DNA of 64,000 nt, from positions 1 through 64,000 of the forward strand of contig URFL01000003.1 of assembly GCA_900547105.1 (NCBI GenBank). The letters are read 5' to 3'. Position numbers and translations under genes: made by a program. This DNA comes from an uncultured Oscillospiraceae bacterium. GTDB taxonomy: Bacteria > Bacillota > Clostridia > Oscillospirales > Acutalibacteraceae. Of this stretch, positions 1 to 64,000 are shown one piece after another (position 1 is the first letter of the stretch; every line of letters starts with the position of its first letter). Under the pieces are notes generated by a model. That model was not told where the DNA came from. It did no database searches and worked only from the letters and a program-made list of their open reading frames with translations.

Positions 1-465
1 TTGGAATTGTCCAGCCAAAAGCCGATCCGTGGTGTTGTCTGCATAAATGTATCGTATAAGGTTTCAACCGTAAAGCCGGAATAGCCTGTTTTCTCCCTGT
101 ATCGTTCCCTTTCTTTTATTGTTTCCACATCTGGACAAAGAACGACAACCTCAACAGGGTATTTATGCAGATAATTTATCATTCGGTTTAATTCATCACC
201 GTAGTAGTTATCTTGGATCACTACAGAAAAGCCGTTGTCAAAGTATGACCTTGCCGCATCAGCAGTCAATTTGTATCGAAGGTACAGCTGGCGGACTGCT
301 TCCGCTGATGGGGTAGCTGACATATTTTCTCTGCCTGAAATAATCATTTTTCGGAACACATCACCACGAAGATGGACGCATTTTTCTATTGATTTTGCCA
401 GTAAATCGGAAACTGTAGATTTTCCAGAAGCCATTAAGCCTGTAATGAGATAAATTTTTTGTTTC
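1..465 (-). CDS. P-loop kinase / AAA-type NTPase (chloramphenicol-phosphotransferase-like fold), C-terminus runs off the window edge
   Basis: Reverse-strand translation from the ATG at 465-463 gives MKQKIYLITGLMASGKSTVSDLLAKS..., with Walker A motif GLMASGKST. The reading frame continues past position 1. This ORF is not in the supplied track, presumably because it is truncated. Confidence 0.6.
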
Positions 466-795
466 ATTTCACTTCCTCCGGCACAAAAAATATGTACATG
501 TAACTAATTCAACACATTTATAATTTGAATAGGGACATTATAGCATTTACTAAATACAAATTCAATGTATACGGAAAGAAAGATATAAGGAGTGGGAGGG
601 ATTCCGCCGTAGTCGGCATTGTAGGAAAATCCAAAAGTTTAGATTTTCCCACAATGCTTATCTTTTGGTCTTTGGTTCGGAATAGTGTAGTGCTGGCGGT
701 CTATCTCTTGTTTTCGGTTGCTTGCTTCCTTACCGTACATGAGCATTTCCCGCCGGTTATAAACGGTAATCCAAATTTAATTTCCCGCGCAAAAA

Positions 796-830
796 AGGCG
801 TCGACCAAAACGGTCGACGCCTTTTGCTTT
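796..830. terminator. bidirectional rho-independent hairpin
   Basis: aaaaggcgtcgacc-aaaac-ggtcgacgcctttt is a perfect stem flanked by an A-run and a T-run, downstream of the 847..1101 minus-strand gene. Confidence 0.6.
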
Positions 831-846
831 TGGGTTGTGCGTCCGC

Positions 847-1101
847 TTATTTCTTGTCGTCGTTGCCGTACAGATTCAAGCGGAACAAACGGGACTCGTC
901 GTCGATGTCCTTGCAGACCACGGTGGCTTCGCCGATGTTGCCCCAATCGATCGCACTGGACAGCGCCAGCAGCTGCGTCAAGCGGCTTTTCAGGTTCAGC
1001 ACATCGCCGTCCGGCGTTTCCAACAGCACATCGCCCTTTGCGGTAGCGGCAAATTCCATCAGCTTGTTAAAATCGAAGTTGTGAATTTTGAAACCAGCCA
1101 T
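847..1101 (-). CDS. small hypothetical protein (84 aa)
   Basis: ORF with a strong RBS (aaaggagg, spaced 8 nt before the ATG) and a terminator downstream. I recognise no domain. Confidence 0.5.
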   Translation of the reverse strand: MAGFKIHNFDFNKLMEFAATAKGDVLLETPDGDVLNLKSRLTQLLALSSAIDWGNIGEATVVCKDIDDESRLFRLNLYGNDDKK

Positions 1102-1301
1102 TGTGTTCTCCTCCTTTTACCTTGTCTGCCATCATTATAGTGGTATTTGTCCCCGGATGCAACCCGCAAAAGCGCCGAAGTTTGCGGCTTTTGCGGGCGG
1201 CGCTCTTGTTCATCTTTTTGCGTGGGGACACGCTTTTGATGCAAACCACCGGTATTCACGGATTGATTACGGCGTTTTTACAAATCATTCACATTTAGCC
1301 C

Positions 1302-1330
1302 TTGACACCGGCGGATGAGAATGGTAAATT
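1302..1330 (+). promoter_or_regulatory. sigma-A-type promoter of the hrcA operon
   Basis: TTGACA-17 nt-TAAATT, immediately upstream of the CIRCE operator. Confidence 0.55.
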
Positions 1331-1339
1331 ATAGATATG

Positions 1340-1366
1340 TTAGCACTCCGGCGACAAGAGTGCTAA
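1340..1366 (+). promoter_or_regulatory. CIRCE operator (HrcA binding site)
   Basis: TTAGCACTC-cggcgacaa-GAGTGCTAA matches the CIRCE consensus TTAGCACTC-N9-GAGTGCTAA exactly. Confidence 0.95.
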
Positions 1367-1398
1367 AATCGACACAAACGAAAGGAGAGGAACCCGTT

Positions 1399-2427
1399 AT
1401 GGATCTGGGCGAACGCAAACAACACATTTTGGCGGCGATCATCGAAGAGTATATCCGCACCGGCGAGCCGGTCGGCTCCAAGGTGGTGGTCGAACGGCTG
1501 GATCACGCGGTGTCCTCTGCTACCGTGCGCAACGAAATGGCGGATCTGGCGGCGAAAGGGTATCTGGAGCAGCCGCACACCTCGGCGGGGCGTATCCCCA
1601 CCGCGCCCGCCTTTCGGTTGTATATCGACCGCCTGATGCATCGCCGGCCGCTGCCGGAGGAAAGCCGCCAGACCATAGATCAGCTTCTGGCGGGTGCCGC
1701 CAGCGACCCCGAGCGGCTGATCGAGGGCGCGGCACAGGCACTGGCCGCCGCTACCGGCTGCGCCGCTGTGGGCACATCTCCGTGTGACCACGACGCGTGT
1801 GTACGCCGCATCGAGTTGATCCCGATGCAGCGCCGGTCGCTGGCTTTGCTGCTGATGACCGGTTCCGGCACGCTGCGCACCCGCGTCTGCCGCACCGAAC
1901 AGCAACTGGACGAGGAGGTACTGGGGCGCCTGTCGCGGGCGCTGTCCGAAACCTTCCTCCACCGTCCGGTGGGCGAGATTGGGTTGGCGGATGTGCAAGG
2001 GCTGGTCTTGTCACTGGGCGAACACGGACTGGCGTGTGCACCGGTGCTGACCGCGTTTTACGAGCTGGTGCAGGAGGCAGCCGCCGCGGAGGTGCTGCTG
2101 ACCGGACAGCTCAACTTGCTGCAGCATCCGGATTATGAATTGTCCCACGCGCGCGCGCTGCTGCATTTTCTGGCGCGGCGTGATCTGGTCGCGGATATGC
2201 TGACCGCCTATCCCGGCGGGCTGCGCGTGGTGCTCGGCAACGAAAGCGACCGACCGGAGCTTTCCGGTTCCAGCATTATCATCACCCGCTACGCGTTGGA
2301 GGACGGCATGACCGGCACCATCGGGCTGATCGGTCCGCTGCGTATGGATTATGCCACCGCCATTCCGCGTTTGGAATATTATTCCAGCCGCGTGGGCAAA
2401 CTGCTCACAGAGCTGTTGAACGAGTAA
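1399..2427 (+). CDS. hrcA: heat-inducible transcription repressor HrcA
   Basis: ATG at 1399 follows RBS aaaggagagg. The protein MDLGERKQHILAAIIEEYIRTGEPVGSKVV... is typical of HrcA, and the gene sits upstream of grpE-dnaK-dnaJ. Confidence 0.95.
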   Translation: MDLGERKQHILAAIIEEYIRTGEPVGSKVVVERLDHAVSSATVRNEMADLAAKGYLEQPHTSAGRIPTAPAFRLYIDRLMHRRPLPEESRQTIDQLLAGAASDPERLIEGAAQALAAATGCAAVGTSPCDHDACVRRIELIPMQRRSLALLLMTGSGTLRTRVCRTEQQLDEEVLGRLSRALSETFLHRPVGEIGLADVQGLVLSLGEHGLACAPVLTAFYELVQEAAAAEVLLTGQLNLLQHPDYELSHARALLHFLARRDLVADMLTAYPGGLRVVLGNESDRPELSGSSIIITRYALEDGMTGTIGLIGPLRMDYATAIPRLEYYSSRVGKLLTELLNE

Positions 2428-2443
2428 AAAGGAGGGGACGGAT

Positions 2444-3043
2444 TTGATGGAAGAGTCCAAAAATCCCGAACAGGTCACCGAAACCGCCGAAACCGCACAA
2501 GCGGCAGCTCCGGAAACGGCGGCTGCCGAGGCTCCTGAGAAAAAGGAGCGCAAAGCGCATAAAAAAGACGCGAAAGACACGGCGGAGCACAAACGCCAGC
2601 AACACACGGTGGAGCTGGAAAATCTGAAAAAAGAGCTGCAAGACCAAAAAGACACCTACCAGCGGATGCTGGCGGAATACGCCAACTACAAGCGCCGCAC
2701 CGAGCAGGAAAAAGAACAGCTCGGAGCGTTCACCCGCGCCGAGGTGATCAAAAAGCTGCTGCCGGCGCTGGACAATCTGGAACGCGCCGCCGCCGCTCCC
2801 GCCGGAGAGGAATACAAAACCGGCGTGGTGATGACCATTCGCCAGCTGAACGACATTCTCAAGGAGATGGGGCTGGAGGAGATCGACGCCGAGGGTGCAC
2901 CTTTTAACCCGGAGATCCACAACGCCGTGATGCGCGAGGATGCCGACGGAGTGGAGCCGGACACGGTGACCGAGGTGTACCAGAAAGGCTACAAAATGGG
3001 GGATCGCGTGCTGCGCCCCTCGATGGTCAAGGTTGCAAACTGA
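2444..3043 (+). CDS. grpE: nucleotide exchange factor GrpE
   Basis: Operon position and GrpE-like C-terminal domain (…FNPEIHNAVMRED…KGYKMGDRVLRPSMVKV). The start is either TTG at 2444 or ATG at 2447. Confidence 0.9.
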   Translation: MMEESKNPEQVTETAETAQAAAPETAAAEAPEKKERKAHKKDAKDTAEHKRQQHTVELENLKKELQDQKDTYQRMLAEYANYKRRTEQEKEQLGAFTRAEVIKKLLPALDNLERAAAAPAGEEYKTGVVMTIRQLNDILKEMGLEEIDAEGAPFNPEIHNAVMREDADGVEPDTVTEVYQKGYKMGDRVLRPSMVKVAN

Positions 3044-3104
3044 TCGGCATATCCGATCGGATCGACACATATAACGAACGATAAGTATTTGGGAGGTAAT
3101 CTAT

Positions 3105-4922
3105 ATGGCAAAGATTATTGGTATTGACTTGGGTACGACAAACTCTTGTGTGGCTGTGATCGAGGGCGGCGAAGCCGTCGTCATCCCCAACGCGGAAGGC
3201 GCGCGCACCACGCCCTCTGTGGTCGCGTTCAAAAAAGACGGCGAGCGTATCGTCGGTCGCGTCGCGAAGCAGCAGGCGATCTCCAACCCGGAGCGCACCA
3301 TTTCGTCCATCAAACGCGAAATGGGCAACAACTACAAGGTGTCCATTGACGGCAAGGATTTCACTCCGCAGGAAATCTCTGCGATGATCCTGCAAAAGCT
3401 GAAACAGGACGCGGAAGCGTATCTGGGCGACACCGTGACCGAAGCGGTCATCACCGTTCCCGCTTACTTCACCGACGCCCAGCGTCAGGCGACCAAGGAC
3501 GCGGGCAAGATCGCGGGCCTGGATGTCAAGCGTATCATCAACGAGCCGACCGCCGCGGCGCTGGCGTACGGCATTGATAAAGAAAATGACCAGAAGATCA
3601 TGGTCTACGACCTCGGCGGCGGTACCTTCGATGTGTCCATCATCGAAATGGGCGACGGCGTGCAGGAAGTGCTCGCGACCGCCGGTAACAACCGCCTGGG
3701 TGGCGACGATTTCGACCAGAAGATCGTGGATTGGATGATCGAAGGCTTTAAGAAAGAGACCGGTGTGGATCTGTCCACCGATAAAATGGCGGTGCAGCGT
3801 CTGCGCGAAGCGGCAGAAAAGAGCAAGATCGAGCTGTCCGGCAGCACGACCAGCAACATCAACCTGCCCTTCATCACCGCCGATGCGACCGGCCCCAAAC
3901 ACCTGGATATGACGCTGACCCGCGCCGAGTTCAACAAGCTGACCGAAAGCCTGGTCGACGCGACCATGGGTCCGGTGCAGCAGGCGCTGAAAGACAGCGG
4001 TTTGTCCGCTTCCCAGATCGACAAAGTGCTGCTGGTGGGCGGCTCGTCCCGTATTCCGGCGGTGCAGGATGCGGTCAAGAAAGTGATGGGCAAAGAGCCG
4101 TTTAAGGGCATCAACCCCGACGAGTGCGTGGCCATGGGTGCGGCGCTGCAAGGCGGCGTGCTGGGCGGCGAGGTCAAAGGTCTGCTGCTGCTGGATGTTA
4201 CCCCCCTGTCGCTGGGTGTGGAAACCATGGGCGGCGTGATGACCCGCGTCATCGACCGTAACACCACCATCCCGACCAAAAAGAGCCAGATCTTCTCCAC
4301 CGCTGTGGACAATCAGCCGTCGGTGGAAGTGCACGTGCTGCAGGGCGAACGCGAATTCGCCAAAGACAACAAAACGCTGGGTGTGTTCCATCTGGACGGT
4401 ATCGCTCCCGCGCGCCGCGGTGTGCCGCAGATCGAAGTCACCTTTGATATCGACGCCAACGGCATCGTGAATGTCAGCGCGAAGGATCTGGGTACCGGTC
4501 GCGAGCAGGCGATCACCATCACCTCCAACACCAATATGTCCAAGGAGGATGTGGAAAAGGCCGTGAAAGAGGCCGAGCAGTACGCTGCCGAGGACAAACA
4601 GAAGAGAGATGCGGTGGAGACCCGCAACGCTGCCGACCAGTCGGTGTATCAGTGCGAAAAAGCGCTGGAAGAGCTGGGCGACAAGCTGGACGAAGCGGAC
4701 AAGACCTCCATTCGCGAAAAGACCGATGCGCTGAAAGAGGCGCTGAAGGGCGACAACGTGGACGACATCAAAGCCAAACAGGAAGAGCTGATGAAAGCCT
4801 TCTACGAAGTGTCCGCCAAGGTGTATCAGGCGAACGCTCCGGCGGATGGCGCCGCTCCGGATCAGCAGGGCAATGTGCCCCCCACCGACGGTGATGGCTA
4901 CTACAACGGGGATGTCCACTAA
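3105..4922 (+). CDS. dnaK: molecular chaperone DnaK (Hsp70)
   Basis: [18 protein letters not shown]…[10 protein letters not shown]… are canonical Hsp70 motifs. Length is 605 aa. Confidence 0.98.
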
Positions 4923-4940
4923 TTCTTGACAGGCTAACCA

Positions 4941-4976
4941 ATGATGGCATTTGTCCCCCGGGGCAGATGCCATCAT
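4941..4976 (+). terminator. intra-operon hairpin / partial terminator between dnaK and dnaJ
   Basis: ATGATGGCAT-ttgtcccccggggcag-ATGCCATCAT is a perfect 10-bp inverted repeat, followed by tccctgttttta. Confidence 0.5.
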
Positions 4977-5035
4977 TCCCTGTTTTTATCTTCCCGCAGG
5001 GGAAGTACATACACTAGATTTGAGGAGACTACACC

Positions 5036-6169
5036 ATGGCCGATAAACGCGATTATTACGAGGTGCTGGGCGTATCCAAGGGCGCTTCGGAAGATGAGAT
5101 CAAAAAAGCCTATCGTCAGGCGGCAAAAAAATACCACCCGGACTTGAACCCGGGCGACAAAGAGGCGGAAGTCCACTTCAAAGAGGTCAACGAGGCGTAT
5201 GAAGTGCTGTCCGACCCGCAGAAAAAAGCGCGCTATGACCAGTTCGGCCACGCGGGGGTGGATCCCAACTTCGGCGCGGGCGGTTACGGCGGCGCCGGTT
5301 TTGACGGCGAAGATTTCGACTTGGGCGACATCTTCTCCTCCTTCTTCGGCGGCGGCGGTCGCCGGCAGAACCCCAACGCGCCCCGCCGGGGCAGCGATGT
5401 GGGCGCCAGCGTGGTGATCTCGTTTGAAGAATCCGCGCGCGGTTGCAAAAAACAGGTGAATGTCCAGCTCGTCACCACCTGTGACGAGTGCGGCGGTTCG
5501 GGTGCCGCCAAAGGCACCTCCAGCCGTACCTGTGCCCAGTGCGGCGGCTCCGGTCAGGTGCGCACGCAGCAGCGCACGCCATTCGGCGTGGTGCAAACGC
5601 AAAGCGTGTGCCCGTCCTGCCACGGTCGCGGCAAAACCATCGACACCCCCTGCCGCAAGTGCAGCGGCTCGGGTCAGGTGCGCAAGCCCGCCACCATCGG
5701 CATCAACATCCCCGCCGGTATTGACGACGGACAGGTGATCTCCATCCGCGGCAAGGGCAACGCCGGGCAAAACGGCGGACCGGCGGGCGATCTGCAGGTG
5801 CAGGTGTCGGTGCGTCCGCATCCGCTGTTCGAGCGGCAAGGCTACGACATTTTGTGCGATCTGCCGCTGACCTATGCGCAGGTGGCGCTGGGCGCGGAGG
5901 TTTCGGTGCCCACGCTGGACGGCAAGGTACCCTACACCATCAAGGAGGGCACCCAACCGGGCGAAACCTTCCGCTTGAAAGGCAAGGGCTTCCCGTATAT
6001 CAACGGACGCGGGCGCGGCGATCTGCTGGTGCACGTCACGGTGGAGGTTCCCCGCAACCTGAACAGCGAGCAGAAAAAGCTGCTCAAATCGTTCGAGGAA
6101 TCCATGACCGACAGCAACTATCAAAAGCGCAAAAGCTTCTTTGACAAGATCAAGGATGCGTTCAAATAA
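5036..6169 (+). CDS. dnaJ: molecular chaperone DnaJ (Hsp40)
   Basis: J-domain ([17 protein letters not shown]), G/F-rich region, and four CxxCxGxG zinc-finger repeats. Confidence 0.97.
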
Positions 6170-6186
6170 GCACAAAACCGCCCCTC

Positions 6187-6226
6187 GGCTTTTACAGCCG
6201 GAGGGCGGTTTTTTCGGTCACAGCAG
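6187..6226 (+). terminator. rho-independent terminator of the dnaK operon
   Basis: ccgcccctcggc…gccggagggcgg stem followed by tttttt. Confidence 0.75.
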
Positions 6227-6469
6227 CTCCTGCTCGACCTGTTCATAGGCGGGCGTATCAAAAAATTCGATCAGCGTCATGTCCAGCCCGTCGCAAATCT
6301 TTTTCAGCGTCACCACGCCGGGGTTGCGGCTTTCGCCGTTTAAGATGCTTTTGATGGTAGATTGCGGAATCCCCGCCAAATAGCTGAGCGCGTTCGGCGT
6401 GATATGCCGCTGGCGGCACAGCTGGTAGATACGCTCCACCACAAATTCATAAATCGTCACAAGCGACAC
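6218..6469 (-). CDS. XRE-family helix-turn-helix transcriptional regulator (83 aa)
   Basis: HTH_XRE signature …ITPNALSYLAGIPQSTIKSILNGESRNPGVVTLKKICDGL…. Confidence 0.8.
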   Translation of the reverse strand: MSLVTIYEFVVERIYQLCRQRHITPNALSYLAGIPQSTIKSILNGESRNPGVVTLKKICDGLDMTLIEFFDTPAYEQVEQELL

Positions 6470-6545
6470 CTCCGCTTCATATTTTCGCCCTCATCATACG
6501 CCGCCCGCGCGGCGGGTGTTAGTGATACATCACTGGTCCGGCGTA

Positions 6546-6581
6546 CAAAAACACCCGCACACCGAAGGTGTACGGGTGTTT
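6546..6581. terminator. bidirectional hairpin terminating the tRNA-Thr transcript
   Basis: aaaa-acacccgcacacc-gaag-gtgtacgggtgt-ttt, with an A-run and T-run on the two sides. Confidence 0.7.
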
Positions 6582-6657
6582 TGGAGCTACCGATCCGATT
6601 CGAACGGACGACCTGCTCATTACGAGTGAGCTGCTCTACCTGCTGAGCCACGGTAGC
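6582..6657 (-). tRNA. tRNA-Thr, anticodon CGU
   Basis: Reverse complement is GCTACCGTGGCTCAGCAGGTAGAGCAGCTCACTCGTAATGAGCAGGTCGTCCGTTCGAATCGGATCGGTAGCTCCA. It folds as a cloverleaf: acceptor stem 7 bp, anticodon stem GCTCA/TGAGC, anticodon loop CTCGTAA giving anticodon CGT, T-loop TTCGAAT, encoded CCA. Confidence 0.9.
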
Positions 6658-6951
6658 ATATCGCTTGCGGATTTTTATTATACCAAACCCTTGTCCATCC
6701 GTCAAGTATTTTTTGCGTCCCTGCCCTGGTCATCGCCTGTGCGGGCGTCTTTTCCGTAGACCATTATTGGTCCACGAAAGTATAAAATATTACACATTTG
6801 GATATAAAAATAAATATTGTACAATTATTTTAATCGTTTGTATTAGCTTTTTAACATTTCGCGTTTTTTTGCTAAAAAAGGAGTATACTGTTTTCCGTGT
6901 TGTGACCAAACGTACCTTTTGTTACACGAAATCTGAGAGGAGGATGATTCC

Positions 6952-7377
6952 ATGTACAGAAAAAAGGAGTCGCTGCCTTATCTGGCGCAGCGGCTGAAAA
7001 CATTGCGTCACGCCAGCGGCTTTACTCAGCAGCGGTTAGCGGATCTGCTGCACATCGAGCGGTGTACCTATGCGTTTTACGAGTCCGGCAAAAGCCATCC
7101 CGATTTGGGGCTCATTTTGCGCATCGCCCGCATCTACAACACCACGGTGGACCATCTGGTGGACCCGGATTATGACCTGTTCACCTCCACCGCCATGACG
7201 GTGCACGCACCGCCCATTCCGGCCGGGTTGCAATCCCCGATTGAAACCTCCAAGCTGGAACAGGACGAACAAAGCTTTCTGGTGCTGTATCGCCAGCTGA
7301 ACCGCGACAAAAAGGAAAAGCTGCTCACCTATATGTGGGAGCTGCAGCAAGAGTCGCAGGACGAAGCAACCGATTGA
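6952..7377 (+). CDS. XRE-family HTH regulator (141 aa)
   Basis: N-terminal HTH (…GFTQQRLADLLHIERCTYAFYESGKSHPDLGLILRIARIYNTTVDHL…). Preceded by RBS gagaggagg and a 200-bp AT-rich upstream region. Confidence 0.75.
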   Translation: MYRKKESLPYLAQRLKTLRHASGFTQQRLADLLHIERCTYAFYESGKSHPDLGLILRIARIYNTTVDHLVDPDYDLFTSTAMTVHAPPIPAGLQSPIETSKLEQDEQSFLVLYRQLNRDKKEKLLTYMWELQQESQDEATD

Positions 7378-7382
7378 TCCGA

Positions 7383-7420
7383 AAAAAGCGACCGCAGGAT
7401 ATTCCTGCGGTCGCTTTTTG
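7383..7420. terminator. bidirectional rho-independent terminator
   Basis: aaaaagcgaccgcagg-atatt-cctgcggtcgcttttt. Confidence 0.8.
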
Positions 7421-7422
7421 CT

Positions 7423-7881
7423 TTAGTCATCCCCCAGCAGCGAGCCGCTGTCGTCCGGCAGCTGCGCACCCTCGCGCGCGGTCGCGACCGCTTCCAGAAT
7501 ATATGCCGCCAGCATAAACACAAATACCAGCAGCACGCTCATATGCCGCCAGATCAGCGTTCCCAGCGTCAGCCCGCCGGTAATGACGGTGGAGGCATCA
7601 AATGTCTGCCACAGATCCAGCGCCACCACCAGAATCACCACCGATGCCGCGCCGGCGGCAATCACCCCCGGCAACCGGTGATTTCGGGCGGCGGTGAACC
7701 AGATGGTCGCCGCCAACAGCACGATCATCGCGGCGATCAGCGGCCAGATGGCATACGGCTCATCCGACCGCCCATTGTTGATCAAAATCCCGATAATACC
7801 GCACCACTGGAAAAATCCGCACACCAGCAGGGCGATCCACATCAGCACCCGCATACACTTCGACGCTGTTCGCATAGTCAT
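7423..7881 (-). CDS. hypothetical integral membrane protein (152 aa, about 4 TM)
   Basis: Hydrophobic segments throughout (…WIALLVCGFFQWCGIIGILI…, …IWPLIAAMIVLLAATIWF…). No named domain. Confidence 0.6.
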   Translation of the reverse strand: MTMRTASKCMRVLMWIALLVCGFFQWCGIIGILINNGRSDEPYAIWPLIAAMIVLLAATIWFTAARNHRLPGVIAAGAASVVILVVALDLWQTFDASTVITGGLTLGTLIWRHMSVLLVFVFMLAAYILEAVATAREGAQLPDDSGSLLGDD

Positions 7882-8036
7882 TCTCCGTTTCGTTGCCGTT
7901 TTTCGTTATTCTACCACACGCCGCCCCGCTTTTCAACCGCCGGGAGCAGCTAAAATTAAAAACCTGTTCATATCCACCGGGGAAAAACTGCTAAAATAAA
8001 AGAAAAGACTTGCAAAAGCTGGAGGAGGTTGCTCAT

Positions 8037-8732
8037 ATGGCTTTGAAAATTATGGTCGTAGATGACGACAAAAACATTTGCGAATTGCTGCGGTTGTATC
8101 TGGAAAAAGAGGGCTACGAAGTGCAGCTGGCGTTTAACGGTATGCAGGCGCTGGATATGTTCCGTAACGACCCGCCGGATCTGATGCTGCTGGATGTGAT
8201 GATGCCGGAGCTGGACGGCTGGCAGGTGTGCCGCGAGATCCGTAAGCTGTCGCAATGTCCCATCATCATGCTGACCGCCAAAGGCGAAGTATTCGACAAG
8301 GTGCTGGGGCTGGAGCTGGGCGCCGACGACTATGTGGTCAAACCCTTTGATGCCAAAGAGATCGTAGCGCGGGTGAAGGCGGTGCTGCGCCGCAGCGGCG
8401 CGCTGGACGGTCAAAAGCGCCGCGAGGTGCGGTTTGACGGATTGTACATCAACATGGAAAACTACGAGCTGAAGGTGCGCGGCAAACAGGTGGATGCGCC
8501 GCCCAAGGAGATGGAGCTGATCTATCATCTGGCGAGCAACCCCAACCGTGTGTTCACCCGCGACCAGCTTTTGGACGAGGTGTGGGGCTTTGAATATTAC
8601 GGCGACAGCCGCACTGTGGATGTCCACATCAAACGCCTGCGCGAAAAGCTGGACGGCGTGTCTGACCAGTGGAATCTGAAAACCGTGTGGGGCGTGGGCT
8701 ATAAGTTTGAAGTGAAGGATAAGGATGCCTGA
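8037..8732 (+). CDS. OmpR/PhoB-family response regulator
   Basis: MALKIMVVDDDKNICELL… REC domain with a winged-helix C-terminus (…RVFTRDQLLDEVWG…TVDVHIKRLREKL). RBS ggaggagg. Confidence 0.95.
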   Translation: MALKIMVVDDDKNICELLRLYLEKEGYEVQLAFNGMQALDMFRNDPPDLMLLDVMMPELDGWQVCREIRKLSQCPIIMLTAKGEVFDKVLGLELGADDYVVKPFDAKEIVARVKAVLRRSGALDGQKRREVRFDGLYINMENYELKVRGKQVDAPPKEMELIYHLASNPNRVFTRDQLLDEVWGFEYYGDSRTVDVHIKRLREKLDGVSDQWNLKTVWGVGYKFEVKDKDA

Positions 8733-10213
8733 TGTTCAAAAGCATTTTTACCAAATATTTGTCGGTGCTCACGCTGATCGTGCTGATCAGCTTCACCGCC
8801 ATGGGGCTGGTGCAGATGCTGCTGTTCACCCGCTATTGGGTACAGGAAAAGCAGGATTGGATGGAGCGCGCCTCCACCAGCGTATCGGTGCTGACCTCGG
8901 AGCGCACCGTTTACAACGCCCGCGAGCAGCAATATGAAATCTCCACCGCGGCACTGTCGCCGCTGCTCAAGCCACTGGCATCCATCGACAACGCCCATGT
9001 GCTGGTGGTGGACAACGCCGGCAGCATTGTCATCTGCTCGGGCGGTGCCTCCTGCCCGCACGAAACCAAAGCCATTCCGGAATCCATTTTGAAAAAAATC
9101 GCCAACCCGGAGGACGGCAAGCAATTTTTCTCGCTGGGCACGCTGGACGGCATCTACACCTCGGCGCAATATGTGTCCGCCTGCACCATCACGGTGGGTG
9201 ATGACCAGGCGCAGATCGGGTACGCGTTTGTATCCATCCCGTCGGACAGCCTCGGCGATTATGTGAAAGACAACATCCGGTTGTTCCTGCTGTCCGCGCT
9301 GGGCGTGCTGGCGCTCACCTTTGTGGTGGTGTATATCCTCACCTACCGGTTGGTGCGCCCGCTGCGGGAGATGGCGGCAGCGACCCGCCGCTTTGGCGAG
9401 GGCGATTTCAGCATGCGGATCCCGGTCACCGGCAAAGACGAGATTGCCGAACTGGCCACCGCGCTGAACAATATGGCGATCTCGTTGTCCGGCGTGGAGG
9501 ATATGCGCCGCAGCTTTGTCGCCAATGTGTCGCACGAGCTGAAAACCCCGATGACCACCATCGCGGGCTTTATCGACGGCATTTTGGACGGCACCATCCC
9601 GCCCGAACGCCAGTCGCATTACCTCAAGATCATTTCGGACGAGGTGAAACGCCTGTCGCGGCTGGTGCGGTCGATGATGGATCTGTCCCGCATCGATGCC
9701 GGTCAGCTGCGGATCAACCGCGTGTCCTTCGACCTGATGGAAGCGACCTGCTCCACTCTGCTGCTGTTTGAACAGCGGCTGGAGGACAAGCACATCACCG
9801 TTACCGGGCTGGAGGATTGCGATTACACCGAGGTGCACGCCGACTTTGATCTGATCGGGCAGGTGATCTACAATCTGCTGGACAACGCGGTCAAGTTCAC
9901 CAACGAATCCGGCACCATCGACATTCGCTTTGCCCGTCAGGACGGCCGTATTCTGTACAGTGTGCGCAACACCGGCGCGGGCATTCCCCGTCAGGAGATG
10001 CAGCACATCTTCGAGCGGTTCTACAAGAGCGATAAATCGCGTAGTTTGGATAAAAGCGGGGTCGGTTTGGGACTCTATATCGTAAAGAGCATTATCAACC
10101 TGCACCACGGTGAGATCGTGGTGCGGTCGGTGGAAAACGAGTACACCGAGTTCGCGTTCTGGCTGCCGGATACCGGCGAGGGCAAATCCGCCGCCGACAA
10201 GCCGCGGTCATAA
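8732..10213 (+). CDS. sensor histidine kinase (2 TM, HAMP, HisKA, HATPase_c)
   Basis: Translationally coupled to the response regulator (ATGA overlap). H-box SHELKTPMTTI; N/G boxes NLLDNAVKFT…GVGLGLYIV. Confidence 0.95.
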   Translation: MFKSIFTKYLSVLTLIVLISFTAMGLVQMLLFTRYWVQEKQDWMERASTSVSVLTSERTVYNAREQQYEISTAALSPLLKPLASIDNAHVLVVDNAGSIVICSGGASCPHETKAIPESILKKIANPEDGKQFFSLGTLDGIYTSAQYVSACTITVGDDQAQIGYAFVSIPSDSLGDYVKDNIRLFLLSALGVLALTFVVVYILTYRLVRPLREMAAATRRFGEGDFSMRIPVTGKDEIAELATALNNMAISLSGVEDMRRSFVANVSHELKTPMTTIAGFIDGILDGTIPPERQSHYLKIISDEVKRLSRLVRSMMDLSRIDAGQLRINRVSFDLMEATCSTLLLFEQRLEDKHITVTGLEDCDYTEVHADFDLIGQVIYNLLDNAVKFTNESGTIDIRFARQDGRILYSVRNTGAGIPRQEMQHIFERFYKSDKSRSLDKSGVGLGLYIVKSIINLHHGEIVVRSVENEYTEFAFWLPDTGEGKSAADKPRS

Positions 10214-10344
10214 CCCGGTTACCGTTTATTTATGAAATTGGTAATCTTTCTTCAATAAATCGTCATATTTTGCTGTTACGATAGACTCATCAAAGAGAAC
10301 AGCGGCCCCGCTCCGGCGGCAAGCCGACGAAAGGTGTGTAATAT

Positions 10345-11925
10345 ATGTATCCTTATGATAACGATGACCGTTTCGGCACCGGCAACCAGACACCGCCCGA
10401 AACCACTCCGCAGACCCCCACACCCGACGATACGCCGGATGTGACGAGCGACAACATTCCGACCCCGCTGTACGGTGACGACAGCGGCTGGCAGATGCCG
10501 ACGGACAACGGCTTTTCGCAGCCCGCCGCGCCGGAACAGCCGGCGGCTCCCGAACAACCCGCGGCGCCCACCCAACCGGACATTCCCTCCTATCCGTCCA
10601 CCTCGTATCATTATACGACCGGACACATCTATGATCCGTACGGTTGGCAGCAAACCACACCGCCTATGCCGCAAAGCGAACCACCCAGAAAGAAAAAAAA
10701 GAAAAACGGCGCGTCCATCGCGTTGGCGGTACTGGCGGTTGTGTGCGCCGGTACCATCACGGCGTTGTCCATCACGCTGGGCATGGCGCTGAACGAGGAA
10801 AACACCACCCCGAGCAGCTCGAGCGTGTCCGGCACCTCTGCCAGCGGTACCGCCAGCAACGGCGACGCCCCCACGGTGGAGATCAGCGAAGAAAGCAAGG
10901 ATGCGCTGACCACCCAGCAGATCATCCAGAAAAACCTGAACTGCACCGTGGTCATCTCCACCTATGAGCAGACCACCTCGTACAATCCGTTCCAGTCGGG
11001 CGGCTCGCAGCAGGGTGGCAATTCCGGCAACTCCGGCAATTACAGCTCCGGCAGCGACGACAGTGGCTTGACCCAAGCGAGCAGCGCCACCGGCATTGTG
11101 ATGACCAAGGACGGCTATATCATCACCAACCGCCACTGCGTCATCAACGAACAGACCAACATCCAGTACGCGCAGGTGGATGTCAAAACCTATGACGGCA
11201 AAACCTATAAAAAGGCTACCGTTGTCGGCGTGGACAAAGACACCGACCTCGCTATCATCAAAGTGGATGCAACCGATCTGACCCCCGCCGAATTCGGCGA
11301 TTCCTCCAAGCTGTCGCTGGGCGACAAGGTGGTGGCGCTGGGCAACTCCGGCGGACTGGAATGGACCCCCACCCAAGGCATTATCTCCGGTTTGGCGCGG
11401 GATGTGTACGATGACACCGGCTATTCCATCAAATGCCTGCAAACCGATGCCGCTATCAACCCCGGCAACTCGGGCGGTCCGCTGATCAACTCGGCGGGAC
11501 AGGTGATCGGCATTAACTCGGCGAAGATCGTGGCGAGCGGCTACGAAAGCCTCGGCTTCTCGATTCCGATCAACGAAGCCAAGGATATTCTGGACAGTTT
11601 GGTTGCCAACGGCTATGTGAAAGGCCGCGTGTCGCTGGGTATCACCGGCAGCACCTACACCTCCACCAACAGCAACTACAACGGCTTCCAGATCCAGTCC
11701 ATCAACAACGATTCTTCGCTGGCGAGCACCGAGGCGCAGGCGGGCGACATCATCACCCATGTGGACAATGTGCGCGTGAACGATTATGCGAGCCTGCGGA
11801 CTCAGCTGTCGGCGCATAAGGTGGGCGACAAAGTGTCGCTGACGCTGCTGCATGTGGACACCCGCAACCGCGAGGTCAAAACCATCACCGTGACCTGCAC
11901 GCTGCAGGAAAGCACTGGCGGTTGA
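10345..11925 (+). CDS. HtrA/DegP-like trypsin family (S1C) serine protease with PDZ domain and a proline-rich N-terminal region
   Basis: Catalytic triad context (…TNRHCV…DLAIIKV…GNSGGPLINSAGQVIGINSAKI…). C-terminal PDZ-like region. N-terminal 130 aa of low complexity (PAAPEQPAAPEQPAAPTQP). Confidence 0.9.
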   Translation: MYPYDNDDRFGTGNQTPPETTPQTPTPDDTPDVTSDNIPTPLYGDDSGWQMPTDNGFSQPAAPEQPAAPEQPAAPTQPDIPSYPSTSYHYTTGHIYDPYGWQQTTPPMPQSEPPRKKKKKNGASIALAVLAVVCAGTITALSITLGMALNEENTTPSSSSVSGTSASGTASNGDAPTVEISEESKDALTTQQIIQKNLNCTVVISTYEQTTSYNPFQSGGSQQGGNSGNSGNYSSGSDDSGLTQASSATGIVMTKDGYIITNRHCVINEQTNIQYAQVDVKTYDGKTYKKATVVGVDKDTDLAIIKVDATDLTPAEFGDSSKLSLGDKVVALGNSGGLEWTPTQGIISGLARDVYDDTGYSIKCLQTDAAINPGNSGGPLINSAGQVIGINSAKIVASGYESLGFSIPINEAKDILDSLVANGYVKGRVSLGITGSTYTSTNSNYNGFQIQSINNDSSLASTEAQAGDIITHVDNVRVNDYASLRTQLSAHKVGDKVSLTLLHVDTRNREVKTITVTCTLQESTGG

Positions 11926-11945
11926 TCCTCCGTTTCTGATATTTG

Positions 11946-11988
11946 GTCCGAAGGGGCTATCCCGGTGGGATAGCCCCTTCGGACTTTC
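11946..11988. terminator. bidirectional terminator (perfect 18-bp palindrome)
   Basis: GTCCGAAGGGGCTATCCC-gg-TGGGATAGCCCCTTCGGAC followed by tttctt. Confidence 0.8.
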
Positions 11989-12003
11989 TTCATCTGTCGG
12001 GCA

Positions 12004-12042
12004 CAAAAAACAGGCGGCTGCAAAACGCAGTCGCCTGTTTTC
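12004..12042 (-). terminator. rho-independent terminator downstream of gatB
   Basis: aaaaaacaggcg…cgcctgtttt. Confidence 0.7.
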
Positions 12043-12053
12043 TATACGTTGAT

Positions 12054-13466
12054 TTAGCCGATGATCTCCAAAATCATCTGCTCGGCGGTTTTGGCGTCGG
12101 CGGAACCGCGGGTGGCTTTCATCACACCGCCCACCAGCGCTTTCAGCGCTTTTTCCTTGCCGCCGCGATAGTCCGCGACCGCATTCGGGTTGCCCGCCAC
12201 GACCTCTTCGCAGATCGCTTTCAGTGCGGAATCGTCTACGCCCGCCATATCCTCTTCGCTCAGCAGCTCGCTGACGCGTTTGCCGGTATCCATCATCTTT
12301 TCCAGCGTGGATTTGGCAAGATTCATCTTCAGCTTGCCGCTATCCAGCAGCGCCACCAGCTCGTTGAGGTGTGCCGCCGGCAGCGGCACATTCCCGGTTT
12401 CCTTGTCCGCTTCGGTTTCGATACGGCGGAAAATCTGGCCGATGATGAAGTTGGATACTGTGCGGGGCGACACGCCTTGCGCCGCCTCGTCGAAATATTC
12501 CGCGATCTTGCGGTATTTCACCAGCATCTGCGCATCCTTTTCGGGGATGCCCCACTCGCCGGTGTACCGTGCCATACGCGCATCCGGCAGCTCGGGCAGC
12601 TCGGCGCGCAGCGCCTCGATCTCCTCGTCCGAAGTAGCGATGGTCACCAGATCGGGGTCCTGGAAATAGCGATAATCGTGCGCGTCCTCTTTGGTGCGCA
12701 TGCTTTCGGTCATACCGGATTCCTCGTCATACCGGCGGGTTTCCTGCACCACCGCTTCGCCGCTTTCGATCAGATCGATCTGACGGTCAAATTCGTACGC
12801 CACCGCTTGGGCGATATGAGCGAACGAGTTCATGTTTTTGATCTCGGTGCGGGTGCCGAACTTGTCGGAGCCGACCGGCCGCACCGAAATGTTGACATCG
12901 CTGCGCATGGAACCTTCCTGCATCCGGCAATCCGACACCCCAATGGTGCGCATCAACAGCTGCAGTTTTTCCATGTACTCGCGAATTTCGTCCACGCTGC
13001 GGAAATCCGGCTCGGACACGATCTCGATCAGCGGCACGCCGCCGCGGTTGTAGTCCACAAAGGTGTCGCCGTGGCTGTGCACCAGCTTGCCCGCATCCTC
13101 TTCGATATGGATGTGATTCAGCCGGATGCGGCGGCCGGAAGACAGCTCCACATAGCCTTCCACACACAGCGGGTGGTACAGCTCGGAGATCTGATACGCC
13201 TTCGCCAGATCGGGATACACATAGTTTTTGCGATCCATCTTGGCGATATGGCTGATGCGGCAGTTGGTGACCAACCCCGCTTTGATGGCATAACGCACCA
13301 CCTCATGATTCAGCTTGGGCAGTGTGCCGGGCAAGCCGATGCAGATGGGGCAGCAGTTGGTGTTGGGTTCGCCGCCGAATTTGGTGGTGCAGCCGCAGAA
13401 AATCTTGGTTTTGGTGGACAGCTCGATATGGGTTTCCAAACCGGCAACCAGTTCGTACTCTCTCAC
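12054..13466 (-). CDS. gatB: Asp-tRNA(Asn)/Glu-tRNA(Gln) amidotransferase subunit B
   Basis: [50 protein letters not shown] is the GatB N-terminus. Confidence 0.97.
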   Translation of the reverse strand: MREYELVAGLETHIELSTKTKIFCGCTTKFGGEPNTNCCPICIGLPGTLPKLNHEVVRYAIKAGLVTNCRISHIAKMDRKNYVYPDLAKAYQISELYHPLCVEGYVELSSGRRIRLNHIHIEEDAGKLVHSHGDTFVDYNRGGVPLIEIVSEPDFRSVDEIREYMEKLQLLMRTIGVSDCRMQEGSMRSDVNISVRPVGSDKFGTRTEIKNMNSFAHIAQAVAYEFDRQIDLIESGEAVVQETRRYDEESGMTESMRTKEDAHDYRYFQDPDLVTIATSDEEIEALRAELPELPDARMARYTGEWGIPEKDAQMLVKYRKIAEYFDEAAQGVSPRTVSNFIIGQIFRRIETEADKETGNVPLPAAHLNELVALLDSGKLKMNLAKSTLEKMMDTGKRVSELLSEEDMAGVDDSALKAICEEVVAGNPNAVADYRGGKEKALKALVGGVMKATRGSADAKTAEQMILEIIG

Positions 13467-14935
13467 AGCGACACACCTCCTTCCACCGGGCGGAGGTTCG
13501 CCGCGCCGGACTGTTCATACTGATAAGCGGCATTCAAAATGGTTGCCTCGCTGAAACGGGGACCGATCAGCTGCATACCGATGGGCAAGCCCTGCTCGTC
13601 CGCGCCGCAGGGCAGCGACACGGCGGGCAGCCCCGCAATGTTCACCGGCACCGTGCAGATGTCGGTTTGATAGGTTTGGATCGGGTCCTGCGTCGACTGC
13701 CCCTCGGGGAACGCCGTCATCGGCACGGTGGGAGCCAAAATCACATCGCAGCTTTCAAACGCCTTATCAAACGCGCGCACGATCACGCCGCGCAGATTCT
13801 GCGCCTTTTTATAGTACGCGTCGTAGTAGCCGGAGCTGAGCACATAGGTTCCCAGCAGGATACGGCGCTGCACCTCTTTGCCAAAGCCCTCGCTGCGGGT
13901 TTTGCAGATCATATCGTGGATGCTGTCGTAATGCGCCGCCTGATAGCCGTAGCGGATACCGTCGTACCGTCCCAGATTGGAGGAAGCCTCCGCGCACGCC
14001 AGAATGTAATACACCGGCAGCGCATAGCTCAGCGACGGCAGCGCAAACTCAACGATTTCGGCGCCCATCGCGCGGTAATTTTCGATTGCTTTTTCCAGCG
14101 CCGCTTTCACGGACGGGGTCAACCCCTCCATATACTCACGCGCCACGCCGATCTTCAACCCGCGAATGTCCTGCCCCAGCGCGTCCGCCGTGGGAGCGCC
14201 CTTGTGACCGGTGGAGGTCGAATCCATCGGGTCATAGGCGGAAATCGCATCGTATACCAGCGCCGCGTCCTCCACCGTTTCCGCCAGCGGACCGATCTGG
14301 TCAAAGCTGGACGCATACGCGATCAAGCCAAAGCGGGAAACCGCGCCATAGGTGGGCTTGAGCCCCACAATACCGCAAAAGCTGGCGGGCTGGCGGATAG
14401 AACCGCCGGTGTCCGACCCCAGCGCAAACGCCGCCAGATGGCCGCCCACCGCCGAAGCGCCGCCGCCCGAGCTGCCGCCCGAAACGTGCGCGTGGTTGTG
14501 CGGGTTGCGCGCCCCACCGTAGCAGGAGGTTTCACAGGACGAGCCCATGGCGAATTCGTCCATATTGGTTTTGCCCAGCAGCACACTGCCCTGCGCTTTC
14601 AGCGTTTTCCACACCGTCGCATCGTAGATGGGGGTGTAGCCCTCCAGAATACGGGAGCAGCAGGTGGTGAGCAGTCCGTTGGTGGAAATATTGTCTTTCA
14701 GCGTCATCGGCACGCCCTCCAACAGGGAGAGCTGCTCTCCGCGGGCGCGCTTTTCGTCCACCCGGCGAGCCGCCGCCAGCGCCTCGTCCGCGGTGATGTG
14801 GACATACGCGTTGAGCGTGGCGTTATCCCGCGCGATCGCGTCCAGATACGCCGTGGTCAGCTCCACACAAGAGAGCTGTCCGGCGGTCAGCTTGTCATGG
14901 ATCGACCGGATCCGGCTGGTACTCATTGTGCACAC
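13463..14935 (-). CDS. gatA: Asp-tRNA(Asn)/Glu-tRNA(Gln) amidotransferase subunit A (amidase family)
   Basis: Amidase signature (…[13 protein letters not shown]…). Overlaps gatB by 4 nt. Confidence 0.97.
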
Positions 14936-14939
14936 ATCC

Positions 14940-15221
14940 TTACTTTCTCTTCTTGACCGGGAAAAAGCCGTCTTCCCCGCCGTTCACATTGCTCAGGATC
15001 GCTTCGCGCGGGTAGGAAGGAACGACCTCGTCCTCTCGAAACGCGTTTTGCAACCCGTTGATATCGTCAAATTCTTCGGTGATCTCGTCGCTGGCGTCGT
15101 TGATGGTATCGGCAAAAGCGACGATATTCGCCATTTCCTGCGTCAGCGCGTCCAGATCCTCGTCCGCTACAAACAGCTTGGAGAGCAGGGCGATGTCCTG
15201 TACATCTTCGCGTGTGACCAT
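14940..15221 (-). CDS. gatC: Asp-tRNA(Asn)/Glu-tRNA(Gln) amidotransferase subunit C
   Basis: 93-aa acidic protein immediately upstream of gatA (…[25 protein letters not shown]…). Confidence 0.9.
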
Positions 15222-15233
15222 GCCGGATTCCTC

Positions 15234-16991
15234 CTATCGAATCTTGATATGCACTTCGCGCAGCTGCTGCTCGGTGACCGGGCAGGGCGACCCCACCAGC
15301 AGGTCCTGGGCGTTGCTGTTCATCGGGAAAGCGATGACTTCGCGAATGTTGTCCTCGTCGGTCAGCAGCATCAACATACGGTCGATGCCGGGCGCCATGC
15401 CCGCGTGGGGCGGAGCGCCGTATTTGAAGGCGTTATACAGCGAGGAGAATTTGGTTTGCAGATCCTCTTCGGTGTAGCCCGCGATGGCAAACGCTTTGAC
15501 CATGGTGTCCAGATCGTGGTTGCGCACCGCGCCGGAGGACAGCTCCACGCCGTTGCACACGATGTCATACTGGTACGCCAGAATATCCAGCGGATCTTTG
15601 GTGTTCAGCGCTTCCAACCCGCCCTGCGGCATCGAGAAGGGGTTGTGGGTGAAGATGGTGGCGCCGGTTTCCTCGTCCTGATCGTACATCGGGAAATCCA
15701 CCACAAAGCACAGCTCAAACGAATCGTTTTTGATCAGCCCCAGCCGGTTGGCGACTTCGGTGCGGATCTGACCCGCCAGTTTGGGGGCAAGCTCCTTGCT
15801 GTCCGCGATGAAGTACAGCACACAGCCGGGCTGCAGACCCGCGCGGCGGATCAGCTCCTGCCGCTGGTCGTCCGACAGGAATTTGTCGATCGGCCCGAGG
15901 AAAGTCATCTCGTCGGTGACCTTGACATAGCCGAGACCTTTCATACCGATGCCGGTGGCGAATTTCAGCATATTTTCAAAGAAGCTCTTGGATTGCGACG
16001 CGCAGCCCGGCACATTGATGGCGCGCACCGTTTTGCCGCGGAAGGGGGCAAAATCGGTTTCCACAAACATATCGCTGATGTCGATGATCTCCAGCGGGTT
16101 GCGCAGATCGGGCTTGTCGGTACCGTATTTCAGCATGCATTCGCTGTACGGAATTTTGCGGAACGGCGCGGGCGACACCTTTTTGTTCGAGAATTTGCTG
16201 AAGGTTTCGTACAGCACCTCTTCCGCCACGGCGAACACATCCTCCTGGGTGGCGAACGCCATTTCAAAGTCCAACTGATAAAACTCGCCGGGCGAACGGT
16301 CGGCGCGCGCATCCTCGTCCCGGAAGCAGGGCGCGACCTGGAAATATTTATCGAAGCCGGATACCATCAGCAGCTGTTTGAAGATCTGCGGTGCCTGCGG
16401 CAGCGCATAGAACATCCCGTGGTGCTTGCGGCTGGGAATCAGATAGTCGCGCGCGCCTTCGGGCGACGACGCAGACAAAATGGGGGTTTGCATCTCCAAA
16501 AAGCCCATTTCGGTCATCTTCTGGCGCAAAAACGAGATCACCTGCGAGCGCAGCACGATGTTTTGGTGCACCTTTTTGTTGCGCAGATCCAAAAAGCGGT
16601 ATTTCAGCCGCACATCCTCTTTCACTTCGGGCGAGGTGGCTACCTCAAACGGCAGGTTACTGGGGCATTTGCCCAGCACCGTCAGCGAGCTGGCTTTGAT
16701 CTCCACCGTGCCGGTCGCGATCTTGTCGTTGTAGGTATCGGCGCTGCGCTTGACAACGGTACCGGTGATGGACACGGCACACTCGCGGTTGACATCCTGC
16801 AGCATCTGCTCGTCGTACACCACGACCTGCACCACGCCGTAGTGGTCACGCAGATCCACAAACAGCACGCCGCCGTGGTCACGGATATTTTCCACCCAGC
16901 CGGCGACCCGCACCTGCTGGTCCAGCAGCGCGTCACCGATCTCGGTGCAGATATGAGTGCGATACGGATTTTCTGTCATATAGTTCAACAA
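15234..16991 (-). CDS. aspS: aspartate--tRNA ligase (probably non-discriminating, given the gatCAB linkage)
   Basis: Class II aaRS motifs (…[21 protein letters not shown]…GLDRMLMLL…). Length 585 aa. Confidence 0.96.
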
Positions 16992-17073
16992 CCTTTCGGC
17001 TTTTTAAATAAGCATATAATCAAGAGTAAAGTATACCATATGTTTCCTTTGTTTTCAACTTTTTTTCTTGCGT

Positions 17074-17102
17074 TGCAATTCCCCCCAAAAGATGGTATAC
17101 TA
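17074..17102 (+). promoter_or_regulatory. sigma-A promoter for icd
   Basis: TTGCAA-17 nt-TATACT, with an extended -10 (TGGTATACT). Confidence 0.6.
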
Positions 17103-17132
17103 TTGGCATTATCGCCGATTGGAGGAATAGTT

Positions 17133-18344
17133 ATGCAAAAGATTCAGATGAAGACCCCGCTGGTGGAGATGGACGGCGACGAAATGACCCGGATCATCTG
17201 GCAGGCCATCAAAGATAAGCTGCTGCTTCCGTTTGTCGATCTGAAATGCGAGTACTACGATCTGGGGCTGCCCCATCGTGACGAGACCGACGACCAGGTA
17301 ACGGTGGATGCGGCGAACGCGATCAAAAAATACGGTGTGGGCGTGAAATGCGCCACCATCACCCCCAACGCCCAGCGGGTGGAGGAATATAAGCTGAAAC
17401 AAATGTGGAAAAGCCCCAACGGCACCATCCGCGCCATGCTGGACGGCACCGTGTTCCGTGCGCCGGTGCTGGTAAAGGGTGTGCAGCCCAGCGTTTCCAC
17501 TTGGAAAAAGCCGATCACCATTGCGCGTCACGCGTACGGCGATATCTACAAAAACACCGAAATGAAAGCGCCCGCCGGCAGCAAAGCCGAGCTGGTGGTG
17601 ACCGATAAGGACGGCAACGAAAGCCGCCAGCTGATCCACAACTTTGCCGGCGACGGCATTGTGATGGGGATGCACAACACCGATGCGTCCATCCGCAGCT
17701 TTGCGCACGCCTGCTTCCAGTATGCGCTGTCGGTGAAACAGGATATGTGGTTCTCCACCAAGGACACCATTTCCAAAACCTACGACCACCGGTTTAAGGA
17801 TATCTTCGCCGAAATTTACGAGGCGGACTACAAAGAGGCGTTTGAAAAAGCGGGCATCGAATATTTCTACACCCTGATCGACGACGCGGTGGCGCGGGTC
17901 ATCCGCTCGCAGGGCGGCTTTATCTGGTGCTGCAAAAACTACGACGGCGATGTGATGAGCGATATGGTCGCGACCGCGTTTGGTTCGCTGGCGATGATGA
18001 CCAGCGTGCTGGTGTCGCCGGACGGCAACTACGAATACGAAGCGGCGCACGGCACCGTGACCCGCCACTATTATCGCCATCTGAAGGGCGAAGAAACCTC
18101 CACCAACTCGGTGGCAACCATCTTCGCCTGGTCGGGGGCGCTGCGCAAACGCGCCGAAATGGACGAGCTGCCCGAACTGGCGCATTTTGCCGATGTGCTG
18201 GAGCAGGCGACCATCGCCACCATCGAGGGCGGTATCATGACCAAAGACCTGGTCGCGCTGTCCACGCTGGAAAACAAACAGGCGGTCAACACCATGGGCT
18301 TCCTGGATGCCATTGCCGAGCGCATGACCAAAGAGCTGGCGTAA
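17133..18344 (+). CDS. icd: NADP-dependent isocitrate dehydrogenase, eukaryotic-like subfamily II
   Basis: [38 protein letters not shown]…[26 protein letters not shown]… matches cytosolic/mitochondrial-type IDH. RBS ggagg. Confidence 0.93.
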
Positions 18345-18373
18345 TCGCACCGGCAAATAAACCTACACATAAC

Positions 18374-18416
18374 ACGAGCCCCGGAAAGCGGTCGCTTTCC
18401 GGGGCTCGTGTTTTTC
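18374..18416 (+). terminator. rho-independent terminator of icd
   Basis: cacgagccccggaaagcg…cgctttccggggctcgtg followed by ttttt. Confidence 0.85.
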
Positions 18417-18429
18417 GATACGCTTATCT

Positions 18430-21318
18430 TTATGCCTGCACTGCGGCGGCGACAGCATCTTTGTTCCCGATGGCGCAGAATTTGCCGTTTTGGGCAAACG
18501 TGCGCAGCAGCTCCACCTGCCGGCGCAAGTCCTCGGCGGTGGTGCCGAGAATTTCGCGGCGGATGCGGGCGATATCCTGCGGGGTGGTTCCTTTGAGATA
18601 CCGGACACACTGCAGGTCGCACACGCCCGCCGGGTCCAGCAGCGGGTCGGTGGTGTTGACGGTGCCGATGATGATATCATCCAGCGGGATATCCTGTCCG
18701 GCAAAATCCGCCAGGAAATCCGCCATGCTGCCAAATGCAGCTTTGGCATTGGTCAAATGCGGATCGCGATAGGAATAGCAGTAGATATCGCCGTTCGCCC
18801 GCACATTCATGCCGGTGCCGTATGCGCCACCCTGCACCCGCACCATATTCCACAGATAGCCAAAGGTCATCAGCGATGCCATCACCGAGCACGCACCGGA
18901 GAACGTCCCGCCCAGAGCGTTTACATTATGCCCCAGCGCGGAGAACCCGACATCGGCGGGAATTTCCACCCCGCAGGCATCCTTGTCATAGGTGGGATAG
19001 GTGGCGACGACGCCCATCTCGTTTTGCGGCAGCGATGCCAGCAGCTGCCCGATCGCCTCGGCGGGCAGCGACCCGCTGTATCCGACAAACAAGCGGTTTT
19101 TCGCAAACGCTTTTGCGGTCAGCGCGCACAGCTGTTCGCTGTGGGCGGCGGCGTTGTCCATAAAGTTTTCCACAAAAGGCGAGAACCACCGGGCAAAGCT
19201 TTCACCCTCCAGCGTCTCTTTCAACGCGCCCTCGGCGGAGAATGCCGACAGCGCCTTGGTGACGGCGAAGGAATGGCCGTTGGCGATCAGCGCCTGTTTC
19301 AGGAAATAGTCGTTTTGCAGCACCGTTTCATAGATACGCTCCACCTCGTCGTAGCAGCCGTTGGTGAGGATCTCTTCTATCAGCGCCAACGCCGCCGGCA
19401 CATTTTCCTCCAGCATACTGGCGGAAACCAGCAGATACGGCTTGCAATGCTGCAAATCGCCCGCGGCGGCGGTCAGCTCCAGCTTGGCAACCAGCGAGCC
19501 CATGGTGGCTTTGATCTTGTTTTGCAGCTTGTCGGCGGAATAGTTTTGGGTGCGCAGCTCGCCGAAGCAGGTGGTCAGCACCTCCGCCATGCGCAGCTCG
19601 TCGGTGGAAAAATCCGACACATCAAAGTACAAATTCAGATACACAATGCCGTTGGTGGGGGTGACCACCTCCAGCACCTTGGTGTCGGCAATGGTGGTCA
19701 GCACGGTTTTGGTGGGTGTCACCTCCACCGGCACATCCTGCAGATCCAGATGCGGCAGGGTGCTAAGCACCTCGTCGCTGTCCATGCTCTGCTGCCACTG
19801 CTGCATCTTCATAAAATCGTCGAACGCCTGCTGCCGCCGGGCATCATCCCACGCGGCGGTGGCAGCTGCCAGTTTTTCCGCCTCTTTGCGGGCATCGTCC
19901 TGCCCTTTGGTGAGCGACGGCAGCACATACAGATAAGATTTGTCGGCAGAATCTGCCAACAGCTCGGCGAGCAGATCGGCAAAATACGAGGTGCCGATCT
20001 TTTCGCGCAGCGACGCAAACACGCTGCCGTTATCAATATGGGTCATCGGGTCGTCCCCGTACAGCCAGCCGTCGAACGCTTTCATCGCCAGCTCCACGCC
20101 GTACGGCTCGCTGATCTCCTTGCAGTTGAACGCAAAACGTTCCAACGAAGCCAGCAGCGCATCGTTGTCCAGCCCCTGCGCCAACAGCGCGCCCACCGCT
20201 TTGGGCAAAAATGCTTTGATCTCGTCAAACCGGGATGTCTCGGTGTTGCGCACGATCAGCGCCAAGCTGGGCTGATACACCAGCTCGCTCGTTTCAAGCG
20301 ACACATCCTGCGCCAGCCCCTGCTCCAAAAACGCGCGTTTCAACGGCGCTTCGTTGGAACCGGTCAGATAATCTGCCAGAATTTTGGTGGCGTAAATCTT
20401 TTCGGTTTCCTCGTGGGTCCCCAAAATTTTCGCGATCGCCATATGCGCCAGCTGTTCCTCGCCCTCGCGCGCTTCGTAGTACACCGTTTTTTCGGCAGGG
20501 GTGGGCGTTTGCATCTCAAAATCGAAATCCGGCGCGCGATATTCGTATTTCGACAGGTATTCGCCATCGATATACGCCAGCACCGCATCGATATCCATGT
20601 GCCCGTCCAGGAAGAATTTCGCGTTGGACGGATGGTAAAACCGGCGGTGGGTATCCACAAACTGCTGGTAGGTCAGATCGGGAATGCTGTCGGGGTGACC
20701 GCCGCTGATATAGCCGTAGCAGGTATCCGGGAACAGCAGCCGCCGGGTCTCCTCTTCAATGACGCTGTCCACCTCGGCGAACACGCCCTTCATCTCGCTG
20801 AACACCACGCCGTTGTAAAACGGCTCGCCATCCTCGCTGTCGAATTCGTAGTGCCAGCCCTCCTGCATAAAGATCTCCGGCTTGTCGTAGATCAGCGGGC
20901 AAAACACCGCGTCCAGATACACCGCCATCAGGTTAAAGAAGTCCTGATCGTTGCGGCTGGACACCGGAAACAGGGTTTTGTCGTTGAAGGTCATGGCATT
21001 GAGAAAGGTTTGCATCGAGCTTTGCAGCATAGATACAAACGGTTCCTTTACCGGAAATTTGCGCGAACCGTTTAGCACCGTGTGTTCCAAAATGTGGAAC
21101 ACACCGGTATCGTTTTCCGGCAGCGTTTTGAACCCGACGGAAAAGGTTTTGTTTTCGTCCGCGCGATCAAAATACAGCAGCTCGGCGCCGGTTTTTTCGT
21201 GGCGCAGGGTGTACAGATCGGCGGATTTGGACGCGATGTACTCTTTTTTGACCAGCTGAAAGCCGAAGCACACATCGCCCGACTGTGCCGCGCTTAGCGG
21301 CGATCCTTGTTGTTGCAT
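18430..21318 (-). CDS. M16-family zinc metallopeptidase (insulinase-like, about 960 aa, M16C/PreP-like architecture)
   Basis: HxxEH zinc motif (FHILEHTVLNGS) and downstream Glu (…VVFSEMKG…). Large two-lobed size. Start taken at MQQQGSP with RBS gaggatat. Confidence 0.85.
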   Translation of the reverse strand: MQQQGSPLSAAQSGDVCFGFQLVKKEYIASKSADLYTLRHEKTGAELLYFDRADENKTFSVGFKTLPENDTGVFHILEHTVLNGSRKFPVKEPFVSMLQSSMQTFLNAMTFNDKTLFPVSSRNDQDFFNLMAVYLDAVFCPLIYDKPEIFMQEGWHYEFDSEDGEPFYNGVVFSEMKGVFAEVDSVIEEETRRLLFPDTCYGYISGGHPDSIPDLTYQQFVDTHRRFYHPSNAKFFLDGHMDIDAVLAYIDGEYLSKYEYRAPDFDFEMQTPTPAEKTVYYEAREGEEQLAHMAIAKILGTHEETEKIYATKILADYLTGSNEAPLKRAFLEQGLAQDVSLETSELVYQPSLALIVRNTETSRFDEIKAFLPKAVGALLAQGLDNDALLASLERFAFNCKEISEPYGVELAMKAFDGWLYGDDPMTHIDNGSVFASLREKIGTSYFADLLAELLADSADKSYLYVLPSLTKGQDDARKEAEKLAAATAAWDDARRQQAFDDFMKMQQWQQSMDSDEVLSTLPHLDLQDVPVEVTPTKTVLTTIADTKVLEVVTPTNGIVYLNLYFDVSDFSTDELRMAEVLTTCFGELRTQNYSADKLQNKIKATMGSLVAKLELTAAAGDLQHCKPYLLVSASMLEENVPAALALIEEILTNGCYDEVERIYETVLQNDYFLKQALIANGHSFAVTKALSAFSAEGALKETLEGESFARWFSPFVENFMDNAAAHSEQLCALTAKAFAKNRLFVGYSGSLPAEAIGQLLASLPQNEMGVVATYPTYDKDACGVEIPADVGFSALGHNVNALGGTFSGACSVMASLMTFGYLWNMVRVQGGAYGTGMNVRANGDIYCYSYRDPHLTNAKAAFGSMADFLADFAGQDIPLDDIIIGTVNTTDPLLDPAGVCDLQCVRYLKGTTPQDIARIRREILGTTAEDLRRQVELLRTFAQNGKFCAIGNKDAVAAAVQA

Positions 21319-21370
21319 GATATATCCTCGCTTTAGCACCGTCGCCCGAAAACGGTCGGCGGCTGTTTTT

Positions 21371-23092
21371 TTACAGTGTTTTGCAGAACATTTGATAATA
21401 GGCGTTGGTTTGCAGCAGTTCTTCGGGGGTGCCCGCCGCCTCCACCGCGCCGTCCTTCATCACAACGATGTAATCGGCGTTGCGGGTTGCGGCGTAGTTG
21501 TGGGCGATCATCACCGTGGTCCGGTTTTGCATCAGATGATCCATCGCATCGGTCACCATCGCCTCGCTCACCACATCCAGATTGCTGGTGGCTTCATCCA
21601 GCAGCAGATAATCCGCCCCGCGCAGCATCGCCCGCGCGATGGAGATGCACTGCCCCTGTCCGCCGGAAAAGTTGGAACCGCCCAGTCCCACATCCTCGTC
21701 AAAGCCGTCCGGCTTTTCCATGATGCAGTCGTAGCAGTTGGCTTGCTTGGCAACGGCTGCCAGCTCGTCGTCGCTGACCTCCCGCTCCAAACCGTAGGTG
21801 ATGTTTTCCCGCACGGTGCCGCCGATAAGCGGATCCTTTTGGGACACCACCGCGAACTGGTCGCGCCAATCCGTCAAGTCATAGTCGCCAATGTTTTGGT
21901 CGCCAAAGCGGATCTCGCCGCTTTTCGGCTCGTACAGCCGCGCCATCAGCTTGAACAGGGTGGATTTGCCGGCACCGTTGCCGCCGATCACGGCGGTCAC
22001 CTTGCCCATCGGGATTTTCAGCGTCAGATTTTTGATCACATCCTGCTCGTCCGTATAGCCAAAGGTGACATCGTCAAACACAATGTCCGCGCACAGGGCG
22101 GGAACCGGCTCGCCATCCCCCTGCTCGGGGGCGGTATCCATCACCTGCGAGATCTTTTTCATGGTACCAAAGGTGCCGGACACCGCGCCGACATTCATAA
22201 AGAACTGCATCAGCTGCATGGACACGATGCCGGTGATCATATAAAAGCCGGTGAGGTCGCCGATGGTGATCTGGCCGCTGGGGATCAGCTGACCGCCGAT
22301 CACAAACACAATGACGATGAACAGAATGGAAAACAGACTGGACGCCAGCTGGTATCCGGCCACCATCAACCAGCTGAGGAAATCCGCGATATACATCCGC
22401 TGGAACGAACGCTCGCCCTTTTTGGCTTCCAGTTTTTCCGCCACGGCACTTTTGATCAGCCGGAAATGGCGCACCCGCTCGGCCAGATAGCCCATGCTGC
22501 CCGCCATGGTGGTGGTGCCGAACGCCCCCAGCTTAAACATCAGCTTGCCGTAGATCAGGCACACCAGCAGCGTCAGCGGAATGATGATGAGCGAATAGGT
22601 GGCAAGCATAGTGTTGTAATCAAACAGCTGGATAAACGCCTGGATCGAGGTCACCACGCACACCACACAGGAGATCGCGGTGGTAAACAGCGATGCCGGC
22701 GCTTCCGCATCCGAAGTGACACGGCTGACCAGCTCGTCGCCGCTGTCCGCGTCGTAATAACGGGTGGGCAGCCGCATGATCTTGCCCCACAGCTTCACTC
22801 TCACCCGCAGCGTGATGACCTCTTCCATTTTGCGGGTAAAATAGTTGTCGCAAATGGAAAATGTCGCCGAAACAGCCACCATCGTGATATAGCTGACCAG
22901 CTTTTTGGTGTCGATCGCCACCTGGCTGGTATCAATAATATCGGCGGTCATGGTCGCCACCTGCAGCTCGGCGTTCATCATGGCGATGGCGCACACCAAG
23001 CTGCCCAAAATCAGCAGCCACGGCAGCTTTACCCCTTTCCACAGGGTGAAATACCGCGCGATATGTTTTTTGGAACCGGTTTTCTTTTTCAT
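21371..23092 (-). CDS. ABC transporter, fused permease/ATP-binding subunit (type I exporter)
   Basis: Six TM segments, then Walker A GGNGAGKST, signature FSGGQGQ, Walker B LLLDEATS. Confidence 0.93.
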   Translation of the reverse strand: MKKKTGSKKHIARYFTLWKGVKLPWLLILGSLVCAIAMMNAELQVATMTADIIDTSQVAIDTKKLVSYITMVAVSATFSICDNYFTRKMEEVITLRVRVKLWGKIMRLPTRYYDADSGDELVSRVTSDAEAPASLFTTAISCVVCVVTSIQAFIQLFDYNTMLATYSLIIIPLTLLVCLIYGKLMFKLGAFGTTTMAGSMGYLAERVRHFRLIKSAVAEKLEAKKGERSFQRMYIADFLSWLMVAGYQLASSLFSILFIVIVFVIGGQLIPSGQITIGDLTGFYMITGIVSMQLMQFFMNVGAVSGTFGTMKKISQVMDTAPEQGDGEPVPALCADIVFDDVTFGYTDEQDVIKNLTLKIPMGKVTAVIGGNGAGKSTLFKLMARLYEPKSGEIRFGDQNIGDYDLTDWRDQFAVVSQKDPLIGGTVRENITYGLEREVSDDELAAVAKQANCYDCIMEKPDGFDEDVGLGGSNFSGGQGQCISIARAMLRGADYLLLDEATSNLDVVSEAMVTDAMDHLMQNRTTVMIAHNYAATRNADYIVVMKDGAVEAAGTPEELLQTNAYYQMFCKTL

Positions 23093-24831
23093 ACTGTCGC
23101 CTCTCCTGCGTTCTCATTCATTTTCCGGTAAGTATCGCAGGTCTCCAGCAGAGATGCGTGGGTACCGTCGCCCACCAATTCGCCGCTGTCCATCACCAGA
23201 ATCCGGTCGTAATTTTTCGCCAGACCCAGATCGTGGGTGATGAGAATACGGGTTTTGTCCGCAAACAGCGTATCCATCGTGTTTTGAATCTTGGCCGATA
23301 CCCGCACATCCAGCGCCGAGGTCGGCTCATCCATCAAAATGATGTCGCCGCCGCGCAGCACTTCCCGCGTCAGCACCAGCCGCTGGCTTTGCCCGCCGGA
23401 CATGGAACCGCCGCCGGACGCCACTTCGGTGCTCAAATCGTTGTCGCAAAGCGCCAAATACTCGTTGAATCCGGTCTTTTCCGCCGCAGCGAAAATCTCC
23501 TCGTCGGTCACTTCGCGGTCAATACCGTAGGTCAGCGCCTCCCGCAGGGTACCGCTGAACACATCCGCGCCCTGCTGCACATACGCAAGATGGCGGCGAA
23601 AATCCGACAATGTGATGTCGCGGATGTCCGTATCACCAATCAAAATGTGCCCCTCATCGGGTGTGTAGAACCGTTCCAGCAAGCTGACCGAGGTGGTTTT
23701 GCCGCTGCCGCACAGTCCCACAATCGCGACACAGGAGCCGCGCGGAACCGTGAAGGACACCTGCTTCAGCGCAGGCTCGCTGGTACCGGGATAGGTGAAG
23801 GTGATGTTTTCAAACCGAATATCCCCCGTTTGCGGGAACGGTTTGGTCGCACCGGCATCCTCGTCCTGCCCGTCCATAATTTCCACCGAACGAAAGAAAG
23901 TACCGTACATCCCTTTGATCCGAATCCACAGATCGAAAACATCGTCCATCGTCGGGAACAGGTTTTGCGCAAACAGGAAAAACGCCAGCCACATGGCAAT
24001 GTCGATCTTGCCCTGCTGCAGCAGAACGACCGCGATCACCACCACAATAAACTTCTGGAGAATATCCAAAATCGAGGTGGCAGCGGTGGAAATGTTATCC
24101 AGATGCACCAGCTTCATATTAGCTTTCAGCAGCTTGTGCGCCACGCCACGCCCCACTTCGCCTTCGGTCTCTTCGTTGGTGTAGGTTTTGATCAGCGGCA
24201 GATGGTTGATGCGATCCGCCAAAAAGCTGGTCAGCTCACCGATTTTGCCATACACCTTGGCGGTGCTGCGCTGCACCTGCCGCCCCATGATCAGCGCGTA
24301 CACATATTTCAGCGGCAGCATCGCGAAACAGGACACCGCAAGGATCCAGTGGTATTCGCTGATCCGCCGCAGCGCCATCACCACATAATATACATTGGGA
24401 ATCAGATAAAGGATGACATTGATAAAATCGGTCATCGCGCTGCTGGCATCGTTGATGATGGCGCTCATCAGATCCGAGGGATCGTTTTGGTCAAAATACT
24501 CCATCCGCATGCCCAGCATCTTGTTCCACAGCGCCTGGCGCGCCCGTTTCACACCGTACGACTGTGCCTGCACCTGACCGGCAACCACCAACGCCGACAG
24601 CACGCCAAACACCACATAAAACATAATGGCTTTTGTCAACGCCGCGCCGGAGAGCTGCCCGCTGAGCAGATCGGCGGTGGTATCCGGCAGCTTCAGCAGC
24701 AGATCGTTCAAGCCCAGATTCAGCGACAATCCGACAATGATCCACACCCACGGTAGCCGCAGCTTTTTGATGGTGCGAAAAAACGCTTTCCAGCTGCCGG
24801 CTTTCGACTTTTCTTTCACTTGTGTATCCAT
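23089..24831 (-). CDS. ABC transporter, fused permease/ATP-binding subunit (heterodimer partner)
   Basis: Walker A GLCGSGKTTS, signature MSGGQSQR, Walker B ILMDEPTSALD. Stop/start overlap with the downstream ABC gene. Start chosen at MDTQVKEK with RBS aggag. Confidence 0.9.
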   Translation of the reverse strand: MDTQVKEKSKAGSWKAFFRTIKKLRLPWVWIIVGLSLNLGLNDLLLKLPDTTADLLSGQLSGAALTKAIMFYVVFGVLSALVVAGQVQAQSYGVKRARQALWNKMLGMRMEYFDQNDPSDLMSAIINDASSAMTDFINVILYLIPNVYYVVMALRRISEYHWILAVSCFAMLPLKYVYALIMGRQVQRSTAKVYGKIGELTSFLADRINHLPLIKTYTNEETEGEVGRGVAHKLLKANMKLVHLDNISTAATSILDILQKFIVVVIAVVLLQQGKIDIAMWLAFFLFAQNLFPTMDDVFDLWIRIKGMYGTFFRSVEIMDGQDEDAGATKPFPQTGDIRFENITFTYPGTSEPALKQVSFTVPRGSCVAIVGLCGSGKTTSVSLLERFYTPDEGHILIGDTDIRDITLSDFRRHLAYVQQGADVFSGTLREALTYGIDREVTDEEIFAAAEKTGFNEYLALCDNDLSTEVASGGGSMSGGQSQRLVLTREVLRGGDIILMDEPTSALDVRVSAKIQNTMDTLFADKTRILITHDLGLAKNYDRILVMDSGELVGDGTHASLLETCDTYRKMNENAGEATV

Positions 24832-24856
24832 ACATGTTCTCCTATATAGGAAGATA

Positions 24857-24904
24857 TAAAAAACGGATGCCATACGCCGCCCGCATGGAGGGTATGGCAT
24901 CCGT
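24857..24904 (-). terminator. rho-independent terminator downstream of the lipoprotein gene
   Basis: cggatgccatac…gtatggcatccg stem followed by tttttt on the minus strand. Confidence 0.7.
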
Positions 24905-24913
24905 CAGGCGATC

Positions 24914-26005
24914 TTATTCGCAAACCGTCGAGAAGAAGGTCTCCTCGATCATACGGGTGTATTCTTTCACCGAATTGTCTTTGATAACGCTATAACCCTT
25001 GTAGGTATTCAGCAGATCCTGCATATCCTTGCCGGTGTTTACGACCTTGATCACCGTATCCGACTCGCGCACCATGTTGTTGCCGAACGCCTTGGCTTCC
25101 ATCAGCTTGTCTGCCGACTCTTTCGAGGGGGTTTCGTAATAGCTGTACTGCGCGACCATATCGCCCTTGAGACCGTAGAGATAGTCGGTCATCGACGAAA
25201 TATCACCGGAGTATTCCTCCTGCACCGCCGCCTGGCCGTCACCGGTGAGCACAACCCTCTGGTCAAACTCGATGTCGGTGGGATCCTTATGACCGGCATA
25301 GGGCTTGTACGGGTTTTCGCCGGTGTATTTTTTCACGCCGTAGGTCTGCTGCAAAATATCCGCGTAGGTCGCCGCATCCTTGGTCTTGATGGTCTCGCCC
25401 TGCTGCTCCATCTGCGTAAACTGCTGAGCGATCGCGTCGGCATCCTGCACGCATTTCAGCACCGTGTCGCTGTCCTCGGTCAGCGTCAGGTCAAAAACGG
25501 ATTTCATATTGTCGATCACCAGTTTTTTCGCGGACGCATCCGACAGGAACAGATAGATATACGCCGAAACCGTGCTTTGTTTGTTGCCGTACACCACGCA
25601 GCCCATGGTCACCGTGCCGGGAATCTCGATCATTTTGGACGCATCGGGTTTGCCAAGGTTCTTTTCCTTACCCTTTTCAAAGGCGGTGTAGCTGCCGTCA
25701 TCCATCTTGGTCCAGCCGGCCGCCAGACCGGTTTCGGGGTCATAATCGTACATGCCGATCATATTGCCCTTTTCATCGTACACCATGTTATCGGGATAGG
25801 CGGCGGAGTTGACCGTCTCCTGCAAGGTGTCGCCGAATTTGTCGTTTTTCAGCACCAACCGCTCGTCATAGGTCAGCCCCTTGGGGTCGGAATGCGTGTG
25901 GGTATCGTCAAACTTGACCGCTGCGCTGTTGTTGAACAGGCTGCAGCCGGCAAAGGACAGCACCAGCGCCAAAACCAGTGCCAAAGACAGACATTTTTTC
26001 ATCAC
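24914..26005 (-). CDS. hypothetical lipoprotein (363 aa)
   Basis: Signal peptide with lipobox, MMKKCLSLALVLALVLSFAG-C. No recognisable catalytic motif. Confidence 0.7.
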   Translation of the reverse strand: MMKKCLSLALVLALVLSFAGCSLFNNSAAVKFDDTHTHSDPKGLTYDERLVLKNDKFGDTLQETVNSAAYPDNMVYDEKGNMIGMYDYDPETGLAAGWTKMDDGSYTAFEKGKEKNLGKPDASKMIEIPGTVTMGCVVYGNKQSTVSAYIYLFLSDASAKKLVIDNMKSVFDLTLTEDSDTVLKCVQDADAIAQQFTQMEQQGETIKTKDAATYADILQQTYGVKKYTGENPYKPYAGHKDPTDIEFDQRVVLTGDGQAAVQEEYSGDISSMTDYLYGLKGDMVAQYSYYETPSKESADKLMEAKAFGNNMVRESDTVIKVVNTGKDMQDLLNTYKGYSVIKDNSVKEYTRMIEETFFSTVCE

Positions 26006-26043
26006 AACAAACTTCCTCTCATCTTTTTTATCATGCCGCGACT

Positions 26044-26244
26044 TTATTTCTCCTTATAATACAGCCGGCAATGACAATAGCCTTCAAAATCGGGATCCTG
26101 GATCTGCGCCTTGAACTCTTCGCAAATGCATTTGTTTTCCGGCGTTCTTTCCAAACGACAGGGACAGTAGCCGCCGGTGCGCTTTAAGCCTTCTTTGACC
26201 TGCGCCACGATCTCTCGGTCGTCGTTCAGCCGAACTTTTCCCAT
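26044..26244 (-). CDS. minimal ferredoxin-thioredoxin-reductase catalytic-subunit-like protein (67 aa)
   Basis: MGKVRLNDDREIVAQVKEGLKRTGGYCPCRLERTPENKCICEEFKAQIQDPDFEGYCHCRLYYKEK carries the CPC…CxC…CHC cysteine pattern of FTR catalytic subunits. RBS aaaggagg. Confidence 0.7.
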   Translation of the reverse strand: MGKVRLNDDREIVAQVKEGLKRTGGYCPCRLERTPENKCICEEFKAQIQDPDFEGYCHCRLYYKEK

Positions 26245-26261
26245 ACCTTGATCCTCCTTTT

Positions 26262-26579
26262 TTATTGATACAGCAGCTTGGAGACCTGCGCCAGCAGTTC
26301 CTCCCGCTCCATATTGCCGATGGTTTGATCCACCAACTCTCCCCCCCGGAAATACAGCAGGGTGGGCATGGCGGTAATGCCGTAGGTATCGGCGATTTCG
26401 GGATACAGCGAAATGTTGATACGCCCGAACGCCACGCCGCTCATCTCGGCGGCCACGGCGTCGTAAATCGGCTCCAGCATGACGCACGCCACGCAATTTT
26501 CGCCGTAGCAGTCAATGATGGCATACTCGGCTTCCGAAAACTCTTTCCATTCCTGGTCCTTCAATTCAACAGTTGCCAT
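26262..26579 (-). CDS. thioredoxin-family protein with atypical CVAC active site
   Basis: MATVELKDQEWKEFSEAEYAIIDCYGENCVACVMLEPIY…AMPTLLYF… is a thioredoxin fold with the cis-Pro region. RBS gggagg. Confidence 0.8.
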   Translation of the reverse strand: MATVELKDQEWKEFSEAEYAIIDCYGENCVACVMLEPIYDAVAAEMSGVAFGRINISLYPEIADTYGITAMPTLLYFRGGELVDQTIGNMEREELLAQVSKLLYQ

Positions 26580-27453
26580 TGGAACCTCCCAATTTCTGCT
26601 CAACGATCGTGTCGATGTACTCAAACAAATGATTCATCGCTTCCCCTTGGCGAACCATATCCAAAAGCTCCGCCCGCTCAGGCACCTTTTCGCCCATCAG
26701 GCTCATCATTTCCTGCATCTGATCCGCCTGCTGCTCGATCATCGCCTCGTCCAGAACAATACCTCTGCTTTGGCAAAACGCCTCCGCCATCCAGCCCTGT
26801 TTGGCTTGCGCGATCACCGATTCCCGAATCTCCTCGGGCGACACATCCATATCCTCTTCGTCGCACTCGGCGGCAAAGTCCTCCATATTGGACTGGATAT
26901 AGGCATCCATCGCCGCCTCGTCATAGACAAAGGTGCTGCCGGCTGCCATCTGATCCATCAGGTAGCGGATGATCTCCTTGCTGCGCTCCATTTGCAGGTC
27001 AGCCATCGCTTTCTCCCGCAGATAGGTGCGGTAGCCATCCACCGTCGTAACGCCATCAATGCCGATGCTAGCAATCAGCGCATCGTTCACCTCCACCGGC
27101 GTGCGATGGACAATTTTTTCAATGGTCAGGGTGACGGTTTTGTCCGCCAGCGCCGCGGTAAAGGCGGCACCGACCGCCAGCCCCAACGCTGCCTTAGACG
27201 CTGCCTCCGCGCCGGGCACCGCCATACCGGTGTAAAGCAGAATGGTGCGGCCGTCGGGGTAGCTGTCCTTGTCCGCGCGGGCATACACAATATCACCCGC
27301 CGCCACCGACTGCGTCGCGCTCTCTTTGGCGTAGCGCAGCGACAACTGCTGCAGTTCTTCTTCCACGCGCTGCTCATCCACGTGCAGCTCCAGCATAGGC
27401 TCCGGAATCGCAATGCTGTCTATATCGCACAGCTTGGTCACTGTTCCGTTCAT
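26566..27453 (-). CDS. hypothetical protein, trigger-factor C-terminal-domain-like, acidic (start uncertain: 27453 or 27489/27531)
   Basis: ORF overlaps the thioredoxin start by 14 nt (same operon). The acidic helical C-terminal region loosely resembles a TF/SurA-type chaperone domain. RBS gaggag is upstream of the ATG at 27453. Confidence 0.45.
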   Translation of the reverse strand: MNGTVTKLCDIDSIAIPEPMLELHVDEQRVEEELQQLSLRYAKESATQSVAAGDIVYARADKDSYPDGRTILLYTGMAVPGAEAASKAALGLAVGAAFTAALADKTVTLTIEKIVHRTPVEVNDALIASIGIDGVTTVDGYRTYLREKAMADLQMERSKEIIRYLMDQMAAGSTFVYDEAAMDAYIQSNMEDFAAECDEEDMDVSPEEIRESVIAQAKQGWMAEAFCQSRGIVLDEAMIEQQADQMQEMMSLMGEKVPERAELLDMVRQGEAMNHLFEYIDTIVEQKLGGSNGNC

Positions 27454-27804
27454 AGGGTTCTCCTCTCCGTTCGGATCCGGCTCCGCCATGCGGCGGCGGG
27501 TCGAATCACTATTCTTATCCTTATCCGCCAAGCGGATACCGCCGCCCTTAAAAGCCGCGTGTTATACCCGCTTGTCTTATGTTTCATTCTAGCGCATCCG
27601 TTAGAAAAACACAATAGTTTCTGTCGAAAATTGACGATTTTTATTGTTTTTCCAATAAAAGGGAAATCCCCCTCCGACGCCGCTCCGTAACCTTGCGTAT
27701 GCACAACCCATAGGCAGGCATATGCCTTCCCCTTAAGGGATATACGCAAACCAGCGGCGGGCGCCAGCCTCCCTCGTCAGAGAGAGCCGGATGGGATTTC
27801 TACC

Positions 27805-27935
27805 CTCCCCTGTCCTTCTGAGCGCAGCGAAAAATCTTTTTGATCGCTCCCATTCCTGCGTTAAGATTCTTCGTCGCTTCGCTCCTCAGAAGGACATGGC
27901 AAAAGCACCGCCTGTCCAAGCCGGACAGACGGTGC
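27805..27935. repeat. structured palindromic intergenic element (short member of the dispersed repeat family)
   Basis: Inverted repeat gtccttctgagcgcagcgaa / ttcgtcgcttcgctcctcagaaggac plus a second hairpin caccgcctgtcc-aagcc-ggacagacggtg. Shares the ctgagcgNagcgaag motif with the repeats at 32.2 kb and 43.4 kb. Confidence 0.6.
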
Positions 27936-27951
27936 TTGACACATTCCTTCT

Positions 27952-28809
27952 TCACGCGGACACATCGTGTCCGGTGAGCTGCCGGATCACCGGCAGCTCA
28001 TACGGCGGGAAGTACAACCAATAGGGCTCCTGCTCATACACAAAACAAAGTGCATAATACGACTTGAAATAATACTGGTCGTCCTTCTCCCGAATTTTAT
28101 ACTCCCTGTATGCCGGGCTGTTGTACTTTTCCGGCTTGTTCCATTCGGGCAGATACATTTTCCGGTCGATCGCGCGAATACCGGTGATGCTGTCCAGCGG
28201 GATCGCCCACTTTTGGTGGCCGTCCGCCATATACAGATTACCATCGGCAACAAAGGTTTTCATCTCTTCCGGAATCATCAGCCCTTTGAGCGAACGTTCG
28301 CGCACCATCGCCACCGGCTCACCGTCCTGCACCACATAATCGGACATCAGCACATCCACATTAACCGCCTCGCCGGGCACGCCCAACGCATCATACGCCT
28401 CTGCCATCAGCCGGTCGGCGGCGTTTTCGGCATGGGTAAACACCGCGCTTTCCACCACCGACCGCTTGCGGCTGTACTGCCAAACGGTCAGCGCCGCGCC
28501 AACGATCACCATACCCCCGAACACATAAAACGCCCACGGGATCATCGCGTACAGCTCCGCCAGCGAGGGGCCGCCCTCGTTATTGAGCACCATCGTTACG
28601 CAAACGACCACAGCAACCGCGCACACGCCCCACAAAATCTGCAGCGGCAACGGCAGCGAAATGGATTCCTCCAGCTTGTCCCGTTCCTCTTCGTTTTCGT
28701 CCAGCGCCTGTTCCAGCTCGTCACTGATTTCGGCTACGACCAGCTCGTCCCCATCCAACACATCGTTCTCTTTGTCCGTGGTGATGTCACGCCCCAAAAA
28801 CACTTTCAT
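27952..28809 (-). CDS. hypothetical membrane protein (285 aa, acidic N-terminus, 2-3 TM)
   Basis: MKVFLGRDITTDKENDVLDGDELVVAEISDELEQALDENEEERDKLEES, followed by TM segments. Confidence 0.6.
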   Translation of the reverse strand: MKVFLGRDITTDKENDVLDGDELVVAEISDELEQALDENEEERDKLEESISLPLPLQILWGVCAVAVVVCVTMVLNNEGGPSLAELYAMIPWAFYVFGGMVIVGAALTVWQYSRKRSVVESAVFTHAENAADRLMAEAYDALGVPGEAVNVDVLMSDYVVQDGEPVAMVRERSLKGLMIPEEMKTFVADGNLYMADGHQKWAIPLDSITGIRAIDRKMYLPEWNKPEKYNSPAYREYKIREKDDQYYFKSYYALCFVYEQEPYWLYFPPYELPVIRQLTGHDVSA

Positions 28810-28871
28810 TCGATAACTCCTCCGTTTTTATCGTCCGCCCTTGCCATCGGCGGCAAGGGCGGACAGGTGGG

Positions 28872-30296
28872 TTATTCTTCCGCCGGTTGTTCCGACGCCT
28901 CTTCCTGCGGAGCAGGAGCTTCCGGTGCCGCAGGGGTATCCAGCTCTTTTCCGAGGAACCCGGGGATCTGCATCCCCGCCATTTTGAAGGTTTCGTTCAA
29001 AGGCGGAATGGATTTCATCATGCCGGACAGGAAGTTCGCGGTGGTGGAACCACCCTCCTTGCCGCCCATCGAATCCCAAACCGTCACCTTGTCGATCTTC
29101 AGATTCTTGATCGCTTCCACCTGAATCTTGACCAGTTCCTCGATCTTGTCCGCCAGCATCAGCTGCACCGCTGCGTTGGCGTCGCCGCCCGCTGCCTCCA
29201 CGATTTTCTGGAAGCCTTCGGCCTGTTTCGCCAAAATCTCCTGAGCACCGCGCGCCTGCGCCTCCATGGTGGCGTAGATCGCGTCCGCTTCACCGCGCGC
29301 TTTGCGGCGGGTCTGCTCGGCTTCGGCTTCCGCCTCCAACTCCACCCGCTCTTTTTCGATGCGCGCTTTCACGATAACATCCGCCTGCTGGGTCGCCGCC
29401 TCACGCTCGGCACGCGCCTGCTCGGCCTGTTGCTGTGCAGCATATGCTTCTTCCAACGCCCGCGCTTCGGCGATCCGCTCGGCTGCGGTCGCCCGGCGCA
29501 TAGCCTCGGCCTCCGCCTCGCGACGAGTCGCATCCGACTGCGCCACGGCGGCTTTGGATTCGTTTTCACCGGCGATGGCGGCGGCGTTCGCCTCCGCCAC
29601 CTGAATACGCTGATCCTTGACCGCCTGCGATTCACCGATCGAACCGTCGCGGTTCTTTTCGGCAACCGACTTTTTCGCATCGTTGATCGCCTTGGCGGCC
29701 GCCTCTTTACCCAGCGCCTCGATATACCCCGACTCGTCGGTGATATCGGTCACATTCACGTTGATCAGCCGCAAACCGATCTTTTTCAGCTCGGTCTCCA
29801 CATTGTGGTACACCGCTTCCACAAACTTGTCGCGGTCGGTGTTGATCTCTTCAATATCCATGGTCGCGATGACCAGACGCAGCTGACCGAAGATAATGTC
29901 CTTCGCCAGCTCCTGCACCTCGACCATTTTCAGCCCCAACAGCCGCTCGGCGGCGTTCTGCATAGTACCCGGCTCGGTGGAGATACCCACCGTAAACCGC
30001 GAGGGCACATCCACGCGGATGTTCTGGTGCGACAGCGCGTTGGTCAGATCCACGTTGATGGAAATGGGGGTCAGATCCAGATAATCAAACGATTGGATCA
30101 CCGGCCAGATGAACGCCGCGCCACCGTGGATACACCGTGCCGAGCGCGCCGACCCGTCTTTGTTGGTGCCGACTTTACCGTAGATGACCATGATTTTGTC
30201 GGACGGGCACCGGCGGTACCGCGACAGCAGCACCAGCAGCAGCGAAAACAGCAGCACCCCGACCACGATCAGCAAGATAACAACATTGCTAGGCAT
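28872..30296 (-). CDS. flotillin-like SPFH/band-7 protein (FloT/YuaG family)
   Basis: N-terminal TM anchor, SPFH domain, then a long Ala/Glu-rich coiled-coil (…EAEAEAMRRATAAERIAEARALEEAYAAQQQAEQARAEREAATQQ…). Confidence 0.88.
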   Translation of the reverse strand: MPSNVVILLIVVGVLLFSLLLVLLSRYRRCPSDKIMVIYGKVGTNKDGSARSARCIHGGAAFIWPVIQSFDYLDLTPISINVDLTNALSHQNIRVDVPSRFTVGISTEPGTMQNAAERLLGLKMVEVQELAKDIIFGQLRLVIATMDIEEINTDRDKFVEAVYHNVETELKKIGLRLINVNVTDITDESGYIEALGKEAAAKAINDAKKSVAEKNRDGSIGESQAVKDQRIQVAEANAAAIAGENESKAAVAQSDATRREAEAEAMRRATAAERIAEARALEEAYAAQQQAEQARAEREAATQQADVIVKARIEKERVELEAEAEAEQTRRKARGEADAIYATMEAQARGAQEILAKQAEGFQKIVEAAGGDANAAVQLMLADKIEELVKIQVEAIKNLKIDKVTVWDSMGGKEGGSTTANFLSGMMKSIPPLNETFKMAGMQIPGFLGKELDTPAAPEAPAPQEEASEQPAEE

Positions 30297-30321
30297 ACAA
30301 ACTCCTTCTTTCTCTCTGTTT

Positions 30322-31026
30322 TTATTCTTCGTCCAACGGACGAACCACTAACACATTTTGATTCATCACACCGGTCACCTTGACCATTTCATCGGTGCGA
30401 AGATTGCGTTTGGCGGTGGTCACCGCGCTCAGCTCCACATACCGCTCCTGCAGCGTCATGGTGACTTTGCCGGAACGCTTGCCCTGTGCCGGAATGGGAA
30501 TATACACTTGGGCGGTTTTGCCCACCGCGCCGCGCAGATCCAGATTGCCCTGATCCTGCAGCGACAGGCTCCATTTGATAAACCACGCGGTCAGCAGCAG
30601 CGCCGCGGCGCCGCCCGCCACCGCAATGGCTATGACCGCGGCAGTCGCCAGCGTGGTTTCCGCCAGCGCAATGCCCAACCAGCCGCCAACCGCGAAAAAC
30701 GCCACCAGCCCGCGCACGGTGAACAGTCGCAGCCCCGCCGCGTGGTGCGCCGGATCGTGGGTATCGTGATCGTCTGCGTCATGGTCGTCATGGTCAAAGG
30801 CGTGTTCCGCGCCGTGATCGAACTCGTGCGCGTCGTGATCCCAGCCGTGGTCGCCCAATCCGCTGTGGTCGTCCGCCATTTCTCCGTGATCTGCGTCGTG
30901 ACCGCCCAGCCCGATCAGCAGCAGCACCGTTTGCAGCACCAGCATCACCGTTGCGGGAATCGCCACGACCGCGAAACTCTGCTGCAGCATATTCAGCGCA
31001 TTCCACCAATCATAAAACCATTGCAT
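30322..31026 (-). CDS. NfeD-like membrane protein (YuaF-like flotillin partner) with a His/Asp-rich insert
   Basis: TM segments plus a C-terminal OB-fold-like region (…VGKTAQVYIPIPAQGKRSGKVTMTL…VVRPL). Contains an approximately 60-aa insert, GHDADHGEMADDHSGLGDHGWDHDAHEFDHGAEHAFDHDDHDADDHDTHDPAHH. Confidence 0.75.
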   Translation of the reverse strand: MQWFYDWWNALNMLQQSFAVVAIPATVMLVLQTVLLLIGLGGHDADHGEMADDHSGLGDHGWDHDAHEFDHGAEHAFDHDDHDADDHDTHDPAHHAAGLRLFTVRGLVAFFAVGGWLGIALAETTLATAAVIAIAVAGGAAALLLTAWFIKWSLSLQDQGNLDLRGAVGKTAQVYIPIPAQGKRSGKVTMTLQERYVELSAVTTAKRNLRTDEMVKVTGVMNQNVLVVRPLDEE

Positions 31027-31070
31027 ACGCTTCCCTCCTTATTTTTCACTATATGTCGGCACCCCGACCC

Positions 31071-31646
31071 TTATCCGTTGTCTTCCTGAATCCATTTTTC
31101 CAGCCGTCCCTCCGCCAAATGCTTCATGCGGGATGCTTGATACGCCAGCACCATAATCTCCAGCGCCCGCGCCAGGCACGCCTTGGAATCCAGCTTGGGA
31201 CCGGTGTAATCCGCCAGCTGGCGCTGCACCGCCTCGCGGATTTCGGCGGTGGAGCTGCGCAGATCCGACAGATCCGCCAACAAGCTGCAAAGTCGGTTGT
31301 ACAGCTCGCCCTCGTCGATGATATCGTCCGACACATCCTCGACCGAGCCGTTGACCTTGCCCAGCAGCTGGGCAATTTTCTCCAGCGGCAAACAATCCCG
31401 CAGCACGTTGATGAGAAGAATGCGGGCGATCTGGCGCTGGGTATATTTTTTGCCCACCGGACGGGAAATCCACCCGCGTTTGACCCAGTTTTGGATGGTG
31501 GACGCCTCCAGCCCGGTGATTCCGACAATTTGGGACAGGCTGAGTCCTCCCGCCACATTGCACAGCGACGAAACAGCGGCAAACAATTCTTTGCCCGCGC
31601 TGGGGTCATACGGCATCACGGTGCCGGGTATAGTCGTCAACTGCAT
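31071..31646 (-). CDS. DUF1836-like HTH-domain protein (putative regulator of the flotillin operon)
   Basis: N-terminal MerR-like HTH (LSLSQIVGITGLEASTIQNWVKRGWI). This family commonly lies upstream of floT/nfeD in Firmicutes. Confidence 0.6.
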   Translation of the reverse strand: MQLTTIPGTVMPYDPSAGKELFAAVSSLCNVAGGLSLSQIVGITGLEASTIQNWVKRGWISRPVGKKYTQRQIARILLINVLRDCLPLEKIAQLLGKVNGSVEDVSDDIIDEGELYNRLCSLLADLSDLRSSTAEIREAVQRQLADYTGPKLDSKACLARALEIMVLAYQASRMKHLAEGRLEKWIQEDNG

Positions 31647-31844
31647 AGGCTCACCTCTTTTGTGCTTTTACAACGTTTTGTGGTGTCTTTACTATATCAC
31701 AGGTTCATATGAACCTCAAATGCGTTCTGTTGCCTTTTTACCTGTTTTTCTTCATTGGCTGCTGTTTTTCTTTTGTTTTCTCGCTTTTTCTCCCGCAATC
31801 TCCATTTTTCGACAAGTGAAGATATACAATCCAGTAGTGTGCGC

Positions 31845-32345
31845 AAGCGGATGAGCTGGAAAAGCAAACACCTTCTGGCTGCAGGCTCAAGGCCCCTTTG
31901 AGTAAAGAGAGCTGTCACGACCGTGGTCGTGACAGGGGGATTGTCGCCATCTATCGGACGGCGTTTGAGCGAGCCTTTTCGTTACAATCTCTCCGTCTTT
32001 TTGCGCAGCAAAAATCCACCTCCCTTTGCACAAGGGAGGCTTTGGCATACCTCTGGTGTCAGAAAATCTACAAATTTCTGACACCTCATCCGTCACGACC
32101 TACGGTCGCGCCACCTTTTTCTCCCGAAGACGGGCCCCTTTTGTCGGCTGCGCCGACATTTCCCCCGCGCACGGGGGAATCACCTCCAAGGGGAAGGCTT
32201 GCGGAAATTTTGCGTATTTCCTGTCATTCTGAGCGAAGCGAAGAATCTTCTCCGGCATTGCCCCTCTTTCTTCGTAGGGGGCGATGCCCACATCGCCCCA
32301 CAAGCAAACGCCCCGCCTCGCGGTTATCCGCTCCTCTCCTTACGC
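31845..32345. repeat. dispersed structured repeat element, copy A (about 500 bp, palindrome-rich)
   Basis: Co-linear similarity with 43428-43765: …gcggatgagNtggaaaagcaa…caaggcccctttgNgtaaag…ctgtcacgaccNtggtcgtgac…gggggattgtcgcc…ttttcgttacaatcNctccgtc…cacctccctttgcacaagggaggc…tttgacacctcatcc…ggggaaggcttgcg…. Internal perfect palindromes CTGTCACGACCGTGGTCGTGACAG and CCTCCCTTTGCACAAGGGAGG. Confidence 0.85.
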
Positions 32346-32346
32346 A

Positions 32347-32400
32347 CAAAAAACACGGGTGAGCCATACGGCCCACCCGTGTTTTCGTCCGGAAATCCGG
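32347..32400 (-). terminator. rho-independent terminator of pckG
   Basis: acacgggtg…cacccgtgt stem with a T-run on the minus strand, plus the small hairpin ccggaaatccgg. Confidence 0.8.
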
Positions 32401-32401
32401 A

Positions 32402-34165
32402 TTATTTCAGATTGTTTTCCAGCGTGTTCAGCTCGGCGGTCAGTTCAGCCGGCAGCTTGTCGCCAAACTTGCTGTAGAACTGTTTGATGCCGTCCAGCTC
32501 GTTCGCCCACAGCGATTTGTCCACTTCCAGGATCGACTTCAGCGTGTCGATCGAGAAGTTGTCCAGACCCTCGAGGTTGATATCCTCGGCGTTCGGCACA
32601 TAACCGATCGCGGTCTCGTTCGCATCCGCTTTGCCTTCGCAGCGTTTGATGATCCACTCCAACACACGCAGGTTGTCGCCGAAGCCCGGCCACACGAAGT
32701 GACCCTCGTCGTCGGTGCGGAACCAGTTGACATTGAAGATCTTCGGCGCTTTGTCGCCCAGCTTCTCGCCCATTTCGATCCAGTGTGCCCAATAATCGGC
32801 CATATGATAACCGCAGAACGGCAGCATCGCCATCGGGTCGCGGCGCACAACGCCCACAGCGCCGGTCGCGGCAGCAGTGGTTTCGGAAGCCATGATGGAG
32901 CCTACGAACACGCCGTGGTTCCAGTCACGCGATTGATACACCAGCGGAGCGGTTTTGGCACGACGACCACCGAACACGATCGCGGAGATCGGCACGCCGG
33001 TGCCCGAGTTGAACTCCGGAGAGATGCAGGGGCAATTTTTCGCCGGCGCAGTGAAACGGCTGTTGGGATGAGCGCCTTTGGAACCATCGGTGCAATCCCA
33101 TTTCTCGCCCTTCCAGTTGAGCGCGTTTTTCGGCGGGTTCTTGTCCAGACCCTCCCACCACACGGTGTTGTCGTCCAGGTTGTGGGCAACGTTGGTGAAG
33201 ATGGTGCCCTGGCGGGTAGAAGCCAGCGCGTTGGGGTTGGATTTTTCGTTGGTGCCGGGAGCCACGCCGAAGAAGCCGTTCTCCGGGTTGACCGCCCACA
33301 GGCGACCGTCGGGACCGATGCGCATCCAGGCGATATCATCGCCCACGCACCAGACCTTGTAGCCTTTCTTCTTGTACAGCTCCGGCGGGATCAGCATAGC
33401 GAGGTTGGTCTTACCGCAAGCCGACGGGAACGCCGCGGCGATGTATTTGATCTCGCCCTGCGGATTTTCCAGACCCAGAATCAGCATATGCTCAGCCATC
33501 CAGCCCTCTTTACGACCCAGGTTGGAGGCAATACGCAGCGCGAAGCATTTTTTGCCCAGCAGCACGTTTCCGCCGTAACCGGAGTTGACCGAGATGATGG
33601 TGTTATCCTGCGGGAAGTGGCAGATATACCGTTTGCTTTCGTCGATATCGCATTTGCAGTGCAGACCGCGCACCCAATCGTCGCTGTCGCCCAGAGCATC
33701 CAGCACATTCTGGCCCACACGGGTCATAATGGCCATGTTCAGCACCACATAGATGGAGTCGGTCAGCTCAATGCCGTATTTGGCAAAGGGCGAACCCACC
33801 GGACCCATGGAGTACGGGATGACATACATGGTGCGACCCTGATAGCTGCCGCGCGCAATGTCGTACAGCATTTTATAGGCTTTCGCGGGCTCCATCCAGT
33901 TGTTGGTCGGGCCGGCGTCTTCCTCTTTCTCGGCGCAGATAAAGGTACGATCCTCCACACGCGCCACGTCGTTGACAGCGGTGCGATGCAGATAGCAGCC
34001 CGGCAGTTTTTCCTGATTCAGTTTGATCATTTCGCCAGACTGGCAAGCCTCGGCGCGCAGCGCCTCCAGCTGTTCCTCGGAGCCGTCGATCCACACGACT
34101 TTGTCGGGGTTGACCAGCTCTTTTTTCTCTTCGATCCAAGACAGAACCGATTTGTTGTTCGTCAT
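32402..34165 (-). CDS. pckG: phosphoenolpyruvate carboxykinase (GTP)
   Basis: MTNNKSVLSWIEEKKELVNPDKVVWIDGSEEQLEA… and kinase-1a-type motif (…FPSACGKTNLAM…) fit GTP-dependent PEPCK. Start at 34165 with RBS aaagggg. Confidence 0.95.
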   Translation of the reverse strand: MTNNKSVLSWIEEKKELVNPDKVVWIDGSEEQLEALRAEACQSGEMIKLNQEKLPGCYLHRTAVNDVARVEDRTFICAEKEEDAGPTNNWMEPAKAYKMLYDIARGSYQGRTMYVIPYSMGPVGSPFAKYGIELTDSIYVVLNMAIMTRVGQNVLDALGDSDDWVRGLHCKCDIDESKRYICHFPQDNTIISVNSGYGGNVLLGKKCFALRIASNLGRKEGWMAEHMLILGLENPQGEIKYIAAAFPSACGKTNLAMLIPPELYKKKGYKVWCVGDDIAWMRIGPDGRLWAVNPENGFFGVAPGTNEKSNPNALASTRQGTIFTNVAHNLDDNTVWWEGLDKNPPKNALNWKGEKWDCTDGSKGAHPNSRFTAPAKNCPCISPEFNSGTGVPISAIVFGGRRAKTAPLVYQSRDWNHGVFVGSIMASETTAAATGAVGVVRRDPMAMLPFCGYHMADYWAHWIEMGEKLGDKAPKIFNVNWFRTDDEGHFVWPGFGDNLRVLEWIIKRCEGKADANETAIGYVPNAEDINLEGLDNFSIDTLKSILEVDKSLWANELDGIKQFYSKFGDKLPAELTAELNTLENNLK

Positions 34166-34405
34166 AATACAAAATCCCCTTTCGCGAAATTTCGTGAACG
34201 CCTTTATTATAGTGTGTTCCTGTCGGAATGGCAATATCCAAATTGTAAAGAATTTGATAATTTTTTGACGATTATTGAGAATTCTGCATATTCGCGCGTA
34301 AAATCCTGCAAATATGGCTCATCCTCGCGACAAGAAAAAACACTGGACTACATCTATCTTTCATAAGTAGAAGTAGCCCAGCAGTCCTAATTTGTTTCTC
34401 AAGTG

Positions 34406-34858
34406 CTAGATCGCCGCTTGCGTTTTCTTGTCAAAAATCCGATTTACAGATTTCACCTTATTATCCAGTTGGCGAACGATTTCGTTGCCCTCTTCTGCAA
34501 TCTCTCTGGCATCCTCTTCGCAGTACGGGTTCTTCATCAGGCTATGGATATATGCATCTCGGCGGTCCTTCCATGTCCAAATCTCATCAATAAATGAGAG
34601 CGGAATTCTTTTACGAATTTGCTTATCCGTAAAAGGTGCGCTGTCATGTATTTTATTCAGCTTGATGCTAAGTTTCAATGGGTGACCTTGTTTATTTGTT
34701 AACTTTATGGTCCCCTCATGACGCAAAACCGATTCAGTTCTGTCTTCGATCATGGCGTATTCGATAAAAACTGCCTCAAGCCAAAAGCCATGCCTCAGTG
34801 CTTTGGAAAGCTTCACCTTGTATTGGGCGTATGTATATTGCTTGTCCGTGTTGTTCAT
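34406..34858 (-). CDS. hypothetical protein (150 aa), distal gene of the low-GC island
   Basis: ORF with RBS ggagggg before MNNTDKQYTYAQYKVKLSKALRHGFWLEAVFIEYAMIEDRTE…. No domain recognised. Codon usage is AT-richer than the flanking genes. Confidence 0.6.
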   Translation of the reverse strand: MNNTDKQYTYAQYKVKLSKALRHGFWLEAVFIEYAMIEDRTESVLRHEGTIKLTNKQGHPLKLSIKLNKIHDSAPFTDKQIRKRIPLSFIDEIWTWKDRRDAYIHSLMKNPYCEEDAREIAEEGNEIVRQLDNKVKSVNRIFDKKTQAAI

Positions 34859-34941
34859 ACCGTTCCCCTCCGGTTTGTTTTCTCCTTTTGGCACCTCACC
34901 GGAAAGTATATATTCTCACATGTGCTCACCTTTTGTGCCGA

Positions 34942-37341
34942 TCACGGCTTTTTAAAATAAAGAAAGTCACTATATTCCGTTGTGTCAGTATTTCCGTTAG
35001 TGTGAGTATACACTTTTATCGTACAATTACCGTTGTTATCGTATGTATATTCCGTTTCACATATAGCGTCGTTAGAATACACACACACTTCTTTCACACG
35101 GTTTCCGTTATCATCATATTTGTACTCCGTCGCGTTCATAAAGCCGCTATACCCTGTACAAACTTCTTTTATACAGCTTCCTTTATTATCGTATGTGTAT
35201 CTCGTCGTACTTATGCCGCCACCAGCACCTGTAAATACTGCCTCCACACAATTTGCATTGTCATCATATTTGTATTCCGTTGTGCTTGAATAGTCTCTGG
35301 AATTCGCATACACTTCCTTTACACAATTTCCATTGCTATCGTATTCGTATTCCGTTGTGCTTGTATCTCCACTATACCCTGTACAGACTTCTTTCACGCA
35401 GTTTCCAGTATTATCATATTCGTACTCCGTTGTGCTTATATCACCATCAAAGGCCGTGTCAACTTTTTTCACACAATTTCCATTGTTATCGTATTTGTAT
35501 TCTGTCGTACTTATTCTACCATTATATTCCGTGTGTACTTCACATTGCGGCTTCGAAAGAATCGAGCGGTAATAGTTCACAGCATCCTTATAGCCGCCCG
35601 CTGCATAAAATTGAGCACGGGCTTCTCCGTACTTTCCGGCGTTGTATAACTCCATACCCGCATTATACTTGTAACTTGGAATAACGACTGTTGTCAGCAC
35701 AACAACAAGGGTAATGCAAGCAGCAATAATCGGCATCCCGATAGCAAAGAATTTTCTGCGCGCCTTTTTGGCTTTTTCCTCTTCTATTTTAATCTGCTCA
35801 ATCTTCTTTTGGCAGGCATACACCTGCTCATCCGCATCTTTCCAGCCAGAAATGGATTGAAACAACTCGATGGCTTCCTCATAAGCGCTGCTATCCTCGC
35901 CCACCATCTGTGACTTGGCCGAACCATATAGGGCATCTTTTCGACAGCACTCTGCTTTGTCGAAGCACTCCTCCGCAAGCTTCTTCGAATCTTTAAATTC
36001 TCCAACACTCTGAAAAGCCTGCGCAGCCGCTTTATACGCCTCCTCCGTATCGGCGGAATTCATGGCGTTGACCGCCCCGTTATATACATTGGTCAGTCGC
36101 TCATTTTCGTTACGTTGATTGATATACGCAATATAGTCGTTCATTGTTTTCGTCAAGGTGGGGTCGGCAAACCGCAACACCTTATGAAAATTGCTGCTTT
36201 TATCAAAGGGGTGTTTACAGTTCTTTAATTGCCCTTGCTCGCGCACACGCAGCTCCGCCATCAGTTTGCCCAAATACGCGCGCGCATTTTCCGGATCCTG
36301 ATCCAGCACTTTTTCACAATAGGCATCCGCCTCCTGCCAATCACCGTCTTCCAAAAACATAAAAACCCGTTTCAAAAGCGGTTCCACGCTTACATTACCG
36401 CTATCCATCACCACGGTTTCCTGAACCGTTTTCTTGGGCATATCCGCCGAAACAATTTTCTTAATTCCCCGAATCAAATCCTGCATAAACCCGAGTTTGG
36501 ACATATCTTGCGCCTGTAGATGAGAAAATTCTTCGGGCAAATCGTAAGGATCCATATCCTTGTAAGCGGGAATCAGCGTTTTTTTGCCGCCGCTGTTCTT
36601 CACCAATGCCAAATACCGGCTCCACTCGTTTTTCACCCAGACAGCATTAAAATACTCCGGCTTTGTACCCAGTACTACCATAACCTTTGCACTGTTAAGA
36701 GCAGCAAATATATACGGCTCATACGCCGTGCCCAGTTTGTCCTCCAAAGTGATGCGAGCAAAGAACACCTTGAAGCCTTCCTGCGTCAGCTGGTGGTACA
36801 TATCGTTGGCAAGCACACTGTCTTGGGTACGACGACCGCTAGCATCCGTTTCCTTGTAACAGATAAATATGTCAAAAGGTTGTTCTTTTTGAGAGATAGC
36901 CAAAATACCCTTTTGAATCTCGTTGATGGTTTGTGCTTCCGACTCGTAAATCTCTCGCTGAACAGCATCGGCATATCGTAGGGCAGATTTATAGTTATCA
37001 TCATCAAAGACCGATGTAAACTGCGCTCGATTTACCGTAGGTATACGCTTATGCGAACCCGGATCCTCCACATATTCAATACCATAGCGGCAAAGCACCA
37101 GAGACCAATACGCCTCGGCATCCGTCTTGTCCTCGGTCAGGATTTGCTCATATATCCCCATGGCTTTGTCATATTCATTGCTGCGCCGAAAATGATTGGC
37201 TCGATCATAAAGATTTGCCCGCCGATCATCATCCAATTTGGGCAAGGTTTGCTTGGTGCCGCAGCTGTCGCAAACAGCTACGGTGTCACCGGGGTGAAGT
37301 TCCAGTGTCCCTCCGCACATTTTGCATTTGAATACTGTCAT
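34942..37341 (-). CDS. multidomain TIR-domain protein: N-terminal zinc ribbon, TIR domain, TPR-like helical region, single TM helix, C-terminal YD-like tandem repeats (799 aa)
   Basis: Zinc ribbon MTVFKCKMCGGTLELHPGDTVAVCDSCGTKQTLP. TIR-like block FDIFICYKETDASGRRTQDSVLANDMYHQLTQEGFKVFFARITLEDKLGTAYEPYIFAALNSAKVMVVLGTKPEYFNAVWVKNEWSRYLAL. TPR-like region (…AYCEKVLDQDPENARAYLGKLMAELR…). TM helix FFAIGMPIIAACITLVVVLTTVVIP. About 7.5 repeats of around 25 aa (ISTTEYEYDNTGNCVKEVCTGYSGD), matching the YxYDxxGN YD-repeat core. RBS aaggag. Confidence 0.8.
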   Translation of the reverse strand: MTVFKCKMCGGTLELHPGDTVAVCDSCGTKQTLPKLDDDRRANLYDRANHFRRSNEYDKAMGIYEQILTEDKTDAEAYWSLVLCRYGIEYVEDPGSHKRIPTVNRAQFTSVFDDDNYKSALRYADAVQREIYESEAQTINEIQKGILAISQKEQPFDIFICYKETDASGRRTQDSVLANDMYHQLTQEGFKVFFARITLEDKLGTAYEPYIFAALNSAKVMVVLGTKPEYFNAVWVKNEWSRYLALVKNSGGKKTLIPAYKDMDPYDLPEEFSHLQAQDMSKLGFMQDLIRGIKKIVSADMPKKTVQETVVMDSGNVSVEPLLKRVFMFLEDGDWQEADAYCEKVLDQDPENARAYLGKLMAELRVREQGQLKNCKHPFDKSSNFHKVLRFADPTLTKTMNDYIAYINQRNENERLTNVYNGAVNAMNSADTEEAYKAAAQAFQSVGEFKDSKKLAEECFDKAECCRKDALYGSAKSQMVGEDSSAYEEAIELFQSISGWKDADEQVYACQKKIEQIKIEEEKAKKARRKFFAIGMPIIAACITLVVVLTTVVIPSYKYNAGMELYNAGKYGEARAQFYAAGGYKDAVNYYRSILSKPQCEVHTEYNGRISTTEYKYDNNGNCVKKVDTAFDGDISTTEYEYDNTGNCVKEVCTGYSGDTSTTEYEYDSNGNCVKEVYANSRDYSSTTEYKYDDNANCVEAVFTGAGGGISTTRYTYDNKGSCIKEVCTGYSGFMNATEYKYDDNGNRVKEVCVYSNDAICETEYTYDNNGNCTIKVYTHTNGNTDTTEYSDFLYFKKP
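34955..35545. repeat. 75-bp tandem DNA repeats encoding the YD-like repeats of the TIR protein
   Basis: Visible near-periodic repetition (…acacaatttccattgNtatcgtatttgtattcNgtcgtacttat…). Explains the spurious + strand ORFs at 35033-35684. Confidence 0.8.
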
Positions 37342-37417
37342 TGAAGATTACTCCTTAATGAAACGAGATTTATGAAGAGTGCTTAGATATCAGGGCTGTT
37401 ATATTTATAAAATATAT

Positions 37418-38086
37418 CTATTTCAGCATTTTGCATTTTTTATTTCGCTCATCTAAAAGCGAATGAAGTTCAGCGACAACCTCCGTTTTATCGACAGCAG
37501 CTTTCAATTCGATCATCTTTTCTGTGATCCGGCTTTCTAAACCAGCGAGTTGCTCATGGCTCACAGGATCGGAGAACCGAATTTTCTCCGCAAGCTGCCC
37601 AAGCGCCGATTTTATGGCTGTATCCGTTTCTGTATCAGCCAACAGTTCAACCTCCGTCTGCAACTGCTTGATATAGAAAGTCTTTTTCTGTATCTTTGTA
37701 TCCACTCGTTCAATTTCGCTGCGTCCGGCATCCGAAGCAATCATACAAACCGCAGATACCCCGGTTATCACTGCACAAGCCACAACGGCGCTCCAAGCCG
37801 GCAGCGCCGAAACGAACAGAAACACTGCAAGCGCAACAACCTGAATCACCAGATAGACCGCGCCAATATAAACGACCGGAAAGCCAAGGAACTTGCTTTT
37901 CATTGTTTCTTCGCGTTCAAGCGCTATTTTCCAAATAAACAGCTGTGCTGCAAAGGCTACCACGGTGAATCCGTAGGCAATCCAAAACGCCGCGGTTTTA
38001 GCCGTGGGCACCACAAACGCAACAACGCTTATCAATACAAACAGAATGCCGAGAACGGCATATCCCTTTGCACTATTCTTTTTCAT
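37418..38086 (-). CDS. membrane protein (4 TM) with C-terminal cytoplasmic coiled-coil; partner of the SPFH/zinc-ribbon protein
   Basis: Start MKKNSAKGYAVLGILFVLISVVAFVV at 38086 (RBS agggagg), separated by 2 nt from the stop of the upstream SPFH gene. Coiled-coil tail (…QLQTEVELLADTETDTAIKSALGQLAEKIRF…). Confidence 0.7.
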   Translation of the reverse strand: MKKNSAKGYAVLGILFVLISVVAFVVPTAKTAAFWIAYGFTVVAFAAQLFIWKIALEREETMKSKFLGFPVVYIGAVYLVIQVVALAVFLFVSALPAWSAVVACAVITGVSAVCMIASDAGRSEIERVDTKIQKKTFYIKQLQTEVELLADTETDTAIKSALGQLAEKIRFSDPVSHEQLAGLESRITEKMIELKAAVDKTEVVAELHSLLDERNKKCKMLK

Positions 38087-38088
38087 TG

Positions 38089-39258
38089 TCAGCCCTCCCT
38101 CTTCGCGCCGCACTGCGGGCAAAACTTGCCGGACTTGATAAACTTAAAGCCACACTGCGGGCAAGTATCCGCGGATGTCTGCCGGGCACCGCATTCATCA
38201 CAAAACGCCGCGCCCGGAGCTAACTCGGCACCACACTGATCGCAAAAGCGATTGACCGCTTGCGGTTGTGTGGTCATTCCCGCAAATGCGTCAGAAACCG
38301 CACCGCCGACCACTCCACCAACTGTGCCGCCAACGCCAGCCATCATTCCCAGTCCGATACCCATATTGGAAAACTGCCCTGCGCCCTCATTTTTCGCAGC
38401 ATCCTGTGCCACATCGAATCCTCGCTCCTGCTGGTAGGTATAGCCTTCCTGCATTCGCTTGGTGGCTTGTGCCTGAGAATCGATAACAACCTTTTGCGCC
38501 TCGGTCTGTGCGTGGATCACATCGGTCTGCTGTTTCAGCTTTGCCTCGGCTATATCGGCATACTGTCGGAAATGCAGCTCCTTGAATTTTTCATACTGCG
38601 GGTCACCGTCCGGCTTGACCACCGTAGTAACATAGAATCGTTTGAGTTGTACACCGTAATCAAGAAAATCGGGAATCAATCGCTGCTGAATGTCCTCTGA
38701 AAATGTTTCAAGACTTTCATCAATCTCAAAAATGTTGATAGCATTAGCACGCATTGCCTGAGCGATATAGGTTTTCACCTTTGTCATCAGGATACTGCGA
38801 AAATAGGCGGTCAGCCGCTCACGAGTCAGAACATGCTCTGTGCCCACCAATTTAATTAACAATTTACGGGAATCGTCCACGCAAAGCGACATCTCACCGC
38901 TCGCGCCGATAGAAAGCGGGAAATGATATGTAGGTTCTACATACTGCACCTTGCTGTCAGTTCCCCAGCGAATCGCCATCTGTTCGGTCTTATTGATAAA
39001 ATAGACCTCGCAATGAAATGCGCTCACACCACCGGTTGGAATATTTATCAAGCGTCGAAAAATTGGAATGTTTTCCGTTTCTAGCGTATACCGTCCCGGT
39101 CCAAACAGGTCAAGCGCCTGCCCATTTAGGAAAAGAATAGCCTCCTGCGATTCGTGGACAATCAACTGAGATGATGTGTTAAAGTCCTCGCAGGGATGTT
39201 TCCATACAAAAGTGCTGTTATCCCCTTCGTATTTGATAACAGAGGCAATATTTGCCAT
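38089..39258 (-). CDS. SPFH (band-7)-domain protein with C-terminal double zinc ribbon (COG4260 / B. subtilis YdjI-like, 'virion-core-protein-like')
   Basis: MANIASVIKYEGDNSTFVWKHPCEDFNTSSQLIVHESQEAILFLNGQALDLFGPGRYTLETENIP is the characteristic N-terminus of this family. Gly-rich linker, then CDQCGAEL…CDECGA…CPQCGFKF…CPQCGA. RBS gaggggg. Confidence 0.85.
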   Translation of the reverse strand: MANIASVIKYEGDNSTFVWKHPCEDFNTSSQLIVHESQEAILFLNGQALDLFGPGRYTLETENIPIFRRLINIPTGGVSAFHCEVYFINKTEQMAIRWGTDSKVQYVEPTYHFPLSIGASGEMSLCVDDSRKLLIKLVGTEHVLTRERLTAYFRSILMTKVKTYIAQAMRANAINIFEIDESLETFSEDIQQRLIPDFLDYGVQLKRFYVTTVVKPDGDPQYEKFKELHFRQYADIAEAKLKQQTDVIHAQTEAQKVVIDSQAQATKRMQEGYTYQQERGFDVAQDAAKNEGAGQFSNMGIGLGMMAGVGGTVGGVVGGAVSDAFAGMTTQPQAVNRFCDQCGAELAPGAAFCDECGARQTSADTCPQCGFKFIKSGKFCPQCGAKREG

Positions 39259-39391
39259 ATCGCAACCCCCTCAATTTGTTATTGTGTACTTTTTCAAACT
39301 CCTATGTAAATTTTAACTTGTTGACATTATACTACTAAAAGGCTGAAATCTCAACTGTTTTCGGGAAAATAGTTTCAACATACAGAACACC

Positions 39392-39428
39392 CCAAAAAGG
39401 CAGGCTCCGGTGGGAGCCTGCCTTTTGC
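39392..39428 (-). terminator. rho-independent terminator of tsaD (also insulates the island promoter)
   Basis: aaaaaggcaggctccggtgggagcctgcctttt. Confidence 0.8.
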
Positions 39429-39444
39429 GTTTCTATTCTCTATT

Positions 39445-40452
39445 TCAGCTGTCGATCGGCATGGTCGCGCAAGCGTTGAGATCCCATCCGGCGGTGTGAC
39501 CGGCGGCGAACTCATAATACGCCTGGGCACCCACCATGGCGGCGTTATCGCCGCACAGCGGCAGCGGCGGCACATACAACGGCAGCCCCCGCTTTTCACA
39601 TTCCGCGGTCATGCGGCGGCGCAACTCCCGGTTGGCGGACACACCGCCCGCCAGCACGATCTGTTTCGCGCCGGTTTCCTGCGCGGCGCGCAGCGTGTGG
39701 TCGCACAAAATCTCCACCACCGTGTGGCGAAAAGATGCCGCCAGATCCGGCACCGGCAGCGTTTCACCCTTTTGGCTGGCTTGATGCAGCCGGTTAATGA
39801 CCGCCGTTTTCAGCCCCGAAAAGCTGAAATCATACGCGCTGCCCTCCACCTTCGGGTGCGGGAAGGTGAACGCGGTCGGATCGCCGGTTTCAGCGATCTC
39901 GTCCAGATGCACCCCACCGGGATAGGACATACCCATGGCACGGGCAGCTTTGTCAAAGCACTCGCCCGCCGCGTCATCCCGCGTGCGCCCCAGCACCCGA
40001 TAGCGGGTATAATCCTCCACCATCACCAGATGGGTGTGGCCGCCCGACACCACCAAGCACAAAAACGGCGGTTTCAGATCGGGATGCGCCAGATAGTTGG
40101 CGGCGATATGCGACCGCAGATGGTGCACTGGGATCAGCGGCTTATTCGCGGACATTGCCAGCCCTTTGGCAAAGTTGACCCCTACCAGCAGCGCACCGAT
40201 CAGTCCCGGCGCATAGGTGACGGCGATGCCGTCCACCTCGTCCAGCGTGATCCCCGCCTGCTCCAGCGCCTGCCGCGCCACGGTGGAAATCGCCTCGGCA
40301 TGGCGACGCCCCGCGATTTCCGGCACCACACCGCCGTATTGTTTATGCTCCTCCACCTGGGTCGCCACCACATTGGACAGCGCCTCGCGTCCGTCGCGCA
40401 CCACTGCCGCCGCGGTTTCGTCGCAGGACGATTCGATCGCTAAAATGTTCAT
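39445..40452 (-). CDS. tsaD: tRNA N6-adenosine threonylcarbamoyltransferase TsaD
   Basis: MNILAIESSCDETAAAVV…HHLRSHIAAN… is the Kae1/TsaD family signature. Confidence 0.95.
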   Translation of the reverse strand: MNILAIESSCDETAAAVVRDGREALSNVVATQVEEHKQYGGVVPEIAGRRHAEAISTVARQALEQAGITLDEVDGIAVTYAPGLIGALLVGVNFAKGLAMSANKPLIPVHHLRSHIAANYLAHPDLKPPFLCLVVSGGHTHLVMVEDYTRYRVLGRTRDDAAGECFDKAARAMGMSYPGGVHLDEIAETGDPTAFTFPHPKVEGSAYDFSFSGLKTAVINRLHQASQKGETLPVPDLAASFRHTVVEILCDHTLRAAQETGAKQIVLAGGVSANRELRRRMTAECEKRGLPLYVPPLPLCGDNAAMVGAQAYYEFAAGHTAGWDLNACATMPIDS

Positions 40453-41321
40453 ACTTCCCTCTCCTTTGCGTAATAATAGGAGTAAATTGCCGCGTCCTCG
40501 GCGGGGTCCCGATAAAATCCGGGGCGCACACCATCGCGGGTGAATCCTTTTTTCTCGTACAGCGCGAGCGCCGCCGCATTGGACGGGCGTACCTCCAGCG
40601 TCAGACGGCTGAGCCCGCGTGCGCGCCCCTCCGCCAGCAGCACATCCAGCAGCGCCGATGCCACACCGCCGCGGCGGCTGGCGGGCGCGACCGCTACATT
40701 ATCCAAGAAGCCCTCGTCCGCGGCGATATGCATACCGGCATAACCCACCGGCTGCTCCGCCCGCGTGGCGACCACGAAAAACGCGGCGGGGTTGTCCACC
40801 TCGTCCCGCAGCGCCGCTTCGCTCCACGGATGCGCAAAACAGGCGGCTTCGATCGCAGCAAGCGCCGGAGCATCCTTCGCTTGCAGCGGGCGCACCGTGA
40901 CCGGTGCCAGCGTTGCCGCCAGCGCCTGTACCGCCGCTTGCAGCGCGTCCCGCGTGCGGCGATACAGCTCCACATCCCCGCCGTAAGGGTCAGGGATCGG
41001 CGGATCCGGCACCAGCACCCGATCGGCGGGCATCCCCACCGACAATAGCACCTGCCGGTGCGCCGGGGTCATCACCAGCACCGCGTCCGCTTGCTGCAGC
41101 AGCTCTGCCGTCAGCGGGCGCGACCGATGCGCCGCGATATCGATCCCCCATTCCGCCATCACTTCCACCGCCTGCGGCGTGGCGGGCGAACCATCGGCAG
41201 CCAGTCCGGCGCTTTCCACCTGCACATCCGGTCGCCCGACCCGGTCCAGCTCCCGCCGCAGCAGCGCCGCCGCCATCGGGCTGCGGCAGGTGTTGCCGGT
41301 GCATACACATACGATCATCAT
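40449..41321 (-). CDS. fusion protein: low-molecular-weight protein tyrosine/arginine phosphatase (N-terminal) plus ribosomal-protein-alanine N-acetyltransferase RimI-like GNAT (C-terminal)
   Basis: N-terminus MMIVCVCTGNTCRSPMAAALLRREL… is the CX5R P-loop of LMW-PTP with DPY. C-terminus …HPWSEAALRDEV… has GNAT motif A (…RRGGVASALLDVLLAEGRARGLSRLTLEVRPSNAAALALYEKKGF). Overlaps tsaD by 4 nt. Confidence 0.8.
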   Translation of the reverse strand: MMIVCVCTGNTCRSPMAAALLRRELDRVGRPDVQVESAGLAADGSPATPQAVEVMAEWGIDIAAHRSRPLTAELLQQADAVLVMTPAHRQVLLSVGMPADRVLVPDPPIPDPYGGDVELYRRTRDALQAAVQALAATLAPVTVRPLQAKDAPALAAIEAACFAHPWSEAALRDEVDNPAAFFVVATRAEQPVGYAGMHIAADEGFLDNVAVAPASRRGGVASALLDVLLAEGRARGLSRLTLEVRPSNAAALALYEKKGFTRDGVRPGFYRDPAEDAAIYSYYYAKEREV

Positions 41322-41433
41322 AGATCCTCATCCTTTGATATAAACTCTATTTTCGGCAAAAGGCTTGCGCCGTTTGCGAAATCGTGCCATAATAAACCTA
41401 TTATTTCATGATTGCCGAAGGAGGCCTCGGCTT

Positions 41434-43308
41434 ATGCCGCCCTTGTTATTTAACGCCCGTGATCCCCGCTATCGCAACCCGCTCGGCGCGGTGGTACAGG
41501 GCACTTCCGTCTTTTTGCGCATCTGTCTGCCGCGCGAATGGCATTGCTCCGGCGCGACGCTGCTTATCCACGCCGACCAACAGCCGGACGCGGCTTTCGG
41601 TATGTTTTGGGCGGGGATGGAAGGCTTTGACCACGAATGGTGGGATTGCCATTTCACCGCCGAGCAGGACACGCTGTATTGGTATGGCTTTCGGATCGAT
41701 CTGCCGGGCGGGCAGCAATATCTGGTGCGCCAGGCCGATTCCACCGCCGGATTATCCAACCGCCCGGGTGTGCGGTGGCAGCTGACCAGCTATCAGGCGG
41801 ATTTTGAAACGCCCGACTGGTTGGCGGGCGGGGTGATGTACCAAATCTTCCCCGACCGGTTCGCCGCCTCCGGCGCCCCCAAAGCCAACGTGCCCACCGA
41901 CCGGGTGATGCACCAACAGTGGGGCGAACAGCCGGTTTGGCAGCCGGACGCGACCGGCACCGTGTGGAACAACGACTATTTCGGCGGCGATCTCAAAGGA
42001 ATCGAGCAGCGGTTGGATCGGTTGGCTGCATTGGGCGTTACCTGCCTGTATCTCAACCCGATTTTCGCCTCCCATTCCAACCACCGGTACGACACCGCGG
42101 ATTACGAATGCATCGACCCGCTGCTGGGCAACGAAGAGGATTTTCGCTCGCTGTGCCGCACCGCGCGCACGCTGGGCATCCGGGTAATTTTGGACGGTGT
42201 GTTCAGCCACACCGGCGCGGACAGCCGCTATTTCAACCGCTACGGTCGCTACGGCGAGGGGGTGGGCGCGTATCGCTCGCTGGAATCGCCCTACTACCCG
42301 TGGTATCACTTCCAAAACTGGCCGGATCGGTACACCGGCTGGTGGGGCTTTATCAATCTGCCGGAGGTGAACGAATGTCACCCCGCGTTCAAGGAATATA
42401 TCTTAGGCAAAACCGGCATCGTGCGCCGCTGGCTGGCGGCGGGTGCGTCCGGCTGGCGGTTGGATGTGGCGGATGAGCTGCCCGACGAATTTTTGGACGA
42501 GCTGCGCACCGCCGCCAAAGCGGAAAAGCCGGATGCGCTGGTGCTGGGCGAAGTGTGGGAAGATGCCAGCCGCAAGGAAAGCTACGGTCACCGCCGCCGC
42601 TATCTGCTGGGCGACCAGCTGGACAGCGTGATGAACTATCCATTCCGCGATGCGGTGTTGGGCTTTTTGCGCGGCGGCGACAGCGCCGATTTTCACAACA
42701 TCATCGGCGACATCACCGAGCACTATCCCGCGCCGGTGCTGCGGCTGCTGATGAACCACATCGGCACCCACGATACCGAACGCGCGCTGACCGTGTTGGC
42801 GGGCGAACCCGCCGAGGGACGCGGGCGTTCCTGGCAAGCGGCACAATCGCTTTCGCCCGAACAACGGAAGCGCGGATTGCGGCTGCTGCGACTGGCAGCA
42901 GCGCTGCAATATTGTTTGCCCGGCGTGCCGTGCTTGTACTACGGCGACGAGGCGGGCATGGAGGGCTATCGCGACCCCTTCAACCGGGGATGTTACCCGT
43001 GGGGGCACGAGGATGCCGATCTGCTGCAATGGTACCGCAAGCTGGGACAGCTGCGGCACATCAGCTCGCCGCTGAAGCAGGGGGCGTATCAGCCGCTCGC
43101 TTCCGAACGGGATGTGGTCGCCTTTTTGCGCACCGAGGGAGACGCGGCGCTGCTGTGCGCGGTCAACCATTGCGACAGCGAGCGCACCTTGTGGCTGCCC
43201 GACGAATGGCGGCAGCGCACGGTGAATTTGGGGGGCGGCTGGATCGAGTCGGAATGGCTGCATCTGCCGCCGCTGGAATGTGCGATTATGATAAAAGAAG
43301 AGGTATAA
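41434..43308 (+). CDS. GH13-family alpha-amylase-type glycosidase (neopullulanase / cyclomaltodextrinase-like)
   Basis: Conserved regions …DGVFSHTG… (region I: DxVxNH-like), …GWRLDVADEL… (region II), …LGEVW… (region III), …NHIGTHD… (region IV). RBS gaaggagg before the ATG at 41434. Confidence 0.88.
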   Translation: MPPLLFNARDPRYRNPLGAVVQGTSVFLRICLPREWHCSGATLLIHADQQPDAAFGMFWAGMEGFDHEWWDCHFTAEQDTLYWYGFRIDLPGGQQYLVRQADSTAGLSNRPGVRWQLTSYQADFETPDWLAGGVMYQIFPDRFAASGAPKANVPTDRVMHQQWGEQPVWQPDATGTVWNNDYFGGDLKGIEQRLDRLAALGVTCLYLNPIFASHSNHRYDTADYECIDPLLGNEEDFRSLCRTARTLGIRVILDGVFSHTGADSRYFNRYGRYGEGVGAYRSLESPYYPWYHFQNWPDRYTGWWGFINLPEVNECHPAFKEYILGKTGIVRRWLAAGASGWRLDVADELPDEFLDELRTAAKAEKPDALVLGEVWEDASRKESYGHRRRYLLGDQLDSVMNYPFRDAVLGFLRGGDSADFHNIIGDITEHYPAPVLRLLMNHIGTHDTERALTVLAGEPAEGRGRSWQAAQSLSPEQRKRGLRLLRLAAALQYCLPGVPCLYYGDEAGMEGYRDPFNRGCYPWGHEDADLLQWYRKLGQLRHISSPLKQGAYQPLASERDVVAFLRTEGDAALLCAVNHCDSERTLWLPDEWRQRTVNLGGGWIESEWLHLPPLECAIMIKEEV

Positions 43309-43318
43309 TCTATGGAGT

Positions 43319-43357
43319 GGACGCGTTCCGTCGGTTTCGGCGGAACGCGTTTTTATT
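43319..43357 (+). terminator. rho-independent terminator of the GH13 gene
   Basis: ACGCGTTCCG-tcggtttcgg-CGGAACGCGT followed by ttttatt. Confidence 0.85.
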
Positions 43358-43384
43358 GGGGGATGGCAACGCCCCAGCCAACGG

Positions 43385-43765
43385 CGTGAAAAAGCCTTCC
43401 CCTAGAGGGGAAGGTGCTGAGCGCAGCGAAGCGGATGAGGTGGAAAAGCAAGCACTTTCTAGCGGCGGGCGCAAGGCCCCTTTGTGTAAAGGGGGCTGTC
43501 ACGACCTTGGTCGTGACTGGGGGATTGTCGCCGTCCATCGGACGGCGGGTGAACTTGCCATTTTCGTTACAATCCCTCCGTCACAGCTGACGCTGTGCCA
43601 CCTCCCTTTGCACAAGGGAGGCATTGGCACGCCGGAAGTTTTATGAGGTTTTTGACACCTCATCCACCGCCGTTCGGCGGTCCCCCTTCCCCTCTAGGGG
43701 AAGGCTTGCGAAGTGTCTGCGTTTTTGGCTTACGAAGTGAAAGCCCGCGGGGATTCCGCAATTTT
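43385..43765. repeat. dispersed structured repeat element, copy B
   Basis: Co-linear with 31845-32345 (see there). Contains palindromes ccttcccctagaggggaagg (twice), ctgtcacgaccttggtcgtgac and cctccctttgcacaagggagg. Confidence 0.85.
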
Positions 43766-43923
43766 CACATTTTTACGCGTGGAGAATTATATTTCAATCC
43801 ACGCACCCTAAGCAAGGCGGTGCAAGGCTTTGTCCTACCTTTTTACCATTTCAATCCACGCGCCCCAAGAAAAAAAGGCGGATTTGTATTTCAATCTCTT
43901 TGTGTAAAATTTTATACGGCGTC

Positions 43924-45291
43924 TTATTTGCCGACGCAGAAGCGGGCGAACACTTCGTCCACCACGGTTTCGGTGACCCGCTCGCCGGTCAGCTCCAACA
44001 GCGCTTCGATCGCGCCGTCCACGCTCACCGCCGCCGCATCCTGCGCCAGCCCGCTATCCACCGCGGTCAGCGCCTCGTCCAAACAGTCGCGACACCGGCG
44101 CAGACTGTCCCGCTGGCGCTCGGTAGTCAATATCGGCTGGGCTTCGTCCAGCCCCGCCACACCGGTCAATTCCCGCACCGCGGCGGTCAACTCGTCCAGT
44201 CCGCGCCCCTCGCGGGCGGACAATACCACAGTGTAGGGACACAGCGCCCGCACCTCGTCCGGCGACAATGCTAGCGTCAAGTCGGCTTTGTTGATAATCG
44301 CGATAGCGGGCGTGTCGTGCAGCGATTCCAGCAGCGCGCGATCCTCCGCCGACAACGGCGACGAACCGTCCAGCACCGCCAGCACCAGCGCCGCTGTTTG
44401 CAAGCGGGAACGCGCCCGCTCCACCCCAATGGTTTCCACGGTATCGTCCGACTGGCGCAGCCCGGCGGTATCCGACAGCCGCAGCGTCACATCGCCCAGC
44501 CGCACGGTTTCCTCCACCACATCGCGGGTGGTGCCGGGGATCGCGGTCACAATGCTGCGCTCCCATCCCGCCAGCTGGTTCATTAAGGTGGATTTGCCGA
44601 CATTGGGGCGCCCCACAATCGCGGTATCCACCCCTTCGCGCAGCACCCGCCCCGCATCAAAGGTGGAAAGCAGCGCTTCCACCTCCTGCCGTGCCTGACA
44701 CAGCACCGCACGCATGGCGGACGGCTCCAGATCCGGAATATCATCGTCCGGGTAATCCACAAACGCCGCAAACTGCGCCGCCATTCCCGCCAGCTGCTGC
44801 CGCACACTGTCCATCCGGGCGGCGAGATGCCCCTCGCGGGCGGACAACGCAGCGCGCGCCGCCAACCGGCCGCTGGCGGCGATGCTATCCATCACCGATT
44901 CGGCGGCGGTCAAATCCATTTTGCCGCTTAAAAACGCGCGGCGGGTAAATTCACCGGGACCGGCCGCCACCGCTCCCGCCGCCAGCAGCGCGCGCAGCGT
45001 ACGCTGCAGTAGATACAGCCCGCCATGGCAGGATAACTCCACCACATCCTCGCCGGTGTAGCTGTGCGGCGCGCGGAACACCAGCGCCACCGCATCGTCG
45101 ATGTCGCCGTCCGCATCAAACACATATCCGTATTGGGCGGTGTAGCCGGCGGCATCCTCCAACCGTTTGCCCGCCCGGGCGGGGCGGAACACCCGCGCCG
45201 CCACCGCCACCGCATCGTCGCCCGATACGCGCAGCACGCCCAGTCCGGCGGGGGCAGCGGGGGTGGAGATCGCCGCAATGGTTCGGCTCAT
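43924..45291 (-). CDS. mnmE: tRNA modification GTPase MnmE (TrmE)
   Basis: MSRTIAAISTPAAPAGLGVLRVSGDDA…, G-domain (…IVGRPNVGKSTLMNQL…DTAG…), C-terminal CVGK. Confidence 0.95.
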   Translation of the reverse strand: MSRTIAAISTPAAPAGLGVLRVSGDDAVAVAARVFRPARAGKRLEDAAGYTAQYGYVFDADGDIDDAVALVFRAPHSYTGEDVVELSCHGGLYLLQRTLRALLAAGAVAAGPGEFTRRAFLSGKMDLTAAESVMDSIAASGRLAARAALSAREGHLAARMDSVRQQLAGMAAQFAAFVDYPDDDIPDLEPSAMRAVLCQARQEVEALLSTFDAGRVLREGVDTAIVGRPNVGKSTLMNQLAGWERSIVTAIPGTTRDVVEETVRLGDVTLRLSDTAGLRQSDDTVETIGVERARSRLQTAALVLAVLDGSSPLSAEDRALLESLHDTPAIAIINKADLTLALSPDEVRALCPYTVVLSAREGRGLDELTAAVRELTGVAGLDEAQPILTTERQRDSLRRCRDCLDEALTAVDSGLAQDAAAVSVDGAIEALLELTGERVTETVVDEVFARFCVGK

Positions 45292-45412
45292 AACAAAACT
45301 CCTTTTGGGGAAAAATCTTCATAGATGACCGGACGAACGATCCGCTCCTCCGGCACGGTTTTTAGTATACCGCAAAGCAGGCGGCTTGTCCAGTTGGGAG
45401 CCGCGGTTTTCC

Positions 45413-45441
45413 TTGCATCCCCCCGCAAAATCTGGTACAAT
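45413..45441 (+). promoter_or_regulatory. sigma-A promoter (TTGCAT-17-TACAAT with extended TGn)
   Basis: ttgcat cccccc gcaaaatc TGG TACAAT lies 30 nt upstream of the ATG at 45472. Confidence 0.55.
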
Positions 45442-45471
45442 ACCCCATGGAGATTGGAAATAGGAGGAACG

Positions 45472-46140
45472 ATGGTGGAAAGATTAAAAATAACCCAATT
45501 GTTTGATCCGGAGCATACGCTGGCGGCGCCGCTGCTGGCGCAGCACACCTATCCGTGGGAGGTGCTGCCACATATCGGCGCGTTTATTGAGCAGCTGGGC
45601 GCCACGCTGCCCGCAGACGAATACGACCACCCCGCCCCGCTGGTGTGGATCCACAAAACAGCGACGGTGGCACCCACCGCCTTTTTGGGCGAGCGGGTCA
45701 TTATTGGCGCGAACACCGAGGTTCGGCATGGCGCGTTTATCCGCGGCAATGCGCTGGTGGGGTCCGGCGCGGTGGTGGGCAACTCCACCGAGCTGAAAAA
45801 TGTGATCTTGTCGGATAATGTGCAGGTACCGCATTACAACTATGTCGGCGATTCTATTTTGGGATACAAAGCGCACATGGGGGCGGGTTCCATCACCTCC
45901 AATGTGAAAAGCGACAAATCGCTGGTATCGGTGAATGTGGACGGCCGCCGCGAGATCACCGAGCTGAAAAAATTCGGCGCGATGCTGGGTGACCGGGTGG
46001 AAGTCGGGTGCAACAGCGTGTTGAATCCCGGCACCGTGATCGGGCGGGACAGCTCGATTTATCCGCTGTCCATGGTGCGCGGGTTTGTGCCGCCGCACAG
46101 CATTTACAAACGGCAGGGTGAGATCGTCGGGCGGGTGTAA
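45472..46140 (+). CDS. hexapeptide-repeat (left-handed beta-helix) transferase family protein, GlmU C-terminal-like
   Basis: Repeated [LIV]-G-x-x-x-x hexads (…IGANTEVRHGAFIRGNALVGSGAVVGNSTELKNVILSDNVQVPHYNYVGDSILG…). RBS taggagg. Confidence 0.7.
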   Translation: MVERLKITQLFDPEHTLAAPLLAQHTYPWEVLPHIGAFIEQLGATLPADEYDHPAPLVWIHKTATVAPTAFLGERVIIGANTEVRHGAFIRGNALVGSGAVVGNSTELKNVILSDNVQVPHYNYVGDSILGYKAHMGAGSITSNVKSDKSLVSVNVDGRREITELKKFGAMLGDRVEVGCNSVLNPGTVIGRDSSIYPLSMVRGFVPPHSIYKRQGEIVGRV

Positions 46141-46509
46141 CCGCCGCTTGCTCGCGCTTCTTAACCGAAAGAGCTTGTTGTCTGCGCAAAGCGGGCGGCG
46201 GGCTCTTTTTGTTTGGCGTTCCACCGCGCACGCAGCCGCCACTGTTCTTTATTCTTTTTCACCAGGCAAAATCACTTTTTGAAAAATTTTGTTATTTTTT
46301 GTCGAAAAATATAGCTTTTTGTAAGTTAAAGCTGTATACTGATAATTGTGCTATGCCTCGAACCGAGGCCATTTTGCGATGGGAATCTATAAAAAAAGCA
46401 ACGGAAGAATTCCACCCGTGATGACAGCACGGGGAATCTTCGCTCTTCTTTAGTTCGTGTTTTTTACAAGAACGAGTGAGATTTCAATAACGAACAGGGA
46501 GAGATTGCT

Positions 46510-49500
46510 TTGCGAACACAACAAAAACTCAAACGCATCGCCAGCGGGCTGCTGGCGATAATCATGCTGGTGTTGCTCATGCCGACGGCGGCGGTGGCGG
46601 AAGCGGATCGACAAACGATCCGGGTCGCGTTCCCCACGCAGGAAGGCATGAGTTTTTTCGGGCATTCCGGCAAGGTCACCGGTTACAACTATGACTATCT
46701 GGAAAAAATCTCCGAATACACCGGTTGGGATATGGAATACGTGCCCTACGGCAGCGCGGACGGCAACGAGGCTGTCGGCAGCGCTATCAGCGACTTGCAG
46801 CAGGGCAAGGTGGACTTGCTCGGTCCGCTGCTGAAAAATGCCGCCACCGAAAAGCTGTTCGAATTTCCGGAAAACAGCTACGGTACGGTTTACACCACCC
46901 TTTGCGCCAAAACCACCGGCAATCTGCGCGAAAACAACCTGTTTAACCAAGATCTGTTGAAGATCGGTCTTTGGAAACAGGCGGAAACCCGCAACAGCGA
47001 AGTGCTGACCTTTTTGAAATCCGAAAACCTGCCGTATCAAATCACCTACTATGACACGGCGGACGCCCAGCAGCAGGCGCTGGTAGACGGCGCGGTGGAT
47101 TTGATCTCCAGCGTGTCGCTGTCGCCGATCGCCAACACCCGCATTGTGGCACAATTTGCCCCGCGCCCCTATTATTTCGCCTCCACCAAAGGCAATACCG
47201 AGCTGATCAAAAAGCTGGACGAAACCATCGAGCGCATCGACCAGGTCGACCCGAATTTGCAGGACACGCTGTATGACACGTATTTCCGTGTGGTCAACGA
47301 CTCGTTCCGGTTAAATAACGAACAAAAAGCAACGCTGCAAGCCATGGGCACACTGCAGGTGCTGTGCGCCAAAAGCGCTGCGCCGTTCGCCTATCAAAAG
47401 GACGGCGAGCCCGCCGGTATGCTGGTTTCGATTTTGAACGACTTTGCCGAAAAAGCCGGACTCAAGCTGGAATACTCTTTCTGCTCCGACCGCACCGAAG
47501 CGCGGCAGATGATCGCCGACGGCAAATACGATATGTTTATCGGTATACCGCTGACTTCCAGCCTTTGCGCGGAATTGGGCTTTATCAACAGCGCGCCCGC
47601 CATCAATTCGATGCTCGCATATGTGCAAAGCCCTACCAAAAGCGGCACCGGCGATACCGGCGACAAAACCATCGCGCTGGTCAAAGGGCTGGAAGAGCAG
47701 ATTTCCACCGCGGGATACAAAGACACCATTCTGTGTGACAACTCTCAAGCCTGCATCAAAGCGGTGGAAAGCGGCAAGGCGGATATCGCCGCCGGCTGCC
47801 GCGCATCGCTCGAATATTACATCTATGAATCCGGCAGCAATCTGGTCACCAGCATGATCCCCGGCCAGACGCAAAGCGCCAACATTGCGGTGTCGCGAAA
47901 TTGCGACACGGCGCTGCTGTCCACCATGAATAATTATATTTACAGCATCTCCGAGGATGATCTCACCCGCTACCTCAGCGATGGCAATCTGCACTCCGAC
48001 TCCATGTCACTGGTTCTGTTCACCCGCCGCCATCCGGTGCAAACCACCCTGATAATCGTATCCGTGGTGGTGCTGCTGGCGGCGATCGTGCTGGTTTTGC
48101 TCACCCGTTCATCCAAGCAGCGCGCCGCCATGCAGGAGCTGCACAACAGCCAACTGCGCGATGCACTGCAAATTGCGCGCGATGCCAACGAGGCAAAAAC
48201 CACCTTCCTGTCCAATATGAGCCACGACATCCGCACCCCGATGAACGCGGTGATCGGCTTTTCCACGCTGCTTGCCAAAGAGCCGGACAACCGCGTCAAG
48301 GTGCGCGAATACGCGCGCAAAATCAGCGCCGCCAGCAACCATCTGCTGGGACTTATCAACGATATTCTGGATATCTCCAAAATCGAAAGCGGCAAAATGT
48401 CGCTGCGTCAGTCGGTTTTCTCGATTGACGAGCTGATGGAATCGGTCAATGTGGTGATCCGCCCGATGGCGGGCGAAAAGAAACAGGTATTCCAAGTCAG
48501 CATGGGCACCATGTCCCACGAGCTGTTTGTCGGCGACAAAGTGCGTGTGAACCAGGTGCTGATCAACCTGCTCTCCAACGCCATCAAATATACGCCGGAG
48601 GAGGGAAAAATCGGATTTTCCGTCACCGATCTCGGCGAATCGTCCACTTCGTTTGAGCGCCTGCGATTTGTAATTTCCGACACCGGATACGGCATCACCG
48701 AGGAGTTCCAAAAGGTAATTTTTGAGCCGTTCACCCGCGCCGAAAGCAGCACCGTCAACAAAGAAACCGGCACCGGGCTGGGACTGGCGATCACCAAAAA
48801 CATCATCGACCTGATGGGCGGCACCATTGATCTGAAAAGCATCCCCGGCAAAGGCACCACCTTCACCGTCGAGCTGCCGCTGCGGCTGCCGCACGAAGAA
48901 GAGGACGAGCATTTTTGGGAAAACCACCATATGTCCCGCATCCTGATCGTGGACGATGACAAGGCGATCTGCGATGGTGTGCGCGATAACATGGCGGACA
49001 GCGGTGTCGAGATCGACGCGGTTTACAGCGGCGAGGACGCCGTGGAGCTGGTCAAAAAGGAATATGGTGCCAGCCACGAATACAGCGCCATCATCCTTGA
49101 CTGGCAGATGCCCGGCATGAACGGGCTGGACACCGCGCGCGAGATCCGGAAGATCATTCCGATCGACACACCGGTGCTGTTCCTCACCTCCTACGACTGG
49201 TCGTCGATCGAAACCGAAGCGTTGGAAATTGATGTGGACGGCTTTTTGGCAAAGCCGTTCGCGGCGGTGAATCTGAAAGAAAAGCTCATCGAAGTGGAGC
49301 ATTTCAAAAACGCGATCTCCAAAGAGGATATTTCGCTGGATCTGAAAGGGCTGCATTTCCTGCTGGCGGAGGACAACGAGCTGAACGCGGAAATCGTGAC
49401 CGAGCTGCTCAAATCCGAAGGTGCCACCTGCGATGTGGAGGAAAACGGTCAGCTGGTGTTGGACAAGTTCCTCGCCTCTCCGGCGCACAGCTACGACGCG

Positions 49501-49728
49501 ATTTTGATGGATGTGATGATGCCGGTGATGAACGGCTACGACGCGACCAAGAAAATTCGTGCTTCGCAGCACCCGGAAGCACTCACCATCCCGATCGTGG
49601 CGATGACCGCCAACGCGTTCGTCAAGGATGTGCAGGACGCGCTGGATGCCGGCATGAACGCCCACATCGCCAAGCCGATCAATATGGAAACGCTGAAAAA
49701 CACCCTCGGCTCCTGTATCAAACGGTAA
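46510..49728 (+). CDS. hybrid sensor histidine kinase: two periplasmic solute-binding (SBP_bac_3-like) domains, TM, HisKA, HATPase_c, two REC domains
   Basis: Signal peptide/TM plus two PBP-like regions. H-box MSHDIRTPMNAVIG. N/G boxes NLLSNAIKYT…GTGLGLAI. Two receiver domains (…ILIVDDDKAI…D…K, …FLLAEDNELN…MDVMMP…). Start is TTG at 46510 or ATG at 46564. Confidence 0.9.
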   Translation: MRTQQKLKRIASGLLAIIMLVLLMPTAAVAEADRQTIRVAFPTQEGMSFFGHSGKVTGYNYDYLEKISEYTGWDMEYVPYGSADGNEAVGSAISDLQQGKVDLLGPLLKNAATEKLFEFPENSYGTVYTTLCAKTTGNLRENNLFNQDLLKIGLWKQAETRNSEVLTFLKSENLPYQITYYDTADAQQQALVDGAVDLISSVSLSPIANTRIVAQFAPRPYYFASTKGNTELIKKLDETIERIDQVDPNLQDTLYDTYFRVVNDSFRLNNEQKATLQAMGTLQVLCAKSAAPFAYQKDGEPAGMLVSILNDFAEKAGLKLEYSFCSDRTEARQMIADGKYDMFIGIPLTSSLCAELGFINSAPAINSMLAYVQSPTKSGTGDTGDKTIALVKGLEEQISTAGYKDTILCDNSQACIKAVESGKADIAAGCRASLEYYIYESGSNLVTSMIPGQTQSANIAVSRNCDTALLSTMNNYIYSISEDDLTRYLSDGNLHSDSMSLVLFTRRHPVQTTLIIVSVVVLLAAIVLVLLTRSSKQRAAMQELHNSQLRDALQIARDANEAKTTFLSNMSHDIRTPMNAVIGFSTLLAKEPDNRVKVREYARKISAASNHLLGLINDILDISKIESGKMSLRQSVFSIDELMESVNVVIRPMAGEKKQVFQVSMGTMSHELFVGDKVRVNQVLINLLSNAIKYTPEEGKIGFSVTDLGESSTSFERLRFVISDTGYGITEEFQKVIFEPFTRAESSTVNKETGTGLGLAITKNIIDLMGGTIDLKSIPGKGTTFTVELPLRLPHEEEDEHFWENHHMSRILIVDDDKAICDGVRDNMADSGVEIDAVYSGEDAVELVKKEYGASHEYSAIILDWQMPGMNGLDTAREIRKIIPIDTPVLFLTSYDWSSIETEALEIDVDGFLAKPFAAVNLKEKLIEVEHFKNAISKEDISLDLKGLHFLLAEDNELNAEIVTELLKSEGATCDVEENGQLVLDKFLASPAHSYDAILMDVMMPVMNGYDATKKIRASQHPEALTIPIVAMTANAFVKDVQDALDAGMNAHIAKPINMETLKNTLGSCIKR

Positions 49729-49752
49729 CCTATTGGACAACCACAAAAAAGC

Positions 49753-49790
49753 CTCCCGGAAAATTCCGGGAGGCTTTTCTTGGTGCAAAC
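49753..49790. terminator. bidirectional terminator between the hybrid kinase and ilvC
   Basis: aaaaaagcctcccggaaaattccgggaggctttt. Confidence 0.85.
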
Positions 49791-49794
49791 GAAA

Positions 49795-50796
<1,002 letters not shown>

Positions 50797-50886
50797 TTAC
50801 CTCCTACGCCGTTTGACGGCAAGATGTTCTATGTGGATACGGATGGCCGGTTCCTTACCAGGCTAGTGCCGTATGGACATATAAAA

Positions 50887-51396
50887 TTATTTTTCCGCTT
50901 TATCAACCTTGCGGGTGGGATCGGCGCCTTTTTCAATGGCAATCACGCCGGTGCGCACCACTTCTTTGATGCCATACGGGCGCAGCAGCGTTTCCAGCGT
51001 TTCGGTGCGTTCGGGAGTGTCCGCAAACTCCACCGTCATGCTGGTGCGGGTGACATCCACAATGCGCGCGCTCATCAGCTCGGTAATGCGCATGATATCG
51101 GCGCGCTGACCGGCGGCCACCGCCACCTTGATCAGCGACAGGGTGCGGGGGATATACGCCCCCTCCTCCAGCGTTTTCACCTTGATGACCGGGATCACCT
51201 TGTTGAGCTGTTTTTCCACCTGCTCCACCACATATTCGTCGCCGTCCACCACGATGGTGATGCGCGAAATGGTGGAATCCTCGGTCACACCGACCGCCAG
51301 AGAATCAATGTTAAAGCCCCGCCGGGAAAACAGGCCGGACACCTTGGACAAAACGCCGGGGTGGTTTTCCACCAGGACAGACATGGTATATTTCAT
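50887..51396 (-). CDS. ilvN: acetolactate synthase small (regulatory) subunit
   Basis: ACT domain MKYTMSVLVENHPGVLSKVSGLFSRRGFNIDSLAVG…. Confidence 0.93.
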   Translation of the reverse strand: MKYTMSVLVENHPGVLSKVSGLFSRRGFNIDSLAVGVTEDSTISRITIVVDGDEYVVEQVEKQLNKVIPVIKVKTLEEGAYIPRTLSLIKVAVAAGQRADIMRITELMSARIVDVTRTSMTVEFADTPERTETLETLLRPYGIKEVVRTGVIAIEKGADPTRKVDKAEK

Positions 51397-51408
51397 ATCA
51401 ATGCCCCC

Positions 51409-53034
51409 TTACAACGACGGATAGTCGGGATCGACGGTACATTCCAGCAGATAGGGGCGATCGTCCGCCCACATCTCCGCCAGCGCCTGCTCCGCCTCCT
51501 GATTGGAGGCGACCCGCCGGGCGGGAATACCGTAAGCCCCCGCCAGCTTGACAAAATCGGGGCTGCCGTCCAAATACACGCCGCTGTGCACGCCGTGGTA
51601 CTGGTTGTCCTGCAGCTCGCGCACCATCCCGAGACGGGTGTTGCGCATCACGATGATCTTGACACCGATCTGCTCCTGGCAAATGGTGCCCAGCTCCATC
51701 ATGCTCATCTGGAACGAGCCGTCGCCGCAAACGGCGCACACCTGACGATGCGGATCCGCCATCTTGGCGCCCACCGCGCAGGGAATGGAATAGCCCATCG
51801 TGCCCATGCCGCCGGAGGTGAGGAATCGTCCGTCGCGGATCTCAAAATGGTTGGCGGACCAGATCTGGTTCTGCCCGACATCGGCACACAGCACCGCGTC
51901 ATCCGCCATCGCGCGGGACAGCGCCCGCATAAAGGTTTTCGGCTCCACATAACCGTCCACCGGCGGAATCACCTTGGCGGCGTACCGCTTTTTGCGGTCG
52001 GTCACCGCCTCCACCCACTCGGTGGGCGCGGTCGCGTTGACGATGCTGCACAGGCTTTCCAGCACCAGCCGCAGATCGCCGACGATCGGAATATGCGCCG
52101 GCAGATTTTTACCGATCTCTGCCGGGTCAATGTCAATGTGAATCACCTTGGCGCGGGTCGCGATCTGACCCGGAGCCGCCATCGCGCGGTCGCCCGCGCG
52201 CGCGCCCGCCATAATCACCAGATCCGCATCGCGAATGGCTTTGTTGGCGGGAGGACAGCCATGCGACCCCAGCATACCGAGATACAGCGGATGCGCCGAC
52301 GGCAGCGCACCGATCCCCATCATGGTGGTCACGGTGGGGAGCTTGCACGCCTCCACCAGCGCGCGCAGCGCGTGTTCGGCATGGGAGGAAAACACCCCGC
52401 CGCCCGCGCATACCACCGGGCGTTTGGCAGCGGCGATCGCCTGCGCCGCTTTTTTGATCTGCAAGCCGTGACCTTGGGTGCGGGGCTTGTAGCCGATGAT
52501 ATCCACCGGAATATCGCCATACACGAAATCCAGCAGCGTTTTTTGCTGCATATCGATCGGAATATCGATCAACACCGGACCGGGACGACCGGTACCGGCG
52601 ATATGAAACGCTTCTTTGAACACGCGGGGAATGTCCGCCGCGCGATCGATCAGATAGCTGTGTTTGGTAAACGGCTCCGCCGCGCCGGTGATATCCGCCT
52701 CCTGAAACACATCGCGCCCCAGCAGGTCGCTGCGCACCTGACCGGTGATGACCACCAGCGGGATGGAATCCATATACGCCGACGCGATACCGGTTAACAG
52801 GTTGGTAGCACCGGGGCCGGAGGTCGCGACGCACACCCCCACCCGACCGGAAATGCGGGCATAACCGCTGGCGGCGTGGGCGGCGTTTTGCTCGGTGCGC
52901 ACCAGCACGTGGTGCAGCGCGCTTTCCGCGAGCTGATCGTAGAACGGGCAGATGGCGGCACCGGGATATCCGTACAAAACCTGGACGCCTTCCGCCTCCA
53001 GACAGCGCACCATCGCTGCAGCCCCGGTCATCAT
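51409..53034 (-). CDS. ilvB: acetolactate synthase large subunit (biosynthetic, TPP-dependent)
   Basis: MMTGAAAMVRCLEAEGVQVLYGYPGAAICPFYD… and TPP-binding motif (…GDGSFQM…). Confidence 0.95.
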   Translation of the reverse strand: MMTGAAAMVRCLEAEGVQVLYGYPGAAICPFYDQLAESALHHVLVRTEQNAAHAASGYARISGRVGVCVATSGPGATNLLTGIASAYMDSIPLVVITGQVRSDLLGRDVFQEADITGAAEPFTKHSYLIDRAADIPRVFKEAFHIAGTGRPGPVLIDIPIDMQQKTLLDFVYGDIPVDIIGYKPRTQGHGLQIKKAAQAIAAAKRPVVCAGGGVFSSHAEHALRALVEACKLPTVTTMMGIGALPSAHPLYLGMLGSHGCPPANKAIRDADLVIMAGARAGDRAMAAPGQIATRAKVIHIDIDPAEIGKNLPAHIPIVGDLRLVLESLCSIVNATAPTEWVEAVTDRKKRYAAKVIPPVDGYVEPKTFMRALSRAMADDAVLCADVGQNQIWSANHFEIRDGRFLTSGGMGTMGYSIPCAVGAKMADPHRQVCAVCGDGSFQMSMMELGTICQEQIGVKIIVMRNTRLGMVRELQDNQYHGVHSGVYLDGSPDFVKLAGAYGIPARRVASNQEAEQALAEMWADDRPYLLECTVDPDYPSL

Positions 53035-53070
53035 ACCGCATCCGCTCCTTCACCTTTGAATTTACACAGT

Positions 53071-53099
53071 ATTATAGACCTGTTGGTTTGTTATGTCAA
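53071..53099 (-). promoter_or_regulatory. consensus sigma-A promoter of ilvBNC
   Basis: Minus strand reads TTGACA-17 nt-TATAAT, about 35 nt upstream of the ilvB start. No T-box specifier or antiterminator sequence was found. Confidence 0.65.
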
Positions 53100-53357
53100 G
53101 ACATTTTTTGACTTTAGCATCTAAAAGCGACCGGCTTTTTCTTCCTCTTTTCTGCTGTTTTCCTCGGCGGACGCGGCACCTCTCCCCCCACTTGTCGCCG
53201 GGCAGCCGCCCGACACCCGGCCACTTTTGCAATATTTTTTGCGTATATTCTATAAAATAAGCAATGTGTGAAAAACAACAAGCATATCCGTATTGAAACT
53301 TCGGATAAATTATGGTATATTGAGTAAAAAGGTATTTGGAACAGGAGGGGTTATGTT

Positions 53358-54404
53358 ATGAACACGCGCATGGTATCGCTTTTCACCGTGGCTGCACTGT
53401 GCCTGTCGCTGTGCGCCTGTGGCGGGCAACCTGGAACAGATGTGGAGCTTGGCGCCAGCCGCATGACCGAAACGGCGACGCTCCCTGTTTCCAAAACGGC
53501 AACCCTTTCCACAAACAATGCGGGAGCGACCACCGCCCCCTCCAAAAAGCCGGCACACCACACCACCCAACCCGTTGTCTCCACCCGCGCTATGGAAAGG
53601 TTACACCGCGGCAACAGCACGTGGCAAGAGGTTCCTATCGAAGACATGAAGTACATATCCTTATGGTGTTTTTGGACGTTTGATTTGCGAAAGGTCATTA
53701 CCTCCGCCGACTATGTTTTTAGCGGAACGATCCTCAGCCGCAAAGAATATGAAGTGTCTTTGCCGGATAAAAAAGGAGAATCTAACGGACCATATAGCCG
53801 GTCGATTCTCGAAGTGGAAATACACCATACATATCACGGAAAGCCACCGGTAAAAGGGAACATTATTCGTGTGTGTTACACCCATTCCGTATCGGAACAG
53901 ATCGGCAGCGCGCTGTCGATTGACGATAACGGAGAATATGTTTTTGTCACCTATGCGCTGAACGACAAGTACGCCAAAGAAATGAAGAAAAAATTTCCCG
54001 ACGGCTATGCAGAAGAGGAGTTGTATGCGGATGTCGCTTTCTCCACTCCTTTCTATGATCTGTTCGCTATCGAAGATGGAAAAGTGATTTCTTATGCCGG
54101 ATATTTTGACTGGGATAAAAAGGTGATGAAAAAAGCAACCTATCCCGTAAGATCGAACAAGATTGAACACGGGCGCAGCGGCGGTCCTTATATTGCGTTG
54201 TCCAAAAAAGACTTTGATACGGCGTTTGCCAACCTGTTCAAAAATCCGGAAACTTTGCCCACTGCCAGCACATGGGCGCACAACGACACCACCACGACCA
54301 CAACTACCACCCGCCAGACGAGCGCTGCCACAAAAGCGGGGCTGCCCACCGTGAACACCGACCCCACCATCGTGTGGTCAGACCCGGAGGACGGAGAGTC
54401 ATGA
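53358..54404 (+). CDS. hypothetical lipoprotein (348 aa)
   Basis: MNTRMVSLFTVAALCLSLCA-C lipobox. Promoter TTGAAA-17-TATATT at about 53295-53323, RBS aggagggg. C-terminal Thr-rich linker (TTTTTTTTRQT). Confidence 0.7.
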   Translation: MNTRMVSLFTVAALCLSLCACGGQPGTDVELGASRMTETATLPVSKTATLSTNNAGATTAPSKKPAHHTTQPVVSTRAMERLHRGNSTWQEVPIEDMKYISLWCFWTFDLRKVITSADYVFSGTILSRKEYEVSLPDKKGESNGPYSRSILEVEIHHTYHGKPPVKGNIIRVCYTHSVSEQIGSALSIDDNGEYVFVTYALNDKYAKEMKKKFPDGYAEEELYADVAFSTPFYDLFAIEDGKVISYAGYFDWDKKVMKKATYPVRSNKIEHGRSGGPYIALSKKDFDTAFANLFKNPETLPTASTWAHNDTTTTTTTTRQTSAATKAGLPTVNTDPTIVWSDPEDGES

Positions 54405-55249
54405 TGAAAAAGGAATGGCAAAGTGGGGGCTTGTGTCTGCTCATACTCGGCGGTTTGCTGGCGGGCTGTCTTAGCGGGTGCCGGTCAACCGAACCTCTTC
54501 CGAATAAGGTAACGACAACGAGTGTTCATACTGTGAGCACCACCGCAACAGCCCCCGTCGATACGATGACGAAAGCACCATTCAAAACCGAACCGGATCC
54601 AACAGGCTATGTAGATTTAGTTGACTCCGAAGACTGGCCTTGCCGCGAGTTTAATTCCGTGGAGGGTTTTATCCATTGGATTGAAAACCCTAACTTCAAA
54701 ATGGAAAAAAGTCCGCTTGAGCCGGAAAAAGATGAACATGGATACGACGTATATAAAAGAAGTTATTTTGATGCCCTGTATCCGGACTATCAACAGATGT
54801 TTGCGGTAGACCGGTTTTACATGCTGCCGGATGTGCCGTCTGATTGGGAGTTAACAGATATACAGATAAGAAGTCATAATACCGACTTTTATTATCTGGA
54901 TAATCAAAAAAACGAATATTATCTATCCTATAATTATTCCGAATCCTCCCATAATCTCAATAGTGTTGAAAGTTCAGAGTTTTTTGCTTTTAAAAAAATA
55001 TTAAACGATCAAGAATATTATGTTATAGATTTTGATCTACAAGCAGTAGCCCAAAAGAAGGGCAGTTTTATTTTTACTCTTGTAAATGGTTATCTCTGCG
55101 AATTTGCTATGCAAACATATAATCCGGACGAAAAAGATTCCGCTACAGAAGGATATGAACGGGTTGTTTACAGTGAGAATACGGATTTAACGGATGTTGT
55201 CAGCAAGATGAAATTTAAGCGGATCGATTTACCCCCACTGAAACAGTAG
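54401..55249 (+). CDS. hypothetical lipoprotein (282 aa), AT-richer than its surroundings
   Basis: MMKKEWQSGGLCLLILGGLLAGCLSGC lipobox. ATGA overlap with the upstream lipoprotein gene. Confidence 0.65.
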   Translation: MMKKEWQSGGLCLLILGGLLAGCLSGCRSTEPLPNKVTTTSVHTVSTTATAPVDTMTKAPFKTEPDPTGYVDLVDSEDWPCREFNSVEGFIHWIENPNFKMEKSPLEPEKDEHGYDVYKRSYFDALYPDYQQMFAVDRFYMLPDVPSDWELTDIQIRSHNTDFYYLDNQKNEYYLSYNYSESSHNLNSVESSEFFAFKKILNDQEYYVIDFDLQAVAQKKGSFIFTLVNGYLCEFAMQTYNPDEKDSATEGYERVVYSENTDLTDVVSKMKFKRIDLPPLKQ

Positions 55250-55264
55250 AAGCAAAAAGCCAGC

Positions 55265-55323
55265 ACAAAAGCCGACGGCGTTTTGGTCGCGAATAGCTTT
55301 GGCTGGCTTTTTCCTTTGGCGGC
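55265..55323 (+). terminator. probable terminator (compound hairpin)
   Basis: aaaagccagc…gctggcttttt with inner stems. Confidence 0.5.
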
Positions 55324-55375
55324 GGCATCGATCCGCCCGGCAGCGGGTCGTAACAATTTTTTTACAAATATTTCC

Positions 55376-55404
55376 TTGCGCTTTGGGCGGAAAAGGAGTA
55401 TAGT
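55376..55404 (+). promoter_or_regulatory. sigma-A promoter of htpG (TTGCGC-17-TATAGT)
   Basis: Positioned so the transcription start falls at the CIRCE element. Confidence 0.55.
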
Positions 55405-55408
55405 AGCG

Positions 55409-55435
55409 TTAGCACTCGAAGCGAGCGAGTGCTAA
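55409..55435 (+). promoter_or_regulatory. CIRCE operator upstream of htpG
   Basis: TTAGCACTC-gaagcgagc-GAGTGCTAA is a perfect CIRCE consensus. Confidence 0.93.
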
Positions 55436-55460
55436 AACATCGTAAAGAGGGAAAATCGTC

Positions 55461-57341
55461 ATGAGAACCAAACAATTCAAAGCCGAATCCAAGCGGTTGC
55501 TGGATCTGATGATCCATTCTATCTATACCCATAAAGAAATCTTTCTGCGCGAGCTGATCTCCAACGCCAGCGACGCGATGGACAAGCTGTACTACCGCTC
55601 GCTGAAAGAGCATTTGCAGGATGTGGATCGCGAAGATTTTGCCATCGACATTGCGGTGGACAAAGAGCACCGCACCCTGACCATTTGGGATACCGGCATC
55701 GGCATGACCGAAGAGGAGCTGGAAAACAACCTCGGCGTGATCGCCAAGAGCGGCTCGTTTGCTTTCAAAAATGAGCAGGAGGAGAAAACCGACGATGTGG
55801 ACATCATCGGTCAGTTTGGCGTGGGCTTTTATTCCGCGTTCATGGTGAGCGATCTGGTCACAGTCGTCACCCGCGCCTACGGCAGCGACCAGGCGTATCG
55901 CTGGGAATCCAAAGGGGTCGAGGGCTACACGGTGGAGCCGTGCGAAAAAGACAGCGTCGGCACCCAGATCATTTTGCATATCAAAGAGAACACCGAAGAC
56001 GAAAACTACGACGAATTTTTGGACAGCTACCGTTTGCAGGGGCTGATCAAAAAATATTCCGACTACATCCGCTACCCCATCCGCATGGATGTGGAATCCC
56101 GCCGTCCGGTCGAGGGCAAAGAGGGCGAGTACGAAACCGTCACCGAGACCAAAACCATCAACAGCATGGTACCGATCTGGCGCAAAAACAAAAGCGAGAT
56201 CCAGCCGGAGGAATACAACGCCTTTTACAAGGATAAATTCATGGATTACGAGGATCCGGCGCGGGTCATCCACAGCCGCACCGAGGGCGCGGCCACCTAT
56301 CAGGCGCTGTTGTTCATCCCGTCCCACGCGCCGTACAACTACTACACCCGCGAATACGAAAAGGGCTTGCAGCTGTACGCCAGCGGCGTGCTGATCATGG
56401 ACAAATGTGCCGATCTGCTGCCCGACCATTACAGCTTTGTCAAAGGTTTGGTCGATTCGCAGGATCTGTCGCTGAACATCTCGCGCGAGATGCTGCAGCA
56501 CGATCGCCAGCTGAAGCTGATCGCCGCGCGACTGGAGAAAAAGATCCACAGCGAGCTGCTCTCCATGCTGCAAAACGAGCGCGAAACCTATGAAACCTTC
56601 TTCAAAAACTTCGGCTTGCAGTTGAAATACGGCGTATACAGCGATTTCGGAATGCACAAGGATGAGCTGCAGGATCTGCTGCTGTTCTATTCGTCCCACG
56701 AAAAGAAGCTGACCACGCTGCAGGAATACATCGACCGTATGCCGGAAGGACAGCCCTGCATCTACTACGCGTGCGGCGAAACGCCGGACAAGATCGAGCG
56801 GATGCCACAAACCGAGGCGGTACGCGACAAGGGCTACGAGATCTTGTATCTGACCGACGATGTGGACGAATTCGCGCTGAAATCGCTGCACACCTTTGCG
56901 GACAAGGAGTTCAAATCCGTGTCCGGCGGTGATTTGGGCTTTGAGCCGGAAAAGGCGGAAGAATCCACCGAAAACAAAGACCTGTTCGCCTTTATGGCGG
57001 AGGCGCTGTCCGGCAAGGTGAAAGCGGTGCGCGGGTCGCAGCGGCTGAAAACCCACCCGGTTTGTCTGACCGCCGAGGGCGAAGTGTCGCTGGAGATGGA
57101 AAAGGTGCTGGATGCGATGCCGGGTGACCACGCGATCAAAGCCCAGCGGGTGCTGGAGATCAACGAAGCGCACCCCATCTTCCAAAAGCTGACCGCGCTG
57201 TACCAAAACGACAAAGACGAGCTGAAAGAATACAGCGAGCTGCTGTACGATCAGGCGGCGCTGATGGAGGGGCTGTCGATCGACGATCCGGTGGCGTTTG
57301 CCGAAAAAGTGTGCAAGCTGATGGCGCAGGATAACGCATGA
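55461..57341 (+). CDS. htpG: molecular chaperone HtpG (Hsp90)
   Basis: …[15 protein letters not shown]… (GHKL N-terminal motif). 626 aa. Confidence 0.96.
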
Positions 57342-57826
57342 CCGGGCGCTGGCTGTTTCGGGTGCTGTCGCTGATGGCGGTGCTCGGCTGGATGGCGGTG
57401 ATCTTCTGGTTTTCCGCCCAAACGGCGGACGACTCCGCCGCCATGAGCGGCGGGCTGATCGAACAGGTCGCGGGCGCGATCACACCGGGGTTTTCCGAGC
57501 TGCCGACCGAGCAGCAAACCGCGGTGGTGAACCAATGGCAAACGGTGGTGCGCAAGGGCGCGCATATGACCGAATACGCTGTTTTGGGCGTGCTTTGCTG
57601 GATCGCCGCGACCGGTTGGTTCCCGCGGCGGCGGATACGCGCGGCGGTGGCTGCCGGTGTGGGGCTGCTGTACGCCGCAAGCGACGAATTTCACCAGCGG
57701 TTTGTGCCGGGACGCGGTCCCGGTGTGCTGGATGTGGGCATCGACTTCACCGGTGTGTGCATCGGGCTAGCGCTGGCAGCGGGCGTGACCGCGCTGTGGC
57801 GCCGGTATCGCCGCAAACGAGCATAA
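57338..57826 (+). CDS. VanZ-like family membrane protein
   Basis: Overlaps the htpG stop. About 4 TM segments and the DExHQ-type motif (…[13 protein letters not shown]…) typical of VanZ-like proteins. Confidence 0.7.
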
Positions 57827-57828
57827 GC

Positions 57829-57866
57829 AAAGGGCTGTTCCCCGCGGGGAACAGCCCTTTTTGCGT
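57829..57866 (+). terminator. rho-independent terminator
   Basis: aagggctgttccccgcggggaacagcccttttt. Confidence 0.85.
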
Positions 57867-57946
57867 GTGACCATAGAGTGTCACCATAGACAACCCGCGG
57901 CACGGCGTGTATAATAAATCTGATTTTGTGTAACGGAGGGGTTGGC

Positions 57947-60040
57947 ATGAGCATCATCGCCCGCGACAACCGTATTTTTGTGTTGGAAACCGCCCACACC
58001 CATTATGTGGTGGGTATCGACGCCGACGGACGCGACCGACATATCTACTGGGGCGCGCCCTGTGACCCCGCCGACTACGACATTCCGCCGGTGGTGTGCG
58101 AAAACCCCAATCATCCGGCGCTGGACGAAATGCAGCAGGAATGTACCGTGTTCGGCTCCACCATGTACCGCGACAGTGTGCTGAAAGCGACCTTTGCCGA
58201 CGGCTGCCGCGAAATTTTGCCGATCTTTGACAGCGCCGAGGTAGGCGACGACCGGTTGGCGCTGCGGTTTTGCGATGAGCACTATGGCTTGTCGTATACC
58301 CTCCACTACCGGCTGTTTCCGGACAGCGACATCATCGAAAAATATGTGTCGGTGCAAAACACCGGCACCGAACCGCTGGTGTTCGACCGCCTGTTCAGCG
58401 GCGAGCTGACCTTTCCCTCGCCGGAGGTGTATATCATCCAAAACACCAACGGCGGCTGGGGCGGCGAATATCGCCCCACCCAAACGCCGCTGTCCGGCGG
58501 CACGCTGGTGTTTGAAAGCCGCCGGGGCATTTCCGGTCACAACCAGTCGCCCTCGGTCATTGCGCATCACCACGCGACCGAACAGGCGGGCGAGGTCTTT
58601 TTCGCCGTGTTGGCGTACAGCGGCAGCTTCAAGGTGAGTGTCAACCGCGATGTGTACGGCGTGACCCGCGCGGTGCTGGGGATGAACGACCACGATTTTT
58701 CCTTTACGCTGCCCGCTGGGCAACCGTTTGACACCCCTCGCCTGTACGCGGGTCACACCCGCGGGCTGGGCGAAATGTCCCGCCAGCTCAACCGGCTGGC
58801 GCTGACCCATCTGCTGCCTCCGGCGTTTCGGGACAAGCCGCTGCCGGTGCTGTACAATTCGTGGGAAGCCACCGGCTTTGACGTATCCTCGCAGCAGCAG
58901 ATGCAGCTGGCGGACATCGCCGCCGATCTGGGGGTGGAGCTGTTTGTGATGGACGACGGCTGGTTTGGCGCACGCCACAACGACCACGCCGGGCTGGGCG
59001 ATTGGCAGGTCAACCGCAACAAATTCCCCCACGGCTTAAACGAGCTGATCGACCATGTGCATCGGCGCGGCATGGGGTTCGGCCTGTGGATCGAGCCGGA
59101 AATGGTGAACCCGGACAGCGACCTGTACCGCGCCCACCCCGATTGGGCGTATCACTACCCGACCCGACCCGCCAGCGAGCTGCGGAATCAGCTGGTGCTG
59201 AATCTGACCCGCCCCGATGTGCAGCAATATGTGTTTGAGGCGGTGGACGCGCTGTTGAGCGAGCAGGATATTCAGTATATCAAATGGGATATGAACCGCC
59301 CGTTTTCCGAAACCGGAGCGGAAAATCTGGACAACCCGCAAATGTTGTACTATCTGCACACCAAGGCGGTGTACGACATTGTGGACGCACTGAAAGCCAA
59401 GCATCCCGGCGTGATGTTTGAAAGCTGTGCATCCGGAGGCGGGCGCAGCGATTGGGGCGCGCTGTCGCATTTTGACCAGTGCTGGCCCAGCGACAACACC
59501 GATGCCATCGACCGCATGGCGATCCAGCACGATTTTTCGCTGCTGCACCCCACCAAGGTGATGCGCGCGTGGGTCACGGATATTGCGGGCCCCAACAAAC
59601 CGTGCAGTCTGGAATTCCGGTTCCACATCGCGATGCAAGGCGCGTTGGGGTTGGGCGGCAATCTGACCCGCTACACCCCTGCACAGCGGGAGCTTTGCCG
59701 CCAGCGTATCGCGCTGTACAAGCAAATACGCGAGGCGGTGCAGTTTGGCGATCTGTACCGACTGGCGGACGCGGACGAGGGCGAGGTGCTGATCAACGAG
59801 TATGTCAGCCGCGACAAAACGCAAGCGGTCTGCTTCGTGTCCAGTCGGGGAACGCGCTTTTTCAAAAAGCGGATGCCGATCCGGCTGGCGGGGCTGGTGC
59901 CCAACCGCCGCTACCGTCTGGAATTTCAAGGAACCACCTTGAAAAAAAGCGGCGCCTATTGGCAAAATGTCGGACTTTCGGTGTACATCCGCGGCGCAGA
60001 GTATAACGAGATCATCTTCCTCTGCCAAACCGCCCTCTGA
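57947..60040 (+). CDS. alpha-galactosidase, GH36 family
   Basis: …LELFVMDDGWFG… and …KWDMNR… GH36 motifs, length about 700 aa. RBS ggagggg. Confidence 0.9.
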   Translation: MSIIARDNRIFVLETAHTHYVVGIDADGRDRHIYWGAPCDPADYDIPPVVCENPNHPALDEMQQECTVFGSTMYRDSVLKATFADGCREILPIFDSAEVGDDRLALRFCDEHYGLSYTLHYRLFPDSDIIEKYVSVQNTGTEPLVFDRLFSGELTFPSPEVYIIQNTNGGWGGEYRPTQTPLSGGTLVFESRRGISGHNQSPSVIAHHHATEQAGEVFFAVLAYSGSFKVSVNRDVYGVTRAVLGMNDHDFSFTLPAGQPFDTPRLYAGHTRGLGEMSRQLNRLALTHLLPPAFRDKPLPVLYNSWEATGFDVSSQQQMQLADIAADLGVELFVMDDGWFGARHNDHAGLGDWQVNRNKFPHGLNELIDHVHRRGMGFGLWIEPEMVNPDSDLYRAHPDWAYHYPTRPASELRNQLVLNLTRPDVQQYVFEAVDALLSEQDIQYIKWDMNRPFSETGAENLDNPQMLYYLHTKAVYDIVDALKAKHPGVMFESCASGGGRSDWGALSHFDQCWPSDNTDAIDRMAIQHDFSLLHPTKVMRAWVTDIAGPNKPCSLEFRFHIAMQGALGLGGNLTRYTPAQRELCRQRIALYKQIREAVQFGDLYRLADADEGEVLINEYVSRDKTQAVCFVSSRGTRFFKKRMPIRLAGLVPNRRYRLEFQGTTLKKSGAYWQNVGLSVYIRGAEYNEIIFLCQTAL

Positions 60041-60048
60041 TCGACAGG

Positions 60049-60089
60049 AAAACAGCCCGAGTCACCTCGCGAGGTGACTCGGGCTGTTT
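60049..60089. terminator. strong bidirectional hairpin
   Basis: aaacagcccgagtcacctcgcgaggtgactcgggctgttt is an 18-bp stem. Confidence 0.7.
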
Positions 60090-60127
60090 GGCGTATGTGT
60101 TTATTTTACAAATTCAAAATGTCTTTG

Positions 60128-60670
60128 TTATTTCCCGCTATCGGGGGACAGGGAGATGGGGTCTTTGTCGCGGGTCCAATAGTCGTGCCCTTTTTCCTTC
60201 GGCTGCCACAAGGTGGATTTTGTTCCCATCTCAAACGGGAAGATCAACAACAACGGCGTTTTATCTTCCATAGCCCACTGTATTAGTTCCTTAAAAATAG
60301 TAAAATATCCTCTACCACTGCGCGGAGCCACCCATGGTTGTGCCAGATTGTTGTTTTCCTCTCCGGGAATCACTTCCCATGGGATCGGCAAAGACAGGTT
60401 TTGGATATCGTAAACCGCCTCGGACAAGGAATGCTTTTGCAGCTCGAGCGGAATCTGATCCAGCTCCCGCTGAAGCTCTTGCAAATGTTCGTTTTCTACG
60501 ATGCCGTGATCGCACAAATCGCGCAGCAGCCGCGGGAACCGCTCCCCCCAATGCCCTACCCCTTCCAGATGATAGGACACCGTAGAAAAGAAGCAATAAA
60601 CCATATCGCCCCATCCGATCCTGCTAATAAACCCCGCGCGCCCCTTTTTTTGCACCATAAGATACACCAT
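60128..60670 (-). CDS. hypothetical protein, paralog 1 of a 180-aa family (immunity-protein-like)
   Basis: MVYLMVQKKGRAGFISRIGWGDMVYCFFSTVSYHLEGVGHWGERFPRLLRDLCDHGIVENEHLQELQRELDQIP…LLLIFPFEMGTKSTLWQPKEKGHDYWTRDKDPISLSPDSGK. About 75% identical to 61487..62038. The 5' and 3' DNA ends are near-identical between the two. Confidence 0.7.
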   Translation of the reverse strand: MVYLMVQKKGRAGFISRIGWGDMVYCFFSTVSYHLEGVGHWGERFPRLLRDLCDHGIVENEHLQELQRELDQIPLELQKHSLSEAVYDIQNLSLPIPWEVIPGEENNNLAQPWVAPRSGRGYFTIFKELIQWAMEDKTPLLLIFPFEMGTKSTLWQPKEKGHDYWTRDKDPISLSPDSGK

Positions 60671-60689
60671 AATGGTTCCTCCTAATCGA

Positions 60690-61415
60690 TCACATTTCGC
60701 GCGAATAAATATTGACGGTATCGCGATCCAAATCCGGCTTAAAACAGATCAGCAGGTTCACATCCTGTGGCTGAAGCAAATCGAAGTGGTCGTTAGGTTT
60801 CATGATTTCATAGCACTTTTTCGCAATCTCATCGCGGTTATCCAGCAGACGGCGATAGCCTCGCTCGGTATCCGCCACAATAGTGATCGATGGTTCGTAC
60901 CGCACCATAATGCGCCATATGCCGTCCATTCCAAACGATTGTTGAAAATAGGTGCGTATGGCGGGCATGGATATACTATAAAGCCGTGCCATAAAGGAAC
61001 TCACAAAATCATACATATACAAATCAACGGTTTCCAACGCGTCTCGCGAATAGTGAAATGCATCCAAAAACACTTGCGTGACATCCTCGGCAAATGCGTT
61101 CAGCGATTCACTTGCATGCCTGACCAATTTGTTTAACGGCAGATCGCTGCTATTTACAAGGGCGTTTAACTCCTTTGCAACGGCGCAAGTATTCCCTTCA
61201 AAGTCCACATACACCGATATAGCTGCTCGCCGGTTATATATGGAAAGGTCTGTAAAAACTGCATTCAGTCCATATTTCGTGCGTATTTCGGTGACAAAAT
61301 TACGCTCTTGCACCCCATAATACACCACGCCGGAATGAAATATTTCAGCAAACTTACTATATTGAGAATAGCGCCCATTAAACGCATTGGAATATTCTCG
61401 CATAGCCATTGCCAT
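60690..61415 (-). CDS. hypothetical protein (241 aa) between the two paralogs
   Basis: ORF MAMAMREYSNAFNGRYSQYSKFAEIFHSGVVYYGVQ…. No domain recognised. Confidence 0.55.
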   Translation of the reverse strand: MAMAMREYSNAFNGRYSQYSKFAEIFHSGVVYYGVQERNFVTEIRTKYGLNAVFTDLSIYNRRAAISVYVDFEGNTCAVAKELNALVNSSDLPLNKLVRHASESLNAFAEDVTQVFLDAFHYSRDALETVDLYMYDFVSSFMARLYSISMPAIRTYFQQSFGMDGIWRIMVRYEPSITIVADTERGYRRLLDNRDEIAKKCYEIMKPNDHFDLLQPQDVNLLICFKPDLDRDTVNIYSREM

Positions 61416-61486
61416 TCCTCCTGCTTATCCGTCAATGTTTCTTGCGGACGTTGTATGTTTTTTCACAACTCCAAAGCGTATTTTCG

Positions 61487-62038
61487 TTATTTCCCGCTAT
61501 CGGGGGACAGGGAAATGGGGTCTTTGTCGCGGGTCCAATAGTCGTGCCCTTTTTCCTTCGGCTGCCACAAGGTGGATTTTGTCCCCATCTCAAACGGGAA
61601 GATCAGCAGCAACGGAGCCTCCTCATTGATAGCCTGCTGTATTTGTTCCCTAAAGACGGTAAAATACCAACTGTCGCCGCGCGGCGTTACCCACGGCTGC
61701 GCCAGGTTAATGTCTTCCTCCCCAGACTCCTTGGGAATTTCTTCCCACGGGATTGGCAAAGACAGGTTTTGGATATCATAAATCGCCTCGGACACAGGAT
61801 ATTTTTGAAGCTCCCGCGGAATCTGATCCAGTTCCCGCTGGAGCTCTTGCAAATGTTCATTTTCTACGATACCGTGATCGCACAGATCGCGCAGCAGCCG
61901 CGGGAACCGCTCTCCCCAATGTCCTACCCCTTCCAGATGATAGGACACCGTGGAAAAAAAGCAATAAACCATATTGCCCCAGCCCAGTCTAACAATATAC
62001 CCTGCATCTCCCGGCTTTTTCACCATAAGATAAACCAT
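61487..62038 (-). CDS. hypothetical protein, paralog 2 of the 180-aa family
   Basis: MVYLMVKKPGDAGYIVRLGWGNMVYCFFSTVSYHLEGVGHWGERFPRLLRDLCDHGIVENEHLQELQRELDQIP… Same C-terminal 30 aa as paralog 1. Confidence 0.7.
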   Translation of the reverse strand: MVYLMVKKPGDAGYIVRLGWGNMVYCFFSTVSYHLEGVGHWGERFPRLLRDLCDHGIVENEHLQELQRELDQIPRELQKYPVSEAIYDIQNLSLPIPWEEIPKESGEEDINLAQPWVTPRGDSWYFTVFREQIQQAINEEAPLLLIFPFEMGTKSTLWQPKEKGHDYWTRDKDPISLSPDSGK

Positions 62039-62127
62039 AGTTTCTACCCCTATTTATACATAAACTCAACAAGATCTCACTTCTCTATCTCTAGCACAGC
62101 GCTTTTCAACCGCGCCGCCTCTTTTCG

Positions 62128-62721
62128 CTATTTATATGAAACATAGTTGTCCTCTCGAATTTGTTGTTTCACATACGGCTGCAAATCCACGGGCACGGTG
62201 TCCACATAAACCGCATATACGACCGTATCCCCCCACGCATACGCGCCTATCTCCGCGACCGCCTCGTCATGAACAGAGCGGCGATAGCTTCCCACACGAT
62301 TCTCCGTCGTGATGGCGGCATAGTGTGGTCGGTCGCTGAAAAAGCTCCCAACCGACGCCCGACCGGGGTCCTCGGCACGATCAAATTGCGTCAACAGCGC
62401 CGCTTCAAACGCCTCGTGGTCGGTTTTGTCCACCTCGATGATGGCTTGCGTAAACGAATCCCGCCATCCCTGAACGCAATCCACCTCGGTCAATACCGCC
62501 GCTTCCTGCGTCGGTAGATGAATCGACTGCAAAACCAGCTGCCGATCCGCGTCGCTAAACGCGGTCACGACGATCCCAGCCTCAACCTGCTCGGACAGAC
62601 GAACATACCGATATAGATGGACACCCAACACGCCTGTCAACGCCAAAACCGACACCGCCACTACCGCGCCGATGATGATTCCCGCTTTCTTTCGCCTCGA
62701 TAGATTTTTCCACATACGCAT
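62128..62721 (-). CDS. signal-anchored hypothetical protein, paralog a (197 aa)
   Basis: MRMWKNLSRRKKAGIIIGAVVAVSVLALTG… N-terminal TM anchor plus an extracytoplasmic domain. Confidence 0.65.
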   Translation of the reverse strand: MRMWKNLSRRKKAGIIIGAVVAVSVLALTGVLGVHLYRYVRLSEQVEAGIVVTAFSDADRQLVLQSIHLPTQEAAVLTEVDCVQGWRDSFTQAIIEVDKTDHEAFEAALLTQFDRAEDPGRASVGSFFSDRPHYAAITTENRVGSYRRSVHDEAVAEIGAYAWGDTVVYAVYVDTVPVDLQPYVKQQIREDNYVSYK

Positions 62722-62742
62722 AGGTGCTTTCCTCTTTTCACA

Positions 62743-63312
62743 TCATCCGTCGCGTTTGAGATAGTTTCCTTTCCAAACCCGCCACCACACAAAATGCTTC
62801 AAATCCGACGGAACATCCTCCGTGCGAACCACATACAGCATCGTATCTTCCAAGCGGAACGACTCAATCGTGAGCTGTTTCTGCTGCGAGTGGACATATC
62901 TCCCCACACAATCGCTTGCTGTAAGAGAGGCATATTCCGTGTGGTCGAAAAACCCGCTTTGCGAGGCATACCCCGGCTCGTCCGTCCGCTCATAATGTTC
63001 CAGCAGGGCAGTTTCAAAGGCTTCGTTTTTGTCCTTGTCCACCTCCACATATAGATAGGCATACGGTTCCCGAAAACTCTCCACATCCACTATTTCGGTC
63101 AATGTGGCGGGCTCTTGCAGCGGAATATCAAACGCCCGAAACGCCGTTTCCCGCTCGTCATTGCCAATGGTTTGAATCCGAACGCCGCTGTCCAATGTCA
63201 CCGGAAGCTGCACCAGCAGCCGGTACAAAAACGCCCCGGCAACCACCACCGCTACCGCACCGATGATGATTCCTGCCTTTTTGGGCTTTGATAGATTTTT
63301 CCACACGCGCAT
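62743..63312 (-). CDS. signal-anchored hypothetical protein, paralog b (189 aa)
   Basis: MRVWKNLSKPKKAGIIIGAVAVVVAGAFLY… Same architecture and a similar N-terminus to 62128..62721. Confidence 0.65.
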   Translation of the reverse strand: MRVWKNLSKPKKAGIIIGAVAVVVAGAFLYRLLVQLPVTLDSGVRIQTIGNDERETAFRAFDIPLQEPATLTEIVDVESFREPYAYLYVEVDKDKNEAFETALLEHYERTDEPGYASQSGFFDHTEYASLTASDCVGRYVHSQQKQLTIESFRLEDTMLYVVRTEDVPSDLKHFVWWRVWKGNYLKRDG

Positions 63313-63333
63313 AGGCGTTGATGTCCTTTCTAT

Positions 63334-63666
63334 TCACAAGTGCGATTCGTTACGCACTGCGTAGGCACCGTCCAACTCCCGCACCAGACGGTCATAAGCC
63401 GCTCCTGCCCGCACCGCAAAGTCAGTCTGGTGTTCCTTTGTCCATGGTGAGGGTGCCGCCGGATCGCTCCAATCCAGCGAGGTTTGAAACTCGGTTTCCA
63501 GCGCATTCAACTCATCCGCCAACGCGCGGGAGATAGGGAGCGCGGTTTTGTCCACCGCATAGCCCAGTGCAGCTTCCGTGGCTGCATCACCCGCCCACAA
63601 GCAGGGGCCCCCATATTCAAAAAAGAAACGCAACACACGCATGGGCGTTTGCCCCCCTGTTTGCAC
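63334..63666 (-). CDS. hypothetical protein (110 aa)
   Basis: ORF MQTGGQTPMRVLRFFFEYGGPCLWAGDAATEAALGYAVDKTALPIS… tightly spaced with the preceding paralogs. Confidence 0.5.
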   Translation of the reverse strand: MQTGGQTPMRVLRFFFEYGGPCLWAGDAATEAALGYAVDKTALPISRALADELNALETEFQTSLDWSDPAAPSPWTKEHQTDFAVRAGAAYDRLVRELDGAYAVRNESHL

Positions 63667-64000
63667 TCTAATGGATTCCGCGGCTGTTCTCTTGCTATTT
63701 TAACACAAATTTGCCGGAGCGTCTATCGGCTATATCCGCAAATTTGGCACACATATTTTGTCGTTATTTGCAAAAAAGTGCCGACCCACTTTTCGCCGCA
63801 AACACACCCCGTCCCCCTGTCACGCAACGAAGAATCTGTTCCGGTGGGTCAGATGAAAAGAGGAACAACGCGAACCACTTTGTAAGGTGGCTCGCGCTGT
63901 TTTTGTGTGTATTTATTCTTTTATGGCCGCCACCGTCCAATAGTAGTCAGTAGCTTCACCACTTTTATCAAATATTTTTCCCGAAAACTGATACACCGGT

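What the first reader, a model, noticed from the sequence alone, without database searches (positions are those of the whole stretch)
37418..39258. COG4260-type SPFH/zinc-ribbon protein translationally coupled to a coiled-coil membrane protein (ydjH/ydjI-like pair) as upstream genes of the TIR module
The 389-aa protein has the hallmark N-terminus of the 'virion core protein-like' SPFH family (MANIASVIKYEGDNSTFVWKHP…SQLIVHESQEAI…) and four CxxC pairs at the C-terminus. The stop and start with the 4-TM protein are 2 nt apart. In B. subtilis, YdjH/YdjI recruit PspA to the membrane. Here the operon context is different: no pspA is visible, and a TIR protein sits in the position where a small zinc-ribbon YdjG-like protein would be expected. 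This suggests a membrane-integrity sensing scaffold coupled to a TIR effector.
Basis: partly seen in the sequence, partly recalled or inferred. Interest (0 to 1): 0.65.

Follow-up and report, generated by a model that had tools for sequence, protein, structure and literature searches.

The report
SPFH scaffold operon carrying membrane TIR
The two genes are the conserved core (a YdjI-type SPFH scaffold protein and its own four-helix membrane partner) of an undescribed, strain-variable gene cassette of gut Clostridia, which here delivers a membrane TIR protein and a HEPN-like protein and so looks like a new membrane-linked immune or conflict module.

Summary
Window 38089-39258(-) encodes a 389-aa Band_7_1 SPFH protein with four C-terminal CxxC pairs. 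A 222-aa four-TM protein follows after 2 nt. The SPFH protein is YdjI-like (Pfam E 6e-35; 29% identity to YdjI, E 6e-17). The membrane protein is not YdjH-like: YdjH is a TPM-domain protein, and profile comparison gives 0.9% probability.

The pair forms a cassette with a third gene that begins with a Zn ribbon plus a TPR hairpin. All 85 loci holding the 222-aa family have the SPFH gene; 80 have that third gene. The 799-aa TIR protein here carries the same head, so it is the partner, not a substitute. Nine other loci with close TIR homologues (all the contexts examined) also carry a Band_7_1 gene; eight read SPFH, ~230-aa TM protein, TIR.

The operon ends with a HEPN-like gene. It sits in a 5.07-kb low-GC island that sister strains replace with other cargo. 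In relatives, a recombinase and an invertible promoter precede the cassette, found in both orientations. Here only one repeat remains and the promoter faces the operon.

An immune function is inferred, not shown. No description was found in PADLOC or the searched literature.

The parts
34314..39387 (.). Strain-variable low-GC island holding the whole operon, between tsaD and GTP-PEPCK
   Evidence: Sister-strain contigs with an identical TsaD protein are 98-99% identical to the window up to 39388 and again from 34313. In between they carry a 2.2-kb alternative cargo: an LRR_5-dockerin protein and an XRE HTH. Island GC is 45.5% against 57.8% and 62.9% in the flanks.
39326..39354 (-). Promoter-like site TTGAGA-17-TATAAT facing the SPFH gene
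   Evidence: Best sigma-70-type match in the region, 11 of 12. It aligns with the promoter-bearing segment of the invertible switches of related cassettes.
39284..39298 (-). TTTGAAAAAGTACAC, the retained right-hand inverted repeat of the ancestral invertible promoter switch
   Evidence: AAAAGTACAC is invariant in the alignment with switch-bearing loci L037, L054, L057, L076 and L080. The left repeat is degenerate at the island edge and no recombinase gene is present.
38089..39258 (-). Gene 1: 389-aa soluble YdjI-family SPFH protein. Band_7_1 lies at aa 26-217 (nt 38608-39183), followed by a helical stretch, a Gly/Met-rich linker and two Zn ribbons at aa 338-386 (nt 38101-38247)
   Evidence: Pfam Band_7_1 E 6.1e-35 and DZR E 1.1e-9. 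YdjI comparison E 6e-17. CxxC pairs at 339, 353, 366 and 380, and no TM segment. Thousands of homologues at 81-91% identity.
37418..38086 (-). Gene 2: 222-aa protein with four TM helices (aa 4-120) and a cytoplasmic C-terminal helical bundle (aa ~121-222). It is translationally coupled to gene 1 (2-nt gap). It belongs to an uncharacterised family and is the candidate membrane anchor of the SPFH protein
34942..37341 (-). Gene 3: 799-aa single-pass membrane TIR protein. It has an N-terminal Zn ribbon (C6, C9, C24, C27) and TPR hairpin, a TIR_2 domain at aa 158-282 (nt 36496-36870) with conserved WVKNE (Glu239, nt 36625-36627), further TPRs, a TM segment within aa 529-559 (nt 35665-35757), and an extracellular region with 25-aa YD repeats (aa ~612-790)
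   Evidence: Pfam TIR_2 E 2.1e-11, RHS_repeat and TPR. The best PDB sequence match is the TLR15/TLR2 TIR, with WVKNE aligned to WCQYE. The N-terminal head is homologous to non-TIR third genes. The cytosolic 530 aa are ~78% identical to thousands of proteins with swapped ectodomains.
34406..34858 (-). Gene 4: 150-aa HEPN-like protein (EDR...W..RRDAYIH; Arg100 and His105 at nt 34544-34561)
   Evidence: The family has 437 clusters at 50% identity. R40, W96, R100 and H105 are invariant, giving an Rx4H motif. Seven sub-threshold Pfam hits to four HEPN families among the 40 members scanned. A 223-aa member of the same family lies between a TIR gene and a Band_7_1 gene in the independent locus L108. 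No family-level match, and the AF2 model is unusable.
34335..34387 (-). Terminator-like hairpin plus U-run that ends the operon
   Evidence: The RNA fold gives -27.1 kcal/mol, z = -3.2 against shuffles, followed by UGUUUUUU. No convincing terminator lies between the four genes.
39395..39426 (-). tsaD terminator hairpin just outside the island
   Evidence: Perfect 14-bp inverted repeat with a 4-nt loop and flanking T-run.

Best explanation
The finding is the front half of a four-gene accessory operon: SPFH protein, 4-TM protein, Zn-ribbon/TPR-headed TIR membrane protein, HEPN-like protein.

Shown:
(1) Gene 1 is a soluble YdjI-family SPFH protein.
(2) Gene 2 belongs to an uncharacterised 4-TM family that always accompanies such SPFH genes.
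(3) The third position of this cassette holds interchangeable proteins with a common Zn-ribbon plus TPR head. Their bodies vary: coiled coil, ankyrin, LRR, CFI-box-CTERM, TM segments, or TIR.
(4) Close homologues of this TIR protein sit beside an SPFH/4-TM pair in every context examined.
(5) The operon is a strain-variable island.
(6) Related cassettes are preceded by a recombinase and an invertible promoter. In this window the promoter has only one repeat left, no recombinase, and faces the operon.

Inferred mechanism: the SPFH protein oligomerises under the membrane on the cytoplasmic helical bundle of gene 2. This platform binds the Zn-ribbon/TPR head of the TIR protein and keeps the single-pass TIR receptors apart or poised. 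An envelope event then lets the TIR domains cluster. Candidates are phage adsorption or injection, or a ligand caught by the YD-repeat ectodomain. Clustered TIR domains would cleave NAD+ or make a nucleotide signal, with the HEPN-like protein as a possible RNase co-effector, stopping growth of the attacked cell.
For: - Domain identities.
- Core synteny: all 85 loci with the 222-aa family contain the SPFH gene, and 80 of 85 have a Zn-ribbon-headed gene downstream; the other five are truncated contigs or a fused gene.
- The TIR head aligns with the heads of non-TIR third genes.
- TIR link: nine other loci carry ZnR-TPR-TIR genes near a Band_7_1 gene. Eight read SPFH, ~230-aa TM homologue, TIR: L094/95, L096, L097, L098, L099, L105, L106 and L107. 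In L108 the order is TIR, HEPN-like, SPFH. The SPFH partners are as divergent as 35-46% identity, and the TM proteins are 30-32% identical to gene 2. L098 holds a TIR-type and a coiled-coil-type third gene in one array.
- Conflict-type signals: the WVKNE Glu is invariant across paralogues whose TIR domains are highly similar, while the ectodomains are swapped between DUF6273, RCC1 and YD repeats. A HEPN-like gene recurs. Neighbours in related loci include SIR2_2, HsdM, an RM S subunit, YoeB/RelB and ArdC. The island is accessory. A recombinase lies upstream in 44 of 59 loci with enough sequence, and inverted segments occur in five sequence groups, including TIR loci L094 versus L097.
- Operon structure: promoter, 2-nt coupling, no internal terminators, terminal hairpin.
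Against: - There is no functional evidence of any kind. PADLOC gives nothing for genes 1, 2 and 4, and only a 15.9-bit ThsB hit for gene 3.
- Most cassettes of this family carry third genes with no recognisable toxic effector. The core platform therefore need not be immune.
- Invertons more often control surface structures than immunity (own knowledge).
- Interactions among the three proteins are inferred from synteny only. The one gene 2-gene 3 fusion seen is a homopolymer frameshift that could be an assembly error.
- A conserved Glu does not prove NADase activity; TLR TIR domains have it too.
- The HEPN assignment rests on a motif and sub-threshold hits.
- The TIR loci were chosen by similarity to this TIR and represent one subfamily.
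Confidence: 0.5

Rival explanations
1. Envelope-stress or membrane-maintenance scaffold of the PspA-YdjGHI type. The SPFH protein and its anchor would recruit a PspA/IM30-like protein encoded elsewhere to damaged membrane. The TIR protein would be one of several clients or regulators and not an immune effector.
For: Gene 1 is a true YdjI homologue with the same architecture. In B. subtilis, YdjI needs membrane partners and recruits PspA (PMC8581546). A Zn-ribbon-headed membrane partner exists in both systems. Many third genes are long coiled-coil proteins that could act in membrane remodelling.
Against: No PspA, YdjG or YdjH homologue is detectable in 64 kb. Gene 2 is unrelated to YdjH. The operon is dispensable, since sister strains carry other cargo at the site. 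Related cassettes are phase-variable and partly plasmid-borne, which is unusual for housekeeping stress repair. It also carries TIR, HEPN-like and, in relatives, SIR2 genes.
Confidence: 0.2
2. Phase-variable cell-surface sensing or colonisation module. The variable ectodomains (YD repeats, lectin-like DUF6273, RCC1 propeller) would bind host, glycan or neighbour-cell ligands. The SPFH platform would cluster these receptors, and the TIR domain would signal or adjust metabolism without any role against phages.
For: Invertible promoters with adjacent recombinases precede related cassettes. Ectodomains are swapped on a highly conserved cytosolic part, and the genes occur as tandem paralogues. DUF6273 has a C-type-lectin-like fold (PMC10743442). 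The alternative cargo at the same hotspot is an LRR-dockerin surface protein. The topology is receptor-like, N-in and C-out.
Against: Many third-gene products of the wider family have no TM segment or signal peptide and are fully cytoplasmic. A HEPN-like gene and SIR2, RM and TA neighbours fit conflict better. Strict conservation of the catalytic-position Glu suggests enzymatic use.
Confidence: 0.2
3. Chance adjacency. The SPFH/4-TM pair and the TIR gene would be unrelated genes that happen to share an island.
For: The gap between genes 2 and 3 (76 nt) is longer than the 15-20 nt usual in related cassettes. Genes 1-2 are closest to non-TIR cassettes, whereas the TIR gene is closest to cassettes with SHOCT-type SPFH proteins. 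The operon is therefore a recombinant.
Against: The same three-part arrangement recurs in eight other loci with divergent SPFH and TM partners. The TIR protein carries the cassette-specific Zn-ribbon/TPR head. There is no terminator between the genes.
Confidence: 0.03

Closest known systems
B. subtilis pspA-ydjGHI operon (YdjI SPFH protein with membrane partners YdjG and YdjH)
   Same: There is a soluble Band_7_1 SPFH protein with a low-complexity linker and C-terminal Zn ribbon. It is encoded next to membrane proteins, one of which starts with an N-terminal Zn ribbon and has a TM anchor (PMC8581546, PMC11237479).
   Different: No pspA is present. The conserved membrane partner is a 4-TM helical-bundle protein unrelated to the TPM-domain YdjH. 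The Zn-ribbon partner shares only the ribbon with YdjG and carries TPR, TIR and an ectodomain. The gene order is reversed. The cassette is accessory and, in relatives, phase-variable, rather than a sigma-W stress operon.
Thoeris and other bacterial TIR-based anti-phage systems
   Same: There is a TIR domain with the conserved Glu in the W-x-x-x-E position. It sits in a small accessory operon, and relatives have a SIR2-domain neighbour.
   Different: The TIR domain scores far below the family cut-offs: ThsB 15.9 bits, and ThcB4 27.8 bits against a cut-off of 220. The TIR is part of a single-pass membrane protein with an ectodomain. No recognised signal-binding effector is present. The partner genes (SPFH and 4-TM) do not occur in any Thoeris type described in the preprint read (10.64898/2025.12.03.692087).
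SPFH assemblies that enclose or regulate membrane clients (HflK/C-FtsH, stomatin-NfeD, flotillins)
   Same: An SPFH-domain protein is encoded in an operon with a dedicated membrane partner and a membrane client. This suggests a scaffold that controls the client's oligomeric state (inference from established knowledge of these families).
   Different: This SPFH protein has no TM or hairpin anchor of its own and belongs to Band_7_1 rather than Band_7. The window has a separate flotillin-type Band_7 gene at 28872-30296. The client here is a TIR protein, not a protease. No solved structure is detectable by sequence.
Animal Toll-like receptors (analogy only)
   Same: There is a repeat-rich ectodomain, a single TM segment and a cytosolic TIR. 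The best PDB sequence match of the TIR domain is the TLR15/TLR2 TIR (E 1e-4).
   Different: The topology is opposite (N-in, C-out). The ectodomain is unrelated. There is no evidence of adaptor signalling. The similarity is at the general TIR level only.

Membership tests
YdjI / Band_7_1 (PF13421; COG4260-type) SPFH-Zn-ribbon proteins (gene 1) | Band_7_1 domain above Pfam's gathering score | tested here: met
   121.2 bits against a cut-off of 24, E 6.1e-35, residues 26-217.
YdjI / Band_7_1 (PF13421; COG4260-type) SPFH-Zn-ribbon proteins (gene 1) | Direct similarity to Bacillus YdjI | tested here: met
   29% identity over 214 aa, E 6e-17, against B. stercoris YdjI from locus L010. phmmer of YdjI against all window ORFs hits only this ORF, E 8.7e-17.
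YdjI / Band_7_1 (PF13421; COG4260-type) SPFH-Zn-ribbon proteins (gene 1) | Soluble protein with a low-complexity linker and C-terminal Zn ribbon | tested here: met
   No hydrophobic segment. Four CxxC pairs at 339-383. DZR E 1.1e-9. YdjI has one ribbon; this protein has two.
YdjI / Band_7_1 (PF13421; COG4260-type) SPFH-Zn-ribbon proteins (gene 1) | Match to the COG4260 profile itself | not testable with these tools
   No COG library is available. NCBIfam has no model that matches.
PspA-YdjGHI system (whole operon) | pspA/IM30 gene in the operon or nearby | tested here: not met
   phmmer with Bacillus PspA against all six-frame ORFs of the 64-kb window gives a best E of 0.47. This is a single-sequence search, so a very divergent homologue or one elsewhere in the genome is not excluded.
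YdjH (gene 2 candidate) | TPM_phosphatase (PF04536) domain between membrane segments | tested here: not met
   YdjH matches TPM at E 1.1e-23. Gene 2 has no Pfam hit better than E 0.036, to UbiA, far below cut-off.
YdjH (gene 2 candidate) | Sequence or profile similarity to YdjH | tested here: not met
   BLASTP E 2.7. hhalign of the 19-sequence family alignment against YdjH gives 0.9% probability, over one TM helix only.
YdjG (gene 3 candidate) | N-terminal Zn ribbon at the extreme N-terminus | tested here: met
   hhalign of the Zn-ribbon/TPR head family against YdjG gives 80% probability, E 1.4e-5, over 34 aligned residues. BLASTP E 0.021. The motif is short, so this is weak evidence of common descent.
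YdjG (gene 3 candidate) | Second Zn ribbon, the YpeB/NTF2-like domain and a C-terminal TM segment (PMC11237479) | tested here: not met
   No similarity beyond the first ribbon. Gene 3 instead has TPR, TIR, a TM segment and YD repeats.
Thoeris (ThsB-type TIR with a signal-activated effector) | TIR protein matching a ThsB/ThcB family model at its cut-off | tested here: not met
   PADLOC ThsB1 E 0.0013, 15.9 bits. NCBIfam ThcB4 27.8 bits against a cut-off of 220.
Thoeris (ThsB-type TIR with a signal-activated effector) | Adjacent effector with a recognised signal-binding domain (SLOG/STALD, Macro and similar) | tested here: not met
   Genes 1, 2 and 4 have no PADLOC hit. Gene 4 is HEPN-like with no recognisable sensor domain.
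Catalytic (NADase-type) TIR domains | Conserved Glu in the W-x-x-x-E motif | tested here: met
   WVKNE with Glu239, invariant in 11 paralogues and orthologues. It aligns to WCQYE of the TLR15/TLR2 TIR. Enzyme activity itself cannot be tested here.
HEPN superfamily (gene 4) | Rx4-6H motif conserved across the family | tested here: met
   R100 and H105 are invariant in 40 diverse homologues (W..RNxLIH), together with an invariant EDR Arg40.
HEPN superfamily (gene 4) | Significant match to a described HEPN family or structure | tested here: inconclusive
   Only sub-threshold Pfam hits: seven among the 40 members scanned, to RiboL-PSP, Cthe2314, Csm6 and Swt1 HEPN models. No PDB hit with the profile. 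The AF2 single-sequence model has pLDDT 46.

The most novel reading that the evidence does not exclude
The SPFH protein, 4-TM protein and Zn-ribbon/TPR-TIR protein form a previously unrecognised class of membrane-resident bacterial immune receptor. A YdjI-type SPFH platform would gate single-pass TIR receptors whose hypervariable ectodomains (YD repeats, lectin-like DUF6273, RCC1) detect phage or competitor contact at the cell surface. Expression would normally be switched by an inverton. The arrangement is widespread in human-gut Oscillospirales.
Probability: 0.33. Interest if true: 0.87.

Novelty: new variant of a known kind. Interest (0 to 1): 0.68.

Why it matters
SPFH proteins are near-universal, but their bacterial clients are mostly unknown. 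This cassette offers a defined three-partner system in which the scaffold, the anchor and an exchangeable client are encoded together. The client can be an enzyme-type TIR domain.

If the cassette is immune, it would link membrane microdomain scaffolds to TIR signalling. It would also give a bacterial receptor with a TLR-like layout (ectodomain, TM segment, TIR), and would show that abundant gut Clostridia switch such a system on and off with invertons.

If it is not immune, it still defines a large uncharacterised 4-TM family as the partner of YdjI-type proteins: 1804 clusters at 90% identity matched in the search. It also corrects the tempting YdjH analogy.

Tried and rejected
- YdjH homology of gene 2: rejected by Pfam, BLASTP and hhalign. 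Similarity of gene 2 to YdjG, or to the 234-aa neighbour of the window's flotillin gene, was also rejected.
- Membership in known defence systems: PADLOC and NCBIfam give nothing at family level.
- Fold of gene 4: the single-sequence AF2 model is useless (pLDDT 46). A profile search of the PDB found nothing. It is unrelated by hhalign to the 211-aa HEPN-like protein of L094.
- Solved relatives of the SPFH protein: none found by sequence.
- Phage or plasmid carriage: there are no matches in annotated phages for gene 2 or the TIR head. One Butyrivibrio plasmid carries a non-TIR cassette. Only one IMG/VR contig was found for gene 2 and two for the TIR head, so it is not typical phage cargo.
- att-like direct repeats at the island ends: none convincing.
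- RNA elements in the island: no Rfam match at E <= 0.1.
- Literature: no paper in the held library links SPFH with TIR, anti-phage defence or invertible promoters, and there are no hits for COG4260.
- Gene 2-gene 3 fusion in chimpanzee-gut contigs as Rosetta-stone evidence: it is caused by a 1-nt change in an A-run, so it is kept only as a weak hint.
Full report
**1. What is in the sequence**

On the minus strand, four ORFs lie between tsaD (39445-40452) and a GTP-dependent PEPCK gene (32402-34234):
- 38089-39258 (389 aa)
- 37418-38086 (222 aa from the ATG)
- 34942-37341 (799 aa)
- 34406-34858 (150 aa)

The junction of the first two reads GGC TGA CA ATG, a 2-nt gap with a ribosome-binding site inside the end of gene 1. 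The other gaps are 76 and 83 nt.

The best promoter-like site of the region (TTGAGA-17-TATAAT, 39354-39326) lies upstream of gene 1, just after the tsaD terminator hairpin. No convincing terminator separates the genes. A stable hairpin with a U-run follows gene 4 (-27.1 kcal/mol, z -3.2). The four genes therefore look like one operon.

GC is 42-50% across them, against 57-65% in the flanks.

**2. Gene 1**

Pfam gives Band_7_1 (PF13421) at 121 bits (E 6.1e-35) and a double Zn ribbon at residues 338-386. CxxC pairs lie at 339, 353, 366 and 380, and there is no hydrophobic segment.

I fetched the pspA-ydjGHI locus of Bacillus stercoris with a published ydjG primer (PMC8581546). Gene 1 is 29% identical to YdjI over 214 aa (E 6e-17) and has the same layout.

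The protein is very common. The search returned thousands of homologues, and the 120 listed are 81-91% identical and come from public metagenome and genome assemblies.

**3. Gene 2**

It has four TM helices and a C-terminal helical bundle. The whole AF2 model has pLDDT 63, and the bundle scores 83-87. Lys/Arg-rich N-terminus and TM2-TM3 loop place both ends in the cytoplasm (read from the sequence).

It is not YdjH:
- YdjH is a TPM-domain protein (E 1.1e-23; PMC11237479).
- BLASTP gives E 2.7.
- hhalign of the family against YdjH gives 0.9% probability.

**4. The pair belongs to a three-part cassette**

I collected 80 metagenome loci and one IMG/VR locus with the gene 2 family and added four fetched earlier.
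- All 85 contain the SPFH gene.
- 80 have, downstream, a gene whose product starts with CxxCG...CxxCG.
- The other five are truncated contigs or a fused gene.

These third-gene products share a Zn ribbon plus a TPR hairpin and then diverge:
- coiled coil
- ankyrin repeats plus CFI-box-CTERM
- BspA-type LRR plus CFI-box-CTERM
- TM segments plus DUF5640

The first ~82 residues of the window's TIR protein align with these heads at 30-35% identity (E 1e-4 to 1e-6; alignment). The head matches the first Zn ribbon of YdjG at 80% probability over 34 residues only.

So the TIR protein is the cassette's Zn-ribbon partner, with a TIR-bearing body.

**5. Gene 3**

Its layout is: Zn ribbon, TPR, TIR_2 (E 2.1e-11), more TPRs, one TM segment (within aa 529-559, preceded by KKARRK), then ~190 aa of 25-residue YD repeats outside the cell.

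The cytosolic 530 aa are ~78% identical to thousands of proteins from Acutalibacteraceae and Oscillospiraceae MAGs. Their ectodomains differ: DUF6273 (a C-type-lectin-like domain, PMC10743442), RCC1-type propellers or YD repeats. Across 11 paralogues and orthologues the TIR domain is highly conserved by inspection, and WVKNE (Glu239) is invariant. The best PDB sequence match is the TLR15/TLR2 TIR (E 1e-4).

**6. Is the SPFH-TIR link real?**

I looked up every context I could for close TIR homologues.
- Eight loci read Band_7_1, ~230-aa homologue of gene 2, then one to three TIR genes: L094/95, L096, L097, L098, L099, L105, L106 and the IMG/VR contig L107.
- L108 reads TIR, a gene 4 homologue, then Band_7_1.

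The SPFH partners range from 75-78% identity (with a SHOCT tail instead of Zn ribbons) down to 35-46% identity (with extra N-terminal Zn ribbons). The TM partners are 30-32% identical to gene 2 (E 1e-20 to 1e-45).

L098 carries a TIR-type and a coiled-coil-type third gene in one array, next to a SIR2_2 gene. The link is therefore robust within this TIR subfamily.

In the window, genes 1-2 are closest to non-TIR cassettes and the TIR gene is closest to SHOCT-type cassettes. This operon is a recombinant, which fits the longer 76-nt gap.

**7. Gene 4**

Its family has 437 clusters at 50% identity. Arg40 (EDR), Trp96, Arg100 and His105 (W..RNxLIH) are invariant, giving an Rx4H motif of HEPN type. 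There are seven sub-threshold hits to four HEPN Pfam families among the 40 members scanned.

A family member recurs between the TIR and SPFH genes in L108. No significant family or structure match was obtained, so 'HEPN-like' is provisional.

**8. Accessory and, in relatives, phase-variable**

Contigs with an identical TsaD protein fall into two types:
- those identical to the window, and
- those that carry an LRR_5-dockerin gene and an XRE HTH gene at the same place.

Homology breaks at 39388 and 34313, which defines a 5.07-kb island.

In 44 of 59 related loci with enough upstream sequence, a site-specific recombinase gene lies on the same strand. It is usually a serine resolvase/invertase type and sometimes a tyrosine type. 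In all but one of these loci it ends 175-450 nt before the SPFH gene.

The spacer contains a 115-280-bp segment bounded by 14-22-bp inverted repeats. In five sequence groups this segment is found in both orientations in different assemblies. L048 versus L060 give a 143-nt inverted match at 100% identity. The groups include the TIR loci L094 versus L097. One orientation points a -10/-35 pair at the SPFH gene. This is an invertible promoter.

The window has no recombinase. It keeps the right repeat (TTTGAAAAAGTACAC, 39284-39298) and has its promoter facing the operon. The left repeat is degenerate at the island edge. I read this as a switch locked ON.

A non-TIR cassette also sits on a Butyrivibrio plasmid between an RM S subunit, a resolvase, YoeB/RelB and ArdC.

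**9. Interpretation**

Shown:
- the domain identities;
- the three-part synteny;
- the exchangeability of the third gene;
- the accessory nature of the island;
- the inverton in relatives.

Inferred:
- that gene 2 anchors the SPFH protein;
- that the Zn-ribbon/TPR head docks the client on this platform;
- that TIR clustering after an envelope or surface event cleaves NAD+ or makes a signal;
- that the HEPN-like protein is a co-effector.

I rate the immune or conflict reading as the most likely (about 0.5). Two rivals are live. One is a PSP-like maintenance scaffold. The other is a phase-variable surface-sensing module. Most cassettes of the family lack an obvious toxic effector, and invertons often control surface features.

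**10. Comparison and novelty**

The module shares one homologous protein, and a Zn-ribbon motif in a second, with the B. subtilis ydjGHI genes. With Thoeris it shares only a generic TIR domain, and it fails the family-level tests.

I found no description of an SPFH-TIR association, or of invertons upstream of SPFH genes, in PADLOC 2023 or in the searched literature. That search does not cover subscription journals.

I class it as a new variant of known kinds, with about a one-in-three chance that it is a new class of membrane TIR immune receptor system.

Noticed in passing
Related loci L013-L092, L094, L096, L097, L106 (for example L048:1462-1665 versus L060:4623-4826; L015 versus L065; L094:2837-3311 versus L097:697-1171): A recombinase gene and an invertible promoter segment lie upstream of the SPFH gene. 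The segment is 115-280 bp, bounded by 14-22-bp inverted repeats, and occurs in both orientations in different assemblies. The cassette family is therefore phase-variable. The window keeps only the right repeat (39284-39298) and has no recombinase.
   Followed up: yes
window 34314-39387 versus L100/L101/L103:9067-11233: The tsaD-pckA spacer is a strain-variable hotspot. About half of the long contigs with an identical TsaD carry an LRR_5-dockerin protein (548 aa) plus an XRE-type HTH instead of the SPFH-TIR operon. That alternative cargo is also low in GC (46.5%).
   Followed up: partly
window 28872-31646 (-): A second, unrelated SPFH locus lies 4 kb away: a DUF1836/MerR-like protein (191 aa), a 234-aa protein with no family match, and a flotillin-type Band_7 (PF01145) protein of 474 aa. 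The 234-aa protein is not related to gene 2 by hhalign.
   Followed up: partly
L094:5817-10815, L097:4027-11008, L105:6001-11186, L106:5013-9811: There are tandem arrays of two or three ZnR-TPR-TIR paralogues. Their cytosolic parts are highly conserved and their DUF6273 ectodomains diverge. Gene fragments lie between them (for example L097:3295-3528 and L098:8738-8908), which suggests frequent recombination or cassette shuffling. DUF6273 is a known target domain of diversity-generating retroelements in phages (PMC10743442). No DGR was looked for.
   Followed up: no
L004:9176-10918 and L006 (chimpanzee gut) versus L003/L005: A 1-nt longer A-run near the end of gene 2 removes its stop codon and fuses it in frame to the Zn-ribbon third gene (580 aa). 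It occurs in assemblies from two animals. It could be real slippage or a homopolymer error.
   Followed up: partly
L104 (Butyrivibrio fibrisolvens plasmid pNP21, NZ_CP146965.1:6700-10053): A non-TIR version of the cassette (SPFH, TM protein, ZnR-TPR-coiled coil) sits on a 20.5-kb plasmid. Its neighbours are a type I RM S subunit, a resolvase, a YoeB/RelB toxin-antitoxin pair and an ArdC-like gene. The annotation truncates the TM gene.
   Followed up: partly
L098:2447-3397; L105:12579-14132; L094:5169-5804 and L106:4365-5000: Defence-type neighbours occur in TIR-bearing relatives. These are a SIR2_2/AbiH-like protein (weak LmuA/ThsA SIR2 hits), a type I RM methylase, and a 211-aa protein inserted between the TM and TIR genes. 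The 211-aa protein has an RDGFAHG motif and a sub-threshold hit to HEPN pEK499_p136 (E 0.0018).
   Followed up: partly
window 35008-35521 (-): Six copies of a 75-nt tandem repeat (63-73% identical) encode the 25-residue YD repeat units of the TIR protein's ectodomain. This could be a substrate for repeat-number variation: cluster members of 774 aa exist beside the 799-aa form.
   Followed up: no
Third genes of many related loci (for example L016, L024, L053): Many non-TIR third-gene products end in a CFI-box-CTERM domain (NF041770, E ~1e-21) after ankyrin, LRR or helical bodies. The role of this C-terminal module in the cassette is unknown.
   Followed up: no
L013, L019-L021, L033-L038, L050, L063, L069, L070: In 14 loci a conserved ~82-aa ORF (MDYSELLERANTHIS...GEKLSF) sits between the TM gene and the Zn-ribbon gene. 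It was not characterised.
   Followed up: no

Follow-up and report, generated by a model that had tools for sequence, protein, structure and literature searches.

A putative array of mostly orphan immunity genes beside a polymorphic-toxin-type gene in a gut Clostridia bacterium

What would hold together six small, co-oriented genes, drawn from four mutually unrelated families? The question is posed by positions 60128-63666 of a 64,000-nt stretch of DNA, here called the window and analysed as a whole. The host is an uncultured human-gut Clostridia bacterium, Oscillospirales-like. A preliminary description of the window had read the six genes as immunity genes or orphan cassettes that protect against the toxins of neighbouring bacteria, and had offered two ways in which this reading might fail, namely matches to housekeeping families or strict conservation of the whole array.

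Layout and strain variation of the array

The six genes are tightly packed on the minus strand, as had been described, and every one of the ORFs is intact:

60128..60670, minus strand: g1, 180 aa, Imm70-family, predicted cytoplasmic immunity protein
60690..61409, minus strand: g2 as revised, 239 aa, predicted cytoplasmic immunity protein against the 'WFSHDP' domain (60690-61415, 241 aa, as first called)
61487..62038, minus strand: g3, 183 aa, second Imm70 paralog
62128..62721, minus strand: g4, 197 aa, membrane-anchored, predicted orphan immunity protein against the 'WELHHGG' domain
62743..63312, minus strand: g5, 189 aa, paralog of g4 with a membrane anchor as in g4
63334..63642, minus strand: g6 as revised, 102 aa, predicted cytoplasmic immunity domain (63334-63666, 110 aa, as first called)
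60671..62112, no strand: strain-variable cassette g3+g2, from blastn of the window against contigs L001-L004

Gene calls in identical contigs and homolog alignments point to 61409 or 61403 as the likelier start of g2 (239 or 237 aa), and to 63642 as that of g6 (102 aa), rather than the positions first called. The intergenic gaps from g1 to g6 measure 19, 71, 89, 21 and 21 nt, too short to hold cassettes, and there are no toxin genes or toxin cassettes inside the array. The GC content is 0.43-0.55 in the array versus ~0.60 in the flanks (gene by gene, 0.45-0.59 and 0.58-0.61), in agreement with the lower GC that had been noted relative to the core genes. Both proposed paralog pairs are real and their similarity is far beyond chance, with 83% identity for g1 and g3 (BLASTP, E 2e-115) and 37% for g4 and g5 (E 6e-33), and the N-terminus MR[MV]WKNLS..KKAGIIIGAV is indeed found in both members of the second pair. 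The dN/dS values across paralog and allele comparisons range from 0.13 to 0.38 (0.16 at a dS of 0.53 for g3 versus g1; 0.19 for g1 versus its other allele), and thus the array ORFs are real genes under purifying selection. Moreover, the exact protein sequences of the array are found again on hundreds of contigs.

The array is not strictly conserved. The cassette g3+g2 has its breakpoints at the start codon of g1 and just past the stop of g4, and 19 of the 24 long contigs have in its place a segment of ~600 bp that codes for an unrelated membrane-anchored protein of 176 aa; the contig counts are about 60-66 for g2 and g3, versus 335-358 for g4 to g6. Every strain variant has g1, which occurs as different alleles; at the amino-acid level the g1 of the window is 90% identical to the commoner one. 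Most of the array is gone in L096, a contig of a ~94%-identical strain, where a g4 ortholog (88% identical) and a 76-nt Imm70 remnant are left.

The large gene past the window end

No toxin gene had been seen in the window, and a tblastn search of the window with all of the toxin tips recovered in this work returned nothing. It had been proposed to look past position 64000 for an RHS, LXG or WXG100 toxin; a gene of the polymorphic-toxin type does lie there, and it belongs to none of these three classes. The features at the edges of the array are:

~64849-67761, extended coordinates: large toxin-type gene, 970 aa
63913..64000, minus strand: 3' end of a lipoprotein gene, the last 28 codons and stop of a 304-aa gene
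63864..63901, minus strand: terminator-like hairpin, 15 pairs and a T-run, just past the lipoprotein gene
63697..63725, minus strand: promoter-like site upstream of g6 (consensus scan, 9/12 with extended TG)
60050..60089, no strand: perfect 20+20-nt palindrome between a convergent GH36 gene and g1

The large gene was found on identical metagenome contigs, where it is just past the window end and is followed by the lipoprotein gene. The lipoprotein gene is complete in L001-L004, with an LTAC lipobox, and its stop is at 63913-63915, the 28 residues within the window being 100% identical by tblastn. The hairpin divides the array from the toxin/lipoprotein pair, and the array possibly has a transcript of its own starting at the promoter-like site, by the match of that site to the consensus; the palindrome is likely a bidirectional terminator marking the array end.

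The 970-aa protein has a Sec signal, DNRLRE/CBM96, Ricin and Big_2 domains and a C-terminal DUF6345. It has no match to RHS_repeat, and DNRLRE is the sole domain that it has in common with the Rhs/WapA-type toxins. In L096, residues 524-707 (Ricin and Big_2) have a 93%-identical counterpart in the protein L096_435, up to '...ATAKYTV'; past this motif L096_435 is unrelated to the 970-aa protein, and its downstream genes are different as well. The same Ricin-Big_2 scaffold joined to an unrelated C-terminal domain at a sharp junction is a hallmark of polymorphic toxins. The DUF6345 tip is the common form in the species of the window, and orphan cassettes bearing fragments of the Ricin/Big_2 scaffold were found in L087, L085 and L100. 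From its position, the lipoprotein is a candidate cognate immunity protein for the DUF6345 domain. DUF6345 itself is not an established toxin domain, and its H-G/C motifs resemble, by eye, those of a clan-CD peptidase; the 970-aa protein might serve as a lectin or a protease on the cell surface and not as an antibacterial toxin.

The large gene carries a premature stop, Q52*, which falls after the signal peptide, in contigs L002 and L003. Since L002 is 100% identical to window positions 55001-64000, the strain of the window probably keeps its defence without the offence. An interrupted main toxin gene, partner toxins missing from the locus and the loss of most of the array in L096, with its Imm70 remnant, are what might be seen if the array genes were functionless relics of earlier toxin modules. 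We think this improbable, however, because six of six ORFs are intact, identical protein sequences recur on so many contigs and the dN/dS values speak for purifying selection.

Neighbourhoods of the array families

Profile searches against immunity families, as the preliminary description had proposed, place g1 and g3 in the predicted immunity family Imm70, and no array protein matched a housekeeping family. Against Pfam PF15601, g1 scores 67.1 bits (E 1.6e-18, model positions 6-129 of 131) and g3 62.1 bits (E 5.6e-17, model positions 8-128 of 131), where the gathering cut-off is 26.7 bits. Imm70 has been paired with Tox-REase-10 nucleases (Zhang, de Souza, Anantharaman, Iyer, Aravind 2012, PMC3482391), so that g1 and g3, in the cytoplasm, would neutralise nucleases of this type. 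A Tox-REase-10 gene is absent from both the array and the 20-kb locus, so that within this stretch the g1 and g3 copies are orphans, a situation that Zhang et al. (PMC3482391) allow for in polyimmunity loci.

The g4/g5 family is rare: in 1.84 billion representatives, the profile built from the two proteins picks out just 11. At four independent loci (L086, L087 (=L088), L091 and L094), a member of the family begins 11-25 nt past the stop of a gene whose product ends in WELHHGG, a conserved C-terminal domain of large Big_2-bearing proteins that is 39-64% identical among loci and has no match in Pfam, NCBIfam or PDB. Another member lies two genes past an Ntox44 cassette (PF15607, 2.2e-15) in L085. 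Over the window and the ~10 kb beyond it, the scope within which the array genes were judged to be orphans, and in the same-species 20-kb loci, the WELHHGG, WFSHDP and Ntox44 domains are all absent. The g4 protein is predicted to have an outward-facing alpha/beta domain, and the membrane anchor of both g4 and g5 to be oriented N-in, so that the pair would work at the cell envelope, countering WELHHGG there. Such tight coupling to the WELHHGG gene, together with the membrane anchor, might instead be expected of export or activation helpers of that domain, i.e. a membrane chaperone or a release factor. But a helper is useless without its toxin, and g4 and g5 are under purifying selection where WELHHGG is absent; moreover, family members come second after other toxin/immunity pairs in L085 and L096, which is the pattern of retained immunity genes. 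We therefore regard a helper role as very unlikely.

The g2 protein has no match in Pfam, NCBIfam, PADLOC, PHROG or PDB, and its family amounts to 3 clusters only, among 5.8 billion proteins. Two homologs begin shortly past the end of a gene with a WFSHDP domain (P0008, 28 nt past it in L099; P0007, 58 nt past it in L100), and it can be hypothesized that g2, in the cytoplasm, would act on this C-terminal domain. By architecture and context, WELHHGG and WFSHDP, which match no known toxin fold and no Pfam family, would both be toxins. The g6 family is a single, unannotated cluster. The g6 protein matches L089_209 over the N-terminal half of the latter, at 51% identity. The other half of L089_209 is 59% identical to L087_133, the gene for which reaches into the end of an orphan toxin cassette; in L089_209, a g6-like domain is fused to another putative immunity domain. 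A 45%-identical g6 homolog comes after the g2 homolog in L099, and in L089, which is from another organism, genes of the g6, g2 (the third homolog) and g4/g5 families are together in one array. Structure adds nothing to these assignments, since g2 is modelled poorly (pLDDT 61) and the g5 model has no significant structural neighbour.

Relatives of the array genes are therefore found beside toxin-like genes for Imm70 by family definition, for g4/g5 in 4 loci and for g2 in 2 loci, with indirect evidence from the domain fusion for g6, most of the supporting contigs being short metagenome fragments (1-12 kb) with the upstream genes cut. The Imm70 matches and the g4/g5 and g2 homologs behind toxin-like domains support the immunity and orphan-cassette reading. 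Contact-dependent inhibition, which had been raised with it, is not indicated. The YD-repeat protein that had been singled out as a possible delivery scaffold does exist (TPR-TIR-RHS-repeat, 34942-37341), but nothing ties it to the array.

The array adjoins the gene of a large protein that would act outside the cell, where g4, g5 and the lipoprotein are also anchored, and so its products might be accessory, maturation or anchoring partners of the lectin/DUF6345 protein, as in a glycan-binding protease complex. This we consider highly improbable, given that g1 and g3 are Imm70, that the array has its own promoter-like site behind a terminator-like hairpin, and that g4/g5 and g2 relatives elsewhere come after C-terminal domains other than DUF6345; in addition, the array make-up differs among strains with the same large protein, and the array genes are conserved even with the premature stop in the large gene. 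An anti-phage defence or toxin-antitoxin island, or a prophage remnant, could be suspected from the lower GC, the strain variability, the Imm70 relatives within the phage protein family phrog_21948 (PHROG) and the TIR-domain protein elsewhere in the window, but is scarcely credible when the PADLOC defence models return nothing for all six proteins at E up to 1, the 20-kb locus has no integrase, recombinase, phage or mobile-element gene, the phage and plasmid collections gave no DNA match, the array has no gene for an intracellular toxin partner, and the homologs adjoin secreted multi-domain proteins and not defence systems.

We consider it likely, then, that a polymorphic-toxin locus of the chromosome ends, on its 3' side, in a heterogeneous 'polyimmunity' array formed by these genes, most of which would be orphan immunity genes. 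Each array product would inactivate a single incoming toxin domain by binding to it. In the history that we envision, a new tip and its immunity gene would displace the old tip, the old immunity gene would stay downstream, and recombination would then add or remove further cassettes; the outcome would be an array that shields against toxins that neighbours still make. A fuller interpretation, which we hold tentatively and at somewhat less than an even chance, joins undescribed Sec-secreted polymorphic toxins on a lectin scaffold (DNRLRE/CBM96-Ricin-Big_2), new tips and immunity families, and a strain that keeps only the shield. If true, this toxin family of gut Clostridia would include at least two tips that are new (WELHHGG and WFSHDP), along with three new families of immunity proteins; of these, g4/g5 would be an outward-facing anchored inhibitor, implying that WELHHGG attacks the Gram-positive envelope from outside; and the strain of the window would represent a 'shield-only' genotype arisen in nature, with a Q52* toxin and an array maintained by selection.

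Comparison with known systems

The interbacterial toxin/immunity systems of the Gram-positive anaerobes that abound in the human gut are poorly charted compared to the T6SS of Bacteroidales and the T7SS of Bacilli. The locus points to testable toxin-immunity pairs, all of undescribed families, namely WELHHGG with g4/g5 and WFSHDP with g2. It also supplies a Sec-dependent scaffold for delivery, with lectin domains, and a case from nature in which a strain has apparently given up its weapon yet kept variable shields. Annotation of these families would sharpen metagenomic profiling of antagonism and strain-level competition.

The gut Bacteroidales acquired interbacterial defence (AID) clusters are Gram-negative, act against T6SS effectors and are often on mobile elements with recombinases. 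Like them, the array consists of human-gut orphan immunity genes protecting, as we read it, against the toxins of neighbours; unlike them, it has no recombinase or mobile-element gene in 20 kb, and the host belongs to the Gram-positive-type Clostridia. Related work includes PMC10470768 and PMC12247911.

The WapA-CT1/CT2 toxins of Streptococcus suis (PMC12704120) share with the 970-aa protein a Sec signal, an N-terminal DNRLRE and a variable C-terminal domain, in WapA a toxin and here a putative one; with the locus they share orphan C-terminal modules and an immunity gene, here a candidate, that lies downstream. Unlike WapA, the 970-aa protein lacks RHS repeats, LysM and a sortase partner, and has instead the Ricin and Big_2 scaffold with a DUF6345 tip. 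WapA/WapI of Bacillus subtilis is another WapA-type, Sec-dependent polymorphic toxin system of a Gram-positive.

In the Vibrio cholerae T6SS clusters, immunity-gene arrays are reported to arise via sequential effector displacement (PMC5361080), and in firmicute T7SS loci tandem immunity paralogues reportedly recombine (PMC9484751). Both have a parallel here, in that old immunity genes would be kept downstream after tip replacement, and the tandem paralogs g1/g3 and g4/g5 can recombine into strain-specific arrays. In contrast to these systems, the window and neighbouring sequence have no T6SS or T7SS parts, and the toxin combines a Sec signal peptide with lectin domains; the displacement history here is a proposed one.

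A further comparison is with the heterogeneous polyimmunity loci, which have been read as protection against non-kin toxins (Zhang et al. 2012, PMC3482391). The array resembles them in its tandem, co-oriented, unrelated small genes, Imm70 included, in being uninterrupted by toxin genes and in a content that differs between close strains. It departs from that catalogue in that 4 of the 6 genes are from families absent there and from Pfam, in having only six genes, and in standing directly downstream of an active-type toxin locus and not alone. Loci of this kind are known, and this one is made up mainly of undescribed protein families.

The array genes and their products

The preliminary description had read this segment as a tandem array of six co-oriented minus-strand genes, and the ORF listing bears this out, with intergenic spacings of 19-89 nt:

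60128-60670, minus strand, g1
60690-61415, minus strand, g2
61487-62038, minus strand, g3
62128-62721, minus strand, g4
62743-63312, minus strand, g5
63334-63666, minus strand, g6

Gene calls on identical contigs and alignments with homologs suggest that g6 rather starts at 63642, giving 102 aa, and that g2 is slightly shorter, with its start at 61409 or 61403. The paralogy proposed for two gene pairs also held, g1 and g3 being 83% identical (E 2e-115) and g4 and g5 37% identical (E 6e-33), with the N-terminal anchor MR[MV]WKNLS..KKAGIIIGAV common to g4 and g5. So did the lower GC of the array, which drops from ~0.60 to 0.43-0.55 from position 60000; gene by gene, it is 0.45-0.59 in the array versus 0.58-0.61 in the flanks. 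The dN/dS ratio was 0.16 for g1/g3, 0.19 between g1 alleles, 0.30 among g4 orthologs and 0.38 for g4/g5, and values in this range argue for array genes whose function has been maintained.

Both g1 and g3 match the Pfam family Imm70 (PF15601; 67.1 and 62.1 bits, cut-off 26.7), which Zhang et al. (2012, PMC3482391) list as an immunity family of alpha+beta type that goes with Tox-REase-10 nucleases. Both also match PHROG phrog_21948, of unknown function (E about 1e-19), so Imm70-like genes are present in some phage genomes. For g2, g4, g5 and g6 no match was found in Pfam, NCBIfam, PADLOC or PHROGs; NCBIfam and PADLOC gave zero matches for all six array proteins, and PDB sequence searches with g1, g2 and g5 returned chance-level matches only. 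The families concerned are small: among 5.8 billion proteins searched, g4/g5 had five clusters, g2 three and g6 one, and a g4+g5 profile run with full HMMER against 1.84 billion representatives retrieved only 11 proteins. In g4 and g5 basic residues precede the hydrophobic helix, which by the positive-inside rule suggests an N-in, C-out topology. The structure model of g2 was poor (pLDDT 61), and its fold search gave only generic alpha/beta matches.

The neighbouring gene past the window end

The exact g5 protein recurs on human-gut metagenome contigs, hundreds of them in all. An Imm70-based scan of species genomes yielded no confirmed relative, and among the matches listed by a GH36-based scan the relatives, from Ca. 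Fimenecus, Acutalibacteraceae and other Clostridia MAGs, reached at most 65% identity where the match was partial and 63% where it was full-length. Over window positions 55001-64000 contig L002 matches the window at 100% identity, and it thereby carries the sequence on past position 64000. In order of transcription, g6 is preceded by the gene of a 304-aa lipoprotein with an LTAC lipobox, and this in turn by the gene of a 970-aa protein that has a Sec signal peptide, DNRLRE/CBM96, Ricin-type lectin and Big_2 domains and a C-terminal DUF6345; beyond it come the housekeeping genes pgm, smpB, recR, ybaB and dnaX. No tmRNA or tRNA integration site was found near smpB in L002, and neither the region nor the toxin tips (the variable C-terminal domains) had a match in plasmid and phage collections. 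The features of this region and of the array boundaries are as follows:

60050-60089, perfect 20+20-nt palindrome without a loop, between g1 and the convergent GH36 alpha-galactosidase gene
63725-63697, minus strand, promoter-like site 5' of g6 (consensus match only)
63901-63864, minus strand, terminator-like hairpin 3' of the lipoprotein gene (consensus match only)
63916-63999, last 28 codons of the lipoprotein gene, which otherwise lies past the window end
L002 5552-8464 (about 64849-67761 when the window numbering is carried on), gene of the 970-aa protein, just past the window end
L002 5705-5707, codon Q52*, CAG>TAG

Because the hairpin follows the lipoprotein gene and the promoter-like site precedes g6, the array probably forms a separate transcript of its own. 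The palindrome is likely a bidirectional terminator.

Polymorphic toxin loci are defined by a scaffold that is conserved up to a sharp junction, past which both the tip and the genes downstream are exchanged (Zhang et al. 2012). In contig L096, from a strain whose flanks are about 94% identical, the ORF at the matching pgm...vanZ-htpG site shares 93% identity with the Ricin + Big_2 part of the 970-aa protein (residues 524-707) until '...ATAKYTV'; the C-terminal region beyond, of about 250 aa, is unrelated. Next come a different gene, for 155 aa, and a g4 ortholog (88% identity); g5, g6, Imm70 and GH36 are missing apart from a 76-nt remnant of an Imm70 3' end. L096 thus shows all of these traits, and as judged from this alignment the 970-aa protein is of the polymorphic-toxin type. 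Its N-terminus, with a Sec signal and DNRLRE, is like that of the Streptococcus suis polymorphic toxin WapA (PMC12704120). A relationship of the 155-aa L096 product to the 145-aa protein of contig L085 or the 170-aa protein of L089 was rejected, as HMM and phmmer searches gave no match.

PDB sequence searches with the 970-aa protein and with its C-terminal domain were at chance level. The DUF6345 region (residues ~780-942; gene at L001 5552-8464) holds the segments 'LMLFVGHG' and 'WVAAYTCNF', which by eye recall the dyad of His-Gly and Cys found in clan-CD peptidases (caspase/gingipain-like); the PDB sequence searches gave this resemblance no support.

The toxin gene is intact in L001. In L002 and L003, two independent assemblies whose arrangement types make up 9 of the 24 contigs read, codon 52 is TAG for CAG, and this severs the signal peptide from the remaining 909-aa ORF. 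Given that L002 is identical to the window, the window strain probably lacks the secreted toxin and has kept the array.

Homologs of the array genes in other loci

Homologs of g4/g5, g2 and g6 are also met elsewhere, directly behind putative toxin tips or among the genes that follow them. Members of the g4/g5 family begin 11-25 nt past the stop codon of a gene whose product has a terminal WELHHGG domain in contigs L086, L087 (=L088), L091 and L094. This domain, labelled after its invariant motif, is about 240 aa long and 39-64% identical among these four loci; it has no family in Pfam or NCBIfam, and PDB sequence and profile searches gave chance-level matches only. It is preceded by Big_2 in L086 and L087, and the L087 Big_2 shares 52% identity with the Big_2 of the 970-aa protein. 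In L085 the g4/g5 member comes second behind an Ntox44 cassette (PF15607, E 2.2e-15), the ORF of which opens with a Ricin QxW tail, 'ADDQQWQFEK', comparable to 'ANDQQWAFEK' in the 970-aa protein. A 171-aa gene product adjoining a 45-aa WELHHGG remnant in L095 was missed by the g4/g5 profile, and its link to the family is suggestive only. At L095 6001-6652 this 3' remnant comes after stop codons and is followed by the gene of the 171-aa product, a membrane protein or lipoprotein with an 'AFRDPSV' motif.

The g2 homologs occupy a similar position behind a second C-terminal domain, WFSHDP. In L099 the homolog P0008 begins 28 nt past a cut protein in which a Big_2 end and a module with 35% identity to the L096 tip precede a final WFSHDP domain, and P0008 is followed by a g6 homolog (45% identity); in L100 the homolog P0007 begins 58 nt past WFSHDP and has a new Ricin QxW scaffold fragment behind it. 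The array of L089, a contig from another organism, runs from a g4/g5 homolog through a 209-aa protein to a g2 homolog. This 209-aa protein matches g6 in its N-terminal half (51% identity) and, in its C-terminal half (59% identity), a 133-aa protein of L087, the gene of which overlaps the end of an orphan toxin cassette by 4 nt; a frameshifted copy of the Ricin/Big_2 scaffold stands before this cassette. Such fusions of immunity domains have been termed 'polyimmunity proteins' (Zhang et al., PMC3482391). The L087 cassette (1640-3095) lies behind the WELHHGG/immunity pair and consists of the duplicated, frameshifted Ricin-end/Big_2 fragment and an alternative C-terminal domain with a WFSHDP-like end, then the 133-aa putative immunity gene.

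The idea of g2 as itself a toxin cassette, to which g1 would supply the immunity, was rejected: g2 has no Pfam toxin match, its homologs themselves come after a toxin tip, and the L089 homolog is the last gene of its array, the next gene being on the opposite strand.

Strain variation, probable origin and known counterparts

No toxin gene had been seen inside the window, and tblastn with every recovered tip found none there; with the WELHHGG, WFSHDP, Ntox44 and L096 tips, the window and the 20-kb same-species loci gave no match beyond the shared scaffold. The other large ORFs of the window encode, by Pfam scan, housekeeping proteins and one TPR-TIR-RHS-repeat protein. Further features of the window are:

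6585-6657, minus strand, tRNA gene, the one hit to Rfam at the gathering threshold across the window
34942-37341, minus strand, 799-aa protein with TPR repeats, TIR_2 (E 2e-11) and RHS repeats
53358-55249, plus strand, two overlapping genes (348 + 282 aa) without a Pfam match

The 799-aa protein, named in the preliminary description as a TIR-bearing YD-repeat protein, showed no link to the array; the Pfam scan detected no recognisable C-terminal toxin domain in it, and it could be a protein of the defence or NADase type. The genes at 53358-55249 sit in a second low-GC patch (0.40-0.53) and vary in length with the strain (337/284 aa in L001 and L004); lying between htpG and a TPP-enzyme gene, they may be a further variable islet.

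The array itself varies between strains. Of the 24 long contigs read, 19 carry, in place of segment 60671-62112 (g3 and g2), about 600 bp that code for an unrelated protein of 176 aa with a membrane anchor; the flanks are 100% and 96.9% identical. Exact g4, g5 and g6 occur on 335-358 contigs and g2 and g3 on 60-66, and g1 is found as the window allele on 53 contigs and as another allele on 296.

The best-supported reading is that of a heterogeneous polyimmunity array, a set of orphan immunity genes that closes a polymorphic toxin locus at its 3' end. It likely arose as toxin tips were replaced and the old immunity genes stayed behind, with exchange of cassettes besides. The cytoplasmic g1, g3, g2 and g6 would neutralise toxins arriving in the cytoplasm, and the outward-facing g4 and g5 an envelope-acting WELHHGG tip. 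Four other readings are disfavoured: that the products are accessory factors of the large lectin protein, that the g4/g5 family are export helpers for the WELHHGG domain, that the array is a phage-defence or toxin-antitoxin island, or that its genes are functionless relics. Each runs against one or more of the Imm70 matches, the surroundings in which homologs occur in other organisms, the lack of PADLOC, phage and plasmid signals, and the signs of purifying selection.

The g4/g5, g2 and g6 families and the WELHHGG and WFSHDP tips are new to the libraries searched, in which the lectin scaffold is likewise undescribed. The kind of locus is already known. PMC5361080, on the V. cholerae T6SS, and PMC9484751, on firmicute T7SS immunity paralogues, describe analogous arrays.
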